The notes beneath the pieces are model-generated. The model did not search any database. It was not told the origin of the DNA and saw only the letters and a list, made by a program, of their open reading frames with translations. Of a stretch of DNA of 64,000 nucleotides, positions 1 to 64,000 are shown one piece after another. Both the position numbers and the translations under genes were made by a program. The first letter of the stretch is position 1; each line of letters begins with the position of its first letter. Where the stretch lies: the sequence record MK047718.1, one strand, 5' to 3'. The stretch is from Escherichia phage p000y.

Positions 1-432
1 AGCGTTAGAACGGACAGGACCAATTGCATAAAAACCGCCCTTAGTGCTGATATCACCGGTACGAGCGTTAATTACAACAGTTCGGTCCGCTGAACCTTGT
101 GATGACTTAAAACCAATACCATTCCACGAAACGATGTCAATATTTGCCATATCAAAAGTAGCTGCATCACCGTTACCTGGATAAACACCACACTGTTGAC
201 TACTACCTACAGTAGGAACATGTACTCCTCCATTAAATCGAACAGTTGCAGCGTAAGTACCACCATTAGCTTTAGAAACGAAATCGTTATCAGCCGCTTG
301 TGGTTTATTATATTCTGAATAAAGTTTAAACGTTTTATACAGGACGTCATCACCTGCTGGCATTAAAGGGAAATTACCTTGATGCCATATGACAGCACCG
401 CCAGTTGTACTACCAGCTTTTAAATCGGCCAT
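1..432 (-). CDS. 36: Long tail fiber proximal connector gp36 (partial, N-terminal 144 codons; continues beyond window start)
   Basis: Minus-strand ATG at 432 preceded by late promoter; translation MADLKAGSTTGGAVIWHQGNFPLMPAGDD... read by hand, no stops to position 1; position downstream of gene 35 as in T4. Confidence 0.8.
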   Translation of the reverse strand, partial: MADLKAGSTTGGAVIWHQGNFPLMPAGDDVLYKTFKLYSEYNKPQAADNDFVSKANGGTYAATVRFNGGVHVPTVGSSQQCGVYPGNGDAATFDMANIDIVSWNGIGFKSSQGSADRTVVINARTGDISTKGGFYAIGPVRSNA

Positions 433-456
433 AGTTGTCTCCTTATATGTATACCA

Positions 457-464
457 TATTTATA
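457..464 (-). promoter_or_regulatory. T4-type late promoter (TATAAATA) for gene 36
   Basis: Plus-strand tatttata 25 nt upstream of gene 36 ATG, just downstream of gene 35 terminator hairpin. Confidence 0.7.
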
Positions 465-471
465 CAAAAAT

Positions 472-489
472 GGGAGACCGAAGTCTCCC
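472..489 (-). terminator. Tetraloop hairpin GGGAGAC-UUCG-GUCUCCC after gene 35 (terminator / mRNA stabiliser)
   Basis: Perfect 7-bp inverted repeat with 4-nt loop; U-run follows on minus strand. Confidence 0.7.
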
Positions 490-494
490 TAAAT

Positions 495-1622
495 TTATTC
501 TGATGCTTCTTTAAATTCTTGTCCAAATACCTTACCAGTATCAGTTGAAGATTGAGTAGGTAATGTCATTATGTCTGGAGCACTTAAAGATTCTGAAACA
601 TAATTTACACGAATACCATTTATACCAAACTCAGCAGGTTTTGAAACGCTTCCATTACATGATACTTCAGTGAATATAACGTTTCTTAATCCGCCTTGCC
701 CGACTGGAGCTGTACGATAACAATAAATCGTGAACCCGTCAGCACCAGCAGGAATTTCTATGTAGTCTTCATATATCTTCCATTCACCTGCGCCCCCATC
801 AAAGTTTATATCCTTAAATGAAATAGGTGAAGTAGAAGGAGATTTAAAGAAACGAATAGAAAGTCGTGTCGTCCCTTGTGCTAACAAATCGGCATCGGCC
901 ATTAGTTGGAATTTCATATAAAGGAAATCTCCAGGCTTCAATTTATACCCAGCGAGAGGTGTAATAAGGGATGTTGTAGGCATCCTTTTAATTTCATTAT
1001 TAGTACCTCCAATGGCAGATAAAAATGTGTCTGACGATTCATACGTACGTCTAGGGAAGCCGGTAGCACCAATATCATCGATCGTGTCGTACACAACATC
1101 AAGTGGTGTACTATAGTCGGTTGAAGTTTTCTTATTACTATACTTAATATGTTCTAGTGCTATAGCATTCTTACCAGAAATATAAAATGCAGAATAAGAA
1201 ATGTCCACTATATTTAAAACTTGTTGAGCTAATGGAATAGCAGAACTCCCAGCTTTAGTAAACCATGCAAGAACTTCTGGTGGAAAGTTTGTTTTAGCGT
1301 TAGTAACAAGAGCAAATATAAAATTTGAAGCATATGTGTCCATGAAAGTAACAAATGCACTTGACGTGGTGTCGTTTTCAGTAGAGAAATTATATGTCTT
1401 AGATTCAACTACTGCACCTGTTGTAGGATTTATTACACGAACGTTTAATCCAACGGAAAAAACCTGGGACCCAAGTGGATTATCCTGGAACTTAATATAA
1501 GCAGGAGATGTTGATAGCGGGCAAGAGCCCGCTATGCTTAATTTAAATCGTACTGAATTGCTTTCCGATAAAAATGGCGTTTGGACGTATCCTTGTCCAA
1601 ACTTAGCCATAAATTTTTCCAT
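495..1622 (-). CDS. 35: Long tail fiber hinge protein gp35
   Basis: 375-aa ORF; size matches T4 gp35 (~372 aa); lies between gp34 and gp36 homologs. Confidence 0.85.
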   Translation of the reverse strand: MEKFMAKFGQGYVQTPFLSESNSVRFKLSIAGSCPLSTSPAYIKFQDNPLGSQVFSVGLNVRVINPTTGAVVESKTYNFSTENDTTSSAFVTFMDTYASNFIFALVTNAKTNFPPEVLAWFTKAGSSAIPLAQQVLNIVDISYSAFYISGKNAIALEHIKYSNKKTSTDYSTPLDVVYDTIDDIGATGFPRRTYESSDTFLSAIGGTNNEIKRMPTTSLITPLAGYKLKPGDFLYMKFQLMADADLLAQGTTRLSIRFFKSPSTSPISFKDINFDGGAGEWKIYEDYIEIPAGADGFTIYCYRTAPVGQGGLRNVIFTEVSCNGSVSKPAEFGINGIRVNYVSESLSAPDIMTLPTQSSTDTGKVFGQEFKEASE

Positions 1623-1630
1623 AATACCTC

Positions 1631-4600
1631 TTATTCAATCCACTCGAATTTAACAGATTTATTCACAGGGTCTGGAATAATGCGGACATTACCAATCCTT
1701 AAGAAATCCCTTATTGTCAAGTTTCCGATTGTTGCATTATCAGAAGGTAAAGCACCAATATCAGATGGCTGAGGAGGGTTACCCCCATCAAATACTTGAA
1801 CAAAACTTGACCAAGAATTTTTAGTTTTCTGCCATGTACGAGTCCAACGGGTTGTACGTGCTTCTGGGGTTGTTGGATAAGTAATCCAATCTTGGTAAAG
1901 TGAATCAAGTGTGTTACCAAACTGAGTCAGTGTACCAGGAGATTTAACTTCTTCGCCACGTTCTAAGTATGGAAGCCCAGTCACTTCATTAGTTTTTTCA
2001 ACCATTTTAAAATAACCTGGGAACTGGTTATAAGTGGCTGAATCGTTAATATCAATTGACCAGAATCCTACATTATCAGATGTTGGCGCACGGGTATATA
2101 AATCGGATGTTTTAGTACCCTGAGAACGAATTCTCGAGTTAACAGTCAAACCGCCAGAATTTATAGTAGCACCTTTGGCAATGATTAAGCTTTCACCAAT
2201 CGTAACTTGACCGGATTGATTATTAATTGATAATGGACGTAATCCATTAAATCCACCGGTCTGATCACCAGATGCAGTAAGCATAAAATATGTGCTGCCA
2301 CCATCATTGCGAATAAAGAATCCGTAATCACCACTAATTGCTCTGAAAGCATTTGCAGACTTGCTAATGAATTCGCCATTGGCTGTAACTGAACGACCAA
2401 ATGTTGCAACGCCATTCGCATTTAACATGCCGGATGCGTTAACATTTATTGGCATCACAGTACCATTGATACTAAACGTTATATTCCCGGCTTTATTACG
2501 TTGAGAATAAAAGTGATTAGATGTTTCATCGCCAACTTCAAATACAGTAGAACGTGTTGTATCTGAACCACCACCAAATTCATTTCCCCAAACTCTGATA
2601 GTCATCGTCTGTGCTGGGTTAGTTCCAGTTTGAGGTCCTTTCTCAAAAATCAGACGAGTTGCCGTTCCAGTATTAGAAATAGTTAATGTACTATTTGCCG
2701 AAACTGAACCACCAAACGTAGCAGTACTAGATGATACAAGAGGGGCACTCAGATTCGTTTGTTGGGTTAAGGTTAGTGAACCATTAACCGTCTGTGCAAT
2801 GTCCCTACGAATGAACTGAGATGAATCTAGGCCATCTAATAAATTTGCGTCAGCAGCTTTTGCTTTTAATGGCAAATAGTTAGCAAGTACACGGTTTAAT
2901 TCATATGGAGAAATAGCATAACTATTTTTTTCATATGATTCTAAAGGTTGTGTTGAACCAACTGTATCATTACCAACGAATGTAATTGAACCAGATGAAG
3001 TTTTAACAAAACCTCTTATTGCAGTAGTAGCAGCCCATGTCGGTTCATTCTGGACAATCCATTTTAAATTCTTAGGAGATACAGCAGTATTAGCAGAAGT
3101 TCCTGTTACAGTTTCAGCCTGAGTAGCAACCTTAATTACGCCTTCAGACGTTTCAGTGGACTTAGTCCCTAAAAGCTTTTTAGGAGTAATAAGAACATCA
3201 TCTAAAGTTCCTGCATTAGATTCTGCTTGGGTCGCTACACGAAGTGTACCACGTTGTGTTTCATTTGCTTTAGAAATATCAAGAGTATAATGGTTCCACA
3301 AGGTTCCTTCTTCAATAAGTCCGGAATCAGAATTAACACTGGTACGGTCAGAAGAATCAAAATGAGTTTTAATTTTCAGTGGAGTTGAGATACGAGTATC
3401 ATCAGTTCCAGTATCAAATTCAACTTGCGTAGCAAGTTCGGCTATGCCGGATAATCCTTCCGTAGCTTTCCTATCATTTAACGTCTTAGGCGTTACTGCA
3501 CGTGTATAATCAGTCCCAGCATTAGTTTCTGTTTGCGTAGCAATTTCAATTAAACCAATACGTCCATCAGTAGAAGTTTTCTTATGTAGTGTTTCAGGAG
3601 TTACTACAGCGTGAGAATAACCTGCTTGAGATTGGCCGGCAATTACTTCACTATCAACAGCTAAAATTACTGCACCTTGTTGAGCATAAGTTGCTTTATA
3701 TTGGTCAAGGGCTTTAGGAGAAATAGTTAAATTATTTACGGTTTTATTATAAACGTTAGTGCCTGCGGTACCACGAGTTTCAGCAGGAGTAGCAGAAGTA
3801 GTTGATACATATTTAACTATACCAGATAGTGTTTCAGAACCCTGACGGGCCTGTAATTTCTTAGGCGTAATAATCGTTGTGTCATCAAGACCAGCATCGG
3901 TTTCAGCCTGAGTAGCAATTTCAGCAAGACCGCGACGAGTTTCAGTTGCTGTACGCCCATTTAGTTTTTTAGGCGTAACAATAGTATCGTCCACAAATGT
4001 TGCTGTGGAATTCTGGTTAACTTGTGCTGTTGTAGCAATTTTAGCGATACCACGTCGAGCTTCAGTTGCTGTACGATTTGCCAACGTTTCAGGAGTAATA
4101 GCCACTTCTTTAGCCGGAGTATTCTCTAAATCAACATTTGCTTGCGCTTGAGTAGCAAGAGCAATAACACCTAAACGAGCTCGTGTAGCATCAGTTCCAG
4201 CATCAACACGTTCTACCGTAGGGACGTTTTGTTGAACGACCCAATAACGTGTACCAGCAACGGTGTCTTCGATATACGCTAATTCTAATACAGGAACATA
4301 TGAAGTAGTGCCATTGAATTCTAGTTCAGTAACAGAGACCCATTGAGCATCAGGTGGATATTCAGAACGTTTAGGGAACTGAAGCAATGCAACAGAAGAA
4401 GCAATTGTATCACCTTCGGCAGCTTTAATTTTTACTGTTTGGCCTTTACGCATGTAGTTCATTGAAATTTTAACAGTGTCACCACTCAAAATTCCGGAAG
4501 GCAGCGTAAGATTAATAGTTCCGGCTGTAGCGTTATTTGTGCCAAAAATAAGAACTTCTTCATTTGGACGAATATTTGAATCCGCACGGATAATACGAAG

Positions 4601-5506
4601 ACGCGATTTCTGGTCGCCTTCCCATATACGCCATAAACTATTTGCAGCATCAAAAACAAAAAACGCGTCAGAGTCATTTCTGCCTTCGGCAATATGAGTC
4701 CCGACTTCACCAATAGACGTTGTATCATCAAATGTTTTAACAATTGTATGATACAGTGGGTTTAATTTATCTAAATCAACTAGGTGGATTATATCACCGT
4801 TGTTAGCATTACGTGGAAGTGTAATGTTGATTGGTGCTGCACTAGTAAAACGACGAACGATAAAATCATTTGCTTGTGCTTGATATGGTGTCGCAGGTGT
4901 AACAGTGATTGATTCTTTACCATAATCGGTAATATACATCTGCCACAAACGATTACTAAACACAAACAATAGTTGTGAACGTGGGCGCGTCATTAAAACC
5001 GTACGAACTTGTTCACCTCTAAAGTTTAAAATACTCTGTACAGACGCGTTAATCTGTACTTTAACTGTCCCGGTTCTTCCACCAATATCAGCCAAAACAA
5101 CAGTATCACCATCAACCGGCGTATTTGGCAACGTGAAAACCATATCATTGCCGGCACCAGTGTTAACCGAAATAGATTCACCTGAAGAAAGTTGATAAGT
5201 CCCAGAAGCGACAGTTATCCATTGTGCATCAGTACGAACTGCACGCCATTGTAAAAGGTTAAATGCCCCGGAAGGAGACACGATATCATTTATTGCTTGA
5301 TATAAACGGTTGTCATAAAGAACAACAAATCCTTTGTTATATCCACGCGTAGAATCATATACTTGAACGGTGTTTTCTTGTACCAGGAAGTCAACGTTTA
5401 CGCCATCAGTACCTACTGTACGGTCGGCTAATGCTACGTTAACAATCTTGTCGCCACCGGCGTCCAGACCGTCTTCGGCTCTGAACTTACGTTTGATGTC
5501 GGCCAT
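1631..5506 (-). CDS. 34: Long tail fiber proximal subunit gp34
   Basis: 1291-aa ORF (T4 gp34 ~1289 aa); repeated GxxxIAT(Q)AE tail-fiber motifs; adjacent and divergent to rnh as in T4. Confidence 0.9.
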   Translation of the reverse strand: MADIKRKFRAEDGLDAGGDKIVNVALADRTVGTDGVNVDFLVQENTVQVYDSTRGYNKGFVVLYDNRLYQAINDIVSPSGAFNLLQWRAVRTDAQWITVASGTYQLSSGESISVNTGAGNDMVFTLPNTPVDGDTVVLADIGGRTGTVKVQINASVQSILNFRGEQVRTVLMTRPRSQLLFVFSNRLWQMYITDYGKESITVTPATPYQAQANDFIVRRFTSAAPINITLPRNANNGDIIHLVDLDKLNPLYHTIVKTFDDTTSIGEVGTHIAEGRNDSDAFFVFDAANSLWRIWEGDQKSRLRIIRADSNIRPNEEVLIFGTNNATAGTINLTLPSGILSGDTVKISMNYMRKGQTVKIKAAEGDTIASSVALLQFPKRSEYPPDAQWVSVTELEFNGTTSYVPVLELAYIEDTVAGTRYWVVQQNVPTVERVDAGTDATRARLGVIALATQAQANVDLENTPAKEVAITPETLANRTATEARRGIAKIATTAQVNQNSTATFVDDTIVTPKKLNGRTATETRRGLAEIATQAETDAGLDDTTIITPKKLQARQGSETLSGIVKYVSTTSATPAETRGTAGTNVYNKTVNNLTISPKALDQYKATYAQQGAVILAVDSEVIAGQSQAGYSHAVVTPETLHKKTSTDGRIGLIEIATQTETNAGTDYTRAVTPKTLNDRKATEGLSGIAELATQVEFDTGTDDTRISTPLKIKTHFDSSDRTSVNSDSGLIEEGTLWNHYTLDISKANETQRGTLRVATQAESNAGTLDDVLITPKKLLGTKSTETSEGVIKVATQAETVTGTSANTAVSPKNLKWIVQNEPTWAATTAIRGFVKTSSGSITFVGNDTVGSTQPLESYEKNSYAISPYELNRVLANYLPLKAKAADANLLDGLDSSQFIRRDIAQTVNGSLTLTQQTNLSAPLVSSSTATFGGSVSANSTLTISNTGTATRLIFEKGPQTGTNPAQTMTIRVWGNEFGGGSDTTRSTVFEVGDETSNHFYSQRNKAGNITFSINGTVMPINVNASGMLNANGVATFGRSVTANGEFISKSANAFRAISGDYGFFIRNDGGSTYFMLTASGDQTGGFNGLRPLSINNQSGQVTIGESLIIAKGATINSGGLTVNSRIRSQGTKTSDLYTRAPTSDNVGFWSIDINDSATYNQFPGYFKMVEKTNEVTGLPYLERGEEVKSPGTLTQFGNTLDSLYQDWITYPTTPEARTTRWTRTWQKTKNSWSSFVQVFDGGNPPQPSDIGALPSDNATIGNLTIRDFLRIGNVRIIPDPVNKSVKFEWIE

Positions 5507-5536
5507 TCGTTTTTCCTTTATTGTTTCAATAATACT

Positions 5537-5544
5537 TATTTATA
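5537..5544 (-). promoter_or_regulatory. Late promoter (TATAAATA) for gene 34
   Basis: tatttata on plus strand ~30 nt upstream of gene 34 ATG. Confidence 0.7.
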
Positions 5545-5547
5545 CCA

Positions 5548-5577
5548 GTTTACGCTTTCAAATGAGTGTGTTACTAT
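5548..5577 (+). promoter_or_regulatory. T4 early promoter (GTTTAC-N18-TACTAT) for rnh
   Basis: Match to T4 early promoter consensus; ~30 nt upstream of rnh ATG. Confidence 0.65.
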
Positions 5578-5609
5578 AGACAAGTTGACTAACTGAACAA
5601 GAGGTTCAT

Positions 5610-6527
5610 ATGGATTTAGAAATGATGTTGGATGAAGATTACAAAGAAGGTATTGCGCTTGCCGACTTTAGTAACATTGCACTGGCAGCCGCATTAAACA
5701 ACTTTGAAGACGGCGATAAAATTACAGTTCCAATGGTTCGCCATGTAATCTTGAATTCAATTCGTAAAAACGTAGTGATGTTCCGTAAGCAAGGCTATAC
5801 AAAATTTGTATTGTGTATGGATAATGCTACTTCGGGTTATTGGCGTCGAGACTTTGCTTACTATTACAAGAAAAATCGTAAAACCGATCGTGAAGCTTCA
5901 AAGTGGGATTGGGAAGGATATTTTACTGCACTCCATCAAGTTGTTGATGAGATTAAGAAATACATGCCATACGTTGTAATGGATATTGACAAGTATGAAG
6001 CGGATGACCATATCGGTGTATTAACTAAATATTTGTCATTAGCTGGACATAAAGTATGTATTGTTGCATCAGATGGTGACTTTACACAATTACACAAATA
6101 TCCTAACGTTAAACAGTGGTCGCCACCACAGAAAAAATGGGTTAAAATTAAGAATGGTTCTGCTGAAATTGATTGCATGACTAAAATTCTTAAAGGTGAC
6201 CGTAAGGATGGTGTTGCATCTGTTCGAGTTCGTGGCGACTTCTGGTTTACCAGAGTTGATGGTGAACGAACTCCGAGTATGAAAACATCGATTATTGAAG
6301 CAATTGCCAATGACCGTTCTCAAGCTGAAGTATTATTAAGTGCAGAAGAATATAAACGGTATCAAGAAAATTTGGTTCTCATTGATTTTGATTATATCCC
6401 TGATAATATTGCTTCAACCATTATAGAGTATTATAACTCGTATAAACAACAACCTAAAGGCAAGATTTATTCATACTTTGTAAAATCTGGTCTTTCTAAA
6501 TTAACAAGTGTAATTAATGAATTCTGA
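5610..6527 (+). CDS. rnh: RNase H (5'-3' exonuclease / flap endonuclease)
   Basis: 305 aa, N-terminus MDLEMMLDEDYKEGI... matches remembered T4 RNase H (305 aa); synteny. Confidence 0.93.
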   Translation: MDLEMMLDEDYKEGIALADFSNIALAAALNNFEDGDKITVPMVRHVILNSIRKNVVMFRKQGYTKFVLCMDNATSGYWRRDFAYYYKKNRKTDREASKWDWEGYFTALHQVVDEIKKYMPYVVMDIDKYEADDHIGVLTKYLSLAGHKVCIVASDGDFTQLHKYPNVKQWSPPQKKWVKIKNGSAEIDCMTKILKGDRKDGVASVRVRGDFWFTRVDGERTPSMKTSIIEAIANDRSQAEVLLSAEEYKRYQENLVLIDFDYIPDNIASTIIEYYNSYKQQPKGKIYSYFVKSGLSKLTSVINEF

Positions 6528-6534
6528 GGTAAAC

Positions 6535-6804
6535 ATGGCTAAGAAAGAAGCAGTTGAATTTAATCAAGATGTGCACGGTGAAGAACTGGCTAAACTAGTC
6601 AAGGAAGCTTCCGATAACAAACTTAAAATTTCTGGTTATAATGAACTGATTAAAGACATTCGTACTCGTGCTAAAGAAGAGCTTGGTGTTGATGGAAAAA
6701 TGTTTAATCGTTTGTTAGCTCTTTATCATAAAGACGCTCGTGACCAATTTGAAGCTGAAAACGAAGAGGTAGTCGAGCTTTATGACACAGTTTTCACTAA
6801 GTGA
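6535..6804 (+). CDS. dsbA: dsDNA-binding late transcription enhancer DsbA
   Basis: ATG at 6535 with GAGG RBS gives 89 aa MAKKEAVEF..., matching T4 DsbA length and sequence; track ORF begins upstream at 6517. Confidence 0.85.
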   Translation: MAKKEAVEFNQDVHGEELAKLVKEASDNKLKISGYNELIKDIRTRAKEELGVDGKMFNRLLALYHKDARDQFEAENEEVVELYDTVFTK

Positions 6805-7120
6805 TATTAAACCGGTTGATGAGGCCGGTTTATCTGAACAAGAATTAGCAGTAAAACACGATAAAGATGATATCGCTAAATTGCTTGACCGACAAGAAAA
6901 CGGATTCATTATCGAATCCATGGTTGAACAATTTGGTATGTCTTATTTAGAAGCAACAACTGCTTTCTTGGAAGAAAATTCTATTCCAGAAACACAATTT
7001 GCTAAATTTATTCCTACAGGAATTGTTGAAAAAATTACAAGCGAAGCAATTGACGAAAACATGCTTCGCCCATCAGTTGCTCGTGGTGAAAAAACTAATA
7101 CGTTAGATTTCTTATTATGA
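6782..7120 (+). CDS. 33: Late transcription co-activator gp33
   Basis: 112 aa, MTQFSLSDIKPVDE...TNTLDFLL matches T4 gp33 (112 aa). Confidence 0.9.
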   Translation: MTQFSLSDIKPVDEAGLSEQELAVKHDKDDIAKLLDRQENGFIIESMVEQFGMSYLEATTAFLEENSIPETQFAKFIPTGIVEKITSEAIDENMLRPSVARGEKTNTLDFLL

Positions 7121-7770
7121 TTAAAATACGCATGCCTCCTGATGGAGAACGTTATATTAACGGAAAATCGGTATACAAACTATACTTGATGTGCAAACAA
7201 CATTTTAATGGTCGGTATGACGTAATCAAATATAACTGGTGCATGCGTGTTTCGGATAATGCGTATCAAAAACGCCGAGATAAATATTTCTTTGAAAAAC
7301 TAGCAGAGAAATATAAATTGAAGGAACTCACCTTGATATTCATAAGCAACTTAGTTGCTAACCAAGACGCATGGATTGGTGAGATATCAGACGCTGATGC
7401 ATTAGTTTTCTATAGGGAATATATTGGACGTCTCAAACAAGCTAAAGAGACGTTTTCTGAAGACGTACGTAACATCTACTATTTCAGTAAGAAAGTTGAA
7501 GTTAGTGCGCTTCAAGAGATATTTGATTATAATAACAACGTTCAGTCGAGCTACATATTCAAATTGCTACAAAGCAATATAATTTCATTTGAGACTTTCT
7601 TATTGTTAGACTCGTTTTTGAATATTATAGATAAGCACGACGAACTCACTGACAATTTAGTGTGGCAAAATTATTCTACCAAATTAAAGGCATATCGAAA
7701 AATACTTCAAATCGATGGAAATGCTGCTAAGAAATTGTTCATAGAAACAATCAAATCATGTAAGTATTAA
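7117..7770 (+). CDS. 59: Helicase loader gp59
   Basis: 217 aa, same length as T4 gp59; located between 33 and 32. Confidence 0.9.
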   Translation: MIKIRMPPDGERYINGKSVYKLYLMCKQHFNGRYDVIKYNWCMRVSDNAYQKRRDKYFFEKLAEKYKLKELTLIFISNLVANQDAWIGEISDADALVFYREYIGRLKQAKETFSEDVRNIYYFSKKVEVSALQEIFDYNNNVQSSYIFKLLQSNIISFETFLLLDSFLNIIDKHDELTDNLVWQNYSTKLKAYRKILQIDGNAAKKLFIETIKSCKY

Positions 7771-7799
7771 GCTTTATTTCTTGTGTGTTAAAATTACTT

Positions 7800-7807
7800 T
7801 ATAAATA
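7800..7807 (+). promoter_or_regulatory. Late promoter (TATAAATA) upstream of gene 32
   Basis: Exact TATAAATA; T4 gene 32 is known to have a late promoter. Confidence 0.6.
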
Positions 7808-7814
7808 AATCATA

Positions 7815-7895
7815 CCAGCTACGAGGTATAAGTGTCGTAGCAACCAACTGTAAATAAATTAAATAATTTAAATAATCTAAATAAAGGTAAATATA
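7815..7895 (+). promoter_or_regulatory. Gene 32 translational operator (hairpin/pseudoknot plus AU-rich UUAAA repeats)
   Basis: Stem GCUACG...CGUAGC at 7818-7841 followed by aaataaattaaataatttaaataatctaaataaa up to the ATG, resembling the T4 gp32 autoregulatory site. Confidence 0.55.
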
Positions 7896-8798
7896 ATGTT
7901 TAAACGTAAATCTACTGCTGACCTCGCTGCTCAAATGGCTAAACTGAACGGTAACAAAGGTTTCTCTTCAGAAGATAAAGGCGAATGGAAGCTGAAGCTA
8001 GATGCATCCGGTAATGGTCAAGCGGTAATTCGTTTCTTGCCAGCAAAAACTGATGATGCACTACCATTTGCAATTCTTGTTAACCACGGTTTCAAGAAAA
8101 ATGGTAAATGGTATATTGAAAATTGCTCTTCTACACATGGTGATTACGACTCTTGTCCTGTATGTCAGTACATTAGTAAAAATGACCTGTACAATACCAA
8201 CAAAGCTGAATATTCTCAACTGAAACGTAAAACTTCTTATTGGGCTAATATTCTGGTTGTTAAAGACCCTCAAGCTCCAGATAATGAAGGTAAAGTATTT
8301 AAATATCGTTTCGGTAAAAAGATTTGGGACAAAATCAATGCAATGATTGCAGTTGATACCGAAATGGGTGAAACTCCAGTTGATGTTACTTGTCCGTTTG
8401 AAGGTGCTAACTTCGTTCTGAAAGCTAAGCAGGTTTCTGGTTTTAGCAACTATGACGAATCTAAATTCTTGGGTCAATCTGAAATTCCTCGTATTAATGA
8501 CGAAGCATTCCAGAAAGAACTATATGACCAGATGGTAGACCTTACCACTTTGACGGCTAAAGACCAGTTCAAATCCTTTGAAAAATTAAATGAATCTTTC
8601 GCTAAGGTTCTTGGTACTGCCGCTCTTGGTGGTGCAGCAGCCGCAGCAGCTTCTGTTGCAGATAAAGTTGCTTCTGACCTTGACGATTTTGATAAAGACA
8701 TGGAAGCCTTTAGTTCTGCAAAAACTGAAGATGACTTCATGAGTTCTACCTCATCCTCTGATGATGGTGACCTCGATGACCTGTTAGCTGGTCTATAA
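7896..8798 (+). CDS. 32: ssDNA-binding protein gp32
   Basis: 300 aa, [36 protein letters not shown]..., acidic C-terminus; near-identical to remembered T4 gp32. Confidence 0.95.
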
Positions 8799-8804
8799 TA
8801 AATC

Positions 8805-8822
8805 GGGAGACTTCGGTCTCCC
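8805..8822 (+). terminator. Tetraloop terminator GGGAGAC-UUCG-GUCUCCC + U-run after gene 32
   Basis: 7-bp GC-rich stem, UUCG loop, followed by TTTT. Confidence 0.8.
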
Positions 8823-8853
8823 TTTTGAGTATCTGTAAATTGCCGAAAAAGTT

Positions 8854-8883
8854 GTTTACTTCTTCCCTGGATGTATTAGTATA
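8854..8883 (+). promoter_or_regulatory. T4 early promoter upstream of ORF 8912
   Basis: GTTTAC + ~18 nt + TAGTAT; followed by conserved leader caacaacatgaggaaa. Confidence 0.6.
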
Positions 8884-8911
8884 GACATATCAACAACATG
8901 AGGAAATCAAA

Positions 8912-9316
8912 ATGGAAATCGGAAAATCTTATATCATTAACCCTTTATTTAAAGACGACTTTGTTCAAGAAGCACCACATAATAACGCTAAGATGTTAAA
9001 ACTGATTGAACTCCATGGGCCTAGTTTTGTTGTAAACGGAATGGAACCTGATTACGATAGCGATACGCCAAACGTAGTAAGTGTAACTATGGAAGATGGT
9101 ACTGTATGTTCTGCCGGTGGTGAAATTGAAACTTATTTTGAGATTTATCCTGATGAGTTCAAATACTTTATTGAGTACTTTACTGAGGTAGATTTAGTAA
9201 AGCCTCAACCTACTAACGAAGGTATAACTTTAGGTGTAACAAAAATCCATTGTATCGTAGATGAAACCAACGTCGACGAAATCATCGAACTTTTGCAAAA
9301 AACTTTTAAAAAGTAG
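8912..9316 (+). CDS. Hypothetical acidic protein (32.1/segG locus)
   Basis: 134-aa ORF with own early promoter and AGGA RBS; no recognisable motif. Confidence 0.6.
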   Translation: MEIGKSYIINPLFKDDFVQEAPHNNAKMLKLIELHGPSFVVNGMEPDYDSDTPNVVSVTMEDGTVCSAGGEIETYFEIYPDEFKYFIEYFTEVDLVKPQPTNEGITLGVTKIHCIVDETNVDEIIELLQKTFKK

Positions 9317-9345
9317 TTTACAATCAGATAGGGTTATGTTATAGT
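9316..9345 (+). promoter_or_regulatory. T4 early promoter
   Basis: GTTTAC-N18-TATAGT. Confidence 0.6.
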
Positions 9346-9379
9346 AGCCCTATCAAATAAAAGTGAAGAGGAGAATAAA

Positions 9380-9622
9380 ATGAGATTGCAACGCCAGAGC
9401 ATCAAAGATTCAGAAGTTAGAGGTAAATGGTACTTCAACATCGTTGGTAAAGATGCTGAACTCCTTGAACAAGCTGAAGAAGCTTTACGTGAAATGGGTT
9501 GGAACGAAGAATGTGATGGATGTCCACTCTACGAAGATGGTATATCATCCGGATTCTGGATTTATCACTCGGATGTCGACCAATTTAAAGCTGATTGGAA
9601 AATTGTGAAAAAGTCTGTTTGA
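9380..9622 (+). CDS. Hypothetical protein (frd.2-like position)
   Basis: 80-aa ORF with GAGGAG RBS. Confidence 0.5.
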   Translation: MRLQRQSIKDSEVRGKWYFNIVGKDAELLEQAEEALREMGWNEECDGCPLYEDGISSGFWIYHSDVDQFKADWKIVKKSV

Positions 9623-9631
9623 GGAAATACA

Positions 9632-9883
9632 ATGAAAACACTAAATTTACTTAAGGTTGGGGAAGACATAGATATTGCTGATATCTACAAAAATCTAACT
9701 TATTATGATAATTTATTTGTCGTTCAAACCTTAAATGGCGATTATTACACTGTTTCTTTAGTGCGAAATAAATTTAAAAACAAATTTTACTTTTGTATTT
9801 ATAATTATCACGGCCAACGCTCTAGCAATTATATTGAACCATCTGACATATTTTATATTGAGGAATTAAAATGCTTAAATTAG
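9632..9883 (+). CDS. Hypothetical protein (frd.1-like position)
   Basis: 83-aa ORF, tightly packed with neighbours. Confidence 0.5.
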   Translation: MKTLNLLKVGEDIDIADIYKNLTYYDNLFVVQTLNGDYYTVSLVRNKFKNKFYFCIYNYHGQRSSNYIEPSDIFYIEELKCLN

Positions 9884-10458
9884 TATTCGCATGCGCACCA
9901 TCTAAAACAGTTGATGATAAACTGGAATATGCTTTTGGATTAGGTGATGGACTTCCATGGAAGCATATCAAACAAGATATGAGTAACTTTGTTGCTCGCA
10001 CTAAAAACACTGTAATGGTTATGGGTGCTAAGACTTTTGCATCATTACCTCGTCTACTCCCAGATCGTACTCATGTAGTTGTCACCGATATGTCTAGAAA
10101 ACTGCCTAGGACTAAAAGCGACGAACTTGCACGGTTCTATATCACCCAAGCAGAATTTATTACCCTGGTGACTGGTAGTGAAATTAACTTGTTCGGCCCT
10201 TCAACAGACGTACCATTTAAACTTTCTACTGAACATGTTGATGTATCTGTTATCGGTGGCCCGGCTCTATTAAAACAAGCACTGCCTTATGCCGATGAAA
10301 TTGTGATGACTAAAATCATTAAGAAATGTCGTGTTAATTCAGACGTTCAACTTGATAAAGATTTCATCCAAGATATTATGCTTCAACGTTCTATGGTAGA
10401 ATCTCATTACTACAGAATCGATGAACTCACCGAAATTACTGAGAGCGTATATAAATGA
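9871..10458 (+). CDS. frd: Dihydrofolate reductase
   Basis: 195 aa, MLKLVFACAPSKTVDDKLEYAFGLGDGLPW... matches T4 Frd (~193 aa). Confidence 0.9.
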   Translation: MLKLVFACAPSKTVDDKLEYAFGLGDGLPWKHIKQDMSNFVARTKNTVMVMGAKTFASLPRLLPDRTHVVVTDMSRKLPRTKSDELARFYITQAEFITLVTGSEINLFGPSTDVPFKLSTEHVDVSVIGGPALLKQALPYADEIVMTKIIKKCRVNSDVQLDKDFIQDIMLQRSMVESHYYRIDELTEITESVYK

Positions 10459-11315
10459 AACAATACCAATACCTGATTAATGATATCCTAGAAAATGGCT
10501 ACGAAACAGACGACCGTACAGGCACAGGAACAATTGCCCTGTTCGGAACTAAATTACGTTGGGACCTGACTAAAGGATTCCCTGCAGTAACAACTAAGAA
10601 ATTAGCATGGAAAGCTTGTATTGCCGAGTTACTGTGGTTCATGTCTGGTTCTACCAATGTTAATGATTTACGTATTCGTACTCACGGTAGTCTTATTCAA
10701 GGTAAAACTATTTGGGACGACAACTATGAAAATCAGGCAAAAGACCTTGGATATCATAGCGGCGAACTTGGTCCTATTTATGGTAAGCAATGGCGTGATT
10801 TTGGCGGTGTAGACCAATTGGTCAAAACTATCGACCGCATTAAAGCTCTTCCTAATGATCGTCGTCAAATTGTTTCTGCCTGGAATCCGGCTGAAATAAA
10901 TCAAATGGCACTTCCTCCTTGCCATATGTTCTATCAGTTCAATGTGCGTAATGGTCATCTTGATTTACAATGGTACCAGAGAAGTGTTGATGTTTTCTTG
11001 GGCTTGCCGTTCAACATTGCCTCGTACGCTGCCTTGACTCATATTGTAGCTAAGATGTGTAATCTTATCCCGGGTGATTTAGTGTTCTCAGGCGGCAACA
11101 CGCATATCTACAGCAATCATGTCGAGCAATGCAAAGAAGTTCTTCGTCGTGAACCTAAAGAGTTATGTTCTCTTGAAATTAATTGGCCTAGTAATTTTGA
11201 GAATTGGCCTACAAAAATCCAAATGGACTGGGTTACTGGAACGATGACACATTCTGATTTCGTTCTTAAAAATTACGAATCTCATCCAGCTATCAAAGCT
11301 AAAATGGCGGTATAA
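10455..11315 (+). CDS. td: Thymidylate synthase (continuous, no intron)
   Basis: 286 aa uninterrupted ORF; MKQYQYLINDILENGYETDDRTGTGTIALFG... matches T4 Td (286 aa after splicing). Confidence 0.95.
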   Translation: MKQYQYLINDILENGYETDDRTGTGTIALFGTKLRWDLTKGFPAVTTKKLAWKACIAELLWFMSGSTNVNDLRIRTHGSLIQGKTIWDDNYENQAKDLGYHSGELGPIYGKQWRDFGGVDQLVKTIDRIKALPNDRRQIVSAWNPAEINQMALPPCHMFYQFNVRNGHLDLQWYQRSVDVFLGLPFNIASYAALTHIVAKMCNLIPGDLVFSGGNTHIYSNHVEQCKEVLRREPKELCSLEINWPSNFENWPTKIQMDWVTGTMTHSDFVLKNYESHPAIKAKMAV

Positions 11316-11316
11316 A

Positions 11317-11571
11317 ATGATTTTACGTTTTATTAATTCATATGGCACCACAATTTTTGAAATGAAAAATCCAAGTGAACTGGATATCCCTTCACCAAAT
11401 AGTGAAATCACAGTTAAAGGTGAACGATTCATTTGTTATTCACATGAACGAATTTATGAATATCGTGAATTCTGTGGTGGATTCGGTATAGAAAAAGAAC
11501 CGTTGGTTTATTTTAATATCACGGTCTTGACTCCTAAAGAATACGAAGAAATTATTGCAGAGGACATGTAA
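11317..11571 (+). CDS. Hypothetical protein
   Basis: 84-aa ORF between td and nrdA. Confidence 0.5.
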   Translation: MILRFINSYGTTIFEMKNPSELDIPSPNSEITVKGERFICYSHERIYEYREFCGGFGIEKEPLVYFNITVLTPKEYEEIIAEDM

Positions 11572-11876
11572 TGAAAATGTGCCGCGTTGTGAATAAATAT
11601 AAATCCGATTTTGATGTTAATATTCATCGTGGCACATTCTGGGGAAATTATGTAGGCAAGGATGCCTCTTCCCGAGAAGAAGCTATTGAGCTTTTCAAAA
11701 AGGATTTTATTAAGAGAATTAAGTGTGGAGAAATCACAAAAGCTCATCTAGAACCTTTACGTGGTATGCGTCTGGGATGCACATGTAAACCAAAAGCCTG
11801 TCATGGTGATATAATATCTCTAGTGGTTAATAAACTTTTTAAAGACGAATTTAATATAGAGGACATATGCAAGTAA
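11571..11876 (+). CDS. Hypothetical Cys/His-motif protein
   Basis: 101-aa ORF with motif GCTCKPKACHGD; stop overlaps nrdA start. Confidence 0.5.
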   Translation: MKMCRVVNKYKSDFDVNIHRGTFWGNYVGKDASSREEAIELFKKDFIKRIKCGEITKAHLEPLRGMRLGCTCKPKACHGDIISLVVNKLFKDEFNIEDICK

Positions 11877-14122
11877 CTAAGAGCAGTGGCGTATCCCAAA
11901 ATTTTGATGCACAGAAAATTATCCAAGTTCTGACCTGGCAATGTGAAGGAACACAAATTGACCCATATGAATTGTACGAAGAAATTAAGACCCATCTTGT
12001 CGACGGGATGAGCACCAAAGATATTCAGAAGATTTGTATTAAAGTTGCAGCTAACTCGATTTCTGTCGAAGAACCTGATTATCAGTATGTCGCCGCCAAA
12101 GGGCTAATGTTTGCACTTCGTAAAGATGTGTATGGCCAGTTTGAACCGCCTGCTTTTATCGACCATATTTCTTATTGTGTTAATGAAGGCAAATATGACC
12201 CTGAGCTGTTGTCTCAATATTCAGCAGAAGAAATCATTTATCTCGATTCACAGATTAAACATGAACGAGACTTTGACCTGACTTATGCTGGTGCTATGCA
12301 ACTTAAAGAAAAATATCTAGTTAAAGATAAAACAACTGGGAAGATTTATGAAACTCCCCAGTTTGCTATCATGGCTATTGGCATGGCCTTACACCAAGAC
12401 GAAACTCATGACCGTTTGAAACATATTATTCGTTTTTATGATGCCGTTTCTACTCATCAAGTTTCATTGCCAACCCCAATTATGGCAGGTGCTCGTACTC
12501 CGACTCGCCAGTTTTCTAGTTGTGTAGTTATTGAAGCCGGTGATTCCTTAAAATCTATTAACAAAACTTCAGCATCAATTATTGAATATATTTCTAAACG
12601 AGCTGGTATTGGTATCAACGTTGGTATGCTTCGTGCAGAAGGTTCTAAGATCGGTATGGGTGAAGTTCGACATACGGGTGTTATTCCGTTCTGGAAACAT
12701 TTCCAAACTGCAGTAAAATCTTGTTCTCAAGGCGGTATTCGTGGTGGTGCTGCTACAGCATATTATCCGATGTGGCACTTAGAAGTAGAGAACCTATTAG
12801 TTCTGAAAAATAACAAAGGCGTGGATGAAAACCGTATTCGACATATGGACTACGGAATTCAGATTAATGACCTTATGATGGAACGCCTTGGTAAAAATGA
12901 TTATATTACTTTATTTAGCCCTCACGAAATGTCAGGCGAACTATACTACTCGTTCTTTGAAGATCAAGATAAATTCCGTGAGCTTTATGAGAAAGCTGAA
13001 AAAGACCCAACAATCAGAAAGAAAAGAATCAAAGCACTAGAACTCTTTGAATTGTTCATGACTGAACGTTCTGGCACCGCTCGAATTTATCCGCAATTCG
13101 TTGATAACACGAACAACTACACTCCATTTATTCGTGAAAAAGCTCCAATTCGTCAGAGTAACTTATGTTGTGAAATCGCTATTCCAACTAATGATGTGAA
13201 TGGTCCTGATGCTGAAATTGGTTTATGCACATTATCTGCTTTTGTATTAGATAAATTTGATTGGCAAGACCAAGATAAAATTAATGAACTTGCTGAAGTA
13301 CAAGTACGTGCACTTGATAACCTGTTAGACTATCAAGATTATCCGGTTCCAGAAGCTTTAAAAGCTAAAAAGCGTCGAAACCTCGGTGTTGGTGTGACGA
13401 ACTATGCCGCATGGTTAGCTTCTAACTTTGCTTCATATGAAGACGCTAACGATTTGACTCATGAATTGTTTGAGAGATTGCAATATGGCCTTATCAAAGC
13501 ATCAATCAAACTCGCCAAAGAAAAAGGATGTTGCGAGTATTATTCAGACACTAAATGGTCTAGAGGCGAATTACCTATCGACTGGTACAATAAAAAGATT
13601 GACCAAATCGCAGCCCCGAACTACGTCTGTGACTGGGAAGAACTTCGAGCTGAACTCAAAGAACATGGAATTCGTAACTCAACGTTGTCTGCACTCATGC
13701 CTTGTGAGTCAAGCAGTCAAGTATCAAACTCTACAAACGGGATTGAGCCACCACGTGGTCCAGTAAGTATTAAAGAATCTAAAGAAGGCAACTTCCGACA
13801 GGTTGTTCCTAATATCGAACATAACATGAGTCTTTACGACTACGCGTGGAAACTTGCTAAGAAAGGTAATAAACCTTATTTGACCCAAGTTGCTATCATG
13901 TTGAAATGGGTGTGCCAATCTGCTTCTGCTAATACTTACTATGACCCTGCAGTATTTGAGAAAGGTAAAGTGCCAATGTCAGTAATGCTTGACGATCTGC
14001 TTTACTTCTGGTACTTTGGCGGAAAAAACCTCTACTATCATAACACTCGTGATGGGTCCGGTACAGACGACTATGAATTAGAAACACCTAAAGCAGAAGA
14101 TTGTTCTGCTTGTAAGCTTTAA
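11867..14122 (+). CDS. nrdA: Aerobic ribonucleotide reductase large subunit
   Basis: 751 aa (T4 NrdA ~754 aa); class I RNR motifs; synteny. Confidence 0.95.
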   Translation: MQVTKSSGVSQNFDAQKIIQVLTWQCEGTQIDPYELYEEIKTHLVDGMSTKDIQKICIKVAANSISVEEPDYQYVAAKGLMFALRKDVYGQFEPPAFIDHISYCVNEGKYDPELLSQYSAEEIIYLDSQIKHERDFDLTYAGAMQLKEKYLVKDKTTGKIYETPQFAIMAIGMALHQDETHDRLKHIIRFYDAVSTHQVSLPTPIMAGARTPTRQFSSCVVIEAGDSLKSINKTSASIIEYISKRAGIGINVGMLRAEGSKIGMGEVRHTGVIPFWKHFQTAVKSCSQGGIRGGAATAYYPMWHLEVENLLVLKNNKGVDENRIRHMDYGIQINDLMMERLGKNDYITLFSPHEMSGELYYSFFEDQDKFRELYEKAEKDPTIRKKRIKALELFELFMTERSGTARIYPQFVDNTNNYTPFIREKAPIRQSNLCCEIAIPTNDVNGPDAEIGLCTLSAFVLDKFDWQDQDKINELAEVQVRALDNLLDYQDYPVPEALKAKKRRNLGVGVTNYAAWLASNFASYEDANDLTHELFERLQYGLIKASIKLAKEKGCCEYYSDTKWSRGELPIDWYNKKIDQIAAPNYVCDWEELRAELKEHGIRNSTLSALMPCESSSQVSNSTNGIEPPRGPVSIKESKEGNFRQVVPNIEHNMSLYDYAWKLAKKGNKPYLTQVAIMLKWVCQSASANTYYDPAVFEKGKVPMSVMLDDLLYFWYFGGKNLYYHNTRDGSGTDDYELETPKAEDCSACKL

Positions 14123-14176
14123 GACTTTTTATTATAATTTACTCATGGATGAGTTAATAACTAAGTGAGAAATATA

Positions 14177-15355
14177 ATGAGTACAGTTTTTAACACACAA
14201 CAAGTCGATGTTTTGAATGAACCGATGTTCTTTGGTTCTGGTCTTGGCCTCGCACGGTATGATATTCAGCGTCATAAAGTTTTTGAAGAGCTTATCGAAA
14301 AGCAGCTCTCGTTCTTTTGGCGTCCCGAGGAAGTAAACTTGATGTTGGATTCGGCCCAGTTTAATAAGCTTCCACAGTTCCAACAGGACATCTTTACCAA
14401 CAACCTTAAGTATCAATCATTATTAGATTCTATCCAAGGTAGAGCACCATCTGCGGTACTTATGTCATTGCTTTCAGACCCTTCATTAGATACATGGGTT
14501 GCTACATGGACTTTCAGTGAAACTATTCACTCTCGTTCATATACTCATATTATGCGAAATCTTTATACAGATCCATCGAAGGTGTTTGATGAGATTGTAT
14601 TAGATGAAGCTATTATGAAGCGTGCCGAATCTATCGGACGATATTATGATGATGTTCTGGTTAAAGCTCGTTATTGGGAAAACGCTAAAGCTGATATCGA
14701 ATACCAAAAAGAAATTAATGCAGACGAAGACGTTATTGAAGATGCTATTGAGCATGAGACATATTGGAAGCGTGAGCTAATGAAATCTCTTTACCTCTGT
14801 TTGCACGTTATTAATGCCTTAGAAGCTATTCGTTTTTATGTATCTTTCGCATGCACCTTTAACTTCCACAAGAATATGGAAATCATGGAAGGTAATGCCA
14901 AGATTATGAAGTTCATTGCTCGTGATGAACAGCTCCACCTCAAGGGCACTCAATATATTATTCGCGCTTTACAAGATGGCGAAGACGGTGATGAATGGGT
15001 CAAAATTGCTCAAGAGTGTGAACAAGAAGCAGTTGATATTTTCATGGAAGTTAACGCTCAAGAAAAAGAATGGGCTGAACACTTGTTTAAAGATGGTGCT
15101 CTTCCAGGTCTAAATGTTAAAATCCTAAGTGAATTTGTGGATTATCTTACCGTGTCTCGTATGCGTAGTTGTGGTCTGCCATGTCCTCTTAAAGACGTAT
15201 CAACTCGTCATCCTATTCCATGGATTCGTGAGTATTTGAACTCTGATTTGGTTCAAGCAGCCCCACAAGAAGTTGAAATCAGTTCTTATCTTGTCGCACA
15301 AATTGATAATGATGTAGACCAAAATGTAATCAATTCATACAAAAAATATTTCTAA
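14177..15355 (+). CDS. nrdB: Aerobic ribonucleotide reductase small subunit (continuous, no intron)
   Basis: ATG at 14177 gives MSTVFNTQQ... (track ORF starts at upstream GTG 14165); ~392 aa uninterrupted. Confidence 0.93.
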   Translation: MSTVFNTQQVDVLNEPMFFGSGLGLARYDIQRHKVFEELIEKQLSFFWRPEEVNLMLDSAQFNKLPQFQQDIFTNNLKYQSLLDSIQGRAPSAVLMSLLSDPSLDTWVATWTFSETIHSRSYTHIMRNLYTDPSKVFDEIVLDEAIMKRAESIGRYYDDVLVKARYWENAKADIEYQKEINADEDVIEDAIEHETYWKRELMKSLYLCLHVINALEAIRFYVSFACTFNFHKNMEIMEGNAKIMKFIARDEQLHLKGTQYIIRALQDGEDGDEWVKIAQECEQEAVDIFMEVNAQEKEWAEHLFKDGALPGLNVKILSEFVDYLTVSRMRSCGLPCPLKDVSTRHPIPWIREYLNSDLVQAAPQEVEISSYLVAQIDNDVDQNVINSYKKYF

Positions 15356-15357
15356 GG

Positions 15358-15375
15358 ACGGGACTTCGGTCCCAC
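15358..15375 (+). terminator. UUCG-loop hairpin after nrdB
   Basis: GGGAC-UUCG-GUCCC followed by U-rich tract. Confidence 0.65.
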
Positions 15376-15381
15376 TTTATT

Positions 15382-15792
15382 ATGAAAGATATCGCCGCCG
15401 AATATTCCTTTATTAAATATACAGAATTGGAGCTATTAGAAGATGCAACAATTAAAACAGTTGATGTCCCTAATAAGAAAAATGTCATATATGCTATTGC
15501 TATAGATGACGAACTTGTGTATATTGGTAAAACCAAGAATTTAAAGAAACGCATTAACTATTATCGAACAGCCATAAATCGAAAAGACCAGACTTCAGAT
15601 TCAAGAAAATCACTTATGATTTTGGATGCCTTAATGCAAGGCAAAAAGGTTGAATTCTGGGCCCGCCAATGTTTTGACCTTTCAGTCACCAACGAACTTG
15701 GTTCAATGACCATCGCAACAATGGACCTTGAAGAACCACTTTTTATCAAAAAGTTCAACCCGCCTTGGAATATCCAACATAAGAAAAAGTAG
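15382..15792 (+). CDS. denA: Endonuclease II (GIY-YIG family)
   Basis: 136 aa, GIY-YIG-like motif IYAIAIDDELVYIGKTKNLKKRINYYR; matches T4 EndoII size and sequence. Confidence 0.85.
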   Translation: MKDIAAEYSFIKYTELELLEDATIKTVDVPNKKNVIYAIAIDDELVYIGKTKNLKKRINYYRTAINRKDQTSDSRKSLMILDALMQGKKVEFWARQCFDLSVTNELGSMTIATMDLEEPLFIKKFNPPWNIQHKKK

Positions 15793-15821
15793 TTTACATA
15801 CCACAAGGATTGTGGTACAAT
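15792..15821 (+). promoter_or_regulatory. T4 early promoter upstream of rnlA
   Basis: GTTTAC-N18-TACAAT; spacer contains palindrome CCACAAggattGTGG. Confidence 0.6.
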
Positions 15822-15838
15822 TTAAAAAAACTAACTGA

Positions 15839-16972
<1,134 letters not shown>

Positions 16973-16974
16973 CG

Positions 16975-17004
16975 GTTTACAAACACCAAGGATGGTGATA
17001 CTAT
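16975..17004 (+). promoter_or_regulatory. T4 early promoter upstream of alc
   Basis: GTTTAC-N18-TACTAT then leader tcaacaacacgaggag. Confidence 0.6.
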
Positions 17005-17033
17005 GGGTTTATCAACAACACGAGGAGAAAATT

Positions 17034-17534
17034 ATGAATATGCAATTGATTACTAACGATATGGTCGTAAACGCTTTTGGAGACACAACTGACGGAATCC
17101 GGGTCTTTAAGAAAGGACGTCCAGTTGGTTATCTTACTGACCTACGGGTTACACTGGCCAAAAATCTTAAAAAGAAAGTAAAACAAAAAGAGTATTCAAC
17201 CCGATACGCTGAAGAGAAACGCGAAGCGATGCCAGAAGCAGTTAATGCTATGGTAGAATTTCTTCAAAACAATTTGACTAAATATGACGCTAATGTGTTC
17301 ATTAATATTAGTCAACCAAACGTACATATCGCAGGTATAAAATTCTACATTATTTGCGACCCTCTTACCGACAAATTCAACCGTCTCGGAATTTCAAGTC
17401 CATATCATACAGCAGAAGAGTTGTGTGTATTGTTTGAATCGTACAAAATCCAGTGTGATGGTTTGAAAACCGTTCTTATCAATGGATTATCCCGAGATGA
17501 AATCATTGAGATTATTAAAACATGCTTAAAGTAA
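17034..17534 (+). CDS. alc: Alc-like transcription termination factor (host transcription shutoff)
   Basis: ATG at 17034 downstream of early promoter and GAGGAG RBS gives ~166 aa (T4 Alc 167 aa); assignment by position and size. Confidence 0.6.
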   Translation: MNMQLITNDMVVNAFGDTTDGIRVFKKGRPVGYLTDLRVTLAKNLKKKVKQKEYSTRYAEEKREAMPEAVNAMVEFLQNNLTKYDANVFINISQPNVHIAGIKFYIICDPLTDKFNRLGISSPYHTAEELCVLFESYKIQCDGLKTVLINGLSRDEIIEIIKTCLK

Positions 17535-17878
17535 ATCCTATTTACGCTATAGTAGCAGCTTTTGCTCTAGTTTCTACGGTAACAATAGTTGTCTTAAACA
17601 ACAAAGTTGATTCGTTGAATACTGAATTAGCTTCTGTCAAAGAGACTGCTAAAAACAATGCTAAAGTATTAGATGACTTCAAGGTTCAATATCAGTCAAT
17701 CGAAGAAATGACTTATAAGAACCGTGTTTTAGTTGACCAACTTAAGGCCGAAAATGAAAAGCTCCGTAAGGATTCGAAGAAGAAGAACGTGGTGGCAAGT
17801 AAGCCAGGATTGGTCGAAAAACAAATCAACAGGTCCTTCGATTCCTTTGCAGAAGACCTCAGGAAGCTCTCAGAATGA
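17522..17878 (+). CDS. pseT.3: i-spanin (Rz-like; T4 pseT.3 position)
   Basis: 118 aa, N-terminal transmembrane helix then coiled-coil region. Confidence 0.75.
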   Translation: MLKVNPIYAIVAAFALVSTVTIVVLNNKVDSLNTELASVKETAKNNAKVLDDFKVQYQSIEEMTYKNRVLVDQLKAENEKLRKDSKKKNVVASKPGLVEKQINRSFDSFAEDLRKLSE

Positions 17879-18165
17879 TTAAATTAACTGTGGCTGTATT
17901 ATCTATTGGTCTCCTAGTTGGATGTACTCAGGATGTGCCAGTAAGCCCTAAAGAAACTTTACATCCTTCATGGCCTACGCCTATTTCCGAATACAACCAG
18001 AAATGGCAAGTAAAGGTTATTGATGGTAATCCGTGGGTTGGAATGCCATTTGAAGACTCTCAAGAATTTCGTATCTGGTTAAACGACGTAAAAAGATATA
18101 TACATGACCAGAAGACTATGTTATGTTATTATCGTAGTGGTTTAAAAGAGGAAAAATGCCAATGA
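17875..18165 (+). CDS. pseT.2: o-spanin lipoprotein (Rz1-like; T4 pseT.2 position)
   Basis: 96 aa, signal peptide with lipobox LLVGC, Pro-rich; start overlaps i-spanin stop. Confidence 0.75.
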   Translation: MIKLTVAVLSIGLLVGCTQDVPVSPKETLHPSWPTPISEYNQKWQVKVIDGNPWVGMPFEDSQEFRIWLNDVKRYIHDQKTMLCYYRSGLKEEKCQ

Positions 18166-18380
18166 CTAAAGAACAGCATGAATACATTAAAGGGCTTATC
18201 TATGAATCTGAAATGGCGGCTATGATTTATGGACGCCAGATTCAACGATTAGAATCTTTGCCTCCGACTAATGACCGCTTGTTAGTTCAGTCTCGTGCTA
18301 ATCTGAAAAATGAATATCAGAATAAGTGGGCAGTAGCGACTAAAGCTCTTCATGAGTATATTGAATCTTTAGTAAAATAG
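18156..18380 (+). CDS. Hypothetical protein (pseT.1 position)
   Basis: 74-aa ORF. Confidence 0.5.
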   Translation: MPMTKEQHEYIKGLIYESEMAAMIYGRQIQRLESLPPTNDRLLVQSRANLKNEYQNKWAVATKALHEYIESLVK

Positions 18381-18409
18381 TTTACAAACTCTCAGGAGCA
18401 GAGTATAAT
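18380..18409 (+). promoter_or_regulatory. T4 early promoter
   Basis: GTTTAC-N18-TATAAT; -10 flanked by inverted repeat GGAGCA/TGCTCC. Confidence 0.6.
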
Positions 18410-18437
18410 GCTCCTATGGATAATTGAGGAAATCTAA

Positions 18438-18736
18438 ATGAAAACATTACTAGAGAATTACATCAAACGGTCTGATGAGTATATTGATATCTGTCGTGGA
18501 ATGTCACTTGGCAATTATGACAAAGATGCAGCAAAGGCACTAGATGAAGCAGGTAAAGCTCTTCGTAAAGCTGCTAAAGAAAAAGGGTTGGATTTGCAAC
18601 AACTCAAAAGTCATATGATTAAATTTATTTCTTCAAACGTTAGAAGTACGTCAATTAATAAAAACGTTGCTGAAATTAATAAAGACCGGCGCGAGCATAA
18701 CATTCGTATTCTTGAAATTTTCTTAGGAATAAAATA

Positions 18737-18737
<1 letters not shown>
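18438..18737 (+). CDS. Hypothetical protein
   Basis: 99-aa ORF preceded by early promoter at 18380-18409. Confidence 0.55.
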
Positions 18738-19824
<1,087 letters not shown>

Positions 19825-20016
19825 ATGAAACGATTATATGAAGTGATTGAGGCCATCGAACATCATAAAGAATATTTGTTTGTAGCCTGGCCTTTAGTAA
19901 ATGGACAGTTCGGTATTGATGTGCTGGACTATGAGCATGAAGAACGTTTGGACGGCGGTATATTTGATAACGTCGACCAGGCAATTGAATGGTTAAATGA
20001 AAACTATGTACGATAA
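19825..20016 (+). CDS. Hypothetical protein
   Basis: 63-aa ORF, ATG at 19825. Confidence 0.45.
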   Translation: MKRLYEVIEAIEHHKEYLFVAWPLVNGQFGIDVLDYEHEERLDGGIFDNVDQAIEWLNENYVR

Positions 20017-20221
20017 ACATCATGAAATAGAAGATGAAGCATACAAAATGCTTCGTAAACTAGTGGGACTTAATATGAGTCCTACATTAATCAACAAACT
20101 CGCAGGAATTCGTAATGATCTGAATACTCGTTACAAAGGTGAATATCATGTAGAGTTTGTTCCTGTAGGTGAACCAACCGAGCGATTTGTTGTTCGAGTT
20201 AAAGTAAATACTGTGCACTGA
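19997..20221 (+). CDS. Hypothetical protein
   Basis: 74-aa ORF overlapping previous ORF by 20 nt in another frame. Confidence 0.45.
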   Translation: MKTMYDKHHEIEDEAYKMLRKLVGLNMSPTLINKLAGIRNDLNTRYKGEYHVEFVPVGEPTERFVVRVKVNTVH

Positions 20222-20228
20222 GGTAATT

Positions 20229-20504
20229 ATGTTCCCAACTTATTCTGAAATTGTAAAGGTAGTCTTCAGTCAGATTATTGCTAATAATATGTTTGAAGTG
20301 CTTGATAATGCAGCCGAACTCAGAGTTCATGCTCAAGTAACTCATGTACTCAATGCTTTGCTCCCAGACCAAGTAGATTCTATTGCTATTACTCTTCTCC
20401 CTGGATCTGCACACGTCATCGTGGTATTTGATCTTGACGGCGATTTAGTTATCCAATGTGATATCAATTTCGGTACACAAAAAATTGAATGCAAAGCAAT
20501 TTGA
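20229..20504 (+). CDS. Hypothetical protein
   Basis: 91-aa ORF. Confidence 0.45.
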   Translation: MFPTYSEIVKVVFSQIIANNMFEVLDNAAELRVHAQVTHVLNALLPDQVDSIAITLLPGSAHVIVVFDLDGDLVIQCDINFGTQKIECKAI

Positions 20505-20516
20505 TGGTTTACAACA

Positions 20517-20546
20517 TGGTGGAGTTGTGATACTATAACTCTACCA
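20517..20546 (+). promoter_or_regulatory. T4 early promoter
   Basis: GTTTAC-N18-TACTAT plus leader ccaacaaatgaggaaa. Confidence 0.6.
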
Positions 20547-20564
20547 ACAAATGAGGAAATAGAA

Positions 20565-20801
20565 ATGCTAAGTGAAAACCCAATTACAGTACACGAATTT
20601 CAGATTAAAGTAAAAGAATTTGCTCAAGCACTCATCAATAAAGTGTCTGAACGTTTCCAAGATGCAACATTACGAGTTATTCAAGAATCTCCACGTTCTT
20701 TTCTCATAATCGTTAATCCTAAAGATGGTGACCAAATTACTAATCTTAAATTAGGCAGTGATGGTCTTGTTGAAGCAACTCGAGTATATGGAACACTATA
20801 A
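20565..20801 (+). CDS. Hypothetical protein
   Basis: 78-aa ORF with early promoter at 20517-20546 and GAGGA RBS. Confidence 0.5.
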   Translation: MLSENPITVHEFQIKVKEFAQALINKVSERFQDATLRVIQESPRSFLIIVNPKDGDQITNLKLGSDGLVEATRVYGTL

Positions 20802-20921
20802 TGAGAGCTATCTCATTACTATCGAGAATGGTCATAAATCTGAGCACTACCAACTTAGCCTGTCTAATCCGGTTAAAGGTATTGTTGAATCAGAATCTGT
20901 TTATATCTCCTAAGGATTGTT

Positions 20922-21914
20922 ATGTTACCTGTCGTCGGAAAACTTATTTCTCCAAAAGAACTGGCTGAGATTATTCCTTTGTCGGAAGCTTACGCATCAC
21001 AAGTGGCTTCTCATCGCGAACAAGTTAATTCGATTATGAACGGTGAAGACCCACGCAAACTTATTGTTGTAGGTCCTTGTTCAATTCATGACCCTATTGC
21101 TGCTGTTGAATACGGCAAACGTCTGGCTGAACTTCAAACTCGTCTTCCTAATGTTCTGTTAGTGATGCGCGTTTATTTTGAAAAGCCTCGAACTACCGTA
21201 GGTTGGAAAGGTCTTGTAAATGATCCATATCTTGACGGAAGTTTTGATATGAACCACGGTCTTATAGTTGCACGAACATTGTGTCGTAAACTTCTACGTA
21301 TGGGACTTCCATTAGCAACTGAAGTATTAGACCCATTCACGATTAAGTATCTTTCTGGTATTTTCTCATGGGTTGCTATTGGCGCCCGTACGACTGAAAG
21401 TCAGACACATCGTGAAATTGCTTCAGGTCTACCGATGTGCGTAGGCTTCAAGAACGCAACCAATGGTTCTATTAAAGTAGCTACAGACGCGATGTATAGC
21501 GCCGCCTGGCCTCATCGGTATATGGGTATGGACGTCGATGGTACTGTAGGCATTGTTGAAGCTGAAGGTAATCAGAATACGCATATCGTATTGCGTGGCG
21601 GGACCAACGGCCCGAACTATCATTCTTCTGATATTCAAGAAGCTTCTAACAAAGCAAGTGCAGTAGGTCTGAATCATTATGTAATGGTTGACTGTAGCCA
21701 TGCAAACGCTGCTGGGCATTATAGCAATCAAATTGGTATTGGTAAAAATTTAGCAGCTAATGATTTGGTCAAAGGAATTATGATAGAATCATTCCTACAT
21801 GAAGGAAATCAAAAAATTTCTGATAATATGTCCTATGGCGTTTCCGTTACCGATGCGTGCATCAGTTGGGAACAAACTAAAGAGCTGTTAACTTATATTA
21901 ATAAGGTTCAATAA
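20922..21914 (+). CDS. 3-deoxy-D-arabino-heptulosonate-7-phosphate (DAHP) synthase, class I (AroG/AroF/AroH-like)
   Basis: 330 aa with motifs VVGPCSIHDP, MRVYFEKPRTTVGWKGL, AIGARTTESQTHRE, VMVDCSHAN, ESFLHEGNQ, SVTDACI that align with E. coli AroG as I recall it; AGGA RBS; stop overlaps cd start. Confidence 0.88.
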   Translation: MLPVVGKLISPKELAEIIPLSEAYASQVASHREQVNSIMNGEDPRKLIVVGPCSIHDPIAAVEYGKRLAELQTRLPNVLLVMRVYFEKPRTTVGWKGLVNDPYLDGSFDMNHGLIVARTLCRKLLRMGLPLATEVLDPFTIKYLSGIFSWVAIGARTTESQTHREIASGLPMCVGFKNATNGSIKVATDAMYSAAWPHRYMGMDVDGTVGIVEAEGNQNTHIVLRGGTNGPNYHSSDIQEASNKASAVGLNHYVMVDCSHANAAGHYSNQIGIGKNLAANDLVKGIMIESFLHEGNQKISDNMSYGVSVTDACISWEQTKELLTYINKVQ

Positions 21915-22495
21915 TGAAAGCTAGCACATATCTTCAAATTGCTTATTTGATTTCTCAAGAATCAAAATGTTGTTCATGGAAAGTTGGTGCCGTCATTGAA
22001 AAAGATGGACGCATTATTTCTACAGGTTATAATGGCTCTCCTTCAGGTGGTACAAACTGTTGCGAACATGCATCCGAAAACGGTTGGTTGAAGAATAAAC
22101 CAAGCCCGGTCATCGTTGCTGGGCATAAAGAAGGCACTACAGCATTTGGACGGGTGGATAATTTTGTTTTGGCTAAAGAACATCGAGCGGCTCATAGTGC
22201 ATGGTCTGCTAATAATGAAATCCATGCTGAATTGAATGCAATTTTGTTTGCAGCTCGTAAAGGTAATTCTATTGAAGGTGCTACGTTATATACGACGCTT
22301 TCTCCGTGTCCTGATTGCACTAAAGCTATTACACAGTCAGGTATTAAAAAGGTTGTATACGCAGAATTATATGACAGATCTCCTGAAAATTGGGCAGACA
22401 TTCTAAAACAAGCCGGTATTGAAGTAATTCAGTACTCTCGTAATAATCTTCGTTCTCTGAATTGGGAACAAATCCGAAACTTTTGTGGTGAATAA
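21914..22495 (+). CDS. cd: dCMP deaminase
   Basis: 193 aa (T4 Cd 193 aa); zinc motifs HAELNAI and PCPDC. Confidence 0.95.
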   Translation: MKASTYLQIAYLISQESKCCSWKVGAVIEKDGRIISTGYNGSPSGGTNCCEHASENGWLKNKPSPVIVAGHKEGTTAFGRVDNFVLAKEHRAAHSAWSANNEIHAELNAILFAARKGNSIEGATLYTTLSPCPDCTKAITQSGIKKVVYAELYDRSPENWADILKQAGIEVIQYSRNNLRSLNWEQIRNFCGE

Positions 22496-22496
22496 T

Positions 22497-22793
22497 ATGA
22501 TTTTAACTGAACAAGAGACTATGGTTCTTCGTGAACGTATTAAAACTATTCTGTCTGTAGGCGTTCATTGTGTTGTATTTGAAAAGGCTAACGGTGAGGT
22601 ACGCACTATGTTTGCTTCGCGCGATGAACTTGAAGTCAAATATGAAAATAACAATCCGGCAACAGAAGTTCGTTCTGAACCTCGTGAATCAGTTCGAGCA
22701 TTCGATACCAAGTTAGGTCAGTGGCGTTCTTTCCGCCTTGATAAAGTAATTTCGGTTGATGGTACTCCGGTAGAACGTTTGCTTCTTATGTAA
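22497..22793 (+). CDS. Hypothetical protein (between cd and 31)
   Basis: ATG at 22497 in TAATATG overlap with cd stop (track ORF begins at GTG 22485); ~98 aa. Confidence 0.5.
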   Translation: MILTEQETMVLRERIKTILSVGVHCVVFEKANGEVRTMFASRDELEVKYENNNPATEVRSEPRESVRAFDTKLGQWRSFRLDKVISVDGTPVERLLLM

Positions 22794-22795
22794 TA

Positions 22796-22820
22796 TGCTT
22801 TACGAATAGTATGGTATTAT
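22796..22820 (+). promoter_or_regulatory. Putative MotA-dependent middle promoter for gene 31
   Basis: MotA-box-like TGCTTTA with TATTAT 12 nt downstream. Confidence 0.4.
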
Positions 22821-22850
22821 TAATCTATCGTCAAACAACAAGGAAATAAG

Positions 22851-23183
22851 ATGTCTGAAGTACAACTCCCAATTCGTGCTGTTGGTGAATATGTCATTCT
22901 GGTTTCTGAACCCGCTCAAGCAGGTGATGAAGAAGTTACCGAATCAGGACTTGTGATTGGTAAACGTGTTCAAGGTGAAGTTCCTGAACTATGTATAGTT
23001 CATTCTGTAGGTCCTGATGTTCCTGAAGGTTTTGTTGAAGTCGGTGATTTGACTCCACTACCAGTTGGACAAATTCGAAATGTTCCACATCCATTTGTGG
23101 CTTTAGGACTTAAACAACCTAAAGAAATTAAACAGAAATTCGTAACATGCCACTATAAAGCTATTCCGTGTCTTTATAAGTGA
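22851..23183 (+). CDS. 31: Co-chaperonin gp31 (GroES-like)
   Basis: 110 aa, [34 protein letters not shown]... near-identical to remembered T4 gp31. Confidence 0.95.
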
Positions 23184-23191
23184 TATAAATA
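23184..23191 (+). promoter_or_regulatory. Late promoter (TATAAATA) between gene 31 and rIII
   Basis: Exact TATAAATA directly after gene 31 stop. Confidence 0.5.
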
Positions 23192-23307
23192 ACTATATGA
23201 AGAGAACACTCTTCTAAGCGGTAGCCTACAACTGAGAGACTTGTCGAAAGAAGGTGAAATTCAGACGAACGTGGCTACTAAATATTATCTCGAATTGAGA
23301 ATTTAAA

Positions 23308-23556
23308 ATGATTAAACAATTACAACACGCTCTTGAACTGCAACGAAACGCATGGAATAACGGTCACGAAAACTACGGCGCGTCAATTGATGTTGAAGCC
23401 GAAGCACTGGAAATCCTGCATTATTTCAAACATCTGAACCCGGTACAGGCAGCTTTGGCCTCTGAACTGGAAGCAAAAGATGAACTGAAATATGCTAAGC
23501 CTTTGGCTTCTGCAGCTCGTAAAGCAGTACGTCATTTTGTTATTACCCTTAAATAA
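23308..23556 (+). CDS. rIII: Lysis inhibition accessory protein rIII
   Basis: 82 aa, same length and position as T4 rIII. Confidence 0.8.
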   Translation: MIKQLQHALELQRNAWNNGHENYGASIDVEAEALEILHYFKHLNPVQAALASELEAKDELKYAKPLASAARKAVRHFVITLK

Positions 23557-23851
23557 GTTTTAGGTGATTCGCTACCTTAAGTGCGGCTAGAAAATCGAGG
23601 AGCCGTCGAACTGTCTGATTAATGATTTGCGAATCATTATAGTTTTAAGGCCCCGGCAGTTTTACGGTGTACCTCTTGAATGTATTTTGTACTATCACGC
23701 GTCAGAAAAAGGTTATCTGTCTAAGTCGTGGTTGGTATGATGACGGGTTTATGGTTATCCTGTCGTTAAATATCCAAAACCTATGTTCCCCTTGAGGGCT
23801 TGCGCAGGCAATGTCAATAAGTCCTGCATTTTCATTTAAAGAGAATTTATA

Positions 23852-24031
23852 ATGGCAAAACAAGCTAAAGCAAAGAAAGCAGTTGAAAAGAAAGTTGATG
23901 GTACCTCTAAACGCGCTGGATACAAGCGTGGGTCGAACTCTCGTATTAATCAAACAGTTGAGAAGATCATGCGCAGAGCACGTGCAGTTCTTCGAGATGA
24001 TGCTTCTCGTTTTGGAAAGGTTGTTGCATAA
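23852..24031 (+). CDS. Small highly basic protein (59 aa), hypothetical
   Basis: ATG 23852 to TAA 24031 translated by hand: MAKQAKAKKAVEKKVDGTSKRAGYKRGSNSRINQTVEKIMRRARAVLRDDASRFGKVVA; followed directly by tetraloop terminator; below the 60-aa track cutoff. Confidence 0.45.
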   Translation: MAKQAKAKKAVEKKVDGTSKRAGYKRGSNSRINQTVEKIMRRARAVLRDDASRFGKVVA

Positions 24032-24036
24032 TTTTA

Positions 24037-24058
24037 GGGAGACTTCGGTCTCCCTTTT
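24037..24058 (+). terminator. Tetraloop terminator GGGAGAC-UUCG-GUCUCCC + UUUU
   Basis: Same hairpin as at 8805; directly follows the 59-aa ORF. Confidence 0.8.
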
Positions 24059-24091
24059 GTGCGTTTAGGGCAGAAAAAGTTTAAAAAAGAT

Positions 24092-24120
24092 GTTTACTCT
24101 CCTGTAGGATGTGTTACTAT
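24092..24120 (+). promoter_or_regulatory. T4 early promoter
   Basis: GTTTAC-N17/18-TACTAT. Confidence 0.6.
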
Positions 24121-24162
24121 AGACTTGTACCACCTAATCAATAAAACAAACCGGAGAACAAA

Positions 24163-24531
24163 ATGAAAATCAATCTGAACTCATACATCAAATGTAAAGA
24201 CCACGATGGTTATAAAGCTATCGAAATTAAAGAATTCCAGTGGATGTTATACAAAGAGCAATTTGAGTTCGTAGGTTGTATGACCCCTGAAGGTCCTTCA
24301 GATGATTTCTCTTGGAAAATTGTGTTAGCAAACTTTTTCACAGGTGACACATACGAATTAAAAACTATTATTACCGGTAAAATTCGTTCAGAAACATATG
24401 TTGACGAAGAAACTGGTTACTCTGAAGTTGTTACATGGTATCAAAATGGACGCATTACAGCAGATAACCTGATCGAAAAAATGAAAGCCAAAGGTGTTTT
24501 AAATTTAGACAATTGGATTAAAGTTGCATAA
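24163..24531 (+). CDS. Hypothetical protein (30.x block)
   Basis: 122-aa ORF after early promoter 24092-24120. Confidence 0.55.
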   Translation: MKINLNSYIKCKDHDGYKAIEIKEFQWMLYKEQFEFVGCMTPEGPSDDFSWKIVLANFFTGDTYELKTIITGKIRSETYVDEETGYSEVVTWYQNGRITADNLIEKMKAKGVLNLDNWIKVA

Positions 24532-24535
24532 AACA

Positions 24536-24565
24536 GTTTACTTTGGTACAGGTTATGTTATTATA
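24536..24565 (+). promoter_or_regulatory. T4 early promoter
   Basis: GTTTAC-N18-ATTATA; inverted repeat GGTACAGG/CCTGTACC brackets the -10. Confidence 0.55.
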
Positions 24566-24605
24566 GACCTGTACCAACAAACAACTTAAACATCTGGAGA
24601 ATAAA

Positions 24606-24971
24606 ATGAACTACATCAACTTCGAACGTAAATATGTTTCTAACGGTATCGCTGGTTCTTCTGAAGTTATTTGCCTGTGGAAACACGAAAACGGTTCAGT
24701 ATGTGAAATTGAGCAGTATATGACTCCTAATTACGTTTATATGCGATTTGAAAATGGCATCACGGTTTCAATCACGATGGAAGGTTCAAATTTTAAAATT
24801 GCATTAGATGATGATTTCCGTCAGCGTGATTTAGGTACTCATCCTTGCTGGAATGGTGTTAATCGTAAACTTCTGGTTAAAACTTGGATTCGTCATATCC
24901 TGAGTAACCGAGCTAAACCTGAACATCTCGAAGCAATCTTTGATGTAGTTCTTAACGAATTTGATATCTAA
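24606..24971 (+). CDS. Hypothetical protein (30.x block)
   Basis: 121-aa ORF after early promoter 24536-24565; GGAGA RBS. Confidence 0.55.
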   Translation: MNYINFERKYVSNGIAGSSEVICLWKHENGSVCEIEQYMTPNYVYMRFENGITVSITMEGSNFKIALDDDFRQRDLGTHPCWNGVNRKLLVKTWIRHILSNRAKPEHLEAIFDVVLNEFDI

Positions 24972-24978
24972 ATTAATT

Positions 24979-24994
24979 GGGAGCCGAAGCTCCC
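24979..24994 (+). terminator. Intercistronic tetraloop hairpin GGGAGC-CGAA-GCUCCC
   Basis: Perfect 6-bp stem; weak U-run, so may be a stabiliser rather than a full terminator. Confidence 0.5.
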
Positions 24995-25007
24995 TATTGA
25001 GGAAATT

Positions 25008-25622
25008 ATGTTTAAAGTTAATACTTTTTATAAAATGAATTTTAAAAACGGGGATATTACTCCACGCCTTAAAAACATGTTCTCATATGACCTTATCGAG
25101 CCTTTTGAAGTTTTAGAAGTTACTGATGCTGGCTCGGTTTGTGAAATTAGAACTTCTGAAGGTAAAATTTATCAGGCAGGTGTTGGTAAATTCAGTAATT
25201 GTTTTACTTTAATATTCTCGACTGATTTAGATGAGCATTTTATTGAATGTCCTAACCATAAGGTCTACGAAGTTCCATGGAAAGAAACTAAGAAAAATGG
25301 ACCGCATGAATACACGAAGGTTGAAACTCCTCACGGCGATATGTGGCGGCATAACTCTCCTTTCGGAAGTAAAGGAACATTTGCTCAACTGCCTAAACCT
25401 TATGACGATGAAAAATACATCGTCGCCTTTTTATCTGAACAGGGTACTCAAGACCGTGGATGTCAACGAAGTGGTTTACTAAGTGAACTTGAAGCTCATA
25501 ACCAAGCACGTGAATTCGTTGAGAAAAATCCTGGCTCTGAAGCTCTAGTCATGAAAGCAATTACTCAATATATCACTGCTCAACCTGTTGTTCATCCGGT
25601 AGAAATTAATTTCATTAAGTAG
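25008..25622 (+). CDS. Hypothetical protein (30.x block)
   Basis: 204-aa ORF; no motif recognised. Confidence 0.55.
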   Translation: MFKVNTFYKMNFKNGDITPRLKNMFSYDLIEPFEVLEVTDAGSVCEIRTSEGKIYQAGVGKFSNCFTLIFSTDLDEHFIECPNHKVYEVPWKETKKNGPHEYTKVETPHGDMWRHNSPFGSKGTFAQLPKPYDDEKYIVAFLSEQGTQDRGCQRSGLLSELEAHNQAREFVEKNPGSEALVMKAITQYITAQPVVHPVEINFIK

Positions 25623-25652
25623 TTTACATCCAAGGACGGATTAGAGTATAAT
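25622..25652 (+). promoter_or_regulatory. T4 early promoter
   Basis: GTTTAC-N19-TATAAT. Confidence 0.55.
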
Positions 25653-25676
25653 GATTTCTTTAGTAAGTGGAAAAAT

Positions 25677-25874
25677 ATGAAATTTTTAATAGCACAAACA
25701 GTCCAATTAAAAGGTGTTGGAATTCCTGGGGTGATTTTTAAAGTTCTCCCTGAATTTAAAACCGGCGCTGGAATTATCAATGAAGCGTATGCTGTTCAAT
25801 GGGTTGATTGGACTTCTGACATACGTATGGGTAAAGAGTTATCTCCTATTAAAGGGTTGAAACATGTTGAATAA
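25677..25874 (+). CDS. Hypothetical protein
   Basis: 65-aa ORF after early promoter 25622-25652. Confidence 0.45.
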   Translation: MKFLIAQTVQLKGVGIPGVIFKVLPEFKTGAGIINEAYAVQWVDWTSDIRMGKELSPIKGLKHVE

Positions 25875-26076
25875 ATTAATCCAGAAATTGTTAGGTACAG
25901 AAATGGTTGAAGTTACGTATCGTGTGACTGATGTAAGCCCATGGACCCGAAAAGTTGAACCATATACTAAAACAATTAAAATGCTGAAATATGACAGTGG
26001 ATTATCTATCAAAGACCGTCTACCGGCTTATGGTCATTGGGCTGATGTTGAAATTATAAGTGTTAAAGATGTCTGA
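25864..26076 (+). CDS. Hypothetical protein
   Basis: 70-aa ORF. Confidence 0.45.
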   Translation: MLNKLIQKLLGTEMVEVTYRVTDVSPWTRKVEPYTKTIKMLKYDSGLSIKDRLPAYGHWADVEIISVKDV

Positions 26077-26527
26077 GTTAGAGATAAGAAGTAATTTCAA
26101 GTGGCCGTCATGTGCATTAAGTAATTTTGCTCAATGGCCTTTTGTTATGGATGGTATTCAATTCGGAGGTCTTGAAGGATTTCTCCAAGGATGTAAGGTG
26201 AAAAATGTTGAACAACAAAGACGTATATTTGGGTTGTCTGGATTGGCTGCACAGCAAGCTGGAAGGTCTTATGCAAGAGCTCAGGACCGTGGGACTCTCT
26301 TCTGGTTAGGAGTTCCGTTTTCAAGATACTCCGAAGCGTGGAAAGAATTATACACAAATGCATATTTTGAAGCCGCGATCCAAAATAAGGGGTTTCGTGA
26401 TGCCTTACAAGCCTCTAAAGGAAAAATTTTGAAGCACAGCATGGCTAGCCACCTAACAAAAGATGATACAATACTAACCGAAGCTGAATTTATTGATGTG
26501 TTAAACCTATTAAGAGACTCTTTATGA
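26060..26527 (+). CDS. NADAR/YbiA-like (DUF1768) domain protein, putative N-glycosidase / ADP-ribose processing enzyme
   Basis: 155 aa; N-terminal segment LSNFAQWPFVMDGIQFGGLEGFLQGCK resembles remembered YbiA/NADAR core (FSNF..WP..DG....EH.FQA.K). Confidence 0.5.
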   Translation: MLKMSELEIRSNFKWPSCALSNFAQWPFVMDGIQFGGLEGFLQGCKVKNVEQQRRIFGLSGLAAQQAGRSYARAQDRGTLFWLGVPFSRYSEAWKELYTNAYFEAAIQNKGFRDALQASKGKILKHSMASHLTKDDTILTEAEFIDVLNLLRDSL

Positions 26528-27339
26528 AGCCTACTATTTTGACTGATATTGATGGTGTATGTTTAAGCTGGCAATCTGGACTTCCTTATTTTGCCCAAAA
26601 ATATAACCTTCCATTAGAACATATTTTAAAAATGATTCAGGACGAAAAATTTATTTCTCCTGGTAAACTGTTCAATACCGACGATAACCTTGGTAAACAA
26701 TTAATAGAAAAATATAATAGCTCTGATTTTATTCGTTACTTAGCGCCTTATTCTGATGCTCTTCGAGTTATCAATAAACTAAAAGAAGACTATAATTTTG
26801 TAGCCGTGACGGCGCTAGGTGATTCAATTGATGCTCGATTGAATAGACAATTTAATTTGAATGCTTTGTTCCCAGGCGCTTTCTCTGAAGTAATGATGTG
26901 TGGTCATGATTCTTCAAAGGAACAATTATTCGAACTAGCTAAAACAAAATATAACGTAATTTGTTACGTTGACGATTTAGCTCATCATTGCGACCATGCG
27001 GCAGAAATTCTTAATGTACCGATTTATTGGTTGGCTCGTGGTGAACGTGATGATATTCCTCGCACTGCACAACGTGTACACACGTGGGATGATATTGAAT
27101 CTCGTTTGGTTCCACCTGAGCATAATTCAGATTCAGATCGTGAAGACCTTTTAAAACGATTGGCGGATTTGCTTAAAGAATCAGGTGCAACAAGCCCAGG
27201 TGCATGGCCTAATCAAATTGGCGCTCCGTCGAATCCGTATACTTGGCGAACTCCAGGACCAACCGATATGCAGCCATGGTGGACGATTCAAAACTTTCCT
27301 TTAGATTCGTCCAAATGGACTTGGTCTATAAATTGTTAA
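26524..27339 (+). CDS. HAD-superfamily hydrolase (putative phosphatase/nucleotidase)
   Basis: 271 aa; N-terminal HAD motif I LTDIDGV; possible motif IV YVDDL. Confidence 0.55.
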   Translation: MKPTILTDIDGVCLSWQSGLPYFAQKYNLPLEHILKMIQDEKFISPGKLFNTDDNLGKQLIEKYNSSDFIRYLAPYSDALRVINKLKEDYNFVAVTALGDSIDARLNRQFNLNALFPGAFSEVMMCGHDSSKEQLFELAKTKYNVICYVDDLAHHCDHAAEILNVPIYWLARGERDDIPRTAQRVHTWDDIESRLVPPEHNSDSDREDLLKRLADLLKESGATSPGAWPNQIGAPSNPYTWRTPGPTDMQPWWTIQNFPLDSSKWTWSINC

Positions 27340-27348
27340 GGGCTAATT

Positions 27349-27618
27349 ATGTTTGTAGTTCATGATATTACAGATGGCAAAAACACCACACGTGACTACG
27401 GTCATGTTAACATGTTCTTTCGAGACTGGCCGGTGTTTCGTTCAGTAAAAGACGCAGAAATATTTAAAGAGTGTGTTGAACAAGGGTTCATCTACATTTC
27501 AGAATATTATGTTGAAGGACTCGGTAAATGGATTACCACTTATCAGAAAACGCTGAAATCGCTTCTAGATGAAGTGGCTTATAATAGAACCGTAACCAAA
27601 ATCGAGGACATCAAATGA
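27349..27618 (+). CDS. Hypothetical protein (30.1 position)
   Basis: 89-aa ORF immediately upstream of DNA ligase. Confidence 0.5.
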   Translation: MFVVHDITDGKNTTRDYGHVNMFFRDWPVFRSVKDAEIFKECVEQGFIYISEYYVEGLGKWITTYQKTLKSLLDEVAYNRTVTKIEDIK

Positions 27619-29108
27619 TTTTAGATATTTTAAACCAAATAGCTGCGATCGGTTCTACTAAAACAAAACAAGAAATCCTTAAGAAAAATAAGGACAACAA
27701 ATTACTTGAACGTGTGTATCGTTTAACATATGCACGTGGTATCCAGTATTATATTAAGAAATGGCCAGGACCAGGTGAAAGGTCTCAAGCGTATGGTCTT
27801 CTTGAATTAGATGACATGTTGGATTTTATTGAGTTCACATTAGCCACTCGTAAACTCACTGGTAATGCTGCAATTAAAGAGCTCATGGGTTATATCGCTG
27901 ACGGTAAACCTGATGATGTAGAAGTCCTTCGTCGTGTAATGATGCGAGACCTTGAAGTAGGTGCTTCAGTGTCTATCGCGAATAAGGTGTGGCCTGGACT
28001 TATTCAATTGCAGCCACAGATGTTAGCATCTGCATATGATGAGAAATTGATTACTAAAAATATTAAATGGCCTGCATTTGCCCAATTAAAGGCAGATGGT
28101 GCTCGTTGTTTCGCTGAAGTTCGCGATGATGGCGTTCAATTCTTTTCTCGTGCCGGTAACGAATACCATGGTCTTACTCTATTAGCAGATGAACTAATGG
28201 AAATGACTAAAGAAGCTCGTGAAAGACACCCTAATGGGGTTTTAATCGACGGTGAATTAGTTTATCATTCATTTGATATTAAAAAGGCTGTGAGCTCAGG
28301 AAATGACCTGTCGTTCTTATTTGGCGATAATGAAGAATCCGAAGAAGTACAAGTTGCAGACCGTAGCACTTCAAATGGTTTAGCAAATAAATCTCTTCAA
28401 GGGACTATTTCTCCTAAAGAAGCTGAAGGTATGGTTCTTCAAGCCTGGGACTATGTTCCTTTAGATGAAGTCTATTCTGACGGCAAAATTAAAGGTCAGA
28501 AATACGATGTTCGTTTTGCTGCTCTTGAAAATATGGCTGAAGGCTTTAAACGAATTGAGCCAATTGAAAATCAGTTAGTTCATAATCTTGATGAAGCTAA
28601 AGTGGTTTATAAAAAATATGTTGACCAAGGTCTTGAAGGTATTATCCTTAAAAATCGTGATTCATATTGGGAAAACAAACGCTCTAAGAACCTAATTAAA
28701 TTTAAAGAAGTTATTGATATCGCTTTAGAAGTTGTAGGATACTATGAACACTCTAAAGACCCTAACAAATTAGGTGGTGTCGAACTCGTATCACGTTGTC
28801 GTCGTATTACAACCGATTGTGGTTCGGGTTTTAAAGATACAACTCATAAAACAGTTGATGATGTAAAGGTTCTTATTCCTTTAGATGAGCGTCATGATTT
28901 AGACCGTGAACGATTAATGGCTGAAGCTCGTGAAGGTAAATTAATTGGACGTATCGCTGATTGTGAATGTAATGGTTGGGTTCATTCTAAAGGCCGTGAA
29001 GGTACTGTAGGTATTTTCCTTCCAATTATTAAAGGGTTCCGTTTTGATAAAACAGAAGCGGATTCATTTGAAGACGTATTTGGACCGTGGTCCCAGACAG
29101 GTTTATAA
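27615..29108 (+). CDS. 30: ATP-dependent DNA ligase gp30
   Basis: 497 aa; MILDILNQIAAIGSTKTKQEILKKNKDNKLLERVYRLTY... and KADGARCF adenylation motif; matches T4 DNA ligase. Confidence 0.95.
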   Translation: MILDILNQIAAIGSTKTKQEILKKNKDNKLLERVYRLTYARGIQYYIKKWPGPGERSQAYGLLELDDMLDFIEFTLATRKLTGNAAIKELMGYIADGKPDDVEVLRRVMMRDLEVGASVSIANKVWPGLIQLQPQMLASAYDEKLITKNIKWPAFAQLKADGARCFAEVRDDGVQFFSRAGNEYHGLTLLADELMEMTKEARERHPNGVLIDGELVYHSFDIKKAVSSGNDLSFLFGDNEESEEVQVADRSTSNGLANKSLQGTISPKEAEGMVLQAWDYVPLDEVYSDGKIKGQKYDVRFAALENMAEGFKRIEPIENQLVHNLDEAKVVYKKYVDQGLEGIILKNRDSYWENKRSKNLIKFKEVIDIALEVVGYYEHSKDPNKLGGVELVSRCRRITTDCGSGFKDTTHKTVDDVKVLIPLDERHDLDRERLMAEAREGKLIGRIADCECNGWVHSKGREGTVGIFLPIIKGFRFDKTEADSFEDVFGPWSQTGL

Positions 29109-29296
29109 TGAAAGCTTATTTAGAAACAGTTATTGTAGCTAAGAAGGATGGTGGAGATGTTTCCACCTCTTGCTCTCAGATTATATTAGATTTTCCTAAT
29201 AACGATTCCTATCATATTTTTATGGACAATTTTGATAAGTACGAAAAAGGCCCTAATTTTGAAGTTTATCGTACTTTGCTCCCGATTGTGGATTAA
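29108..29296 (+). CDS. Hypothetical protein
   Basis: ATG at 29108 in TAATG overlap with ligase stop (track ORF from 29087 uses alternative start); ~62 aa; followed by UUCG-loop terminator. Confidence 0.45.
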   Translation: MKAYLETVIVAKKDGGDVSTSCSQIILDFPNNDSYHIFMDNFDKYEKGPNFEVYRTLLPIVD

Positions 29297-29315
29297 GAGC
29301 CTTCGGGCTCTTTTT
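29296..29315 (+). terminator. UUCG-loop terminator AGAGCC-UUCG-GGCUCU + UUUU
   Basis: Hairpin plus T-run after ORF 29108-29296, before alt. Confidence 0.75.
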
Positions 29316-29351
29316 GGCATAAATATAAATTATTACTAAAAGGAAAACACT

Positions 29352-31439
29352 ATGTCTGAACAATTAAATGAAGTGTTTGAATCTGAAGGCAGTCTTCCTG
29401 TCGTCAATTTGAACCCTAAAGCTAAAGTTCCACAAGTCTGGAAAATTGGTGATATCGATACAAATATTGTAGTTCGTTTATTCTCTTACCTTTCCGAAGG
29501 CGACGCTGTAAAACAAGTTAAACTTGGCGACAAATACGCTCATGTTGTTATTATGAGTCTGTCTGAAAAGGGTAATCTCGCTGAATTGAAAAATGGTCTT
29601 GGTCCTGCTCCTATTGATGCAATCAACACCATTTTCAATACAGTGTATGAACAGGTTAAAGCTCTTCGTATGGATGCAGTTTTGTTCCGATTCCCTACTA
29701 AGAAATTGAAAGGACGTGGACAACAACTTCAAACTCTTCTTGCTCGTTTAGTTTCTACTAAAACTGGTGGTCGTTTTAAAGTATTGTCTGCAATGTATCA
29801 ATTCACAGGTAAACACACATATGTGATGATGGTTCGTAAAAATGCCAACATTGAAGATATTAAAGGCATCCCTAACATTAACACAGAGTTGTACACGAAA
29901 GTAGATTCTGATGTTGGTGAAGTTTATGTGAGTAAAAAGACTGGCGAAAAGGTCACCAAAGAAACGGCTATCGCTGGTTCTATTGCTGCTGTAGAAGAAA
30001 AACGTAAAGATAAGCCTGTTATTGCTCGTACTAAAATTTCTCGTCGCGCCATTGCAGCAAGTCAATCTTTAGAAGCTGACCGCCAAGAAGGTGAGCTATT
30101 CCAGAAATACGAAAATTCTGCTAAAGAAGTTAGTGGCCCAGCTACAGCTGAATTACTTCCTGAAGCATATGAAATCGTACTAGCCCAAGCATCGTCCACA
30201 GCAAAAGGCACTTTAGTTGCTGATATCGAAAATAAGATTTATAATCGTATTGATGAATCCTTTAGATTTGCTGATGAAGTTTCTTATGGCAGTGTTATTA
30301 AGCCAACTTTAGAAAAGTTTGCTAAGAAAATTAAAACTGAAAAAACAACATCTGTTAAAGCATTAGCTGCTTTTGTTGAAGCTGCAAATGAAATTGCAGA
30401 CTCTATTAAAGACGAATGGTTTGAAGATTTTAGACGAGATAATTTCCAACTGGCTGACGACGTTTTAGCTGAAGTATCTGAAAAAACTTGGAAACAACGT
30501 AAATCAGCGTTCTTGTCTAATGTGATGTATACTTATGCACGAGAATCGGCTAGAGGCACCTTTAATATAACAATGAATCGGGACCCTAAACAATACTCTG
30601 TTGCTGAAAAACGAGCTATTCGTGAATATGCCTCTTCTGCGTATACCGATATCAATAATATGTTGTTAGGCCGTTATAAACCGGATTTTTATGATGTTGC
30701 AGATGAAGATGAAGTTAAACGCGCTATTGATGGTCTTGATTCGGCGTTTTTAAATGGAGACCGTTTACCTGAAGGACTAACGTTGTATAGAGCCCAGTCT
30801 ATCAGAATGCCTATTTATGAAGCAATGGTTAAAAATAAGGTATTCTACTTCAGAAACTATGTTTCCACTTCACTAGCTCCTATTATTTTCGGTGGGTTTA
30901 AAGAGAACGTTGCCCTTGGACTTGCTCCTGAAGAAGTTCGCAAAGAGCTTAACATTGACAATAATGACGAAGGTGTTACTATTTCTCCTAGTCAAGTAAG
31001 AACAGCTATGCATGCACCAGAACAAATCCGTGTTAACGTTGGATGGGCTATTGATGGCGCTCATAAAGTTAACGTGATTTATCCAGGACAGTTGAGTAAT
31101 CACCCTAATGAGCAAGAAATTATTTTGCCTAGAGGCATTCTCTTGCAGATAAATAAAATTACAGATGCGTCATCTGACACTGGTGCAGGTTTAGAATCCA
31201 ACCTTAAATTTATTCAAGCTGAAGTCATGTCCTCAGACCAGTTGGACGAAGCTGTCATTTACGATGGTGATGTTCTCATGGAAACAGGCGAGGTGGTTGC
31301 TATGACGGGTGAAATCGAATCGGATGAGCCGGTATCGTTCTCCTCATTTGTAGAAAAAACTAGTGCTCCTAAAGGATTGAAACTGTTAGCATCTTTAATG
31401 GATTTGGAATCGGTTCCGTTTAAATTTGTTCAAGGATAG
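29352..31439 (+). CDS. alt: Alt-like ADP-ribosyltransferase (head-packaged)
   Basis: 695 aa (T4 Alt ~682 aa); position between 30 and 54; C-terminal region has ART-like segment YASSAYTDINNMLLGR. Confidence 0.8.
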   Translation: MSEQLNEVFESEGSLPVVNLNPKAKVPQVWKIGDIDTNIVVRLFSYLSEGDAVKQVKLGDKYAHVVIMSLSEKGNLAELKNGLGPAPIDAINTIFNTVYEQVKALRMDAVLFRFPTKKLKGRGQQLQTLLARLVSTKTGGRFKVLSAMYQFTGKHTYVMMVRKNANIEDIKGIPNINTELYTKVDSDVGEVYVSKKTGEKVTKETAIAGSIAAVEEKRKDKPVIARTKISRRAIAASQSLEADRQEGELFQKYENSAKEVSGPATAELLPEAYEIVLAQASSTAKGTLVADIENKIYNRIDESFRFADEVSYGSVIKPTLEKFAKKIKTEKTTSVKALAAFVEAANEIADSIKDEWFEDFRRDNFQLADDVLAEVSEKTWKQRKSAFLSNVMYTYARESARGTFNITMNRDPKQYSVAEKRAIREYASSAYTDINNMLLGRYKPDFYDVADEDEVKRAIDGLDSAFLNGDRLPEGLTLYRAQSIRMPIYEAMVKNKVFYFRNYVSTSLAPIIFGGFKENVALGLAPEEVRKELNIDNNDEGVTISPSQVRTAMHAPEQIRVNVGWAIDGAHKVNVIYPGQLSNHPNEQEIILPRGILLQINKITDASSDTGAGLESNLKFIQAEVMSSDQLDEAVIYDGDVLMETGEVVAMTGEIESDEPVSFSSFVEKTSAPKGLKLLASLMDLESVPFKFVQG

Positions 31440-31468
31440 TTTACAAGCACATGGATGTGTGATACTAT
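31439..31468 (+). promoter_or_regulatory. T4 early promoter
   Basis: GTTTAC-N18-TACTAT then leader tcaacaacatgaggaaa. Confidence 0.6.
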
Positions 31469-31497
31469 CATCCTATCAACAACATGAGGAAAACGTT

Positions 31498-31791
31498 ATG
31501 AAATCTATGCTTCGCTTTAATGGTCAAGAACTAGTAGTTGAAGATGCTATCCCAGCGGATGATGTTTTTAACGAAGCTGTGATTGACGAATTGAATCGAG
31601 TATTCCCAGGTGCATTCCATATTGCTATGGAACCTCTTAAAAACTTTCGTGACCCTGAACACACTGATCAAATTTTTATCGGTGTACTGACAGGTCATTT
31701 AGAAACAGAGGTACCAATGGTCGTATTAGTTAAATACTCTAAAGATGATACTCCATTCCGAGCACCAGCATTCCTTTCATTCCGTAAATAA
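31498..31791 (+). CDS. Hypothetical protein
   Basis: ATG at 31498 after early promoter 31439-31468 and GAGGA RBS (track ORF begins at TTG 31426 inside the promoter); ~97 aa. Confidence 0.5.
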   Translation: MKSMLRFNGQELVVEDAIPADDVFNEAVIDELNRVFPGAFHIAMEPLKNFRDPEHTDQIFIGVLTGHLETEVPMVVLVKYSKDDTPFRAPAFLSFRK

Positions 31792-31797
31792 ACCCCT

Positions 31798-31822
31798 AAA
31801 GGGAGACGTTGTCTCCCTTTTT
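31798..31822. terminator. Bidirectional hairpin terminator between convergent ORF 31498 and gene 54
   Basis: AAAGGGAGAC-GUU-GUCUCCCUUU with A-run and T-run flanks. Confidence 0.75.
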
Positions 31823-31823
31823 C

Positions 31824-32786
31824 TTATAGACCTAAAACTCTTGATGCAGAATTCACCACACCTGTCAAGGTGTTTATATTAGACACACCTCCGGCAGTCC
31901 CACCTAATCTAGAAAGTCTTGATACTGCACTTCCTAGCCCAGAATCATTTTGATTATTCCCAAACATTCCTGAAACGCTACTAATAAGTCCTGATTCCAG
32001 CCATTCTAAAGCAGCCTGTCTATTTACAGCACCTGATTGCATAACGCGATAAGCAAATGTTACGTCAAAAACTGTTATCTGATTATCACCATCATACGTT
32101 AACTCAGGAGAAGAGACACTAACAGGAATACATCCAGTGAACATGACGGCGGTATGTGGTAAACCATTTCGTGCATGTAAATTAACCTGAATATCTGCTT
32201 CGACGTCTTGTGGTAAAGCACGAAGACCTGTTACAGGGTCTTGGACTGAGTTTACCCAGTCTTGCATTGCTCTAAAGTTAGATGCTTCGGAATCCATTCT
32301 AAAGCTTATTACTAACGGGTCCATTTCACGTCCGGTAATTCGGATGTTCGGGGAGTTATAGTTGAAATCTGTTTCATACGATAATCGGTTCTCAGGCATT
32401 TTTACAGAATAAATCATTAAACCTGTATTATTATATGCCATATTGAAGAAGTCTATCAGATAAGCTCCTACCGTGAACTCACCTAACAAGCTTTGTACCG
32501 TACGTTGGCTCATTGCTCCAATCAGATATTTACTTATACCCGATTTTCGAATTAATTTCTGTGTTCCTGCTGTAATCAGGGTTGTTACGCCCTGATTGAT
32601 ATCACCTTGAGACAATCCTAACCAATCAGAATCCAACCCTAAGTTATTATAAGCAAAACTACCAATTGACGAAATTAGTGAAGATGATTTGGTCGATGGC
32701 GTAGTAGCAAATACACAACTAAACATATTGTTTCGTTGGAAATCTGCGTTTATAGCTTGGTTATTAAATTCTTCTAAAGAGTACAT
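31824..32786 (-). CDS. 54: Baseplate tail-tube initiator gp54
   Basis: 320 aa, same as T4 gp54; synteny. Confidence 0.9.
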   Translation of the reverse strand: MYSLEEFNNQAINADFQRNNMFSCVFATTPSTKSSSLISSIGSFAYNNLGLDSDWLGLSQGDINQGVTTLITAGTQKLIRKSGISKYLIGAMSQRTVQSLLGEFTVGAYLIDFFNMAYNNTGLMIYSVKMPENRLSYETDFNYNSPNIRITGREMDPLVISFRMDSEASNFRAMQDWVNSVQDPVTGLRALPQDVEADIQVNLHARNGLPHTAVMFTGCIPVSVSSPELTYDGDNQITVFDVTFAYRVMQSGAVNRQAALEWLESGLISSVSGMFGNNQNDSGLGSAVSRLSRLGGTAGGVSNINTLTGVVNSASRVLGL

Positions 32787-33895
32787 TAGAAAGTCCCCGC
32801 ATAAAGTGAAGAACGGTTTAATGTAATAATTTCTCGCATTGTTATCTCTAACGTAAATGTTGACGGTAAGTTAGGAGCAACAGCGAGACCATTAAATTGT
32901 CCATTTGGAGTTTTATCAAAACGTACGCTTTGAATTTGGCATGGACCAAATACGTCAGTTAACCCGTCAAATTTAGATGTATAACCAAAGTTTTTAACCA
33001 TCCAAATTGTAGGGTTGCTTACAACTAATACGTTTGTTAATGACGCAGTAATCTTTTCAAACAATGTCTTATTTTTTACTGCATCATCTGGCGTCATAGG
33101 CTCAATAAACGTTGAACGGTACCATTCGTCTAAATAACTTTTAATCTCTTGGGCGTACTGTGATTTACCGGTCTCACCATATGAGAAATAGTTAAAATAC
33201 TGGTAAATGTTTATAATAGCCATAAGGTCTTCAGTCGAACGTGGAGTTAAATCCCATGTAAAGACTTTAGTACGGTTCTCAGCACCGCCATACATACTAC
33301 GAGAAGTCGTATAAATCTGTTCGTTATTATCAGCCATAAGCCCTTGAGTAATAGAATCTAATGCACCAAAGACTGCAGTAGAAGCAATGTTACTTAAAAC
33401 ACCCGTAGCAGTACCTCCACCTTTAGTAATAAGGCTATCACCGATATCATTAAAACGATGCGAAGTTGTATCAACGTCAGATTTGGAACGTGGCAAAAGT
33501 ATATTAGCAACAGGAGTTTTATTTATAGTAGACTTATTAGCTCCGGCAGGAAGCAATCCATTTGAGAATTTAGTCACTGCATCTTTCACGTTATCAGTTA
33601 AATCTGATATGATACCATTAGATGAAGTCCCGGCGTATGCCGGACGTAAATTCCTGAGGGATCCTGAATCGCGTGCAGACATATTGTACGCGGTAAATAA
33701 TAATCCATTCTTATAAAGGTCTGTTACCTGGAAGTCTCCTGTGGAGTCATTTCCGGCTGCTCTTCCTGTAGGAAATTGAGCAACATAAGTTTTAGTAGTT
33801 GTTTCGGTTTTAGTGCTTTGCCCAGCACTTTCTGAGACTGGGATTGCTTTATTTAAATCCTTTGCATCTACTACTATTTCTTTTACACTAATCAT
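32786..33895 (-). CDS. 48: Baseplate tail-tube junction protein gp48
   Basis: 369 aa (T4 gp48 ~364 aa); synteny. Confidence 0.9.
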   Translation of the reverse strand: MISVKEIVVDAKDLNKAIPVSESAGQSTKTETTTKTYVAQFPTGRAAGNDSTGDFQVTDLYKNGLLFTAYNMSARDSGSLRNLRPAYAGTSSNGIISDLTDNVKDAVTKFSNGLLPAGANKSTINKTPVANILLPRSKSDVDTTSHRFNDIGDSLITKGGGTATGVLSNIASTAVFGALDSITQGLMADNNEQIYTTSRSMYGGAENRTKVFTWDLTPRSTEDLMAIINIYQYFNYFSYGETGKSQYAQEIKSYLDEWYRSTFIEPMTPDDAVKNKTLFEKITASLTNVLVVSNPTIWMVKNFGYTSKFDGLTDVFGPCQIQSVRFDKTPNGQFNGLAVAPNLPSTFTLEITMREIITLNRSSLYAGTF

Positions 33896-33903
33896 AATAA
33901 TCC

Positions 33904-35676
33904 TTAATTAACACCGGTGGCATGGAAAATTCCAGGAGCCGTTGTACTTGTTACAGGGGTCATATTCTGGACTACGGTATTCTTTTTGACGACATTATTT
34001 GTGTTACTAATCGCCGCTACCGGTTGCTGTTGTTTAGATTCAGAAGCACGTCCTTTCTCTATTGACTGAACTTGTTTTGCTTCCGGAGATTTAGTCGAAG
34101 ATTCAGGCTTAACTGTTGTCTGAGCCTTTTTGGCTTCAGCCATTTTATTATTTAGCTTTTCAAATCTAGCATCTATTTCCTTTTTAACAACAGGAGTTTT
34201 ATTAAGTTCAGGGTCTTTAATAAGTTTACTTAAATCAGCATAAGACTTCTCGACGTTTTTAGCATTTTCCGGATTAGTCATATCGATTTTATCGATATAA
34301 TCCTCAAATCTAACCAGTGCAGCACGAGTTTCATTCGCTTTTATGTACGCCTCTTTACGTTCCTCTTCAGGTAACTCTTTTAATTTTGCTGATTCCGCAG
34401 CGCGCTCATCACTTGTACTAAACTCTTCTTTATTGTCATTACCACGAACCCAGTTAGTAACGAATGTTTTGCCGCGTTGTAACATATCAAGACCTTTAGA
34501 AACGGTTCCTAATTCCCCATCGTCACGCTTCATTTGATATTTAGCGACTTTCTCTTGGTCTTCTTTCTTTAATTTGTTCCCAGTAGTTTCTTGGAATCCT
34601 TCTAAAGCACGTCCTTCTATTTCGTCTGCGGTATCACCAAAACCTATAGCACGCAATATAGACGCGGAGAGTTTAGCCATTCCTAATTGAATTAGTTCAC
34701 CTAAGTTCATTAATGCTGTTCCTACACCTTTGACAATAGCAACAGTTAAACCACCCCAGTCTCCAGCTTCCCACAATTGTTTTATCGAGTCAATAGAAGT
34801 GAATATATCACTTAAGAATTTACCCCACTCTTTAGCTTCATCGGAGAATTTAGTAAAGTTTTCATCAAATAAATCCCAGGCAGAAGTGAACTTGTCTGTC
34901 CAATATTTGAAATGGACTATCAATAAATCAATACCGATAACAATGCCAAGAATAAGTGCGGCCATTTTTGCTGCTTCAATAGCAGCCGTTATAGTGTATT
35001 TGAAAAGCATTCCAGCAATTCTGTCTGAAATTGATATTGATTTATTAAACCCGGTTTGAACTGTTTTGGTGAGCATTGCAATTTTATCGCTCAATTTAAA
35101 GTTAATTCCGCCTTTAGAATCGGAAGTAGAATTAGCACTTTCTTGAACCGGGACCGGGAAGAAATCTTCGTCTGGCTTATTATCAATCTTTTCAGGTGTA
35201 GGTAATGCTTTAAACAACTCATCAGAAGTTTCGTTCTCAACCACTTTAACAGGTATCGCGTTCTCAATTACTTCAAGAGAGGTGCCTCCTGTATTTTGAA
35301 TAGCGGTAGATGTTTGTAATTTTTGCTCTAATAATGTAGCTAATCGGTCCAACTTAGAGCTTATTGCACTAGAAACTTCGTTTATACTTTTAGTGACTTC
35401 AGTTTGTTTTTCAATAACTTCTGCGATAAGCTCTGTGCCTTCAGCAGTATTATCTGTAGAATTCTTTAAGTCTCCAATTGATTCAATAATTCCATTGCCT
35501 TTATCTTCTACACTTTGCGATGTGAGTTCAGACGCGGCTTGGACATCGTCTAGTTTTGATGAAATATCATTCAATGCTTCTAATGAATCGGTAGCTGCTG
35601 TTGCAGCTACTTTTTGTGGTTTATTATCGGCAATGACCTTATTTCTACGCATGGATTTCATTTCTTCAGGTTTCAT
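33904..35676 (-). CDS. 29: Tail length tape measure / baseplate hub protein gp29
   Basis: 590 aa, same as T4 gp29; synteny. Confidence 0.9.
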   Translation of the reverse strand: MKPEEMKSMRRNKVIADNKPQKVAATAATDSLEALNDISSKLDDVQAASELTSQSVEDKGNGIIESIGDLKNSTDNTAEGTELIAEVIEKQTEVTKSINEVSSAISSKLDRLATLLEQKLQTSTAIQNTGGTSLEVIENAIPVKVVENETSDELFKALPTPEKIDNKPDEDFFPVPVQESANSTSDSKGGINFKLSDKIAMLTKTVQTGFNKSISISDRIAGMLFKYTITAAIEAAKMAALILGIVIGIDLLIVHFKYWTDKFTSAWDLFDENFTKFSDEAKEWGKFLSDIFTSIDSIKQLWEAGDWGGLTVAIVKGVGTALMNLGELIQLGMAKLSASILRAIGFGDTADEIEGRALEGFQETTGNKLKKEDQEKVAKYQMKRDDGELGTVSKGLDMLQRGKTFVTNWVRGNDNKEEFSTSDERAAESAKLKELPEEERKEAYIKANETRAALVRFEDYIDKIDMTNPENAKNVEKSYADLSKLIKDPELNKTPVVKKEIDARFEKLNNKMAEAKKAQTTVKPESSTKSPEAKQVQSIEKGRASESKQQQPVAAISNTNNVVKKNTVVQNMTPVTSTTAPGIFHATGVN

Positions 35677-36206
35677 TCAAGCAATCCAATAATTTCTGCT
35701 ATACCCTTAATAGGACCATTAGGGCCTGGAATAGCAATAGTTGTCGAAAGGTCTTCTGCCCATTTGATTACAAAAGCAGGCATCTCAAGGAAAGAAATTT
35801 CTTTCTCTTCGTCATTAACTTTTATTAAGCAATTTGATAGCATTTCACTGATTGTAGCGAATTGTTCAAATTTGCCTGGAGGTCTAAAATAAAAAGTATT
35901 GCCTTGGAATTGGAATTCTGTTCGTTGGCATACATAGACGTCATCTAGTTTATATGTGAATCCGTCTTTTTCAACTTCAGACTTAAGTTTGTTATTAAAT
36001 TCCAATATATGTAGACATGCAAAATCAAAATCAGCAGGACTCATATTTTTACAAATAGAATCAGCTAAGATTTTCATGTTTTCATCAGGACCTTTAACGT
36101 CCTTTAAAAGATTATAATGTTTGAGCCCTAATTTGGGAATCATTACCTTTTTATTAGACTGTGGTAGAATTATTTTCTTTAGAGGTAGAATCAGATTTAA
36201 GTTCAT
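35673..36206 (-). CDS. 28: Baseplate hub distal subunit gp28
   Basis: 177 aa as in T4 gp28; overlaps gp27 3' end by 53 nt so true start may be a downstream ATG. Confidence 0.75.
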
Positions 36207-37326
36207 TTTTAACCTTAACTGGGTTAACAGGTTCTAACACCATTGAGTTGGTAAACATGTACAGATGAGTTTGTGAGTTGTTATTTGATAACTCATGAAT
36301 AACTTCATCCACGTAAAATTCGGATTTGAATTGGTTCTTTTGGTCAACGAATATAATTTTAGTAGCAGGCGTTATGTTAAAATTACCTGTAGTAGTGCAT
36401 TTAGCATAACCGTCGTATTGAGCCATTGTCTGAAGACGACTTGCTTCTTCAAATCCATTACGGTAGGTCATTTCGGAATATCCGCCGGATCTTGACACAA
36501 GAATAGCATTATCGCCATCGCCAGTAACAATAACCGGAATAGATGTATCTAAAAATGAATGAGCGAATATCGTGGCGTTTTTAATAGGGTCTCTTGTAAA
36601 TTGGTTAGCTTTAGTCATCCAGGTGAAATCCCATACTAATGGATACTCAAGCTCTTGAATATACTGACCTACAGTATTTGGCTCGCCTACAATCATCTTA
36701 ATGCCTTCCTGACCAATAAGAGTATCATAGTCAATCATGTTTACGCCTAAAATATCTTGCCATACGAATACGAACTTATCACTCGCTGTAGCAAGTCCTA
36801 ATTCTCTGACATATGCCAAATAATCATCAAATGTGCTTGTCCAAGGAATATCAGGAACATAAGCATTAATAGTGTTTATTGGCGGAGTAATTAACGTACG
36901 GTCTTTGTATATGACACCTAGCATTTCACGTATAGATTCGCCTGCGTCTGGGAAGAATGGTCGCCCAAATTTAAGGTTCTCTATAGAATGTATTGTTCCA
37001 AGCTCAATTGCAATAATATTGTCACCTTTTGAGTCCACAGACACAGAATAATGTCTACATCCGTAAATTCGAGTTCTAACTTGGAGAGGTGTGTTTGAAT
37101 TTGAAACAGAGATTTGGACTATCTGTCTACCATCCATTTTAGTGTGGATGTTTTTAGTGTCATAAAATTGAAGAATCCCTTCATTTCTTCCATATAGTGA
37201 ATCTCGCATGGTTAAAGTTGTTATTGTTGCCGCGAGTTCAACGTATCTATTTTCTTGCCAAGCCGAATAATCTTGATATAATTTAACGCTTAAGTTAGGA
37301 TATCCTGGACGTTGGAATACTGTCAT
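36154..37326 (-). CDS. 27: Baseplate hub subunit gp27
   Basis: 390 aa (T4 gp27 391 aa); synteny. Confidence 0.9.
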
Positions 37327-38075
37327 TTTTTATGGTCCTTTTCTACTAATGTTAAAGCAATACCACGTTCAACAGGAATCATTTGCATAATAGAATCCAA
37401 TGTGTATTGACTCTTTACTAGTGAATGGTTTATCTGATAGAATGTAAAAATCTCATCAGGGTTAACTAACAATTTAAAAACCTCTAAGATATCAGTATAT
37501 GTTTTAACATGGCGTTCACAACAACCTAATCCAAGGGTCAAATTAATAGGGTTCATAGAAGCAATAACCTTCTCGAGAGAGTCAATGTCTATTGCTTCTA
37601 TTACTTGGATTTGGTTCTCTTCAGTCAAATCATTCCATGGGTACCATTCATCATTATAATATATTTCTTTTATGTTTTCACTTATCATTAATGCTTTATT
37701 GTCATAAAACTTTTCAGGGAAAGAAAAACGTATTTTTATACCAGCAACATCAAGTTCAGGTTCGACTAGTTCTTTTTGATATATCTCAAATGGTGCAGTT
37801 TTTTCTTTAGAGCATTTAGGGCAAGTGAAAATAACGGGAACTTTTGTTTTGCCTATAGATCCTGCAAAAACTTGCAGGAATATAAATGGTTGCCATGTTT
37901 TAGGGTACTCGCCAAAATAATCATCAATCAGATCGGCAATTATTTCTTTTTGTTCTTGCGGCGAACGATGTTCGATATCATTTCTAACTAGTAAAAAGTC
38001 TCTATAATCCGCCACAGTGAACGGCTTAAAACGATGAACACCATCCGGTAATTTACAACGAATTATATTAGCCAT
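37323..38075 (-). CDS. 51: Baseplate hub assembly catalyst gp51
   Basis: 250 aa (T4 gp51 249 aa); late promoter immediately upstream. Confidence 0.88.
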
Positions 38076-38092
38076 AATTACTCCTTTTCTAT

Positions 38093-38104
38093 TATTTATA
38101 AATA
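38093..38104. promoter_or_regulatory. Overlapping divergent late promoters (palindrome TATTTATAAATA) for genes 51 and 26
   Basis: TATAAATA readable on both strands, upstream of both divergent ATGs. Confidence 0.65.
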
Positions 38105-38122
38105 CACAATAAAGGAGTTAAC

Positions 38123-38749
38123 ATGTACAAATATACGTTTACCGTACGTTTAGGTGATAAAGAAGTGAATTGTAGGGCCTTTACTTTAAAAGAATATTTA
38201 GGGCTCATAGGTGCTCGGGCTACTGGTACTATTGAATCAGCAGTGAACAATATTATCACTAATTGCTCTAATGCTAAAAACTTGACTAAACAAGAAGCCG
38301 AGCTATTGTTGGTAAATCTGTGGGCACATTCATTAGGTGAAGTGAATCAAGAACACACCTGGAATTGTTCCTGTGGGCATTCATTTCAAGTCTATATGAA
38401 TTTATTGCACACTCAATTAGATGAACAGGCCGATCCCTGGTATTCGTTCAGCGGTATTAAAATTAAGTTCCGTCAACCTAAATTATTTGATGATAAAAAT
38501 ATCGCATTAATGATTGCTTCATGTATTGAGGCTGTTTTTGTCAATGGAGAGTCCATCCCTGTTGAAGATTTAACTGAAGCAGAAATAAACGACCTTTACG
38601 GCCTTATAACAGAAGATGACATGATCAATATTAAAAATCTTTTGGTGTCGCCATCAATTTATCTGGCAACCCCTATTAAATGTCCCAAATGTGGGGCGTC
38701 ACACGTTCACACAATACGAGGCCTCAAAGAATTCTTTGAGTTACTATAA
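38123..38749 (+). CDS. 26: Baseplate hub subunit gp26
   Basis: 208 aa (T4 gp26 208 aa); divergent from gene 51. Confidence 0.88.
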   Translation: MYKYTFTVRLGDKEVNCRAFTLKEYLGLIGARATGTIESAVNNIITNCSNAKNLTKQEAELLLVNLWAHSLGEVNQEHTWNCSCGHSFQVYMNLLHTQLDEQADPWYSFSGIKIKFRQPKLFDDKNIALMIASCIEAVFVNGESIPVEDLTEAEINDLYGLITEDDMINIKNLLVSPSIYLATPIKCPKCGASHVHTIRGLKEFFELL

Positions 38750-39147
38750 TGTCTAATATCAATAAACTTTATTCAGATATCGACCCAGAAATGCGTATGG
38801 ATTGGAACAAGGACGTTGCTCGTTCTGTAGGACTTCGTTCTATTAAAAATAGTCTTCTTGGCATAGTGACAACTAGAAAAGGCTCACGCCCCTTCGACCC
38901 TGAATTTGGATGCGATTTGGTTGACGAACTTTTCGAGAACATGACACCACTTACAGCCGATACGATTGAGCGTAATATCCAGGCAGCTGTTCGTAACTAT
39001 GAGCCACGCATCGACAAACTTTCTGTAAGTGTAACGCCAGTATATGATGACTATACAGTTATAGTAGAGATTAGATTTTCAGTCGTAGACAACCCTGATG
39101 ATATCGAACAAATCAAACTTCAGTTAGCATCAAGCAATAGAGTGTAA
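38749..39147 (+). CDS. 25: Baseplate wedge subunit gp25
   Basis: 132 aa, MSNINKLYSDIDPEMRMDWNKDVARS... near-identical to remembered T4 gp25. Confidence 0.95.
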   Translation: MSNINKLYSDIDPEMRMDWNKDVARSVGLRSIKNSLLGIVTTRKGSRPFDPEFGCDLVDELFENMTPLTADTIERNIQAAVRNYEPRIDKLSVSVTPVYDDYTVIVEIRFSVVDNPDDIEQIKLQLASSNRV

Positions 39148-39227
39148 TGCTTCAAGGCAACCTATGTATAATGGTTTTAGGTCCTTCCGATACAGCCGGG
39201 AGATTATTAGTTAAAAGAGAGAACATT

Positions 39228-39641
39228 ATGAAGCTGGAAGATTTACAGGAAGAGTTAGACGCAGACTTAGCTATTGATACGACAAAGTTGCAATATGAGA
39301 CGGCGAATAATGTTAAGTTATACAGCAAATGGCTACGTAAGCACTCATTTATTCGTAAAGAAATGTTGCGTATAGAGACTCAGAAGAAAACTGCTCTAAA
39401 AGCAAGATTAGACTACTACTCGGGACGAGGTGACGGTGATGAATTCAGTATGGACCGATATGAGAAATCTGAAATGAAAACTGTCCTGGCCGCAGATAAA
39501 GATGTGCTTAAAATAGAGACTACTTTACAATACTGGGGAATTTTACTTGAGTTCTGTAGTGGTGCACTTGACGCAGTTAAGTCTCGTAGTTTTGCACTTA
39601 AACATATCCAGGATATGCGAGAATTTGAAGCGGGGCAATAA
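39228..39641 (+). CDS. uvsY: Recombination mediator UvsY
   Basis: ATG at 39228 gives 137 aa MKLEDLQEELDADL..., matching T4 UvsY length; track ORF extends upstream to 39147. Confidence 0.9.
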   Translation: MKLEDLQEELDADLAIDTTKLQYETANNVKLYSKWLRKHSFIRKEMLRIETQKKTALKARLDYYSGRGDGDEFSMDRYEKSEMKTVLAADKDVLKIETTLQYWGILLEFCSGALDAVKSRSFALKHIQDMREFEAGQ

Positions 39642-39865
39642 TGCGTTATTCAATTGAAGATGCCTTTAATAATGATGAAGAATTTGAAACAGAAATTAAA
39701 TTCTTAATGGAAAAGTACCGTCTACGACGTCAGGATATTCGTATCCTGGCAGACCACCCTTGTGGTGAAGACGTCCTTTATATTAAAGGGAAGTTTGCTG
39801 GGTACATCGACGAGTATTTTTATACAAAAGATATGGGTATAGATATGTGCACGCGAGTGGTATAA
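39641..39865 (+). CDS. uvsY.-1: UvsY.-1-like hypothetical protein
   Basis: 74-aa ORF, TAATG overlap with uvsY. Confidence 0.6.
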   Translation: MRYSIEDAFNNDEEFETEIKFLMEKYRLRRQDIRILADHPCGEDVLYIKGKFAGYIDEYFYTKDMGIDMCTRVV

Positions 39866-39868
39866 ATA
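39861..39868 (+). promoter_or_regulatory. Late promoter (TATAAATA) for the 55-aa ORF
   Basis: Exact TATAAATA 30 nt upstream of ATG 39898. Confidence 0.55.
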
Positions 39869-39897
39869 GATATGTAATTTCAACTTAGGAGGCAATC

Positions 39898-40065
39898 ATG
39901 TCAGATAAGATTTGTGTTGTCTGTAAAACTCCAATCGATTCTGCATTGGTTGTTGAAACAGACAAAGGTCCAGCACATCCTGGTCCTTGTTATAATTATG
40001 TACAACAATTGCCGGTTTCAGAAAGTTCAGAAGAGCAATTGAACGAAACCCAACTTTTACTATAG
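39898..40065 (+). CDS. Small Cys-containing protein (uvsY.-2 position), 55 aa
   Basis: Hand translation MSDKICVVCKTPIDSALVVETDKGPAHPGPCYNYVQQLPVSESSEEQLNETQLLL; AGGAGG RBS; late promoter TATAAATA at 39861; followed by hairpin plus T7 terminator. Confidence 0.55.
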   Translation: MSDKICVVCKTPIDSALVVETDKGPAHPGPCYNYVQQLPVSESSEEQLNETQLLL

Positions 40066-40091
40066 TGTTACCTTTTTTGCCTATGGTTTTT

Positions 40092-40121
40092 GGCCCTTCC
40101 AAAAAGGTCGGGCCTTTTTTT
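40092..40121 (+). terminator. Hairpin + T7 terminator between convergent uvsY block and uvsW.1
   Basis: GGCCC...GGGCC stem followed by ttttttt. Confidence 0.6.
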
Positions 40122-40123
40122 AA

Positions 40124-40357
40124 TTAGAAGTCTTCTTCCTCATCCTCATCATCGTCGCCTTCAAGTTCGGCACGCTTACCTGCTAAGGCATCCCTGACAG
40201 AAATATCGTCTGTATCTTTTAATTCCGTTTCTTTTATACGTTTCTTATAATAAGCTTCCAATTCTTCAAGCCCTTCTAAGGTATGACAACTAGCAATTTT
40301 ACCCATGAATTCGTCAATAGATGCTTCGTATAAAAATTGTTTAAATTCAAGTACCAT
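40124..40357 (-). CDS. uvsW.1: UvsW.1-like small acidic protein
   Basis: 77 aa with acidic C-terminal tail, immediately downstream of uvsW. Confidence 0.7.
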   Translation of the reverse strand: MVLEFKQFLYEASIDEFMGKIASCHTLEGLEELEAYYKKRIKETELKDTDDISVRDALAGKRAELEGDDDEDEEEDF

Positions 40358-40368
40358 TTTTATCTCCT

Positions 40369-40384
40369 AAGGGCCGAAGCCCTT
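40369..40384 (-). terminator. UUCG-loop hairpin between uvsW and uvsW.1
   Basis: AAGGGC-CGAA-GCCCUU perfect stem (UUCG on minus strand). Confidence 0.55.
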
Positions 40385-41897
40385 ATAAATTAATTGTTTT
40401 CATTACATAGTTAAATTTCTCATCAGCGTAACGTTGGATACGATCAATACCGTGTTTTAACAAGTAATTAAGATGAGTATACTTCTTTTTAGTATTTAAT
40501 GATTTAGGTTTTACACCTGCATCGTCGATGAGATCCCAAACTGTAGCAACAGCTTTAGAACCATGCTTGCGAAGCACACGACCTACGGTTTGAAGTACGA
40601 TAATTTTTGATTTAACACCATGAGCAAAAATAACATGATGAAGATTCTTTACTGAAATACCAGTAGAGAATACTCCATATGATGCGACAATAATAATGCC
40701 TTTACCATTTTCTGCCATGACTTTAAGCGCGTTACGTGTTTCAGTATCAACTTCACCTGATACGTAATAAACTTTTTCGTATCCAAGCTCTTTAATAGCT
40801 TCAAATATTTCTTTACCGTGTGTAACGTGTTTAAACATTACAAAGGCGTTCTCGTCTTTCTTGGCCAATTTGACTGAAAGTTGGGCAATCCACTTTGTAC
40901 GTCGTTTTAGTCCGGTAATAATTTTAACTTCTTCTTGGTATGTTTTACCTTTTAATTTAGTGGCGAATTCGTCCGGATAACGAAGGAAAATACTATTAAT
41001 CTTAAGCTCAGTTACCTGTCCGTCTTCCATTAATTTAGACGTGCTAACAGGACGGAAGATTTCGCCGAACATACCTACGTACTGCATTACATTGGCTTTT
41101 CCGTCTCTTAATGAGCCGGATAAACCGAATTTAAACATGCAATTATTTAATCCTGAGATGATTGAAGAAATACTTTTGCCTGTTGCTAAGTGGCATTCAT
41201 CGTTCATCATCATACCGAACTGAGAGAACCATTCTTTAGGCTGCTTAACTACCGTTTGCCATGTGCCAACAATAATTGGAGCGTCGTTTTTAGATTTGTC
41301 TGCTTTATCAGCACCACCGCCAATTTTCTTAATCATCGAATGACTAAACAAGCGATAATCAACAAAATCATTAGCCATCTGGGTTGTCAATGCTGTTGTA
41401 GGGACGATAATGAGAATTTTACCTTCATAGTTCTCTAGATAATATCGAGCTAAAAGTGCTTGGATTAGTGATTTACCTGCTGATGTCGGAAGGTTTAAAA
41501 TTCGACGACGATTAACTAGTCCTTCATATACTGCATCTTTTTGATACCAATGTGGTTCGATTTTGGAGTTGCCTGAATAAATTTCTTGTTTAGAAAGCCA
41601 TGCGTCAAAATCTTCTCTGGTAAGGTCTTCGGTCTCAAAGATTTTAGGGTCAATCCATACAGAATAACTCATATTGCTACAGAACTTTTTTATTTGTCCT
41701 ACAAGGCCATATGGTAACAAACGGTTGTAATCTAAAAGACGAATTCTACCATCCCAGTTCCCATATTTGTAACGCGGGTTGAATTTGTACCCATCGGCTT
41801 CAAAGCTAAAAAAGTCGCGTAATTCATAGAACACGCTTTCGTCGCATTCAATTCTTACATGGCTAAAATCATGAAAATGTACTTTAATATCTGTCAT
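40383..41897 (-). CDS. uvsW: RNA-DNA/DNA-DNA helicase UvsW
   Basis: 504 aa; SF2 helicase motifs (PTSAGKS, DECH); matches T4 UvsW. Confidence 0.93.
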   Translation of the reverse strand: MTDIKVHFHDFSHVRIECDESVFYELRDFFSFEADGYKFNPRYKYGNWDGRIRLLDYNRLLPYGLVGQIKKFCSNMSYSVWIDPKIFETEDLTREDFDAWLSKQEIYSGNSKIEPHWYQKDAVYEGLVNRRRILNLPTSAGKSLIQALLARYYLENYEGKILIIVPTTALTTQMANDFVDYRLFSHSMIKKIGGGADKADKSKNDAPIIVGTWQTVVKQPKEWFSQFGMMMNDECHLATGKSISSIISGLNNCMFKFGLSGSLRDGKANVMQYVGMFGEIFRPVSTSKLMEDGQVTELKINSIFLRYPDEFATKLKGKTYQEEVKIITGLKRRTKWIAQLSVKLAKKDENAFVMFKHVTHGKEIFEAIKELGYEKVYYVSGEVDTETRNALKVMAENGKGIIIVASYGVFSTGISVKNLHHVIFAHGVKSKIIVLQTVGRVLRKHGSKAVATVWDLIDDAGVKPKSLNTKKKYTHLNYLLKHGIDRIQRYADEKFNYVMKTINL

Positions 41898-41902
41898 AAT
41901 AA

Positions 41903-42646
41903 TTACCTTAAACGGCCTTTAACATATCCATCTGGGATGGATAACGGATTTACTAATTTATTTATAGCCCCGTTATTTACCCATATTCTGCCGGTGGTCG
42001 TAGGTTTTACTTCACAACCCTTTCTAGATTTTCTATTAAGTTGGACCATTCCTTTTACAAATCCTTCAGGCATCGGGTCCTCGGCTGATATAAATCTGTT
42101 TTCTTTACCGTTGTTAACACAAATTTTATTTAGAGTTGTAGGATTTTTAGGACCTTTAATTTTATCAATCTTTGGCTTTCCTGTACCATACCGCCCGTGG
42201 CATGTTGGGTCTTCAGAGTATCGACGTTTATTTGTTTCAGATAGTTTTCTTTTTGTTTCTTCCGATCTGTGTTTTCCTAAAAGATTATGACCAAGCCTCT
42301 TTATTCGTTCTTTAGCACTATTAGACATTTTAATCTTATCAGCTTCGGTGTACTTATACCTTCCACCTTCACCGCCTTGGCGCATATTATAATACTCGTT
42401 AGATTTGACCAAATCCTCTGTTACTAACTGAGCTTCGTATTCTAAAGCTTCAGCGGAAGTTTCAAATTGTTTAATTATTGAACGTTTAAATGATTCTTCT
42501 CCGTATTTTTTGATAGCGCGATTTAAGGCAACACCTGACCCTAGATACGAATCATTTAAATTTTCTGTAGAATGTTTGCCAATGTACTTTTTACCATTGA
42601 TTAAATTTACGGTCTCATAAACAAAGTGATACATACTCTTTTCCAT
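41903..42646 (-). CDS. GIY-YIG homing endonuclease (Seg-like, at the T4 segE locus next to uvsW)
   Basis: Motif YHFVYETVNLINGKKYIGKH (GIY-YIG) near N-terminus; late promoter TATAAATA at 42670-42663 favours ATG 42646 (or 42634) over track start 42685. Confidence 0.75.
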   Translation of the reverse strand: MEKSMYHFVYETVNLINGKKYIGKHSTENLNDSYLGSGVALNRAIKKYGEESFKRSIIKQFETSAEALEYEAQLVTEDLVKSNEYYNMRQGGEGGRYKYTEADKIKMSNSAKERIKRLGHNLLGKHRSEETKRKLSETNKRRYSEDPTCHGRYGTGKPKIDKIKGPKNPTTLNKICVNNGKENRFISAEDPMPEGFVKGMVQLNRKSRKGCEVKPTTTGRIWVNNGAINKLVNPLSIPDGYVKGRLR

Positions 42647-42662
42647 GTAATAAATATAGTTA

Positions 42663-42670
42663 TATTTATA
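42663..42670 (-). promoter_or_regulatory. Late promoter (TATAAATA) for Seg-like endonuclease
   Basis: tatttata within cassette atagttatatttata shared with gene 19/20 promoters. Confidence 0.55.
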
Positions 42671-42683
42671 ATGAGGAAATATC

Positions 42684-43352
42684 ATGATCGATAAAGACTA
42701 TATTGAAGAGTTACGTGCTCTTTCTGATAAAAAGGAAGCCAAAGCTAAACTGTTCGAATATGCGAAACAATTTGGCATTAGTGTTAAGAAAACAAAATCA
42801 TTCGATAATATTGTTATTGATATCGAAGAAGCTCTTAACGCACTGGCTGATGAACCATTACCTGAAACCGATGGATTATCTATCACCGATTTAATTACTG
42901 CCGCAGATGATGTGGACGGTGTTAATTTCACCAACGAAGAAGTTAAAGAAGAAGCTATTCTGTTGTTTGATTCTCCAACAGAACAAGTTGAAGTATTAGA
43001 AGTTGTCGAACAAGAAAAAGAATTCGACCATGATAAATTCGAAGAAGCAATTACTCAGGTTGTTGAATCCGAAAAAGAGTCTGAGACAGAGGTAAATAAA
43101 GAAGTAAAATTTGTTCTGCCTGAAAATTTTAGTCCTACACTCATTAAATTAGGCAAAGCCCCAGGATATGTTACTGTTCCTTGGTGGATTTATCAATGGA
43201 TAGCCGAAACCCCAGATTGGAAATCTCGTCCAACCAGTTTTGTGCACGCTTCTGCTCACCAAACATTATTTAGCTTAATTTATTATATTAATCGCGATGG
43301 ATCAGTTCTAATTCGTGAAACTCGTAATTCTTCTTTCGTAACATTAAAATAA
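42684..43352 (+). CDS. inh: Inh-like protein (inhibitor of prohead protease), assigned by synteny
   Basis: 222-aa acidic ORF directly upstream of hoc, at the T4 inh position; GAGGA RBS. Confidence 0.55.
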   Translation: MIDKDYIEELRALSDKKEAKAKLFEYAKQFGISVKKTKSFDNIVIDIEEALNALADEPLPETDGLSITDLITAADDVDGVNFTNEEVKEEAILLFDSPTEQVEVLEVVEQEKEFDHDKFEEAITQVVESEKESETEVNKEVKFVLPENFSPTLIKLGKAPGYVTVPWWIYQWIAETPDWKSRPTSFVHASAHQTLFSLIYYINRDGSVLIRETRNSSFVTLK

Positions 43353-43361
43353 GGATAACTT

Positions 43362-44492
43362 ATGGCTTTTACAGTTGATATAACTCCTAAAACACCTACT
43401 GGAGTTATAGATGAGACTAAGCAGTTTACTGCTGCACCCAGTGGTCAAACTGAAGGTGGAACTATTACCTATGCGTGGAGTGTAGACGATGCTCCTCAAG
43501 TAGGATCGGCAGAAACTTTTGATTACGTGTTAAAAGGACCTGCTGGAACAAAAACAATTAAAGTTGTTGCAACAAATACTATTCCTGATACTGACGCTGA
43601 AACAGCAGAAATTACTACGACTATCACGGTTAAAAATAAAACTCAGTCAACTACGTTGGCAGTAACTCCCAATAGTCCTTCAGCTGGAGTAATTGGAACT
43701 CCAGTTCAATTTACTGCTGCCTTAGCTTCTCAACCGGCTGGAGCGTCTGCTACGTATCAGTGGTATGTAGATGATTCACAGGTTGGCGGAGAAACTAACT
43801 CTACATTTAGCTATACTCCAACTACAAGTGGAGTAAAAAGAATTAAATGTGTAGCCCAAGTAACTGCGACAGATTATGATGCAAAGGAAGTTACTTCGAA
43901 TGAAGTATCATTAACGGTTAATAAGAAGACAATGAATCCACAGGTTACATTGACTCCTCCTTCTATTAGCGTTCAGCAAGATGCTTCGGCTACATTTACG
44001 GCTAATGTTACGGATGCTCCAGAAGAAGCGCAAATTGCGTATTCATGGAAGAAAGATTCTTCTCCTGTAGAAGGGACAACTAATGTATATACCGTTGATA
44101 CCTCGTCTATTGGAAGTCAAACTATTGAAGTTACTGCAACTATTACTGCAACTGATTACGATAGCAAAACTATTACAGCAGAAGGTCAAGTTCAAGTAAC
44201 CGATAAAGTTGCTCCAGAACCAGAAGGTGAATTACCTTATGTCCATCCTCTTCCACATCGTACTTCAGCTTACATCTGGTGCGGTTGGTGGGTTATGGAT
44301 GAAATCCAAAAAATGACTGAAGAAGGTAAAGATTGGAAAACTGAAGATCCAGATAGTAAATACTACCTGCATCGTTACACTCTTCAGAAGATGATGAAAG
44401 ACTATCCGGAAGTTGATGTTCAAGAATCACGTAATGGATACATCATCCATAAAACTGCTTTGGAAACTGGTATCATCTATACATATCCATAA
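43362..44492 (+). CDS. hoc: Highly immunogenic outer capsid protein Hoc
   Basis: 376 aa, MAFTVDITPKTPTGVIDETKQFTAAPSGQT... with Ig-like repeats; matches T4 Hoc closely. Confidence 0.95.
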   Translation: MAFTVDITPKTPTGVIDETKQFTAAPSGQTEGGTITYAWSVDDAPQVGSAETFDYVLKGPAGTKTIKVVATNTIPDTDAETAEITTTITVKNKTQSTTLAVTPNSPSAGVIGTPVQFTAALASQPAGASATYQWYVDDSQVGGETNSTFSYTPTTSGVKRIKCVAQVTATDYDAKEVTSNEVSLTVNKKTMNPQVTLTPPSISVQQDASATFTANVTDAPEEAQIAYSWKKDSSPVEGTTNVYTVDTSSIGSQTIEVTATITATDYDSKTITAEGQVQVTDKVAPEPEGELPYVHPLPHRTSAYIWCGWWVMDEIQKMTEEGKDWKTEDPDSKYYLHRYTLQKMMKDYPEVDVQESRNGYIIHKTALETGIIYTYP

Positions 44493-44496
44493 TCGT

Positions 44497-44514
44497 AAGG
44501 GGCTTCGGCCCCTT
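44497..44514 (+). terminator. UUCG-loop terminator after hoc
   Basis: AAGGGGC-UUCG-GCCCCUU then U-rich. Confidence 0.75.
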
Positions 44515-44587
44515 TCTTCGTTTTTAAAGCATACAAAACACAACTTGAGATTGATGTATATAATGGCACAAACCAAATAATACGGGA

Positions 44588-44788
44588 TTGATTATGAGAG
44601 CTGAAGTTGAAGTTTATACATTACATGAGGCGGGATTTTCATTCGTAGAAATTGCTCAAAAAATTGGTTTACAACCTAAAGAAGTTGGATTACTATGGAC
44701 TAAAGCCGAGACAGCTCGGTCAAAGTTTAAAGCAAAAGAAAAAGTTGTATACCGTAAACGTTTGATTAACAAAAAGGTGAAGAAATGA
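44588..44788 (+). CDS. Hypothetical small protein with possible helix-turn-helix
   Basis: 66 aa; segment FSFVEIAQKIGLQPKEVG looks HTH-like; basic C-terminus. Confidence 0.45.
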   Translation: MIMRAEVEVYTLHEAGFSFVEIAQKIGLQPKEVGLLWTKAETARSKFKAKEKVVYRKRLINKKVKK

Positions 44789-45036
44789 GTTTTGCACAGG
44801 AATTAAGAGAAAGGGCACTGGCCACTAAAGCTAATTTGTTGAGTGATTTTATTACTAACTTCTCTGTGATGGCAGAGAAAGCCGCTGACAAAGGCCAGAC
44901 ACAATTCACGTACTACCCGTCAAAGAACGATTTAACTATAACTGAACAAGTCGGTCAATGGCTTCGTGATAACGGCTTTCAGTACAAAATTAATCACGAC
45001 CAGCGTGATGGTCATTGGATAGAAATCAAGTTCTAA
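44785..45036 (+). CDS. Hypothetical protein (24.2/24.3 position)
   Basis: 83-aa ORF. Confidence 0.45.
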   Translation: MSFAQELRERALATKANLLSDFITNFSVMAEKAADKGQTQFTYYPSKNDLTITEQVGQWLRDNGFQYKINHDQRDGHWIEIKF

Positions 45037-45064
45037 TATGCTTTACATTTTTTGATGGTATAAT
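45037..45064 (+). promoter_or_regulatory. Putative MotA-dependent middle promoter upstream of rnlB
   Basis: MotA-box-like aTGCTTTAc with TATAAT 13 nt downstream. Confidence 0.45.
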
Positions 45065-45155
45065 GAATCTAGGTTCTATCCATTCAAATTAAACATCTGG
45101 TCAGAGACAGAGTCTCTGCTAATTATTTTGATATTATTATTTATAATGGTGATTT

Positions 45156-46154
45156 ATGTTTAAGAAATACAGCAGTCTTGAAAACCACTACAACTCTAAG
45201 TTTATTGAAAAACTCTACACTAATGGTTTGACTACTGGTGTTTGGGTAGCACGTGAGAAAATCCACGGGACTAACTTCTCGTTAATAATTGAACGTGACA
45301 ACGTCACATGCGCCAAGCGCACAGGCCCTATTCTTCCAGCAGAAGATTTTTATGGTTATGAAATTGTACTCAAGAAGTATGATAAAGCTATTAAAGCCGT
45401 TCAGGAATTCATGTACACAGCTCGAGCCGTATCATATCAAGTATTCGGTGAATTCGCTGGTGGTGGAATCCAGAAAGGTGTTGACTACGGTGAAAAAGAT
45501 TTTTATGTGTTCGATATCCTTATCAATACAGAAAGTGGTGATAATACGTATTTGACCGATTACGAAATGCAAGATTTCTGTAATGAATTCGGTTTTAAAA
45601 TGGCACCAATGCTTGGTCGTGGCACATTTGATGCTCTTATCATGATTCCAAACGACCTTGATTCCGTCTTAGCCGCTTATAATGCTACTGCGTCAGAAGA
45701 CCTTGTAGAAGCAAATAATTGTGTATTTGATGCTAATGTTATTGGAGATAATACGGCAGAAGGTTATGTTCTGAAGCCTTGTTTCCCTAAATGGCTGCCA
45801 AACGGTACTCGTGTAGCTATTAAGTGCAAGAACTCTAAATTCAGTGAAAAGAAAAAGTCTGATAAGCCTATTAAAACTCAGGTTCCATTAACCGAAATTG
45901 ACAAAAACTTGCTTGATGTTCTAGCTTGTTATGTTACATTAAATCGTGTTAATAATGTGATTTCTAAGATTGGGACTGTAACGCCAAAAGATTTTGGCAA
46001 AGTGATGGGATTGACTGTTCAAGATATTCTGGAAGAAACTTCTCGTGAAGGTATTGTATTAACATCATCCGATAATCCGAATCTTGTTAAGAAAGAATTA
46101 GTCCGAATGGTGCAAGATGTTCTGCGTCCTGCATGGATTGAATTAGTATCATAA
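45156..46154 (+). CDS. rnlB: RNA ligase 2
   Basis: 332 aa, [65 protein letters not shown] matches T4 Rnl2. Confidence 0.95.
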
Positions 46155-46158
46155 CGAA

Positions 46159-46187
46159 AAAGGGACCGTAAGGTCCCTTTTTTTTTC
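46159..46187. terminator. Bidirectional terminator between convergent rnlB and gene 24
   Basis: AAAGGGACC-GUAA-GGUCCCUUU flanked by A5 and T9. Confidence 0.8.
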
Positions 46188-46189
46188 AT

Positions 46190-47473
46190 TTATTCATCTA
46201 TAATAATTTTAGGCAATTTAACACCGAGTAAAACAGACAAGTCTGAACGTCCCGCCATTTTATCCATGTCCCCGCCATCAATTACTCTCGCTTCTTTTTC
46301 ATCTTTTGCTACTGTGTAAGGATTTGCTGATAAAGCATATCTAACCAATAATCCAATAGACGGTTGCAAGCTTTCCGGATCAACTACAACTTTAAATGCA
46401 CCAACATGTTCCGGGTCATCTAAATCTACTCCTTCAGTGTATGGAGCATAAAAGATGGACCCTACAATTTCTTTTTCGCCGATATTTTCTACAACACCCA
46501 CAATAACATAATCTAATGGACTGTTGGTATCGCAGTAAAGAGGTAATCCATTTGCCAAGAATCCATAAGCATTTTGTGAAAGATACTTGTCATCTTCTGG
46601 CTTATGTTTTAACCAACCAGAAGCAGCAAGAATAGCAGCTGCACGAGCTGAGGCTACACAAAACGTTGCAGTATAAGTTGTCTCTTTTTGAATGTGTGAT
46701 ACCATTTCACACACCATTCGATATAATGAACGACCTGCTTCTGGAGCGGATGCATAGCTCAAGTCAATAAATCCGGTGTCAGTAATTCCAGTAACTTTAT
46801 AACGTTTCGATACAGTAATTAAAGACTGAAGAATATCTTTATTAATTTCATCAGCCATTTCAGTAGCAAGCAAATCTTCTAAGAAGTTAGGGGCATCAAA
46901 TCCATTCGCTTCCAAATCTTGCGCTAATTCAACCGTGAGGCCAGTTTTAAGTTTACGAGATTTGACTGAAGTTTGCCATTTATTAATCTGGAATCTTGCA
47001 TCAGAAATTTCGCTATCAGAGCTTTCAAATTTGCTTGTTACCGCTGCATCTGAAAATAACCGTACCTTTAAATGAACGACTGCAATCTGAAGAGCTAATT
47101 CTAGATCACTTTCTTGAATATCTGCAAATGGTGTATCTTCTAACACTTTATAGACGATATTATTATATTTGAAAAAATCACCTTTATTTAGTGTGACTTT
47201 TGATTCTTCTGTGAGCTCAGTAATTTTTTCTCGGTCTACATATCCAACTTCGCCAGCATAAGTAGCACCGGTTTTAAATGTGAATTCGTTATCTGGGTTA
47301 AGATATTTGATACCATAAAAAGCAGCAACAGGTTGATTAGTTCTTTGTGTTGCTACAATGTCAGAATATACTAATTTAGTCGTAGCGCGAGTCAAAGCAA
47401 CGAGATTTGGGCGACCAATTGAGTTGCTAGTAGACGTTGTAGATTCACGCAATAATTTTTGGATTTTACTCAT
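46190..47473 (-). CDS. 24: Capsid vertex protein gp24
   Basis: 427 aa, same as T4 gp24; late promoter upstream. Confidence 0.93.
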   Translation of the reverse strand: MSKIQKLLRESTTSTSNSIGRPNLVALTRATTKLVYSDIVATQRTNQPVAAFYGIKYLNPDNEFTFKTGATYAGEVGYVDREKITELTEESKVTLNKGDFFKYNNIVYKVLEDTPFADIQESDLELALQIAVVHLKVRLFSDAAVTSKFESSDSEISDARFQINKWQTSVKSRKLKTGLTVELAQDLEANGFDAPNFLEDLLATEMADEINKDILQSLITVSKRYKVTGITDTGFIDLSYASAPEAGRSLYRMVCEMVSHIQKETTYTATFCVASARAAAILAASGWLKHKPEDDKYLSQNAYGFLANGLPLYCDTNSPLDYVIVGVVENIGEKEIVGSIFYAPYTEGVDLDDPEHVGAFKVVVDPESLQPSIGLLVRYALSANPYTVAKDEKEARVIDGGDMDKMAGRSDLSVLLGVKLPKIIIDE

Positions 47474-47500
47474 TGCATTTTTTCCTTATGTGATATAGAT

Positions 47501-47508
47501 TATTTATA
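47501..47508 (-). promoter_or_regulatory. Late promoter (TATAAATA) for gene 24
   Basis: tatttata 28 nt upstream of gene 24 ATG. Confidence 0.65.
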
Positions 47509-47514
47509 AAGATT

Positions 47515-47544
47515 GTTTACAACGTATTTGGTATGTGATACTAT
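47515..47544 (+). promoter_or_regulatory. T4 early promoter for orphan ORF 47575
   Basis: GTTTAC-N18-TACTAT, leader tcaactacagaggag. Confidence 0.6.
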
Positions 47545-47574
47545 AGACTTATCAACTACAGAGGAGTAAACAAA

Positions 47575-47844
47575 ATGACTAAAGCACGTTTCTTACGAGA
47601 TACTTTAAAAGTTCTGGAAGCTGAAGCAGTTAAGTTAGTAGAAAAATATGGTGCAAAAGTTAATGGTAATGCCTTCAACAAAGTATGGATGAAAGTTGAT
47701 TCTGAAGCTCGAGCTAAAGGTTATTGGGCCACTGATAAACTTGCATCATTCAAAAACAAAGATGGTTCTCCGGCATATGTCCAAGAAGGTATGCCTAATT
47801 GGCAAAATATTTTGAAAACTTACATCGAAATTGCACAGAAATAA
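47575..47844 (+). CDS. Hypothetical orphan early protein between genes 24 and 23
   Basis: 89-aa ORF on the strand opposite the flanking late genes; own early promoter (47515-47544), GAGGAG RBS, tetraloop terminator. Confidence 0.6.
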   Translation: MTKARFLRDTLKVLEAEAVKLVEKYGAKVNGNAFNKVWMKVDSEARAKGYWATDKLASFKNKDGSPAYVQEGMPNWQNILKTYIEIAQK

Positions 47845-47854
47845 AACCAAAAAT

Positions 47855-47872
47855 GGGAGACCGAAGTCTCCC
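47855..47872. terminator. Tetraloop hairpin GGGAGAC-CGAA-GUCUCCC (gene 23 terminator on minus strand; also ends orphan ORF on plus strand)
   Basis: Same element as 472-489; A/U-rich flanks both sides. Confidence 0.75.
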
Positions 47873-47896
47873 AAAATAAGATTTAATCAATTAAGA

Positions 47897-49465
47897 TTAG
47901 ATGCCTTTTACATATACACGGCGGAAGTAAGCGTTCTTACCAAGGCTGTTCAGGATAGATGGCATACCGGACTGGATGCGAGCACCTGGAGCCTGCAGGG
48001 AACTTTCAGCAAACGGGTTAACACCGATACCGTAACGAGTTTTAAAGCCCATTACCGGTTGGAAGTTCTTAGGATCGGAACCACGCAGTGGGGTAAGTGC
48101 AACGTAAGGAGCATAGTAAATACCTGCATCCATTTCGTTAGCGCCTTTGTAACCAACGGTGAAGTAATCCTGTTTAGCATACTGGTCGATGTATACGCGG
48201 TATTTACCACCAAGTACACCGGCAAATACAGATTTAGTAGTGTCGGTATTAAAACCAGAAGCCAGGCCCTGTGCAGCGTAAGAAATACCAGTATCAACTG
48301 AAGCCAGTACGTTAACTACGTTACGGGAAGCGATAATGAAGTTACCTTCACCACGTCCGGTTTGACGAGCAATTTCAACTGCTTCTTTATCAATCTGGAA
48401 CAACAGAGATTTAAAGCTTTCACCGGCCCAACGAGCACCACGGATATCAATCGGGTCCTGGAAGTCAAATACACCGGCTTTAGAACCCGGAGTCAGGGTC
48501 ATACCAGATTTACCAACCTGTGCAGAGTAGTTAATCCAATCAACAACTTCACGGTTGATTTCTAGCATAATTTCCGTAGCCAGAATACCGCTCAGTTCAG
48601 CATCAGCATCCATACCGTGTACTGCACGGAGGTCTTGTGCTAATTCGATAGAGTAAGCAGCTTTCAGCTGGCGAGATTTAGCTTCGATAACTTGTTTATC
48701 GATACGGAAGCCCATTTCATTCCATGGGTTATCGGTAGAACCGTTGAAACCTTCCTGGAGTTCAGCGATAGAAGTAGCCATACCTTCAGCGATTTCTACC
48801 AGTGCACCAGCTTCCATTTGTTTCTTAACTTCTGCATCTAATTTAGCTGCATCAGTTGCACCAGAATCAAGTGTTACGACAGCAGAAGCTTGCAGATATA
48901 CAGTACCAGTTTCTTGGAAGAAGTGAGTATAGATATCACCTACAACAGTAGTAGTGTCAGCAGCCAGAGCTGGGAATTTCTTAGCAGCACCCTGACCAGA
49001 GAACATCGCGTCTGGGGCATACATCGGATGGAAAGCTTCTTTAGCGCCAGCAGCGATAGGGTCTTTACCATATACTGCACGGAGAGCAAATACCTGACCG
49101 GTAGGGCTGTTCATAGGCTGAACACCACAAATATCAAAAGCGATCAGATTAGGAATAGCACGACGAACCATACCCATAACTGCCGGCCCAATTTGGGTTA
49201 CTGCACCAGAGGTTTGACCTGCTGCGATGTTCTGAGCATTATAACCGTGGTCACCACCAATTTCAGCTTCGGTCAAGAAAGAACCAAATGCCTGAGCGAT
49301 TTTCTCGTCTTTATATTCAGGGGATACTTCGAAATCTTTTTCCTGGTTTTCGAAGATTTTAGCGATAATAGCCTGCTTGCTATTAGCGATTTCCGGCAGG
49401 CCTTCACCTTCCAGCAGTTCTTTCCATTTGTCTACGAGCTGAGCTTTAGTTTTGATAGTAGTCAT
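47897..49465 (-). CDS. 23: Major capsid protein gp23
   Basis: 522 aa, MTTIKTKAQLVDKWKELLEGEGLPEIANSKQ... matches T4 gp23. Confidence 0.97.
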   Translation of the reverse strand: MTTIKTKAQLVDKWKELLEGEGLPEIANSKQAIIAKIFENQEKDFEVSPEYKDEKIAQAFGSFLTEAEIGGDHGYNAQNIAAGQTSGAVTQIGPAVMGMVRRAIPNLIAFDICGVQPMNSPTGQVFALRAVYGKDPIAAGAKEAFHPMYAPDAMFSGQGAAKKFPALAADTTTVVGDIYTHFFQETGTVYLQASAVVTLDSGATDAAKLDAEVKKQMEAGALVEIAEGMATSIAELQEGFNGSTDNPWNEMGFRIDKQVIEAKSRQLKAAYSIELAQDLRAVHGMDADAELSGILATEIMLEINREVVDWINYSAQVGKSGMTLTPGSKAGVFDFQDPIDIRGARWAGESFKSLLFQIDKEAVEIARQTGRGEGNFIIASRNVVNVLASVDTGISYAAQGLASGFNTDTTKSVFAGVLGGKYRVYIDQYAKQDYFTVGYKGANEMDAGIYYAPYVALTPLRGSDPKNFQPVMGFKTRYGIGVNPFAESSLQAPGARIQSGMPSILNSLGKNAYFRRVYVKGI

Positions 49466-49482
49466 TTGTGTTAACCTTTAAA

Positions 49483-50295
49483 TTAGAAACGAGATGCGAC
49501 TTTCGCATATAAACTTACATTAGAATTCTGTTCTACCTGAGTTGTGGTAGTGTCAACTGCTTCGGCAACAAAATTAAGACCGGCAGCGTCATTGTCAACT
49601 GTATTTATACTTTCGGTAATAGCGGCTTCTTCTTTAGTAGAACCTTTAACCATTTCTACAATAGCAGTTAACTTAGTACCAAATGCGTCAGAATAATCCA
49701 TACCTTCAACCAGGCCAATAACTTTTTCTTTCTGAGATTCAGTCAGGTCTTTTACGCTTTCATTAATAGCGGTTTCACGCTGAACGTAATTGATATATGC
49801 ATCACGTTTGGTAACTTCTTCGAACAAACGAGCGGTTTCTTCTTTATGTTCGGCCAGCTCTTCTTCCATTTCTGCTACAACATCTACAGATTCTTCTGGA
49901 ACAACAACGTTATGTTCAACAAACAGTTCTTTCAGACCACCAAGCATGGATTCGAACAAATCAGCTTTAATGCCTTTATCAACTGCGATTTGGTTTTCTG
50001 CGAGCCATTCTTTTGCAAGATGGTCTAGGAATTTAGAAGCTTGTTCAGCCAATTTTTTATCAGCTTTCTCTTCAGCATCTTCTTTAGCCTTTTCAACTTC
50101 TTCTTCGGCCTTTTCGGCGATGGCTTTGATATGAGATTCAGCCAGTTTGACTGCTTCCTGCTTAACGGTGGCTTCGAATACAGTGCTGAAATTAGCTTTA
50201 ACGTCCGGAGACAGTTCTACTGATTCGAAAACACTATTAAGAGCAACTGAAGTCTCGATGTTCTGAGCTTCTTTCAAAAGTTGTTCTTTGATCAT
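49483..50295 (-). CDS. 22: Prohead core scaffold protein gp22
   Basis: 270 aa, acidic coiled-coil; T4 gp22 269 aa. Confidence 0.92.
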   Translation of the reverse strand: MIKEQLLKEAQNIETSVALNSVFESVELSPDVKANFSTVFEATVKQEAVKLAESHIKAIAEKAEEEVEKAKEDAEEKADKKLAEQASKFLDHLAKEWLAENQIAVDKGIKADLFESMLGGLKELFVEHNVVVPEESVDVVAEMEEELAEHKEETARLFEEVTKRDAYINYVQRETAINESVKDLTESQKEKVIGLVEGMDYSDAFGTKLTAIVEMVKGSTKEEAAITESINTVDNDAAGLNFVAEAVDTTTTQVEQNSNVSLYAKVASRF

Positions 50296-50325
50296 TTTAG
50301 TGTCCTGTGGTTTAGATTACATTAT

Positions 50326-50333
50326 TATTTATA
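50326..50333 (-). promoter_or_regulatory. Late promoter (TATAAATA) for gene 22
   Basis: tatttata ~30 nt upstream of gene 22 ATG, inside gene 21 3' end. Confidence 0.6.
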
Positions 50334-50970
50334 ATGCTTTTAAACTCTCTGCGAGAGCTTTAAATGCTTCATCAGCACTGTTTTTGGTGGTTTCCACCGA
50401 ATTTTCTGATTCTGATATTTGTTTAGGAGTAACCCAAGCATCTGGAGCAGAAGGTCCCCATACGGCATCTACGCCGACGGTTAATTTAAATCCTTCGTTC
50501 ACGATACGGTACCCTTTATTGGTGTCGGTTAAAGAACCAAGACCACGAGAGGAAACACCTGGAATCCAACCAGCTCGTATATTAGCAGCTAATTTATCAC
50601 CGGGACCATGGTCGCCTTCAATAATTCTAGCACGTCCATATACATCGTTTCCTTTCCACCACATATCTTCAATAATGATAGCGGCTTGCATAGGGTCAAC
50701 ATTTGCACGAGGTGGATGGTTTAATTCTCCAAGGGCTTGTTTGGTTGCGACTTGTTCTTTAATATAGTCACTTACTGCTTTTTCCAAAACGCGTTTAGGA
50801 TATAAACGTTTATTTCGGTTAACAACCTCTGCCTGAAGAAAAATACCTTCTATATAAAGCCCTGGTTTTAAGCCAGAATCTTTTCCATCATGAGATTCCA
50901 ACATTGGAACGCCATCAATAATCTCACCGGGTTGACCCCAAGTTTCAATAAGTAACTCGGGTTTATTCAT
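50329..50970 (-). CDS. 21: Prohead core protease gp21
   Basis: 213 aa (T4 gp21 212 aa); synteny. Confidence 0.92.
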   Translation of the reverse strand: MNKPELLIETWGQPGEIIDGVPMLESHDGKDSGLKPGLYIEGIFLQAEVVNRNKRLYPKRVLEKAVSDYIKEQVATKQALGELNHPPRANVDPMQAAIIIEDMWWKGNDVYGRARIIEGDHGPGDKLAANIRAGWIPGVSSRGLGSLTDTNKGYRIVNEGFKLTVGVDAVWGPSAPDAWVTPKQISESENSVETTKNSADEAFKALAESLKAL

Positions 50971-51395
50971 TAGCTTAATCCTAATGCTTTACGACGTTTA
51001 AGAGCCTTTTTACGCTTACGCAAGCCTTTAACTTGGCCTGAAGGGTTAGCTTTTTTAGCTTTAACGACCTTACGAGCGATTTGTCTACGTTTTGCTTTAG
51101 AAAGACCAGTGGTTTGGAACGCGTTACGTTCACGAGTTTTACGGTCTTTAGTGCGGGTGACTTCACCACGAGAAGAAACATGTTTAACGATAAACTCATT
51201 TAACTGTTCTTCATTAATAATGGAAGCCATTGCAACAGCTAAATCCGTTTCAGTTTCAAGCATGTTCTCGATAATAGTATTTATATCGTCAATATCGAGA
51301 GCAGAAGACAATGCATCGATTCGGCCCTGTGCTTCAGGAATAAGTGCTTCGACATTTTCGAGTACCAATTCATAAGATTCAGGGATAAGATACAT
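50970..51395 (-). CDS. 68: Prohead core protein gp68
   Basis: 141 aa as in T4 gp68. Confidence 0.85.
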
Positions 51396-51631
51396 TATTC
51401 GTCGTCCTCATCATCTTCGTCTTCGTCGTCATCGCCTTCATCAGCGTCGTCTTCCGAAGCTTTAGCTTTCTTTTCTTCTTCAGGTTCTTCGCCTTCAATC
51501 AAAAATTGAGAAGCGATTTCTGCTTTGCGTGCTTCAATCAAACGAACCGCTTTTTCTGCCATTGCACTTTCAAAAAACTTTCGAGTAGCAACGAGGTCGT
51601 TTGATTTAATAGCTTGAATTAAATCGTCCAT
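51395..51631 (-). CDS. 67: Prohead core protein gp67
   Basis: 78 aa with poly-acidic C-terminus (T4 gp67 ~80 aa). Confidence 0.85.
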
Positions 51632-53202
51632 TAAAAATCCTCTTGTTCTTGGTCGGGGTCTTGGAAACGAGCCTCTTTCGACTCTTCTTCAATTTGCTTA
51701 GCCTCTTGTTCAATTTCCTCGTCAGACATCTGAAGAATATCTTTCATAGCTGTTCTGTGAGAAATATATTTACCAATAAATGGTTCGGCCATCTGAAGCA
51801 TATTAATGCGACGCTCCAGAATCTCAGCATCCTTTAATTCCGAGAAATAACTATCCCGATGAAATTTTATCTTAATATTATTTATTTCATCATTCCACTC
51901 ATCTTCTGTAATAATTCCTTTAAGAATTAAATTAGTTTTAAGCGGGTCTAGGAATATCTCTTCAAATTTATGTTGCAGCTCACGAATAAATTTACCAAAT
52001 GACAATTCATCTCGTGTAATAGAAGTACCAGCATCAAACTGTATACCACCTTGGTCACTTGGAATACGGGTAATAGGAATACGTAAAGCCATATAAAGCG
52101 CATTACGGAACCAACGTACATCTTCCATGTTTCCAGTATTATCTGCACCTGGTAATGTGTCAACTTCTGTTACTGCTTTACCGTCACGTCGTTGTAACCA
52201 ATAATCTTCGGTCATCGACATAATATGCTGCTGGTTTTTAATCTTGCCTGTAGTAGCATCATATGCAATACGGTTTTTCATCGTATTCATAACATGCTGC
52301 ATATGTTCTGCTGCTTTTCTTGAAGGCATATTACCTGTATCAACGTACCATACACGACGATCTGGAGCACGAGTAATACGATAAATTACAACGGCATCTT
52401 CAAGAAGTTTTAATTGGTTCGCTGGCTTAATAGCCCGATGCAAATAACCGATGATATTTTTACCACAACAATCAACTAAACCAGAATGGGCATAAACAAT
52501 CGCGGCTTTAGGGATTTTTATTTTTGTGCCAGCTTCATATATGCGGCCATCACAAGCATAAGATTCGTGTGATGTGTCATAAATGAAATATTCTTTATAA
52601 CCCTTGACTATTTTAACACCGGCTTCAGTGGTTGTAATAACTTCACGGACATATTGAACTTGACGTGGGTCTAAACGACGAAGCTCTTTAATACCTTCTT
52701 TAGGGCGTTTAGGGTCAATAATTTTATGGAAGAAAATTCGAGAATCTACATACCAACGTCTAAAATGGTCTGAACCTTTACGTTGGAAAGATAAATGATT
52801 CAACACTTCGTTAAATTCATCCAACATCATTGATTTTATATTTGGACTAAATTTTGTGTTGTCTAAATTTATAGAAACGACTTCTGTATCATCTTCATAT
52901 ACGATAGCATCAGAAACTATTTCAGAGACTGCATTATCCACTTCATAGTTCGTCATCAAATTTCGATACGTATCAATTAATTCACGGGTTGATTTGAGCC
53001 CTGGTTCTTGACTACCGAACATTCTCTGAAACATAGCATTATATGTTTGCTGTGCTTCATTTTCAGATACTTCGTATTCTTTAGCGCCGTCGTCTAATTT
53101 TGGTGTGGTGATAGATTCTAAATTTTCTTTTTCTTGGTCTTTGTAATCACGTTCGTCCATTTTTGCCCATGGAGCAAACAAACTTAAGATATTAAATTTC
53201 AT
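51631..53202 (-). CDS. 20: Portal vertex protein gp20
   Basis: 523 aa (T4 gp20 524 aa); synteny. Confidence 0.95.
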
Positions 53203-53230
53203 TGTATTCTCCGAATGGGAATTATAGTTA

Positions 53231-53238
53231 TATTTATA
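53231..53238 (-). promoter_or_regulatory. Late promoter (TATAAATA) for gene 20
   Basis: tatttata in cassette atagttatatttatatgg; preceded on minus strand by hairpin 53265-53280 (UGGGGA-GAAA-UCCCCA). Confidence 0.65.
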
Positions 53239-53286
53239 TGGACTTCTCCGTCATCACGGGAAGCTGGGGATTTCTCCCCAACCAGA

Positions 53287-53778
53287 TTATTCCCACCAAT
53301 CAAGAGCAAGAGTTACTTCGAACGTTTCAATCTCGTTATTCGAATCCCAATCAAGAGATACTTCACCGACGTTAGTAGGCCACAAGCCAACAATTTCAAC
53401 TTCTTTAGTGACCGTTTTAGCATCACGAGCAAATTGACGAACGATAGCGGTCTTTTTATATTCAGCAGGTTTACCACCGGTAATTTCATTACCTTGTCCA
53501 GCCGCAATACCTTGCCAATCAACAAATTTCTGACGAATGCTATGAGCATCATCGTTCATTACTGTAATAGTCCAATCATCGAATGTACGATCACCGGCCA
53601 CGTTAATTTTACGGTTCATATAAGAAACAGGAACCTTTTCAACGATCGCAGCAGGAAGAGCCGTAGCACGACACTGGAAGCTAAAGTTTTGCCCAAGATA
53701 AGAGATTTCTACTTCGAACAGGTTAGGGCGAGCGAAATCACCTGATTCGAAGGCACGAGTTACGTCATCTACAAACAT
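53287..53778 (-). CDS. 19: Tail tube protein gp19
   Basis: 163 aa as in T4 gp19. Confidence 0.95.
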   Translation of the reverse strand: MFVDDVTRAFESGDFARPNLFEVEISYLGQNFSFQCRATALPAAIVEKVPVSYMNRKINVAGDRTFDDWTITVMNDDAHSIRQKFVDWQGIAAGQGNEITGGKPAEYKKTAIVRQFARDAKTVTKEVEIVGLWPTNVGEVSLDWDSNNEIETFEVTLALDWWE

Positions 53779-53851
53779 ATTAGCCTCTGTAGTAATATGG
53801 GCTTAGGATTAACCAGATGCCCATAGAATTAATTTTTAAACGATATAGTTA

Positions 53852-53859
53852 TATTTATA
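53852..53859 (-). promoter_or_regulatory. Late promoter (TATAAATA) for gene 19
   Basis: Same cassette atagttatatttatatgg as at 53231; preceded by hairpin 53861-53878. Confidence 0.65.
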
Positions 53860-53891
53860 TGGGCTACCGAAATAGCCCATCAGGCGTCTTA

Positions 53892-55874
53892 TTAACCACC
53901 TACAGCACCAATTAGTTCGTCGAAATCGGCACCCGTTGCTGTTGCTACAAAGTTCAACGTAATATAATTTATCGATCTCGCAGGTTGTAAGTAGAAAGTA
54001 GCTACAAATTCATTACGGTCGATAACTGCTGGGGTGTTATTGGTAGTATCACAAACAACTTTAAAGTTATATACACCACCAAGAGCTTTAATACCCTGTA
54101 GATATTGAGAAGTCTCTGTACGGAAAGAAGAACGGGTAAATGCGTTGTTCAATTCAAACAGGCGATATTTAGATGCTGAACCAATGTTCGTTTTAACCAT
54201 ATTGAACAAACGACGAACGTTAATACGGTCAAATGGTGAAGGAACGGAAGTAGCAGTTTTATCACCATACAGAACATACCCATCACCACCGGTACCAGTA
54301 ACAGGGTTAATAGCTTCTTGATACAAACGATCACGCTGTGGTTGGCGAGTTTCAATTGCAAGCTTAATAACGTTAAGAATTTGTCCACGGTTATAACCGG
54401 CAGGAGACATCCAAGGCTGAGAAATATTGTCTGTGCGAGCACAAAGACCAGCAATATCAGCAGCTAATGGAACCCAACGATTCACATCATTGTATTTGTC
54501 GTATTGATATTTATAGTTACCGTCAATAGCCGCGTAAGTAGAACTTACATTAAAGTTATTATCAGTGTAAGTTCCTGACGCAGTACGCCAATCAACAAGA
54601 TTATCAACTGCACGATTAACAGGAATACCGACTATAGTTGCACGTGGAGGTGAGCAAAGAACCAAGCAATCTTGGCGAGAATCACCAATTGCTACAACAT
54701 GTTTCTGAACTGTAGAAGCAACTTCTAAAGATTCACCTGCACAAGAACCGGCAATAAACAACTGCGCATTAACAGATTCGCGGTCAGCAAACAAATCCCA
54801 AGCTTCCATTAAATCACCAGCGTCAACCGTTTCATTGGACGATAAGCCACCACCCAGTTTGATTACGCCAGAGAAACCTTTTGGCCAACCTTGTGCAGTA
54901 GCGAAAATATAATTGCTTGCGCCTTTAGCAAAGAAATCATCAATAAAGATATTACTACCATAAATATCGCGTTCACCGCGTTTAGTAGAAAGAATTACGC
55001 TCTGAACTACTGCATCGTTACGACGAACGATAATTGCATATTGGTCATCAGTTTGTGGGCCATACCCAAAGATTGCTTTAGCCGTAGATGCACGAGTACC
55101 ACCATCAGGATAAATTTTTAACTGGGCTGAAGCACCTTTGTCATAGTCTGCTTTAGATACGATTTCAATTTCGAGCTGGTCGCCAAGTTCACCAGGATAA
55201 AGAGCAACTACGCCTGGTACACCATATTTTTTAATAGATTCTTGGAAAGTTAGAGAAGTAATAGCTTCTTCAGAAGTTTCAACTTCAGTTAACAGAATAC
55301 CAGAATCGGTTACGATAGAACCAATTGTAATAACGCCAGAGAGCCCAGAAGAAGAACTGGCTACTTCGGCGGTCCAGTTAGAACCCAATGCAGGATATTC
55401 ATTAATTTCTTTTGCACGAGCAATAATTTTACCAGTTGGGATATAAACGTTAAGAATTTTACCATCGACATCAACTGAAGTGACATAACCATCTGCTTCA
55501 ACAGTTTCGGTCAAATACTTAACGATAATTTTATCACCAACAGCATAGTTACTACCAGCAGCGGAGATTGTGAATTCAATATTGCCTGCTACAGGAGATG
55601 AGTTCTTAGCAGTATCACGATCAACTGCGCGTACAACACGAAGGTCATTACCATATTGAAGGAAGTTCATAGCAGACATGAAATAATCTGCTGTATCTGT
55701 ATTAGGAGTACCAAACATATCAACCAATGCAACTTCATCAGTGATTTGTTTAATCTGGAATGCAGGTCCCCATTGGAATTTTCCAGCCAGGGCAGCAGTA
55801 CCAGTGGAGTTATTAACTACAGTACTCTGTACGGTAGTTTCTTTGAGCTCAACGCCCGGAGAGAGAAGTGACAT
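53892..55874 (-). CDS. 18: Tail sheath protein gp18
   Basis: 660 aa (T4 gp18 659 aa). Confidence 0.95.
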   Translation of the reverse strand: MSLLSPGVELKETTVQSTVVNNSTGTAALAGKFQWGPAFQIKQITDEVALVDMFGTPNTDTADYFMSAMNFLQYGNDLRVVRAVDRDTAKNSSPVAGNIEFTISAAGSNYAVGDKIIVKYLTETVEADGYVTSVDVDGKILNVYIPTGKIIARAKEINEYPALGSNWTAEVASSSSGLSGVITIGSIVTDSGILLTEVETSEEAITSLTFQESIKKYGVPGVVALYPGELGDQLEIEIVSKADYDKGASAQLKIYPDGGTRASTAKAIFGYGPQTDDQYAIIVRRNDAVVQSVILSTKRGERDIYGSNIFIDDFFAKGASNYIFATAQGWPKGFSGVIKLGGGLSSNETVDAGDLMEAWDLFADRESVNAQLFIAGSCAGESLEVASTVQKHVVAIGDSRQDCLVLCSPPRATIVGIPVNRAVDNLVDWRTASGTYTDNNFNVSSTYAAIDGNYKYQYDKYNDVNRWVPLAADIAGLCARTDNISQPWMSPAGYNRGQILNVIKLAIETRQPQRDRLYQEAINPVTGTGGDGYVLYGDKTATSVPSPFDRINVRRLFNMVKTNIGSASKYRLFELNNAFTRSSFRTETSQYLQGIKALGGVYNFKVVCDTTNNTPAVIDRNEFVATFYLQPARSINYITLNFVATATGADFDELIGAVGG

Positions 55875-55901
55875 TTTAATTCCTCTTAATTTGCTTTATT
55901 T

Positions 55902-58218
<2,317 letters not shown>

Positions 58219-58227
58219 ATTTACCTC

Positions 58228-59052
58228 TTATTGTTTTCTAGGACCAGGAGGGGTTGGTGGAGTCGGGATTGGAATATCATGAGTATAAGTTTGTTCAACT
58301 TCGCCATTCCAATCTTGTGCTTCAACGTCTCTCGGTTTAATTTCTGTATCAACTGATTCAAAAACACTGGCGGCTGTTTGAAGGTCTCGTTCATTAGCAT
58401 GAAAATCAAGATAAGTCGTTTTAATAAGGCCTTCAGCTGCGCCTACCGGAGGATACATCCATCCATTTACTTCAAATGTTAATGACCACTCTAAACGTCG
58501 ACGAGATAAATTATCGCCGTCTATTTGTTCATCCATTGCTGCTGCCATCCATACGACTTTAATATCCCTTTCAAATGGAATATCCTGCCCATATTGCTCA
58601 ATCATAGTCGTATTAAAATGCGGCTGAAAATATGGAATAATTTGCTCAACGATTTGGAACATATCATCTTCATAACGAGTAAAGATGCTCAGTTCAAAAA
58701 TCATTTTAATTGGTGATGGGTTGTATTGGTCTACAATATCCTTAGTCGATTTACTCAAAAGAGAGTTATTCAATATATTCGTTTTAAACGTTGGGTTATA
58801 AACGAAATCCACCATTTGGAGATTTATACGTGGTAGAATAGTTTCGACTTTAGCCACATCTTCTTGTGAGTTTATAGAGGTCCATTTATTAAGTTTCATC
58901 ATAAAGTGCTCTTTAGATGCGTACGTAATAGGAACTCTAATTAATTTATTGCCTGTAGACAATTGACGGTTAACTTGGATATTTGAAAACAAATCGCCCA
59001 TCATTGTGATATATCGCCTGAACGACGAGTTGTAAAAATAACCAAACATCAT
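58228..59052 (-). CDS. 15: Tail sheath stabiliser / tail terminator gp15
   Basis: 274 aa (T4 gp15 272 aa); tandem ATG codons at start. Confidence 0.9.
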   Translation of the reverse strand: MMFGYFYNSSFRRYITMMGDLFSNIQVNRQLSTGNKLIRVPITYASKEHFMMKLNKWTSINSQEDVAKVETILPRINLQMVDFVYNPTFKTNILNNSLLSKSTKDIVDQYNPSPIKMIFELSIFTRYEDDMFQIVEQIIPYFQPHFNTTMIEQYGQDIPFERDIKVVWMAAAMDEQIDGDNLSRRRLEWSLTFEVNGWMYPPVGAAEGLIKTTYLDFHANERDLQTAASVFESVDTEIKPRDVEAQDWNGEVEQTYTHDIPIPTPPTPPGPRKQ

Positions 59053-59101
59053 TTCTCCTAACCGGCCTTTCGACCGGTGTTTGCTTTATCTTATCTATTT
59101 A

Positions 59102-59866
59102 TTAATTCATAAACCCATCATCAAATGGTGAATTTTGTCTACCACGGTTGTTAACTACTACATACGGCTCAACGTATTCACTTGCCTCTGAATTGATTTG
59201 CTCAACTTCAGAATATTCATCGATATTAATGTCATGGATACCGTCAAGATTTCTAACAGGGTTAAGTTCCAAGTCACTAAATTCAGGTATATTGATACCT
59301 TCATTTTTCTGAAGCACCGGATTGATTTCTTCGCCAGAGTAAATAAACTTGCCTGCAGTAATTTTACGAATCGCATTTTTACCTACTTGATAGAATGGGT
59401 CATATGGTTCAACCCAGTTAATCTCAAACAAACTGTTGTCCATTGGGAAGTATATTAAATCACCTTCCTTGGGCTCCTGATTGTTGACCTGGTGTTTGAA
59501 AAGACCTGGGTTAATAGATAATGTAACTTCGTCTTGAACTTGCATTCCGAAGTTGCTGAAGAACGATTTCGCTCCTTCATAACCTTCAAAAGAGTTCAGA
59601 TATGCAGCAAATTTCCATGCTTTAGTAAATTTATTTTTAAGGTCCTCACCAAAGATAAGGTCCACGGCAACATATTCACGTGGAACATAAAAACATTCAA
59701 TACCGCGCATCTGTATGCTTTCTGCCACTAGAACATCGGCTAATGTCTGACTATTCTCATAATTATTAAAATTGACAAATGGATTGAGGATTTCGGTCTC
59801 ATTTGTCTGAGAATACCCACCACGATTTTCTAGTTTGGCGAAAAGATTTTTATCATAAGTTGCCAT
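59102..59866 (-). CDS. 14: Neck protein gp14
   Basis: 254 aa (T4 gp14 256 aa). Confidence 0.9.
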
Positions 59867-59867
59867 A

Positions 59868-60794
59868 TTAACCTACCAAAATACCTGCAGGAGGGTCCAG
59901 TAAATATAACTCTTCTCGTAAAGCTTCTTTCTCTAAACGAGCTTCTTCAATTAATCGAACACCATCAACAGTGACGCCACCCGGTAACATCATACCTTGA
60001 TGTTTAGCAAGAATTTGTCCATTAAGCTCTTTAGCTAATGCAGTTGCATAATCTTTAACCCAGCGGTTGTTATATGCGCCTTGTTTAGTTGCAGGATCTT
60101 CACCAACTCGTCGTCCGACCAAATTATGGTCCGGATTATCATAACGTTCAGAAATAGACCATGAATCACGAGGACCTACCTGACCGTACCCTACTGTATT
60201 TCCTACCATCTTATGGGTCTCGATATAAGAGCGAACGTACGATTCAACGATAATGACATCTTTCTGTCTAAAGTTACCCATTACTTTTAATTGCTCGTTT
60301 GCAGAGTTAAACCAAAAATCCGGAATAGGAGCAATCATATCTTGAAGCATACCCATATAAGATACTAATTGAGAATAATACCCGAGGTCAGCGCCAAAAG
60401 CGTTCGGTCCGTAGAATTTACCACAATTACTACCCATACCACCTGAAACACCTGCCATTCCTAAAAGGAAATCAGTGAACCATGGATAAGTTGCATTACC
60501 ATCCATTGAAGTAATAGAGCCAACATTTGTTCTTATAATTCTTGTTACAGCAAATACATTAGAACCACGCATATCAAATACGCCGTGACGGTATTTTTCT
60601 TCGTCATCAACAAAAAATACATGGAACCCTTTATTCAACCCGTCAAAATGGTATTCGCCATAAAGTTCTAACGCTCGTGAAATACAATCATAAATTTGGT
60701 CTGTAGTTAATTCAACATTTACAATAGGAGCGCCTAAACGACGTAATATCACGTCCTTTAATTCTTTAGGGTTTTGTGCATTATAACCTGACAT
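59868..60794 (-). CDS. 13: Neck protein gp13
   Basis: 308 aa (T4 gp13 309 aa). Confidence 0.9.
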
Positions 60795-60806
60795 ATAAAT
60801 CCTTTA

Positions 60807-60820
60807 GGGCCCGAAGGCCC
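60807..60820 (-). terminator. Intercistronic UUCG-loop hairpin between wac and gene 13
   Basis: GGGCC-CGAA-GGCCC perfect stem (UUCG on minus strand). Confidence 0.55.
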
Positions 60821-60826
60821 TTTTCA

Positions 60827-62275
60827 TTAAGCTGTAGGAAGTTCAACCCATGCACCATCTTTGCGAACATAGAATTTACCGTCTGAAGGAGCATCTTCAA
60901 TATATCCAGCGTCCTTAAGAGTTTGGATTTCAGCTTCTGCAGCGGCCAAATCAGTTTCAAGAGTAGCAATTCTAGAAGTTAAACCATTAATTGTCATATC
61001 ATGACTTTTAACTGTAGGCAATATACCGCGTTCTTCAACAGTCGAACCATTTGGGTTGGTGCCATTTATAAGAGTATTTAATGTGTTTACAGAACCCTTA
61101 ATTCCTGTGCTATTAGTCCCAACATCAGTTTGAATGTTCTGAATGTCATTACTCATCCCACTGATAGTTCCTTCAAGCTCTCGAGTACGATAAAGCAAAG
61201 AGCCGTCTGGTTCCGGTTTCCCACCTGAAGCGTCAACACCAACTACGTTATTTAACCATGACACATTAAAACGCAGTCCTGACGAAGAATCAGAGCCGAC
61301 AACAGTGTTCAATGCTCCGATAGCATCAGTATTGAGTTTAATACGTCCTTGGATTGTAGTAGGCAAATCATCAGCGCCAATGGCAGTTTCTACCGTAGTC
61401 AAACGAGGTTTAATACCACCTGATTGATTGAGCTCAAGATTAATGTCGTTTATTGCTGAACTATTCGCATTAGTTGTAGTAATAATAGAAGTCGTATTAG
61501 GATACCCAATAGACTGTTTAATGCCATCCAAGTCAGCATTTTGACGCGACAAAGTTAAATCAATACTGGAAAGACGACTAAACACCGGGGTAGTGAAAGA
61601 AGTACGAGGCCCCATTTCTTCGCGCAAGTGTTCGACTTCAATAGTTAAAGAGCCGACGTCAGAATCAGCAAATTTAGTTTCTAAATCAGTTAATCGAACA
61701 CCGTGGTCAACAATTACGGAGCTATTAGTCATAATACGGCGTTTCATACCAGTGCTATCATTTCCTGGAGTAGGAACCCCATTAATATCTTGACCAGTAT
61801 ATTGTCCTAATTCATTTTTAATCCAAAGCAGGTCGTTACGAACCGTTCTATAAACTGAATCTGTTTCCTGATTATAAACACCAATATCATCAGTATTCGC
61901 ATCAATATGTTCATTCAAATCATTCAATTCACTGGCATGGGTTTGAACTGTGACTTTAATGATATCGATATCTTGGGTGTTCTGGCCTATCTGTGCAAGA
62001 GCATCAACATCCCCAGAAACATCTAAAATACCTTGAATAACTTTGATATCTTCATTGGCCGTGTTCAATGAAGATGCTATAGTTTTAATATTAACATCTA
62101 ACGCTTCTACGTTACGTTGAACTTCAACAATAGGACGGTTCATTACACCTTCAGAACCGTATTTTGTGTCGGCACCTGTTATTTCTTCATCGTTTTTAAT
62201 CCATTCAATACGACTCTGACCCGCGTCTGGCGGGCCGTCAACATATGGTAAATCTACCAGAGTTATATCAGCCAT
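60827..62275 (-). CDS. wac: Fibritin (whisker antigen control)
   Basis: 482 aa coiled-coil protein (T4 Wac 487 aa); between 13 and 12. Confidence 0.9.
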   Translation of the reverse strand: MADITLVDLPYVDGPPDAGQSRIEWIKNDEEITGADTKYGSEGVMNRPIVEVQRNVEALDVNIKTIASSLNTANEDIKVIQGILDVSGDVDALAQIGQNTQDIDIIKVTVQTHASELNDLNEHIDANTDDIGVYNQETDSVYRTVRNDLLWIKNELGQYTGQDINGVPTPGNDSTGMKRRIMTNSSVIVDHGVRLTDLETKFADSDVGSLTIEVEHLREEMGPRTSFTTPVFSRLSSIDLTLSRQNADLDGIKQSIGYPNTTSIITTTNANSSAINDINLELNQSGGIKPRLTTVETAIGADDLPTTIQGRIKLNTDAIGALNTVVGSDSSSGLRFNVSWLNNVVGVDASGGKPEPDGSLLYRTRELEGTISGMSNDIQNIQTDVGTNSTGIKGSVNTLNTLINGTNPNGSTVEERGILPTVKSHDMTINGLTSRIATLETDLAAAEAEIQTLKDAGYIEDAPSDGKFYVRKDGAWVELPTA

Positions 62276-63858
62276 TATTTTACCTTAATAATATAGTTTA
62301 AAGAAATATTCCATGGACGAGTTTCATTTCCAATTAATTCAGGACGATTTAATGTATATTTGGAATTTCGTTGTGATGCCGGGTCAATTTCATATCCGTC
62401 ATTGGTGAAGTATGAACGGTTATCCCAGTCAAGTCCTTTACGTGTACCAACAAAATTTGATCTACGGGTATTACCGAATGCTCCAGAATCATCATGCTCA
62501 CCAAATCCGCCAGCGTGTTTATGATAAGACATCTGTTGTTTCTGTACTTCACCAACATATCCACCAGTACAACCTACACCTAATCTAGGCTTACCAAATT
62601 GGTCATTACCATTAACATTTGGATTTGTTAAGTGAGAGCCACGACCTGAGCCACGAACAAATAATCCACGCATATCAGGCAAGCCTGGGTTAGAAGAACT
62701 ACCACCATATCGTGTCCCAATTCTGGAAGCATATACCGGACATTCTGAAGCAGAAACGGTCCCACCGTGACAGAAGCGCCAGTCAGAACTCGGTAAACTA
62801 TCTGCAGCCCACATTGTAATAGCGCCAACTGGAAGAATTCGGTCTAATTCATTTTGAGTCACAATACGATTGCCTTGAATATAACCACCGGTCATATTGA
62901 CATTACCCGTTATATTAGCACCACCAGAACCAACCGTCAACGTATTATTAATGCGAAGCGTGCCATTAATAGTTTGTCCGCCTCGTTGGTGGATAACATC
63001 AGCGTTCCAAGCAAGGGCAGAAGAACCATCACCGCCTGATTGGTTACCCGCTTGTGTAGTTAAACGAACAACCCCGCGTAAAGAAGTTGTAGCACCACGT
63101 CCGTTTAATGTTGCGCCGGTCACTACAACTGAAGAGTTGTTACTATTTACTTCAGTCTGTGTCCCTAGTTTAACGACACCTTTATTAGTTTCTGATGCTA
63201 CTGAATTCATAAAGGTATAAGGTGAAATTGCATAGCCTTCACGCAGGGTGCCTTGTTGTGCTTGAGCAACTGTAGCCAAACGAACAACACCGGTAATAGA
63301 TTCGGTGGCGTCACTATTATTTGGAGCAATTTGCGAAATAAGTTTAATTGCTAATTGTTGCGTTTTTAACGGAGTCATTGCCGTCGTATCATCAGAACCG
63401 GCTAATGCCGCAGCAGAAGTTGAAATTTTAATTACACCATTTGTTGCTTCTGTTGACACTTTTGTCTGAAATACATCGTCTATTTTTTGATTCAATTTAA
63501 GCGGAGTAATTGATGCATCGTCAATAGTTCCTGTTACTGCTTCATCTTCGGTAGCATAACGAGTTAAGCCATATTGAGTTTCGGTTGCATTAGGATATTG
63601 TAGACGAGCATTCAGTGATGCCGGAGTAACAGCTTTACTATTATCTAATCCATCAATAACTTCTTGTGGAGTAGCTATTTGAATAATTCCTGGTGTAGTA
63701 GTTGTTGCTTCCGGTACACCATTAACACCTGAAGGAGAAATAGCAGCTAATGCGGCTTGGACATTAGTGACTGTATCTGGAAAATTCGACCCCGTAGGGT
63801 CGAATTCAACGTAAATAGATTCATTTGAAACGTGTTGGTATGTATTGTTATTACTCAT
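62275..63858 (-). CDS. 12: Short tail fiber gp12
   Basis: 527 aa as in T4 gp12; repeats of tail-fiber motif ([15 protein letters not shown] etc.). Confidence 0.93.
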
Positions 63859-64000
63859 GAGGCTCTCACAAAGTGGTAGAAAACGGTAGGAGTATCATGG
63901 TTATCAAGAGTAACCGTTTGGGCACCCAATAAATTCCATGTTCCGTATCCGGATTTTGCTTCAGACAAAATTTCTTGCGAAATTGTTACACCAAACGAAG
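63855..64000 (-). CDS. 11: Baseplate wedge protein gp11 (partial, C-terminal 48 codons; starts beyond window end)
   Basis: Hand translation of minus strand from 64000: ...[42 protein letters not shown]; stop overlaps gene 12 ATG (ATGA). Confidence 0.7.

What the first reader, a model, noticed from the sequence alone, without database searches (positions are those of the whole stretch)
26060..27339. NADAR/YbiA-like protein followed by a HAD-family hydrolase in the 30.x accessory block: candidate ADP-ribose or nucleotide-processing anti-defense pair
ORF 26060-26527 has a YbiA/NADAR-like N-terminal core (LSNFAQWPFVMDGIQFGGLEGFLQGCK). NADAR enzymes have been reported to remove ADP-ribose from guanine bases, which would counter DarT-type DNA ADP-ribosylating toxins. 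The next ORF, with a 4-nt overlap, starts with HAD motif I (LTDIDGV) typical of phosphatases/nucleotidases. The pair sits in the block between rIII and gene 30, where T-even phages are known to keep accessory and anti-host functions. The C-terminal half of the NADAR-like ORF does not obviously match what I remember of YbiA, so it may be a divergent subfamily.
Basis: partly seen in the sequence, partly recalled or inferred. Interest (0 to 1): 0.6.

Follow-up and report, generated by a model that had tools for sequence, protein, structure and literature searches.

The report
Known anti-DarT NADAR (AdfN) plus unrelated phosphatase
The first gene is this phage's copy of T4 gene 30.3 (AdfN), an enzyme already shown to strip toxic ADP-ribose off phage DNA and defeat the bacterial DarTG1 defence, while the neighbouring phosphatase-like gene is an uncharacterised nucleotidase relative that does not appear to work with it.

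Summary
Both ORFs are real. The window is a T4-like (Tequatrovirus) phage. ORF1 most likely starts at ATG 26069, not GTG 26060, and ends at 26527. It is the orthologue of T4 gp30.3: 147/152 residues identical, Pfam PF08010 at E 1.8e-69. The predicted structure has a NADAR fold, and the catalytic E36, K43 and phage-type H123 and the C-terminal helix are all intact.

T4 gp30.3 was published in 2024-2025 as AdfN. It is a guanine-specific DNA ADP-ribosylglycohydrolase that is necessary and sufficient to counter DarTG1.

ORF2 (26524-27339, T4 30.2) is a C1-capped HAD phosphatase with all four catalytic motifs. It links through intermediate sequences to the NT5C 5'(3')-deoxyribonucleotidase family and carries a variable disordered tail.

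The "pair" reading is not supported:
- In a published T4 transposon screen on DarTG1, 30.3 is lost (log2FC -7.25) and 30.2 is unaffected (-0.12).
- 30.2 sits next to the DNA ligase gene in 67/77 loci, and next to AdfN in only 35/77.
- Distant AdfN homologues have no conserved neighbour.
- The 4-nt overlap is typical of the whole 30.5-to-30 block.

Interest is low.

The parts
26069..26527 (+). adfN (T4 gene 30.3 orthologue): a 152-aa NADAR-superfamily DNA ADP-ribosylglycohydrolase and anti-DarTG1 factor. The longest ORF starts at GTG 26060, but ATG 26069 is the T4-equivalent start.
   Evidence: Pfam PF08010 at E 1.8e-69. 147/152 residues identical to T4 gp30.3. E36, K43 and H123 are invariant in 58 homologues. 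AlphaFold2 mean pLDDT 93.3. The top three Foldseek PDB hits are the NADAR structures 2b3w, 8bau and 8bat. The family profile hits YbiA at E 0.0029. Function was shown for the T4 orthologue in PMC11825919 and PMC11125620.
26524..27339 (+). T4 gene 30.2 orthologue: a 271-aa HAD-superfamily phosphatase. Residues 1-195 form the core with a C1 helical cap, residues 202-220 form a helix, and residues about 223-271 form a Pro/Trp-rich disordered tail (about 27190-27336). It is a probable NT5C-like (deoxy)nucleotidase.
25864..26076 (+). T4 gene 30.4 orthologue (70 aa, unknown function). Its stop codon overlaps the adfN start codon.
   Evidence: PHROG 2042 at E 4.5e-34. It is the only gene besides 30.3 that is significantly depleted on DarTG1 in the T4 transposon screen (log2FC -1.79, adjusted p 0.014). 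That is probably a polar or translational-coupling effect.
27349..27618 (+). T4 gene 30.1 orthologue (89 aa, DUF3045), between 30.2 and the ligase gene.
   Evidence: Pfam PF11243 at E 1.1e-26.
27615..29108 (+). Gene 30, ATP-dependent DNA ligase. It is the conserved downstream neighbour of 30.2.
   Evidence: with T4 synteny. The ligase lies within 1.2 kb downstream of 30.2 on the same strand in 67 of 77 viral loci.
25623..25652 (+). Sigma-70-like promoter match (TTTACA-18-TATAAT, 11/12) upstream of 30.5. It is a candidate start of the 30.5-30.4-adfN-30.2-30.1-30 transcript.
   Evidence: This is a consensus match only, and the total number of sites in the region is not above the shuffled expectation.

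Best explanation
ORF1 is adfN, the orthologue of T4 gene 30.3. When the host toxin DarT1 ADP-ribosylates guanines in replicating phage DNA, AdfN hydrolyses the N-glycosidic ribose-guanine bond, releases ADP-ribose and restores a replicable template. It uses the conserved Glu36/Lys43 pair, with His123 in the last strand in place of the Glu or Asp of cellular NADARs. It acts as an orphan antitoxin and does not bind the toxin. ORF2 is the orthologue of T4 gene 30.2. It is a separate, non-essential Mg-dependent HAD phosphatase with a small-molecule (C1) cap. It is most likely a 5'(3')-(deoxy)nucleotidase-like enzyme acting on a nucleotide or other small phosphoester, and it carries a lineage-variable disordered tail. 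The two genes are neighbours because both sit in the densely packed early transcription block upstream of DNA ligase. They are not a functional unit. What is shown: orthology, fold and catalytic residues (here), and enzyme activity and phenotype of the T4 protein (literature). What is inferred: that this 97%-identical copy behaves the same, and the substrate class of 30.2.
For: AdfN:
- Pfam PF08010 at 232 bits.
- 97% identity to T4 gp30.3, and none of the 5 differences falls on an invariant position.
- NADAR fold: the only significant or near-significant PDB matches are YbiA, P. nicotianae NADAR and G. lovleyi DarG1-type NADAR.
- The family profile hits YbiA at E 0.0029 over the LSNF...E..FQ..K core.
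- Literature: T4/T2 adfN deletions lose plaquing on DarTG1. Ectopic AdfN rescues RB69. Purified AdfN, but not E36A, removes ADP-ribose from DNA. Truncating the C-terminal helix lowers activity (PMC11825919). gp30.3 is active in vitro on G-ADPr but not T-ADPr (PMC11125620).

30.2:
- HAD motifs I-IV are conserved.
- Deoxyribonucleotidases are among the best Foldseek matches by target-normalised TM-score (0.62-0.70).
- More distant relatives are found with the 30.2 profile (hhalign probability 100%, E 7e-54). They match Pfam NT5C in 31/60 cases and PDB 3bwv at E 2e-5.

Independence of the two genes:
- HIDEN-SEQ DarTG1 sheet: 30.3 log2FC -7.25, 30.2 -0.12 (71 TA sites, adjusted p 1.0), and only 2 significant genes in total.
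- 30.2 is non-essential, with 72/72 TA sites hit.
- Only about 21 of 80 AdfN loci have 30.2 within 6 kb.
- Of 77 loci containing 30.2, 67 have the ligase just downstream and 35 have AdfN just upstream.
- No neighbour family recurs in more than 8 of 66 distant AdfN loci.
Against: - No enzyme assay or phage genetics exists for this particular phage; function is transferred from a 97%-identical orthologue.
- The window protein has no direct Pfam NADAR (PF08719) hit at E <= 1.
- The transposon data come from a preprint, in T4, for one host, one condition and one DarTG1 allele. Redundancy could hide a contribution from 30.2.
- AdfN and 30.2 do co-occur in nearly the same set of about 1,450-1,500 phage genomes, and they are adjacent or within about 1.3 kb in roughly half of the loci containing 30.2.
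Confidence: 0.82

Rival explanations
1. One reading: AdfN and the HAD protein 30.2 form a two-enzyme anti-defence pair. For example, 30.2 could process the released ADP-ribose or a phosphoribosyl remnant, or it could be the unknown T-even factor that AdfN needs for full activity.
For: The two genes overlap by 4 nt and are co-oriented. They are adjacent in Tequatrovirus/Mosigvirus-like phages and within about 1.3 kb in several other T4-like lineages. Both occur in almost the same set of phage genomes. The literature reports that T4 AdfN needs an unidentified T-even factor.
Against: T4 insertions in 30.2 (71 sites) are neutral on DarTG1 (log2FC -0.12) while 30.3 insertions are lost. In many T4-like phages the two genes are tens of kb apart, for example Klebsiella phages and Erwinia phage Cronus. 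30.2 follows the ligase gene, not AdfN. Gene overlaps are the norm across the whole 30.5-to-30 block. Their co-occurrence is explained by both being near-universal in Straboviridae.
Confidence: 0.06
2. The real helper of AdfN is the small upstream gene 30.4 (25864-26076). It would be the T-even-specific potentiating factor postulated in the literature.
For: 30.4 is the only gene other than 30.3 that is significantly depleted on DarTG1 in the T4 screen (log2FC -1.79, adjusted p 0.014). Its stop codon overlaps the adfN start codon. It is restricted to T-even-like loci (14/80), which fits the phage-group specificity reported for T4 AdfN.
Against: 30.5, further upstream, is also depleted (-3.0, not significant), which suggests polarity or loss of translational coupling onto adfN. 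The window's 30.4 is only 46% identical to T4 30.4, although the adjacent AdfN is 97% identical, so the two are freely recombined rather than co-evolving. No interaction or structural evidence exists.
Confidence: 0.1
3. 30.2 works with DNA ligase rather than on free nucleotides. It would act as a DNA-end 3'-phosphatase that prepares nicks for sealing, like the HAD domain of polynucleotide kinase-phosphatase.
For: There is strong conserved linkage with gene 30: in 67/77 loci the ligase lies within 1.2 kb downstream on the same strand. 30.2 has DxDxT/V-type phosphatase chemistry. One distant relative gives a weak HAD_PNKP hit.
Confidence: 0.08
4. The main physiological substrate of AdfN in this phage is not ADP-ribosylated DNA. 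It would instead be a soluble ADP-ribose derivative (an immune signal) or a YbiA-type riboflavin intermediate.
For: A comparative-genomics study proposed soluble ADPr derivatives as the usual targets of phage NADARs (PMC9503650). YbiA is the best structural match.
Against: There is direct genetic and biochemical evidence for DNA de-ADP-ribosylation and DarTG1 counter-defence by the T4 orthologue. The His-for-Glu change separates it from the YbiA subfamily.
Confidence: 0.04

Closest known systems
T4 gp30.3 = AdfN (anti-DarT factor NADAR), Johannesman et al. 2025 (PMC11825919); Pfam PF08010 Phage_30_3
   Same: It is 97% identical over all 152 residues. It occupies the same genomic slot (30.4 - 30.3 - 30.2 - 30.1 - 30). 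It has the same catalytic E36/K43/H123 and an intact C-terminal helix.
   Different: There are five conservative or peripheral substitutions (positions 11, 89, 120, 125, 128). The overlapping alternative-frame ORF 30.3' annotated in T4 is interrupted by a stop codon here.
DarG1 antitoxin (DarT1-associated NADAR, e.g. G. lovleyi 8bat) and E. coli YbiA (2b3w)
   Same: It has the NADAR fold and the N-terminal catalytic Glu/Lys core. For DarG1, the guanine-ADPr DNA glycohydrolase chemistry is also shared.
   Different: Sequence identity is about 16-20%. There is no N-terminal extension. His replaces the Asp (DarG1) or Glu (YbiA) in the last strand. The gene is encoded alone in a lytic phage, without a toxin. 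According to the literature, T4 AdfN does not rescue DarT1 toxicity in uninfected cells.
NT5C-type 5'(3')-deoxyribonucleotidases (cdN/mdN, 2jao, 1mh9; S. epidermidis 3bwv) within the HAD superfamily
   Same: 30.2 has the HAD Rossmann-like core with a C1 helical cap, motifs I-IV including the DxD of phosphatases, a similar core length (about 195 aa), and a transitive profile link.
   Different: The window protein itself does not reach the NT5C or any HAD Pfam threshold. It carries an extra roughly 75-residue C-terminal extension (a helix plus a disordered Pro/Trp-rich tail) that varies between phage lineages. Its substrate is unknown.

Membership tests
Phage gp30.3 / AdfN clade of the NADAR superfamily | Sequence match to Pfam PF08010 (Phage_30_3) above the gathering score | tested here: met
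   232.3 bits against a cutoff of 36, E 1.8e-69, covering profile positions 1-138 of 138. 97% identity to T4 gp30.3.
Phage gp30.3 / AdfN clade of the NADAR superfamily | Catalytic Glu and Lys (T4 E36, K43), plus His in the last beta-strand in place of the YbiA Glu or DarG1 Asp | tested here: met
   E36, K43 and H123 are present and invariant in 58 homologues. The definitions of these residues come from PMC11825919, PMC11125620 and PMC11543638.
Phage gp30.3 / AdfN clade of the NADAR superfamily | Intact C-terminal helix (lost in the DarTG1-sensitive RB69 allele) | tested here: met
   The protein is full length at 152 aa. The model shows a helix at residues 138-151.
NADAR superfamily (Pfam PF08719, YbiA fold) | Direct match to the Pfam NADAR model | tested here: not met
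   There is no PF08719 hit at E <= 1 for the window protein. The link is indirect: the family profile hits YbiA at E 0.0029, and one homologue carries both PF08010 and PF08719 (P0082).
NADAR superfamily (Pfam PF08719, YbiA fold) | NADAR alpha+beta fold | tested here: met
   AlphaFold2 mean pLDDT 93.3, pTM 0.89. The top three Foldseek PDB hits are 2b3w (E 6.8e-5, TM 0.68), 8bau and 8bat. No other hit has E below 3.
NADAR superfamily (Pfam PF08719, YbiA fold) | Guanine-ADP-ribose DNA glycohydrolase activity and an anti-DarTG1 phenotype | not testable with these tools
   Both are shown for the T4 orthologue only (PMC11825919, PMC11125620; HIDEN-SEQ preprint).
HAD superfamily phosphatases | Four catalytic motifs: I DxDx(T/V), II S/T, III K, IV DD | tested here: met
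   D8-I-D10-G-V12, T96, K132 and D150-D151. D8, D10 and K132 are invariant, and the others are at least 90% conserved in 56 homologues.
HAD superfamily phosphatases | Rossmann-like HAD core with a cap domain | tested here: met
HAD superfamily phosphatases | Pfam HAD model above the gathering score | tested here: not met
   HAD_2 scores 16.0 bits against a cutoff of 23.8. Only sub-threshold hits are seen in 6-10 of 56 family members.
NT5C 5'(3')-deoxyribonucleotidase family (PF06941) | Sequence membership | tested here: inconclusive
   The window protein has no NT5C hit, and 8/56 close homologues have sub-threshold hits. Intermediates found with the 30.2 profile (A3; hhalign to A2 probability 100%, E 7e-54) match NT5C in 31/60 cases (best E 4.2e-10) and match PDB 3bwv at E 2e-5.
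NT5C 5'(3')-deoxyribonucleotidase family (PF06941) | Nucleotidase activity | not testable with these tools
   No literature on gp30.2 was found.
Two-gene counter-defence module (AdfN + partner) | Conserved adjacency across lineages, and a shared loss-of-function phenotype | tested here: not met
   AdfN lies upstream within 1.2 kb of 30.2 in 35/77 loci containing 30.2, against 67/77 for the ligase. In AdfN loci, 30.2 lies within 6 kb in about 21/80. On DarTG1, 30.2 insertions are neutral while 30.3 insertions are lost.

The most novel reading that the evidence does not exclude
The literature leaves one question open: T4 AdfN works fully only during T-even infection and needs an unidentified phage factor. 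The data collected here exclude the downstream HAD gene 30.2 as that factor. They leave the tiny upstream gene 30.4 (25864-26076), which is translationally coupled to adfN, as the only non-essential candidate. It is the sole other significant hit on DarTG1 in the T4 transposon screen. If 30.4 is a true cofactor rather than a polar effect, AdfN would be a two-component, phage-lineage-locked counter-defence.
Probability: 0.1. Interest if true: 0.5.

Novelty: already known. Interest (0 to 1): 0.15.

Why it matters
It adds no new biology, because this phage simply carries an intact, near-identical allele and is predicted to resist DarTG1. The useful outcomes are negative or incremental:
- The neighbouring HAD gene should not be annotated as part of an anti-DarT module.
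- It can be annotated as an NT5C-like HAD phosphatase whose conserved partner is the ligase gene.
- The open question of AdfN's T-even-specific helper narrows to essential genes, redundant genes or 30.4.

Tried and rejected
- Direct Pfam NADAR hit for ORF1: none at E <= 1.
- NCBIfam: no match for ORF1, and for ORF2 only a far-sub-threshold HAD_type_II hit (12.7 bits against a cutoff of 125.4). PADLOC: no match for either protein.
- Single-sequence phmmer against PDB: nothing for ORF1, and only E 0.18 to a deoxyribonucleotidase for ORF2. The 30.2 family profile against PDB was also non-significant.
- Literature searches for gp30.2, and for T4 30.2 with haloacid: no papers.
- A NARP3 paper and a PUA-Cal-HAD defence paper were checked for a role of a phage HAD or 30.2: none.
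- Promoters: I searched for MotA-type middle promoters to decide whether the 30.4/30.5 depletion is polar. None lies in the 30.x block of T4 or the window. Sigma-70-like scans are not above background. Polarity therefore could not be settled.
- Genome-level co-occurrence of AdfN and 30.2 (about 1,510 against 1,438 records with the same genus profile) was considered as support for a pair. I rejected it because both genes are near-universal in T4-like phages.

Full report
**Observation**

The window is a T4-like myovirus. The best DNA match over 25600-27700 is Escherichia phage FP43 at 98.8%, and 143 records cover at least 80% of the query. The region 22.8-31.4 kb reads, all on the + strand: gp31, rIII, 30.9 to 30.1, DNA ligase gp30 (27615-29108) and an Alt-like ADP-ribosyltransferase (29352-31439). 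This is the T4 order.

Both ORFs of the finding exist.
- ORF1 is listed from GTG 26060. The T4 gene starts at the ATG equivalent to 26069 (MSELEIRS...), which overlaps the stop of 30.4 as ATGTCTGA. So 26069-26527 (152 aa) is the likely gene.
- ORF2 is 26524-27339 (271 aa). It overlaps ORF1 by ATGA and begins with HAD motif I.
- Overlaps are general in this block: 30.5/30.4 by 11 nt, 30.4/adfN by 8 nt, adfN/30.2 by 4 nt, and 30.1/30 by 4 nt.

**ORF1 is AdfN**

- It matches Pfam PF08010 (Phage_30_3) at E 1.8e-69 and PHROG 652.
- It is 147/152 identical to T4 gp30.3.
- In an alignment of 58 homologues down to 35% identity, E36, K43 and H123 are invariant. None of the five differences from T4 falls on an invariant column.
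- AlphaFold2 gives a confident model (pLDDT 93.3, pTM 0.89).
- The three best PDB matches are the NADAR structures E. coli YbiA (2b3w, E 6.8e-5), Phytophthora NADAR with ADP-ribose (8bau) and Geobacter lovleyi NADAR (8bat). Nothing else has E below 3.
- At sequence level the window protein has no direct Pfam NADAR hit.

**What the literature already shows**

Johannesman et al. (Nat Commun 2025, PMC11825919) mapped DarTG1 resistance of T-even phages to gene 30.3 and renamed it adfN.
- Deleting it from T4 and T2 abolishes plaquing on DarTG1.
- Ectopic expression rescues RB69, whose allele is frameshifted and lacks the last helix.
- E36A and K43A variants, and the truncated variant, are impaired.
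- Purified protein removes ADP-ribose from DNA.
- It does not counter DarTG2.

Toxins 2024 (PMC11125620) independently showed in vitro activity of gp30.3 on guanine-ADPr. That paper also describes the phage clade as having His where YbiA has Glu and DarG1 has Asp; Schuller et al. 2023 say the same. A T4 transposon screen confirms the phenotype (HIDEN-SEQ preprint). This phage carries an intact allele.

**ORF2 is a HAD phosphatase, probably NT5C-like**

- It matches PHROG 420 (E 1.9e-78), a family of unknown function. Its only Pfam hit is sub-threshold (HAD_2, 16 bits).
- It is 70% identical to T4 gp30.2. The first roughly 195 residues are highly similar and the tail is diverged.
- Across 56 homologues from T4-like phages of many hosts, D8, D10 and K132 are invariant. 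T96 and D150-D151 are at least 90% conserved. These are HAD motifs I-IV, with the DxD typical of phosphoryl transfer.
- The AlphaFold2 model has a confident core, with a helical insert at residues 14-75 directly after motif I (a C1 cap). Residues 223-271 are disordered.
- An exhaustive profile search finds 1,074 cluster representatives at E <= 1e-3, mostly 190-215 aa.
- A set of 60 of the more distant relatives aligns to the 30.2 family at hhalign probability 100% (E 7e-54). Of these, 31 match Pfam NT5C, and their profile hits PDB 3bwv (putative 5'(3')-deoxyribonucleotidase) at E 2e-5.
- I conclude that 30.2 is a divergent NT5C-like HAD phosphatase. A nucleotide substrate is inferred, not shown.
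- No paper on gp30.2 was found.

**Are they a pair? Four lines say no**

1. Genetics. In the HIDEN-SEQ T4 library challenged with DarTG1 (Extended Data Table 6, sheet S6), 30.3 insertions drop by log2FC -7.25 (adjusted p 0). 30.2 insertions (71 TA sites) are unchanged (-0.12, adjusted p 1.0). Only two genes are significant, 30.3 and 30.4. 30.2 is non-essential, with 72/72 sites hit.
2. Synteny from the AdfN side. Of 80 viral loci with an AdfN homologue, 30.2 lies within 6 kb in about 21. Immediate adjacency is confined to Tequatrovirus/Mosigvirus-like contigs plus one other. Among 66 distant AdfN loci, no neighbour family occurs in more than 8. This fits an orphan gene.
3. Synteny from the 30.2 side. 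Of 77 loci, the ligase is within 1.2 kb downstream on the same strand in 67. AdfN is within 1.2 kb upstream in 35. In several lineages both genes are present but far apart, for example Erwinia phage Cronus and Klebsiella phages.
4. Co-occurrence. The two genes share a near-identical genome-level distribution (1,510 against 1,438 records with the same genus profile). This reflects both being near-universal in T4-like phages, and the 4-nt overlap is the local norm.

**Loose ends**

The literature reports that T4 AdfN fails to rescue DarT1 toxicity in uninfected cells and only partly rescues non-T-even phages. It therefore postulates an unknown T-even factor. The transposon data exclude 30.2 as that factor.

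The only other significant gene is 30.4 (-1.79, adjusted p 0.014). Because 30.5 is also depleted (-3.0, not significant) and the 30.4 stop overlaps the adfN start, polarity or loss of translational coupling is the simpler reading. I could not settle this from promoter scans. The window's 30.4 is only 46% identical to T4's, although it lies next to a 97%-identical AdfN. That argues against tight co-evolution. I give the cofactor idea about 10%.

**Verdict**

Novelty: already known. Interest: low.

Noticed in passing
window 26205-26432 (+), alternative frame inside adfN: T4 annotates a 75-aa internal alternative-frame ORF, 30.3'. In this window the same frame has a stop at codon 35, so 30.3' is not conserved and is probably not a real gene.
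   Followed up: partly
window 25864-26076 (30.4) and the T4 HIDEN-SEQ DarTG1 table: 30.4 is the only gene besides adfN that is significantly depleted on DarTG1 (log2FC -1.79). It may be a polar or translational-coupling effect, or the unknown AdfN helper. The window's 30.4 is 46% identical to T4's but 69-84% identical to RB69/Mosigvirus-like alleles, next to a T4-like (97%) adfN, which indicates a recombination mosaic.
   Followed up: partly
window 25008-25622 (+): A 204-aa ORF (PHROG 17531, no Pfam match) occupies the slot where T4 has 30.6. It occurs in only about 120 Tequatrovirus/Shigella phage records, so it is a variable accessory gene of unknown function.
   Followed up: partly
window about 27108-27336 (30.2 residues about 195-271): The C-terminal extension of 30.2 (a helix plus a Pro/Trp-rich disordered tail) is highly variable between lineages and absent in many. 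In the phage database the window's allele class is the minority: 148 records at >= 95% identity against 588 at 60-80%. The role of the tail is unknown.
   Followed up: no
L082-L158 (viral loci around 30.2 homologues): 30.2 is almost always immediately upstream of the DNA ligase gene across very diverse T4-like phages (67/77 loci), sometimes with only 2-40 nt between them. One record even annotates a 30.2 homologue as 'DNA ligase'. A functional link to ligation or to nucleotide supply is possible but untested.
   Followed up: partly
whole window: The MotA-box-like middle-promoter pattern TGCTTNA-N10-14-TANNNT occurs 18 times against 6.3 expected, with 15 on the + strand. This is consistent with T4-type middle transcription. 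None of these sites lies upstream of the genes from 30.9 to adfN and 30.2; the only one within the 30.x-to-30 stretch (27962) lies inside the ligase gene.
   Followed up: no
window 29352-31439 (+): An Alt-like ADP-ribosyltransferase (695 aa, Pfam ADPrib_exo_Tox at E 5.9e-28) lies 2.8 kb downstream of adfN. This fits an earlier comparative-genomics remark that T4-like NADARs are early genes near ARTs.
   Followed up: no

Follow-up and report, generated by a model that had tools for sequence, protein, structure and literature searches.

Genes and promoters between uvsW and inh

The window, by which we mean the whole 64,000-nucleotide stretch of Escherichia phage p000y (MK047718.1) that was analyzed, belongs to Mosigvirus, i.e., to the RB69-like T-even phages, and its best GenBank matches are NBG1, JM17, and NicPhage (~98% identity over 24 kb). 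Its minus strand carries an open reading frame (ORF) at positions 41903..42685 (260 amino acids [aa]) that includes MYHFVYETVNLINGKKYIGKH. Within this ORF, we place the coding sequence of a SegE-type GIY-YIG endonuclease at 41903..42634 on the minus strand (243 aa plus stop codon). The uvsW helicase gene (40383..41897, minus strand, 504 aa) lies directly downstream, with 5 nt between the endonuclease stop codon and the uvsW ATG. On the upstream side, inh (42684..43352) and hoc (43362..44492) are encoded on the plus strand and diverge from the endonuclease gene. Several GenBank relatives already carry the annotation "homing endonuclease" for this gene. The original prediction had called it a Seg-like GIY-YIG homing endonuclease at the uvsW-adjacent site that such a gene occupies in T4, and the analysis agrees on both counts: the gene is located exactly at the T4 segE position, between inh (hoc.1) and uvsW and transcribed toward uvsW, and its product exceeds the Pfam cut-offs for the SegE_GIY-YIG and GIY-YIG families and has an I-TevI-like predicted fold. 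The most likely reading is an intact gene for a free-standing GIY-YIG homing endonuclease of the T4 SegE family, situated between uvsW and the uvsW late promoter.

To define the limits of the element, we aligned 11 filled Mosigvirus loci (the window and 10 other carriers) with 8 empty ones. The inserted element spans 41908..42644 and measures ~736 to 737 bp, its ends being ambiguous by a 2-nt CC/GG repeat, and the downstream junction coincides exactly with the TAA stop codon of the endonuclease gene. At the empty sites, uvsW and inh are both complete and are 50 nt apart.

An exact copy of the late-promoter box, TATAAATA, is found at 42663..42670 on the minus strand, 28 nt upstream of the ATG at 42634. 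The window contains 20 exact copies of TATAAATA, compared with 7 ± 3 in shuffled sequences, and none of 100 shuffles reached 20. A T4-type late-promoter box ahead of the gene had been proposed, and this exact copy, which is conserved in T4 and RB30, bears the proposal out. The box was also said to belong to the cassette used by genes 19 and 20, and we indeed found that the 15-mer ATAGTTATATTTATA has three exact occurrences, one at 42656 and two others that precede the gp20 portal gene (53224) and the gp19 tail tube gene (53845). The box is not, however, the endonuclease gene's own promoter, since relatives without the gene keep an identical box. The Mosigvirus empty sites share an identical 37 nt in which the box lies 29 nt upstream of the uvsW ATG, and RB30 (Tequatrovirus) is arranged alike. 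Because the box is also present in genomes without the gene, at this distance before uvsW, the element must have inserted between the uvsW promoter and the uvsW ATG. In T4, a late promoter drives the expression of UvsW (PMC3016281). On this comparison of filled and empty loci, the box at 42663 to 42670 is the resident uvsW late promoter, which lies outside the element and has been hijacked by the endonuclease gene. In this arrangement, the ATG of the element is 28 nt past TATAAATA, in place of the uvsW ATG that is 29 nt past the same box in an empty genome.

A second exact TATAAATA is located at 41959..41966 (minus strand), inside the 3' end of the endonuclease gene and 61 nt upstream of the uvsW ATG. 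This embedded copy falls in Ala-Ile-Asn codons, and the homologous place in T4 segE reads AATAAATA. It is a candidate replacement late promoter for uvsW, or it could be a coincidence of the Ala-Ile-Asn codons. A matching layout has been described for T4 segE, with one promoter in the noncoding DNA that precedes it and another, serving the next gene, within its own ORF (PMC2988022). SegA, SegG, MobB, and MobC likewise use an upstream host promoter and have the promoter of the downstream host gene embedded in their ORFs (PMC2988022), although they occupy other loci and have other target genes (gene 32 in the case of SegG).

A sigma-70-like promoter was not found ahead of the endonuclease gene, nor was an intrinsic terminator between this gene and uvsW, and the two genes are probably cotranscribed. 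The endonuclease gene would then be the first cistron of a late segE-uvsW-uvsW.1 message, with uvsW served by read-through and possibly also by the embedded TATAAATA. Folding of the 5' leader RNA gave no significant signal (z = −0.3 and −1.1). In a read-through transcript, a UUUCC from upstream of the promoter can pair with the GGAAA before the ATG, but we do not interpret this pairing as regulatory, as this UUUCC is the complement of the inh ribosome-binding site.

The ORF has three in-frame ATGs, at 42685 (260 aa), 42646 (247 aa, beginning MEKSMYHF), and 42634 (243 aa, beginning MYHF). Of these, the ATG at 42634 is most likely the true start, judging from conservation. The MYHF start is equivalent in T4 SegE and most homologues, and a conserved GGAAAA(T/G)AGT precedes it in both T4 and the window. 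The presumed ribosome-binding region, GGAAAAGAGT (42635..42644, minus strand), stands directly before this ATG, and its T4 segE equivalent is GGAAAATAGT; the segE translation initiation region has been described as recognizable but with nonoptimal spacing (PMC2988022). It is unlikely that the protein is longer and starts at 42646 or 42685. The annotation of GenBank relatives is divided, with a length of 243 aa in five and of 247 aa (744 nt) in four, and the ATG at 42646, being 16 nt past the TATAAATA box, could sit on a late transcript; I-TevI also has four residues ahead of its GIY motif. This ATG was the one favored originally. However, like all of the sequence preceding it, this ATG belongs to the resident intergenic DNA that is unchanged in empty sites, its T4 equivalent is TCG, and the purine-rich ribosome-binding sequence is absent before it. 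The ATG at 42685 precedes the promoter box and overlaps the start codon of inh on the opposite strand; the suspicion that the 260-aa ORF is too long was thus correct.

Domains, catalytic residues, and homologues of the protein

The protein matches the Pfam family SegE_GIY-YIG (PF19835) with 30.3 bits (cut-off, 25) and GIY-YIG with 25.7 bits (cut-off, 22.6), and it also matches PHROG 314, "homing endonuclease" (E = 3e-43). A match to NUMOD3 (E = 0.01) fell under the Pfam cut-off, and a weak match to Rad52 (E = 0.034, with no domain passing) was dismissed as noise. A search of the Protein Data Bank (PDB) with the single sequence returned nothing relevant, and a family profile built from 50 homologues reached the I-TevI catalytic domain (1LN0) with an E value of 0.008. 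The AlphaFold model has a mean pLDDT of 82.7, with values of 97 to 98 over residues 1 to 80. When this model was compared to the PDB with Foldseek, the top matches were 1MK0 and 1LN0, both of the I-TevI catalytic domain (probability, 1.00; TM-score on target, 0.61), and nothing besides these two was retrieved at E < 1. The protein is therefore predicted to adopt the GIY-YIG alpha/beta catalytic fold at its N terminus.

The model and the sequence comparisons suggest three regions. The N-terminal GIY-YIG catalytic domain comprises residues 1 to 90 (42365..42634, minus strand) and is supported by the model, its Foldseek matches, and the family profile. A linker with two NUMOD3-like helices follows at residues 97 to 141 (42212..42346, minus strand), as indicated by the model and by the NUMOD3 match below the cut-off; the helices are predicted at residues 97 to 114 and 125 to 141, and a disordered stretch comes next. 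The C-terminal region, residues 168 to 243 (41906..42133, minus strand), consists of two repeated beta-hairpin modules with the pattern (I/W)VNNG-x-x-N ... P-(E/D)-G-(F/Y)-VKG, which align to each other with an E value of 5e-8 and for which the model predicts hairpins at residues 170 to 183 and 217 to 228. No Pfam family recognizes these repeats. The predicted plan is therefore that of an N-terminal nuclease, NUMOD3-like linker helices, and a C-terminal hairpin pair that presumably binds DNA.

The nearest characterized relative is SegE of T4 and RB59, to which the protein is 49% identical over its full length (BLASTP, E = 7e-77). T4 segE (hoc.2) shares with the window gene its locus and orientation, which are also those of RB59 segE, as well as its upstream junction, the TATAAATA box, and a conserved 5' leader. 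Read on the uvsW-sense strand, the two upstream junctions show base-for-base homology (TATAAATATAGATATATTTATTACTCGGAAAATAGTATGTACCAC in T4 and TATAAATATAACTATATTTATTACATGGAAAAGAGTATGTATCAC in the window). At the protein level, the GIY-YIG domain and the two C-terminal hairpin modules are well conserved between the two. They differ in the linker, where the window protein has ~50 extra residues; this segment, which is missing in T4 SegE, is formed by the linker helices and the subsequent disordered stretch and includes a second NUMOD3-like helix. Conversely, T4 SegE has a 12-residue C-terminal tail that is absent in the window protein. The T4 segE stop codon lies 2 nt before uvsW, compared to 5 nt in the window, and the embedded box is AATAAATA in T4 and an exact TATAAATA in the window.

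The next-closest homologues are a metagenomic protein (66% identity) and proteins of Yersinia phage MHG19 (53%) and Salmonella phage UTK0003 (47%). All are also encoded between inh and uvsW, and they vary in the number of linker helices and hairpin modules. Because these homologues sit at the same place with varied modules, sequence comparison identifies the inh-uvsW interval as an old homing site that is occupied by diverged, modularly shuffled SegE variants across the subfamily.

Compared to I-TevI of the T4 td intron (PDB codes 1LN0 and 1MK0), the window protein has the same predicted catalytic fold, and a two-domain plan with a flexible linker is common to both. I-TevI, though, is intron encoded, whereas the window gene is free-standing. 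For DNA binding, I-TevI has a zinc finger, a minor-groove helix, and a helix-turn-helix; in their place, the window protein has the predicted NUMOD3-like helices and the two beta-hairpin repeats.

Alignment with Seg proteins and I-TevI had been suggested as a check, with the absence of the catalytic Tyr, Arg, Glu, and Asn residues counting against the assignment. The alignment with T4 SegE and the reach of the family profile to I-TevI are in line with the assignment, and the named residues fare well with one exception. Across 50 homologues, Y6, Y17, G19, Y30, G32, G34, K43, E67, and N83 are invariant. The two halves of the signature, FVY (Y6) and YIG (Y17 to G19), stand at the N terminus with the spacing typical of the GIY and YIG motifs (~10 to 11 residues), and Y6, Y17, G19, E67, and N83 align with I-TevI Y6, Y17, G19, E75, and N90; both tyrosines and the catalytic Glu and Asn are thus in place. 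The exception is the catalytic arginine, since no Arg aligns with I-TevI R27 in the profile alignment of the 50 homologues. Residues 23 to 28 of I-TevI, which include R27, form an insertion relative to the SegE-type family. Between Y17 and E67, the family conserves no Arg; the residues conserved there are H21, D28, Y30, G32, S33, G34, and K43. In place of the R27/H31 helix of I-TevI, the family has a conserved Y-x-G-S-G loop (Y30, G32, S33, and G34). The Arg is absent from all 50 aligned homologues, T4 SegE included, and T4 SegE is counted in reviews among the demonstrated endonucleases and mobile elements (PMC2988022, PMC2330249). Because T4 SegE, although listed as demonstrated, also lacks this residue, we read its absence, on the basis of the alignment, as a trait of the SegE subfamily and not as a sign of inactivity.

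Distribution of the element and the linked uvsW block

Among 139 phage records with flanks at least 95% identical to those of the window, 10 carry the gene (~7%), and the remainder have a clean ~736-bp gap, as seen from two-piece megablast matches. T4 segE is also sporadic in its genus, where it is found in 159 of 501 records (~32%), so the window gene is the rarer of the two. The diversity of the element among its 11 copies is 0.33%, compared to 1.6 to 2.0% in uvsW and inh, which flank it in these same genomes, i.e., 5- to 6-fold lower. In uvsW beyond ~200 bp from the junction, divergence is 1.6%, 1.6%, and 1.5% (carriers, mixed, and non-carriers, respectively), and in inh it is 2.0%, 1.7%, and 1.0%. 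Since flank divergence is similar with and without the element, the carriers do not form a clade, and since the element is so much less diverse than its flanks, it must be much younger than the backbones in which it resides. The ORF is intact in 11 of 11 copies, and its variable codons comprise 7 synonymous and 2 nonsynonymous changes.

These data bear on whether the gene is a decayed or domesticated remnant, catalytically dead and kept in place because its removal would disturb uvsW expression. The lack of an alignable equivalent of I-TevI R27 could be taken in this way, and the position of the element between uvsW and its promoter, with a possible embedded promoter, is the kind of arrangement that has been argued to favor retention whatever the nuclease activity (PMC2988022). 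We nevertheless consider this very unlikely. The missing Arg is common to the whole aligned family, including the T4 enzyme listed as demonstrated (PMC2988022), and every other catalytic residue is invariant. The intact ORFs with mostly synonymous variation do not suggest decay, and a diversity so far under the flank values points to a recent spread and not to long residence. That the endonuclease is intron encoded, as the GenBank label "group I intron endonuclease" in the relative KAW3E185 and the best NCBIfam match (TIGR01453, of the same name) suggest, is scarcely credible, given that this match (51.8 bits) stays below its cut-off of 56.05 bits, that the ORF lies between two complete genes with no interrupted gene at the empty sites, and that an Rfam scan of 40000 to 44600 at E ≤ 1, which returned neither a group I intron nor another RNA family, rules out a group I intron there. 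The gene is thus intergenic, outside any intron or intein.

The presence of the element is associated with a block of differences in the first 81 bp of uvsW (41817..41897, minus strand). In these 81 bp, carriers differ from non-carriers by 18.5%, compared to 1.6% in the rest of uvsW, and divergence among non-carriers is 0.3%. Thirteen of uvsW codons 1 to 27 are changed, 11 of them synonymously. Single nucleotide polymorphisms (SNPs) at 41889, 41892, and 41898 are perfectly linked to the element; a further apparently diagnostic SNP, at 42469, proved to be an alignment artifact inside the insertion. The linked block is not of constant length, being reduced to the three proximal changes in BEU50 and to its distal part in two non-carriers, OLB35 and JM10. 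Such variable lengths are consistent with the pattern expected of co-conversion tracts, and ordinary recombination could also give it. The block is probably the zone of cleavage and co-conversion. On the inh/hoc side, no linked variants were seen. It had been proposed that the endonuclease shapes recombination around both uvsW and hoc; the association with mosaicism at uvsW supports the first half of this proposal, but the block is confined to the uvsW side.

Target site, proposed homing, and significance

The region between inh and uvsW in RB30 (GenBank Y13611) lacks segE. As summarized in two reviews that refer to the work of Kadyrov in 1997, T4 SegE cuts this RB30 region and homes with almost 100% efficiency (PMC2330249, PMC2988022); the cut site is given as intergenic in one (PMC2330249), whereas the target is given as uvsW in the other (PMC2988022). 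The Mosigvirus empty site is nearly identical to that of RB30, from TTATTACATGGTA through ATGACTGACATTAAAGTACATTTTTATGATTTTAGTCACGTG, so that the target site hardly differs between the two genera. Because of this near identity, sequence comparison indicates that the same site is available for attack in Mosigvirus.

The element-linked substitutions at the 5' end of uvsW are also partly shared between the genera. Compared to the empty alleles of both, the filled alleles of T4 and the window have in common GAC>GAT at codon 3, Tyr>His at codon 9, CAC>CAT at codon 13, and GTG>GTA at codon 14, and codon 2 of uvsW also differs from the empty allele in both filled alleles. These shared changes would fit self-immunity of the filled allele, common descent of the element together with its flank, or both.

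Taken with the family, the locus, and the distribution described above, we consider it very probable that the gene is a free-standing member of the SegE homing endonuclease lineage, resident in a Mosigvirus and wedged between the late promoter and the start codon of uvsW. We infer that, when a carrier and a relative that lacks the gene infect the same cell, the enzyme would be made late and would cleave the empty allele in or close to the 5' end of uvsW, and that recombinational repair templated by the donor would copy in the element along with a variable stretch of the donor uvsW 5' end. Ordinary homologous recombination and hitchhiking, instead of endonuclease-driven homing, could in principle also produce the low diversity of the element and the linked block.

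The locus does not challenge current understanding, as elements of this kind are well known. For the annotation of these phages, the gain is a SegE-family homing endonuclease of 243 aa and a late promoter that is credited to uvsW. The locus also provides a clean natural case of a selfish gene wedged between a host gene and its promoter, with a short, mostly synonymous co-conversion scar apparently left in the host gene. For phage genomics and the design of phage cocktails, it flags a place where mixed infections may bias the inheritance of uvsW and inh. More tentatively, the extra NUMOD3-type linker might give the Mosigvirus SegE variant a different reach from binding site to cut site than T4 SegE has, and in that case GAT3, His9, CAT13, and GTA14 would form a conserved code for self-immunity, traveling with SegE-type elements across genera; we regard this as a possibility with the odds against it. 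If it were true, the SegE variants would constitute a natural series for relating linker length to cleavage distance, and also for following the evolution of target immunity inside a gene of essential function.

Paired late promoter boxes in the window

The intergenic region between inh and uvsW contains a near-perfect 20-bp palindrome (42649-42670), ATAAATATA-GT-TATATTTAT. On the plus strand, its face reads AATAAATA and lies 27 nt upstream of the inh ATG, and on the minus strand the same 42649-42670 element presents TATAAATA, the T4-type late promoter box. This palindrome, which is also kept in T4 and RB30, resembles a late promoter that is compact and bidirectional. Two further exact TATAAATA boxes, on opposite strands, overlap at 38093-38104 (38093-38100, minus strand; 38097-38104, plus strand); this pair may constitute a further bidirectional late promoter.

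The exact 15-mer TATAAATATAACTAT is common to three late promoter regions of the window, all on the minus strand: those of segE/uvsW (42656-42670), gene 20, encoding the portal (53224-53238), and gene 19, encoding the tail tube (53845-53859). Because the 15-mer is identical at all three, their likeness reaches 7 nt past the TATAAATA box.

Possible leader pairing ahead of the endonuclease start codon

In read-through RNA coming from upstream of the late promoter, a UUUCC motif, complementary to the ribosome-binding site of inh, is able to pair with the GGAAA preceding the ATG of the SegE-type endonuclease, and in the predicted fold of this stretch (42600-42700, minus strand) the start codon is likewise paired. 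The UUUCC/GGAAA pairing is impossible in RNA begun at the late promoter. The leader fold across 42600-42700 of the minus strand was no better than those of shuffled sequences (z = -1.1); thus, the modeled pairing provides only a hint that endonuclease translation might be specific to the late transcript.

Variation at and around the locus in relatives

Among close relatives, hoc has a mean divergence of ~10 to 16% by alignment, far above that of neighboring genes. This variability was seen in the window (43362-44492) and at four relatives' loci (L012, L013, L014, and L018). The gene spans 1,131 nt in the window versus 1,416 nt in ESh27, is split by frameshifts in a20 and NRG-P0074, and is truncated in WFL6982.

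GenBank places phage ST2 (locus L020, OM982647.1) in Guernseyvirinae/Kagunavirus, yet its inh-uvsW locus is typical of Mosigvirus; JK45 (locus L004, MK962757.1) is listed under Tequatrovirus, yet it matches the window at 97% across the inh-uvsW region. Judged by these sequences, both GenBank taxonomy lines look wrong.

Two Salmonella-phage-like contigs (loci L027 and L028) have a homologue of SegE in the same position, adjoining an interrupted uvsW. In both, uvsW (L027, 3133-5630; L028, 1246-3743) is broken by Hint/intein-splicing domains and a 291-aa open reading frame, which suggests that a second mobile element, a putative intein possibly with its own endonuclease, resides inside uvsW.

Follow-up and report, generated by a model that had tools for sequence, protein, structure and literature searches.

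Arn, AsiA and Acb2/Vs.4 are small early proteins of T4, about 60-95 aa long, that act in host takeover or anti-defence. T4 also carries, between the capsid genes 23 and 24, the gene segD, which encodes a GIY-YIG free-standing homing endonuclease of about 220 aa. Promoter-early stem-loop (PeSL) cassettes of T4-type phages have been described as well (Arbiol et al. 2010, PMC2839356; Comeau et al. 2014, PMC4122927), and the early consensus of the PeSL promoters in T4 and PST is TTTACW-N17-TAYWAT (PMC4122927). A T-even early promoter consensus was also described by Nolan et al. 2006 (PMC1524935), whose supplement lists for RB69 a predicted early promoter (Pe:109605) on the strand of ORF188c, a late promoter (Pl:109573) overlapping it on the gene 24 strand, and a terminator '23-><-RB69ORF188c' on the gene 23 strand. 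Since both promoters and the terminator are listed there for RB69, the anatomy of the unit described below is already in the literature.

The window analyzed in this work is a stretch of 64,000 nucleotides from Escherichia phage p000y (sequence record MK047718.1), a T-even phage of the Mosigvirus (RB69-like) type. The genes gp24 (46190-47473) and gp23 (47897-49465) both lie on its minus strand, separated by a gap of 423 bp. On the plus strand, the gap holds a sigma-70-type early promoter, GTTTAC-N18-TACTAT (47515-47544), with the -35 box GTTTAC (47515-47520, overlapping TTTACA), the -10 box TACTAT (47539-47544) and a TG upstream of the latter (47536-47537). It is followed by a conserved 5' leader (47551-47574) containing the Shine-Dalgarno sequence GAGGAG (47561-47566) 8 nt upstream of the ATG, and by an ORF of 89 aa (47575-47844, ATG to TAA) of the RB69ORF188c/PHROG 6003 family. 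A hairpin, GGGAGAC-CGAA-GTCTCCC, is located at 47855-47872, and its 8-bp stem spans 47854-47873. The promoter, leader, ORF sequence and hairpin were all as the original prediction had described them, and their positions supported its view that an early-type unit on the plus strand stands between two late capsid genes of the minus strand. The minus-strand late promoter of gene 24, TATAAATA (47501-47508), the sole copy of this motif within 47400-47950, and the adjacent gene 24 ribosome-binding region occupy the gp24 side of the gap. RB69ORF188c, JS98 orf173 and VR7ORF190c share family, length, slot and strand with the window gene, with no difference found; the RB69ORF188c homologues are annotated as hypothetical proteins, and PHROG 6003 has no function assigned.

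The motif GTTTAC-N17-19-TANNAT was found 12 times in the 64-kb window, always on the plus strand, compared with 1.1 matches expected. The leader, TATCAAC..GAGGA..ATG, aligned with those of four other early promoter copies in the window, and the same leader also precedes the JS98-type alleles. The site at 47515-47544 shows the features by which T-even early promoters are recognized, namely GTTTAC, a spacer of about 17-18 nt, TG plus TAnnAT, and a gene in front of it; read as TTTACA-N17-TACTAT, it fits the published T4/PST consensus and stands next to a phage-variable ORF. A generic sigma-70 scan gave 6 sites against 9 expected and was set aside as promoter support; it is the strand-exclusive motif family that makes the promoter more than a chance match. 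The gene is in the early promoter class of this genome. Its expression would presumably be early, with transcription starting near 47551.

The gene 24 late promoter lies upstream of the early -35 box, and was kept in every state of the gap, empty sites included. The two promoters are thus back to back and divergent. The plus-strand transcript had been expected to be antisense to the gene 24 promoter region, which does not fit this arrangement, because a transcript starting at about 47551 would run away from 47501-47508. It would be antisense to any read-through RNA from gene 23 into gene 24 and, past the hairpin, to the 3' end of gene 23. As the divergent early and late promoters share DNA, they might interfere with each other as infection proceeds from early to late. 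At 47495-47520, the A/T-rich gene 24 late promoter is exactly where an UP element of the early promoter would be expected.

The hairpin had been proposed to terminate transcription from both sides. On the minus strand, the UUCG loop is followed by AUUUUUGG, and an intrinsic terminator was called on this strand only; on the plus strand, the hairpin forms but is followed by AAAAUAAG, without a U-tract. The folding energies were -16.5 kcal/mol (minus) and -13.5 kcal/mol (plus). Phages teqhad and KM16, whose sites are empty, also have the hairpin, and its stem varies across genera by compensatory changes. In VR7, the hairpin is followed by a T-run on the plus strand. As an empty site consists only of the gene 24 late promoter and the gene 23 hairpin, the hairpin belongs to gene 23 rather than to the cassette, and is its intrinsic terminator, oriented on the minus strand. 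The part of the proposal in which it ends gene 23 transcripts was therefore retained, but the plus-strand unit lacks the U-run, and the idea of a self-contained unit with its own terminator was abandoned. The insert proper thus comprises the early promoter with its leader and one or more genes, whereas the late promoter and the hairpin are residents of the site.

The locus resembles PeSL cassettes in its promoter consensus, variable ORF and block exchange (PMC2839356; PMC4122927). It differs from them in that no stem-loop precedes the promoter, the gene 24 late promoter and ribosome-binding site standing there instead, and in that its single hairpin is found downstream of the ORF, oriented for the opposite strand. 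Furthermore, unlike exchange through PeSL repeats, the exchange breakpoints here are located in the flanking capsid genes. The 18-nt hairpin GGGAGAC-NNNN-GTCTCCC occurs four times in the window (472-489, 8805-8822, 24037-24054 and 47855-47872). Those at 8805 and 24037 face the plus strand, carry a T-run and have early promoters within about 50 nt downstream (8854 and 24092), so that 8805/8854 and 24037/24092 are PeSL-type composite motifs.

The protein matched the PHROG 6003 profile over its whole length (E = 2.1e-45, residues 1-89 to positions 1-90 of 90), and the copy in PhAPEC2 is annotated 'similar to RB69ORF188c'. By tblastn, about 240 phage records carry the protein. About 120 of them are Mosigviruses at 95% identity or more, and the other 120 or so, at 30-38% identity, are of Dhakavirus (JS98 orf173) and Gaprivervirus (VR7ORF190c). 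All T-even copies examined (the window, PhAPEC2, JS98, VR7, 04086, L009 and L011), covering at least three genera and including the metagenomic relatives P0006 and P0016, were located in the gap between genes 23 and 24, on the strand opposite to these genes. The gene is therefore not the orphan it was first taken for. It is already catalogued, and hundreds of genomes list it as hypothetical. The original prediction was to be refuted by a conserved, already characterised T-even gene; the first half of this applies to the gene, the second does not. In the literature searched for RB69ORF188c, for PHROG 6003 and for accessory or anti-defence genes of Mosigviruses, no paper mentioned the family. 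A search for paralogues inside the window gave none. The second match place per record in the nucleotide search was rejected as a gene copy, being the repeated hairpin and promoter.

Of the clusters formed by 5.8 billion proteins, about 20 belong to this small family, and exhaustive profile searching over 1.8 billion representatives gave 9 matches. Two of these were rejected as false positives: both P0022 (1347 aa) and P0024 (3916 aa) are surface proteins with Big_2/Ig repeats, and their scores were sums of many weak matches, pairing all-beta repeats with a mostly helical region. P0020, an otherwise unrelated sequence in which 30 residues of the family are embedded, was also discarded as a probably chimeric assembly. 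The distant members P0021 and P0023 matched the PHROG 6003 profile. Outside the T-even phages, the Vequintavirinae phage ABPH49 and contig L007, which is related to it, carry members in arrays of small ORFs that share one strand, and a further member is in contig L008, similar to 42-kb Serratia siphoviruses. The occurrence of the family in such unrelated phages points to horizontal spread.

In unsaturated pairs, dN/dS was 0.03-0.14, which indicates that the ORF encodes a protein under purifying selection. Between JK45 and 005, for example, there were 7 synonymous and 0 nonsynonymous changes. Intact Mosigvirus copies were 97.8-100% identical in protein among the matches listed, a conservation that an ongoing arms race would not predict. 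Across the divergent alleles, at about 31% identity, the length and the positions of NGNAxN, W51 and Q70 were kept. The comparison thus suggests very divergent alleles, each of them conserved, that move horizontally. Frameshifted or truncated natural copies were found in phages mogra (MN850579.1 65653-65918, copy H70) and 310Ecol104PP (P0019), and they are ready-made knock-outs for phenotypic comparison with intact relatives.

These results bear on whether transcription of the unit could itself be the function, by an early RNA antisense to the gene 23 3' end, or by occlusion of the gene 24 late promoter, with the ORF incidental. The plus-strand hairpin without a U-tract makes antisense read-through into gene 23 plausible, and the windows of the early and late promoters overlap. 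However, the low dN/dS, the conserved frame and length and the strong Shine-Dalgarno sequence at the correct spacing show that the protein is under selection; in addition, homologues occur in other phages without such a context, and the plus-strand T-run of VR7 would stop read-through. A function of transcription alone is thus highly improbable.

The states of the gap were read by searching with both capsid flanks joined and then sizing the gaps. Four states were obtained. An empty gap of 83 bp was found in most Tequatroviruses (teqhad) and in Klebsiella phages, segD only (about 810 bp) in T4, PP01, PST and CGG4-1, the ORF only (416-437 bp) in the phage p000y window, JS98 and VR7, and the ORF with segD (1090-1139 bp) in JK45, F2, 005 and the LF82 series. 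T4 carries segD at exactly the same site and in the same orientation, as stated in the original prediction. The proposed insertion hotspot held insofar as the site is variable, but segD gives no evidence that the ORF was inserted at an endonuclease hotspot. It is an alternative occupant in T4, where it stands alone, but in JK45, F2 and 005 it lies directly downstream of the ORF, beginning 4 nt 3' of its stop codon and sharing its promoter. It is best read as an add-on or an alternative occupant at a shared promoter position. Because of the empty gaps, the segD-only gap of T4 and the natural frameshifted or truncated copies, the gene was considered dispensable.

The T4 segD locus and the window locus have in common the slot, the orientation against the capsid genes, the gene 23 terminator boundary and a homologous early-type promoter abutting the gene 24 late promoter. 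The products are different, as the 89-aa protein has no similarity to SegD, and the window ORF is a separate gene and not a degraded endonuclease. A promoter specific to segD could not be identified in a 2010 review (PMC2988022). In T4, TTTACA-N17-TATTAT with a TG extension was observed 5' of segD (L006:3234-3323, minus strand), at the position homologous to the window early promoter; the homologous position in CGG4-1 holds GTTTAC-N18-TAAAAT (L018:998-1100). Near the C-terminus of gp23, the codons for F-R (window 47921-47926) were TTT AGA in 5/5 segD-positive genomes examined and the synonymous TTC CGY in 7/8 segD-negative genomes, the exception being KM16, which has an empty site with TTT AGA. 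This codon pair could be a signature of SegD target immunity or simply reflect linkage within an exchanged tract. The plausible early promoter before T4 segD and the synonymous codon pair tracking segD at the end of gene 23 are pointers for the study of segD biology.

The exchange of the unit was seen in the comparison with JK45. The DNA of JK45 was 99-100% identical to the window in 46224-47473 and 47956-48855, about 45-55% identical across 47474-47905, and matched at 43/50 positions in 47906-47955. The exchange tract (47474-47955) therefore extends from the gp24 start codon into the last gp23 codons, and in JK45 it holds a JS98-type allele (31% amino-acid identity) and segD. This contrast indicates that the whole unit was exchanged in one piece, through recombination within the capsid genes on either side. 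JK45 (L015) and F2 (L013) are filed under Tequatrovirus, and their gp23/gp24 DNA is 97-99% identical to that of the window, compared with about 89% for T4; they would be either mosaic genomes or wrongly classified.

The block swap ends inside gene 23, where the codons correlate with the presence of segD. Together with the spacing of 4 nt and common promoter in JK45, F2 and 005, and the homologous promoter used by segD in T4 and CGG4-1, this might suggest that the ORF is a passenger or helper of the segD element, spreading with it by hitch-hiking or influencing how segD is expressed or acts, and doing little else. We regard this as distinctly unlikely. Most carriers of the ORF, including all Mosigviruses sampled, JS98 and VR7, lack segD, and T4 shows the converse, with segD alone; no endonuclease gene was called beside the homologues in L007, L008 and ABPH49; and the strong purifying selection argues for a function of the protein itself. 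The title of Sokolov et al. 2018, which states that SegD does not home its own gene, was also counted against it.

Another explanation is that the phage uses this small protein to regulate its own capsid genes by binding nucleic acid, for example the mRNA or promoters of gene 23 or 24, so that the position of the gene is functional. In Mosigvirus, Dhakavirus and Gaprivervirus alike, the gene does occupy this slot, on the strand opposite to the capsid genes, although the proteins share about 31% identity; its early promoter physically abuts the gene 24 late promoter, and the positive charge of the protein is kept across the family. Nevertheless, phages with 89%-identical capsid genes lack the gene, the members in ABPH49, L007 and L008 are away from capsid genes, and divergent alleles function between gp23/gp24 flanks that are 99% identical. 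Moreover, an early gene acting on late genes would be possible but unusual. Regulation of the capsid genes is therefore unlikely.

The protein was modelled with AlphaFold2 on a 14-sequence alignment (pLDDT 89, pTM 0.76). In the model, a helix at 3-25 and a second one at 31-48 are followed by a beta-hairpin at 56-70 and a last helix at 76-88, and the predicted fold is a compact and confident helix-helix-beta-hairpin-helix. The members in the alignment are 84-93 aa long, a range that includes the window protein, hydrophilic and nearly cysteine-free. The pI was about 9.6 for the window protein and 9.2-9.9 in 13/14 members. The invariant columns of the alignment were F6, L21, N30-G31-N32-A33-x-N35, A45, W51 and Q70, to all of which the window protein conforms.

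Foldseek against the PDB gave nothing below E = 0.49, and the BFVD fold search returned a family member only. Profile searches of Pfam, NCBIfam, PADLOC and PDB sequences gave nothing consistent, and no nuclease domain, GIY-YIG included, was found in Pfam at E <= 1. The description of the product as a non-endonuclease without a recognised motif was thus borne out by the Pfam, NCBIfam and PADLOC searches. For known defence and anti-defence families, there was neither a PADLOC or NCBIfam profile match nor a match to a characterised fold. A hit to Pfam DUF4859 (E = 0.0029, under the gathering score) was rejected as chance, because only 2/14 members matched and both are near-identical to the window protein. 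A hit to PHROG 8765, 'internal virion protein' (E = 0.09), was also rejected, being not significant and at odds with the early promoter.

Similar to Arn, AsiA and Acb2/Vs.4, the window gene is small, presumably early, dispensable on laboratory hosts and patchily distributed among T-even phages; it differs from them in that the searches found no characterised protein that it resembles in sequence or fold. The confident, compact fold and the lack of an enzyme-like relative are consistent with a binder. Taken with the inferred timing, we consider that the gene is dispensable and encodes a basic accessory protein expressed early, which probably serves as a binder in host takeover or counter-defence, with a probability of about 0.5 for this reading as a whole, including its binding and target. 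The host sigma-70 RNA polymerase would start at 47515-47544 in the first minutes of infection, and the short leader and strong Shine-Dalgarno sequence would lead to translation of a soluble, basic protein of 89 aa. The plus-strand transcript would meet only the oppositely oriented hairpin of gene 23, which might make the polymerase pause or lend stability to the 3' end, and some transcripts would probably read on, antisense to the end of gene 23. The protein would most likely act alone, as a stoichiometric binder of host nucleic acid or of an acidic protein, in a host takeover or counter-defence that pays off on some hosts only. The block of promoter, leader and gene is exchanged between phages by homologous recombination in the capsid genes, sometimes with segD.

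A more far-reaching version would make PHROG 6003 a new early counter-defence or host-takeover family, with a fold absent from solved structures, exchanged between unrelated virulent phages and mobilised by segD in T-even phages through co-conversion of the 23-24 slot. This version is tentative and rather doubtful as a whole. At present, the findings clarify the annotation and do not amount to a discovery; they describe a catalogued gene in a variable site of a known type, ordinary T-even accessory-gene biology that would not surprise a T4 specialist. The gene is a well-defined candidate among the many uncharacterised early T-even accessory genes. It is also a cheap candidate for host-range and anti-defence tests: the protein is small and has a confident fold, and the gene is dispensable, is kept by purifying selection, moves as a block and also occurs in unrelated phages.

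Some further observations were made on the records compared. P0006 (L009:4001-4273, 90 aa) is named 'NADPH-dependent curcumin reductase CurA' by one source, which appears to be a misannotation from a chance weak match (NCBIfam E = 0.047). Gene 24, which encodes the vertex protein, is tandemly duplicated in JS98 and VR7 (L002:1-2399 and L003:1-2395) and in metagenomic T-even contigs (L009:1337-3901 and L011:1338-3897), and is single in the window and in T4. The stretch 47400-47950 of the window is 100% identical to phages vB_Eco_mar005P1 and moha. By megablast, the same stretch also matched nine records named 'Aeromonas phage', which is unexpected for the stated host, and six of these nine give A. 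hydrophila BIOTECH 10089 as the host.
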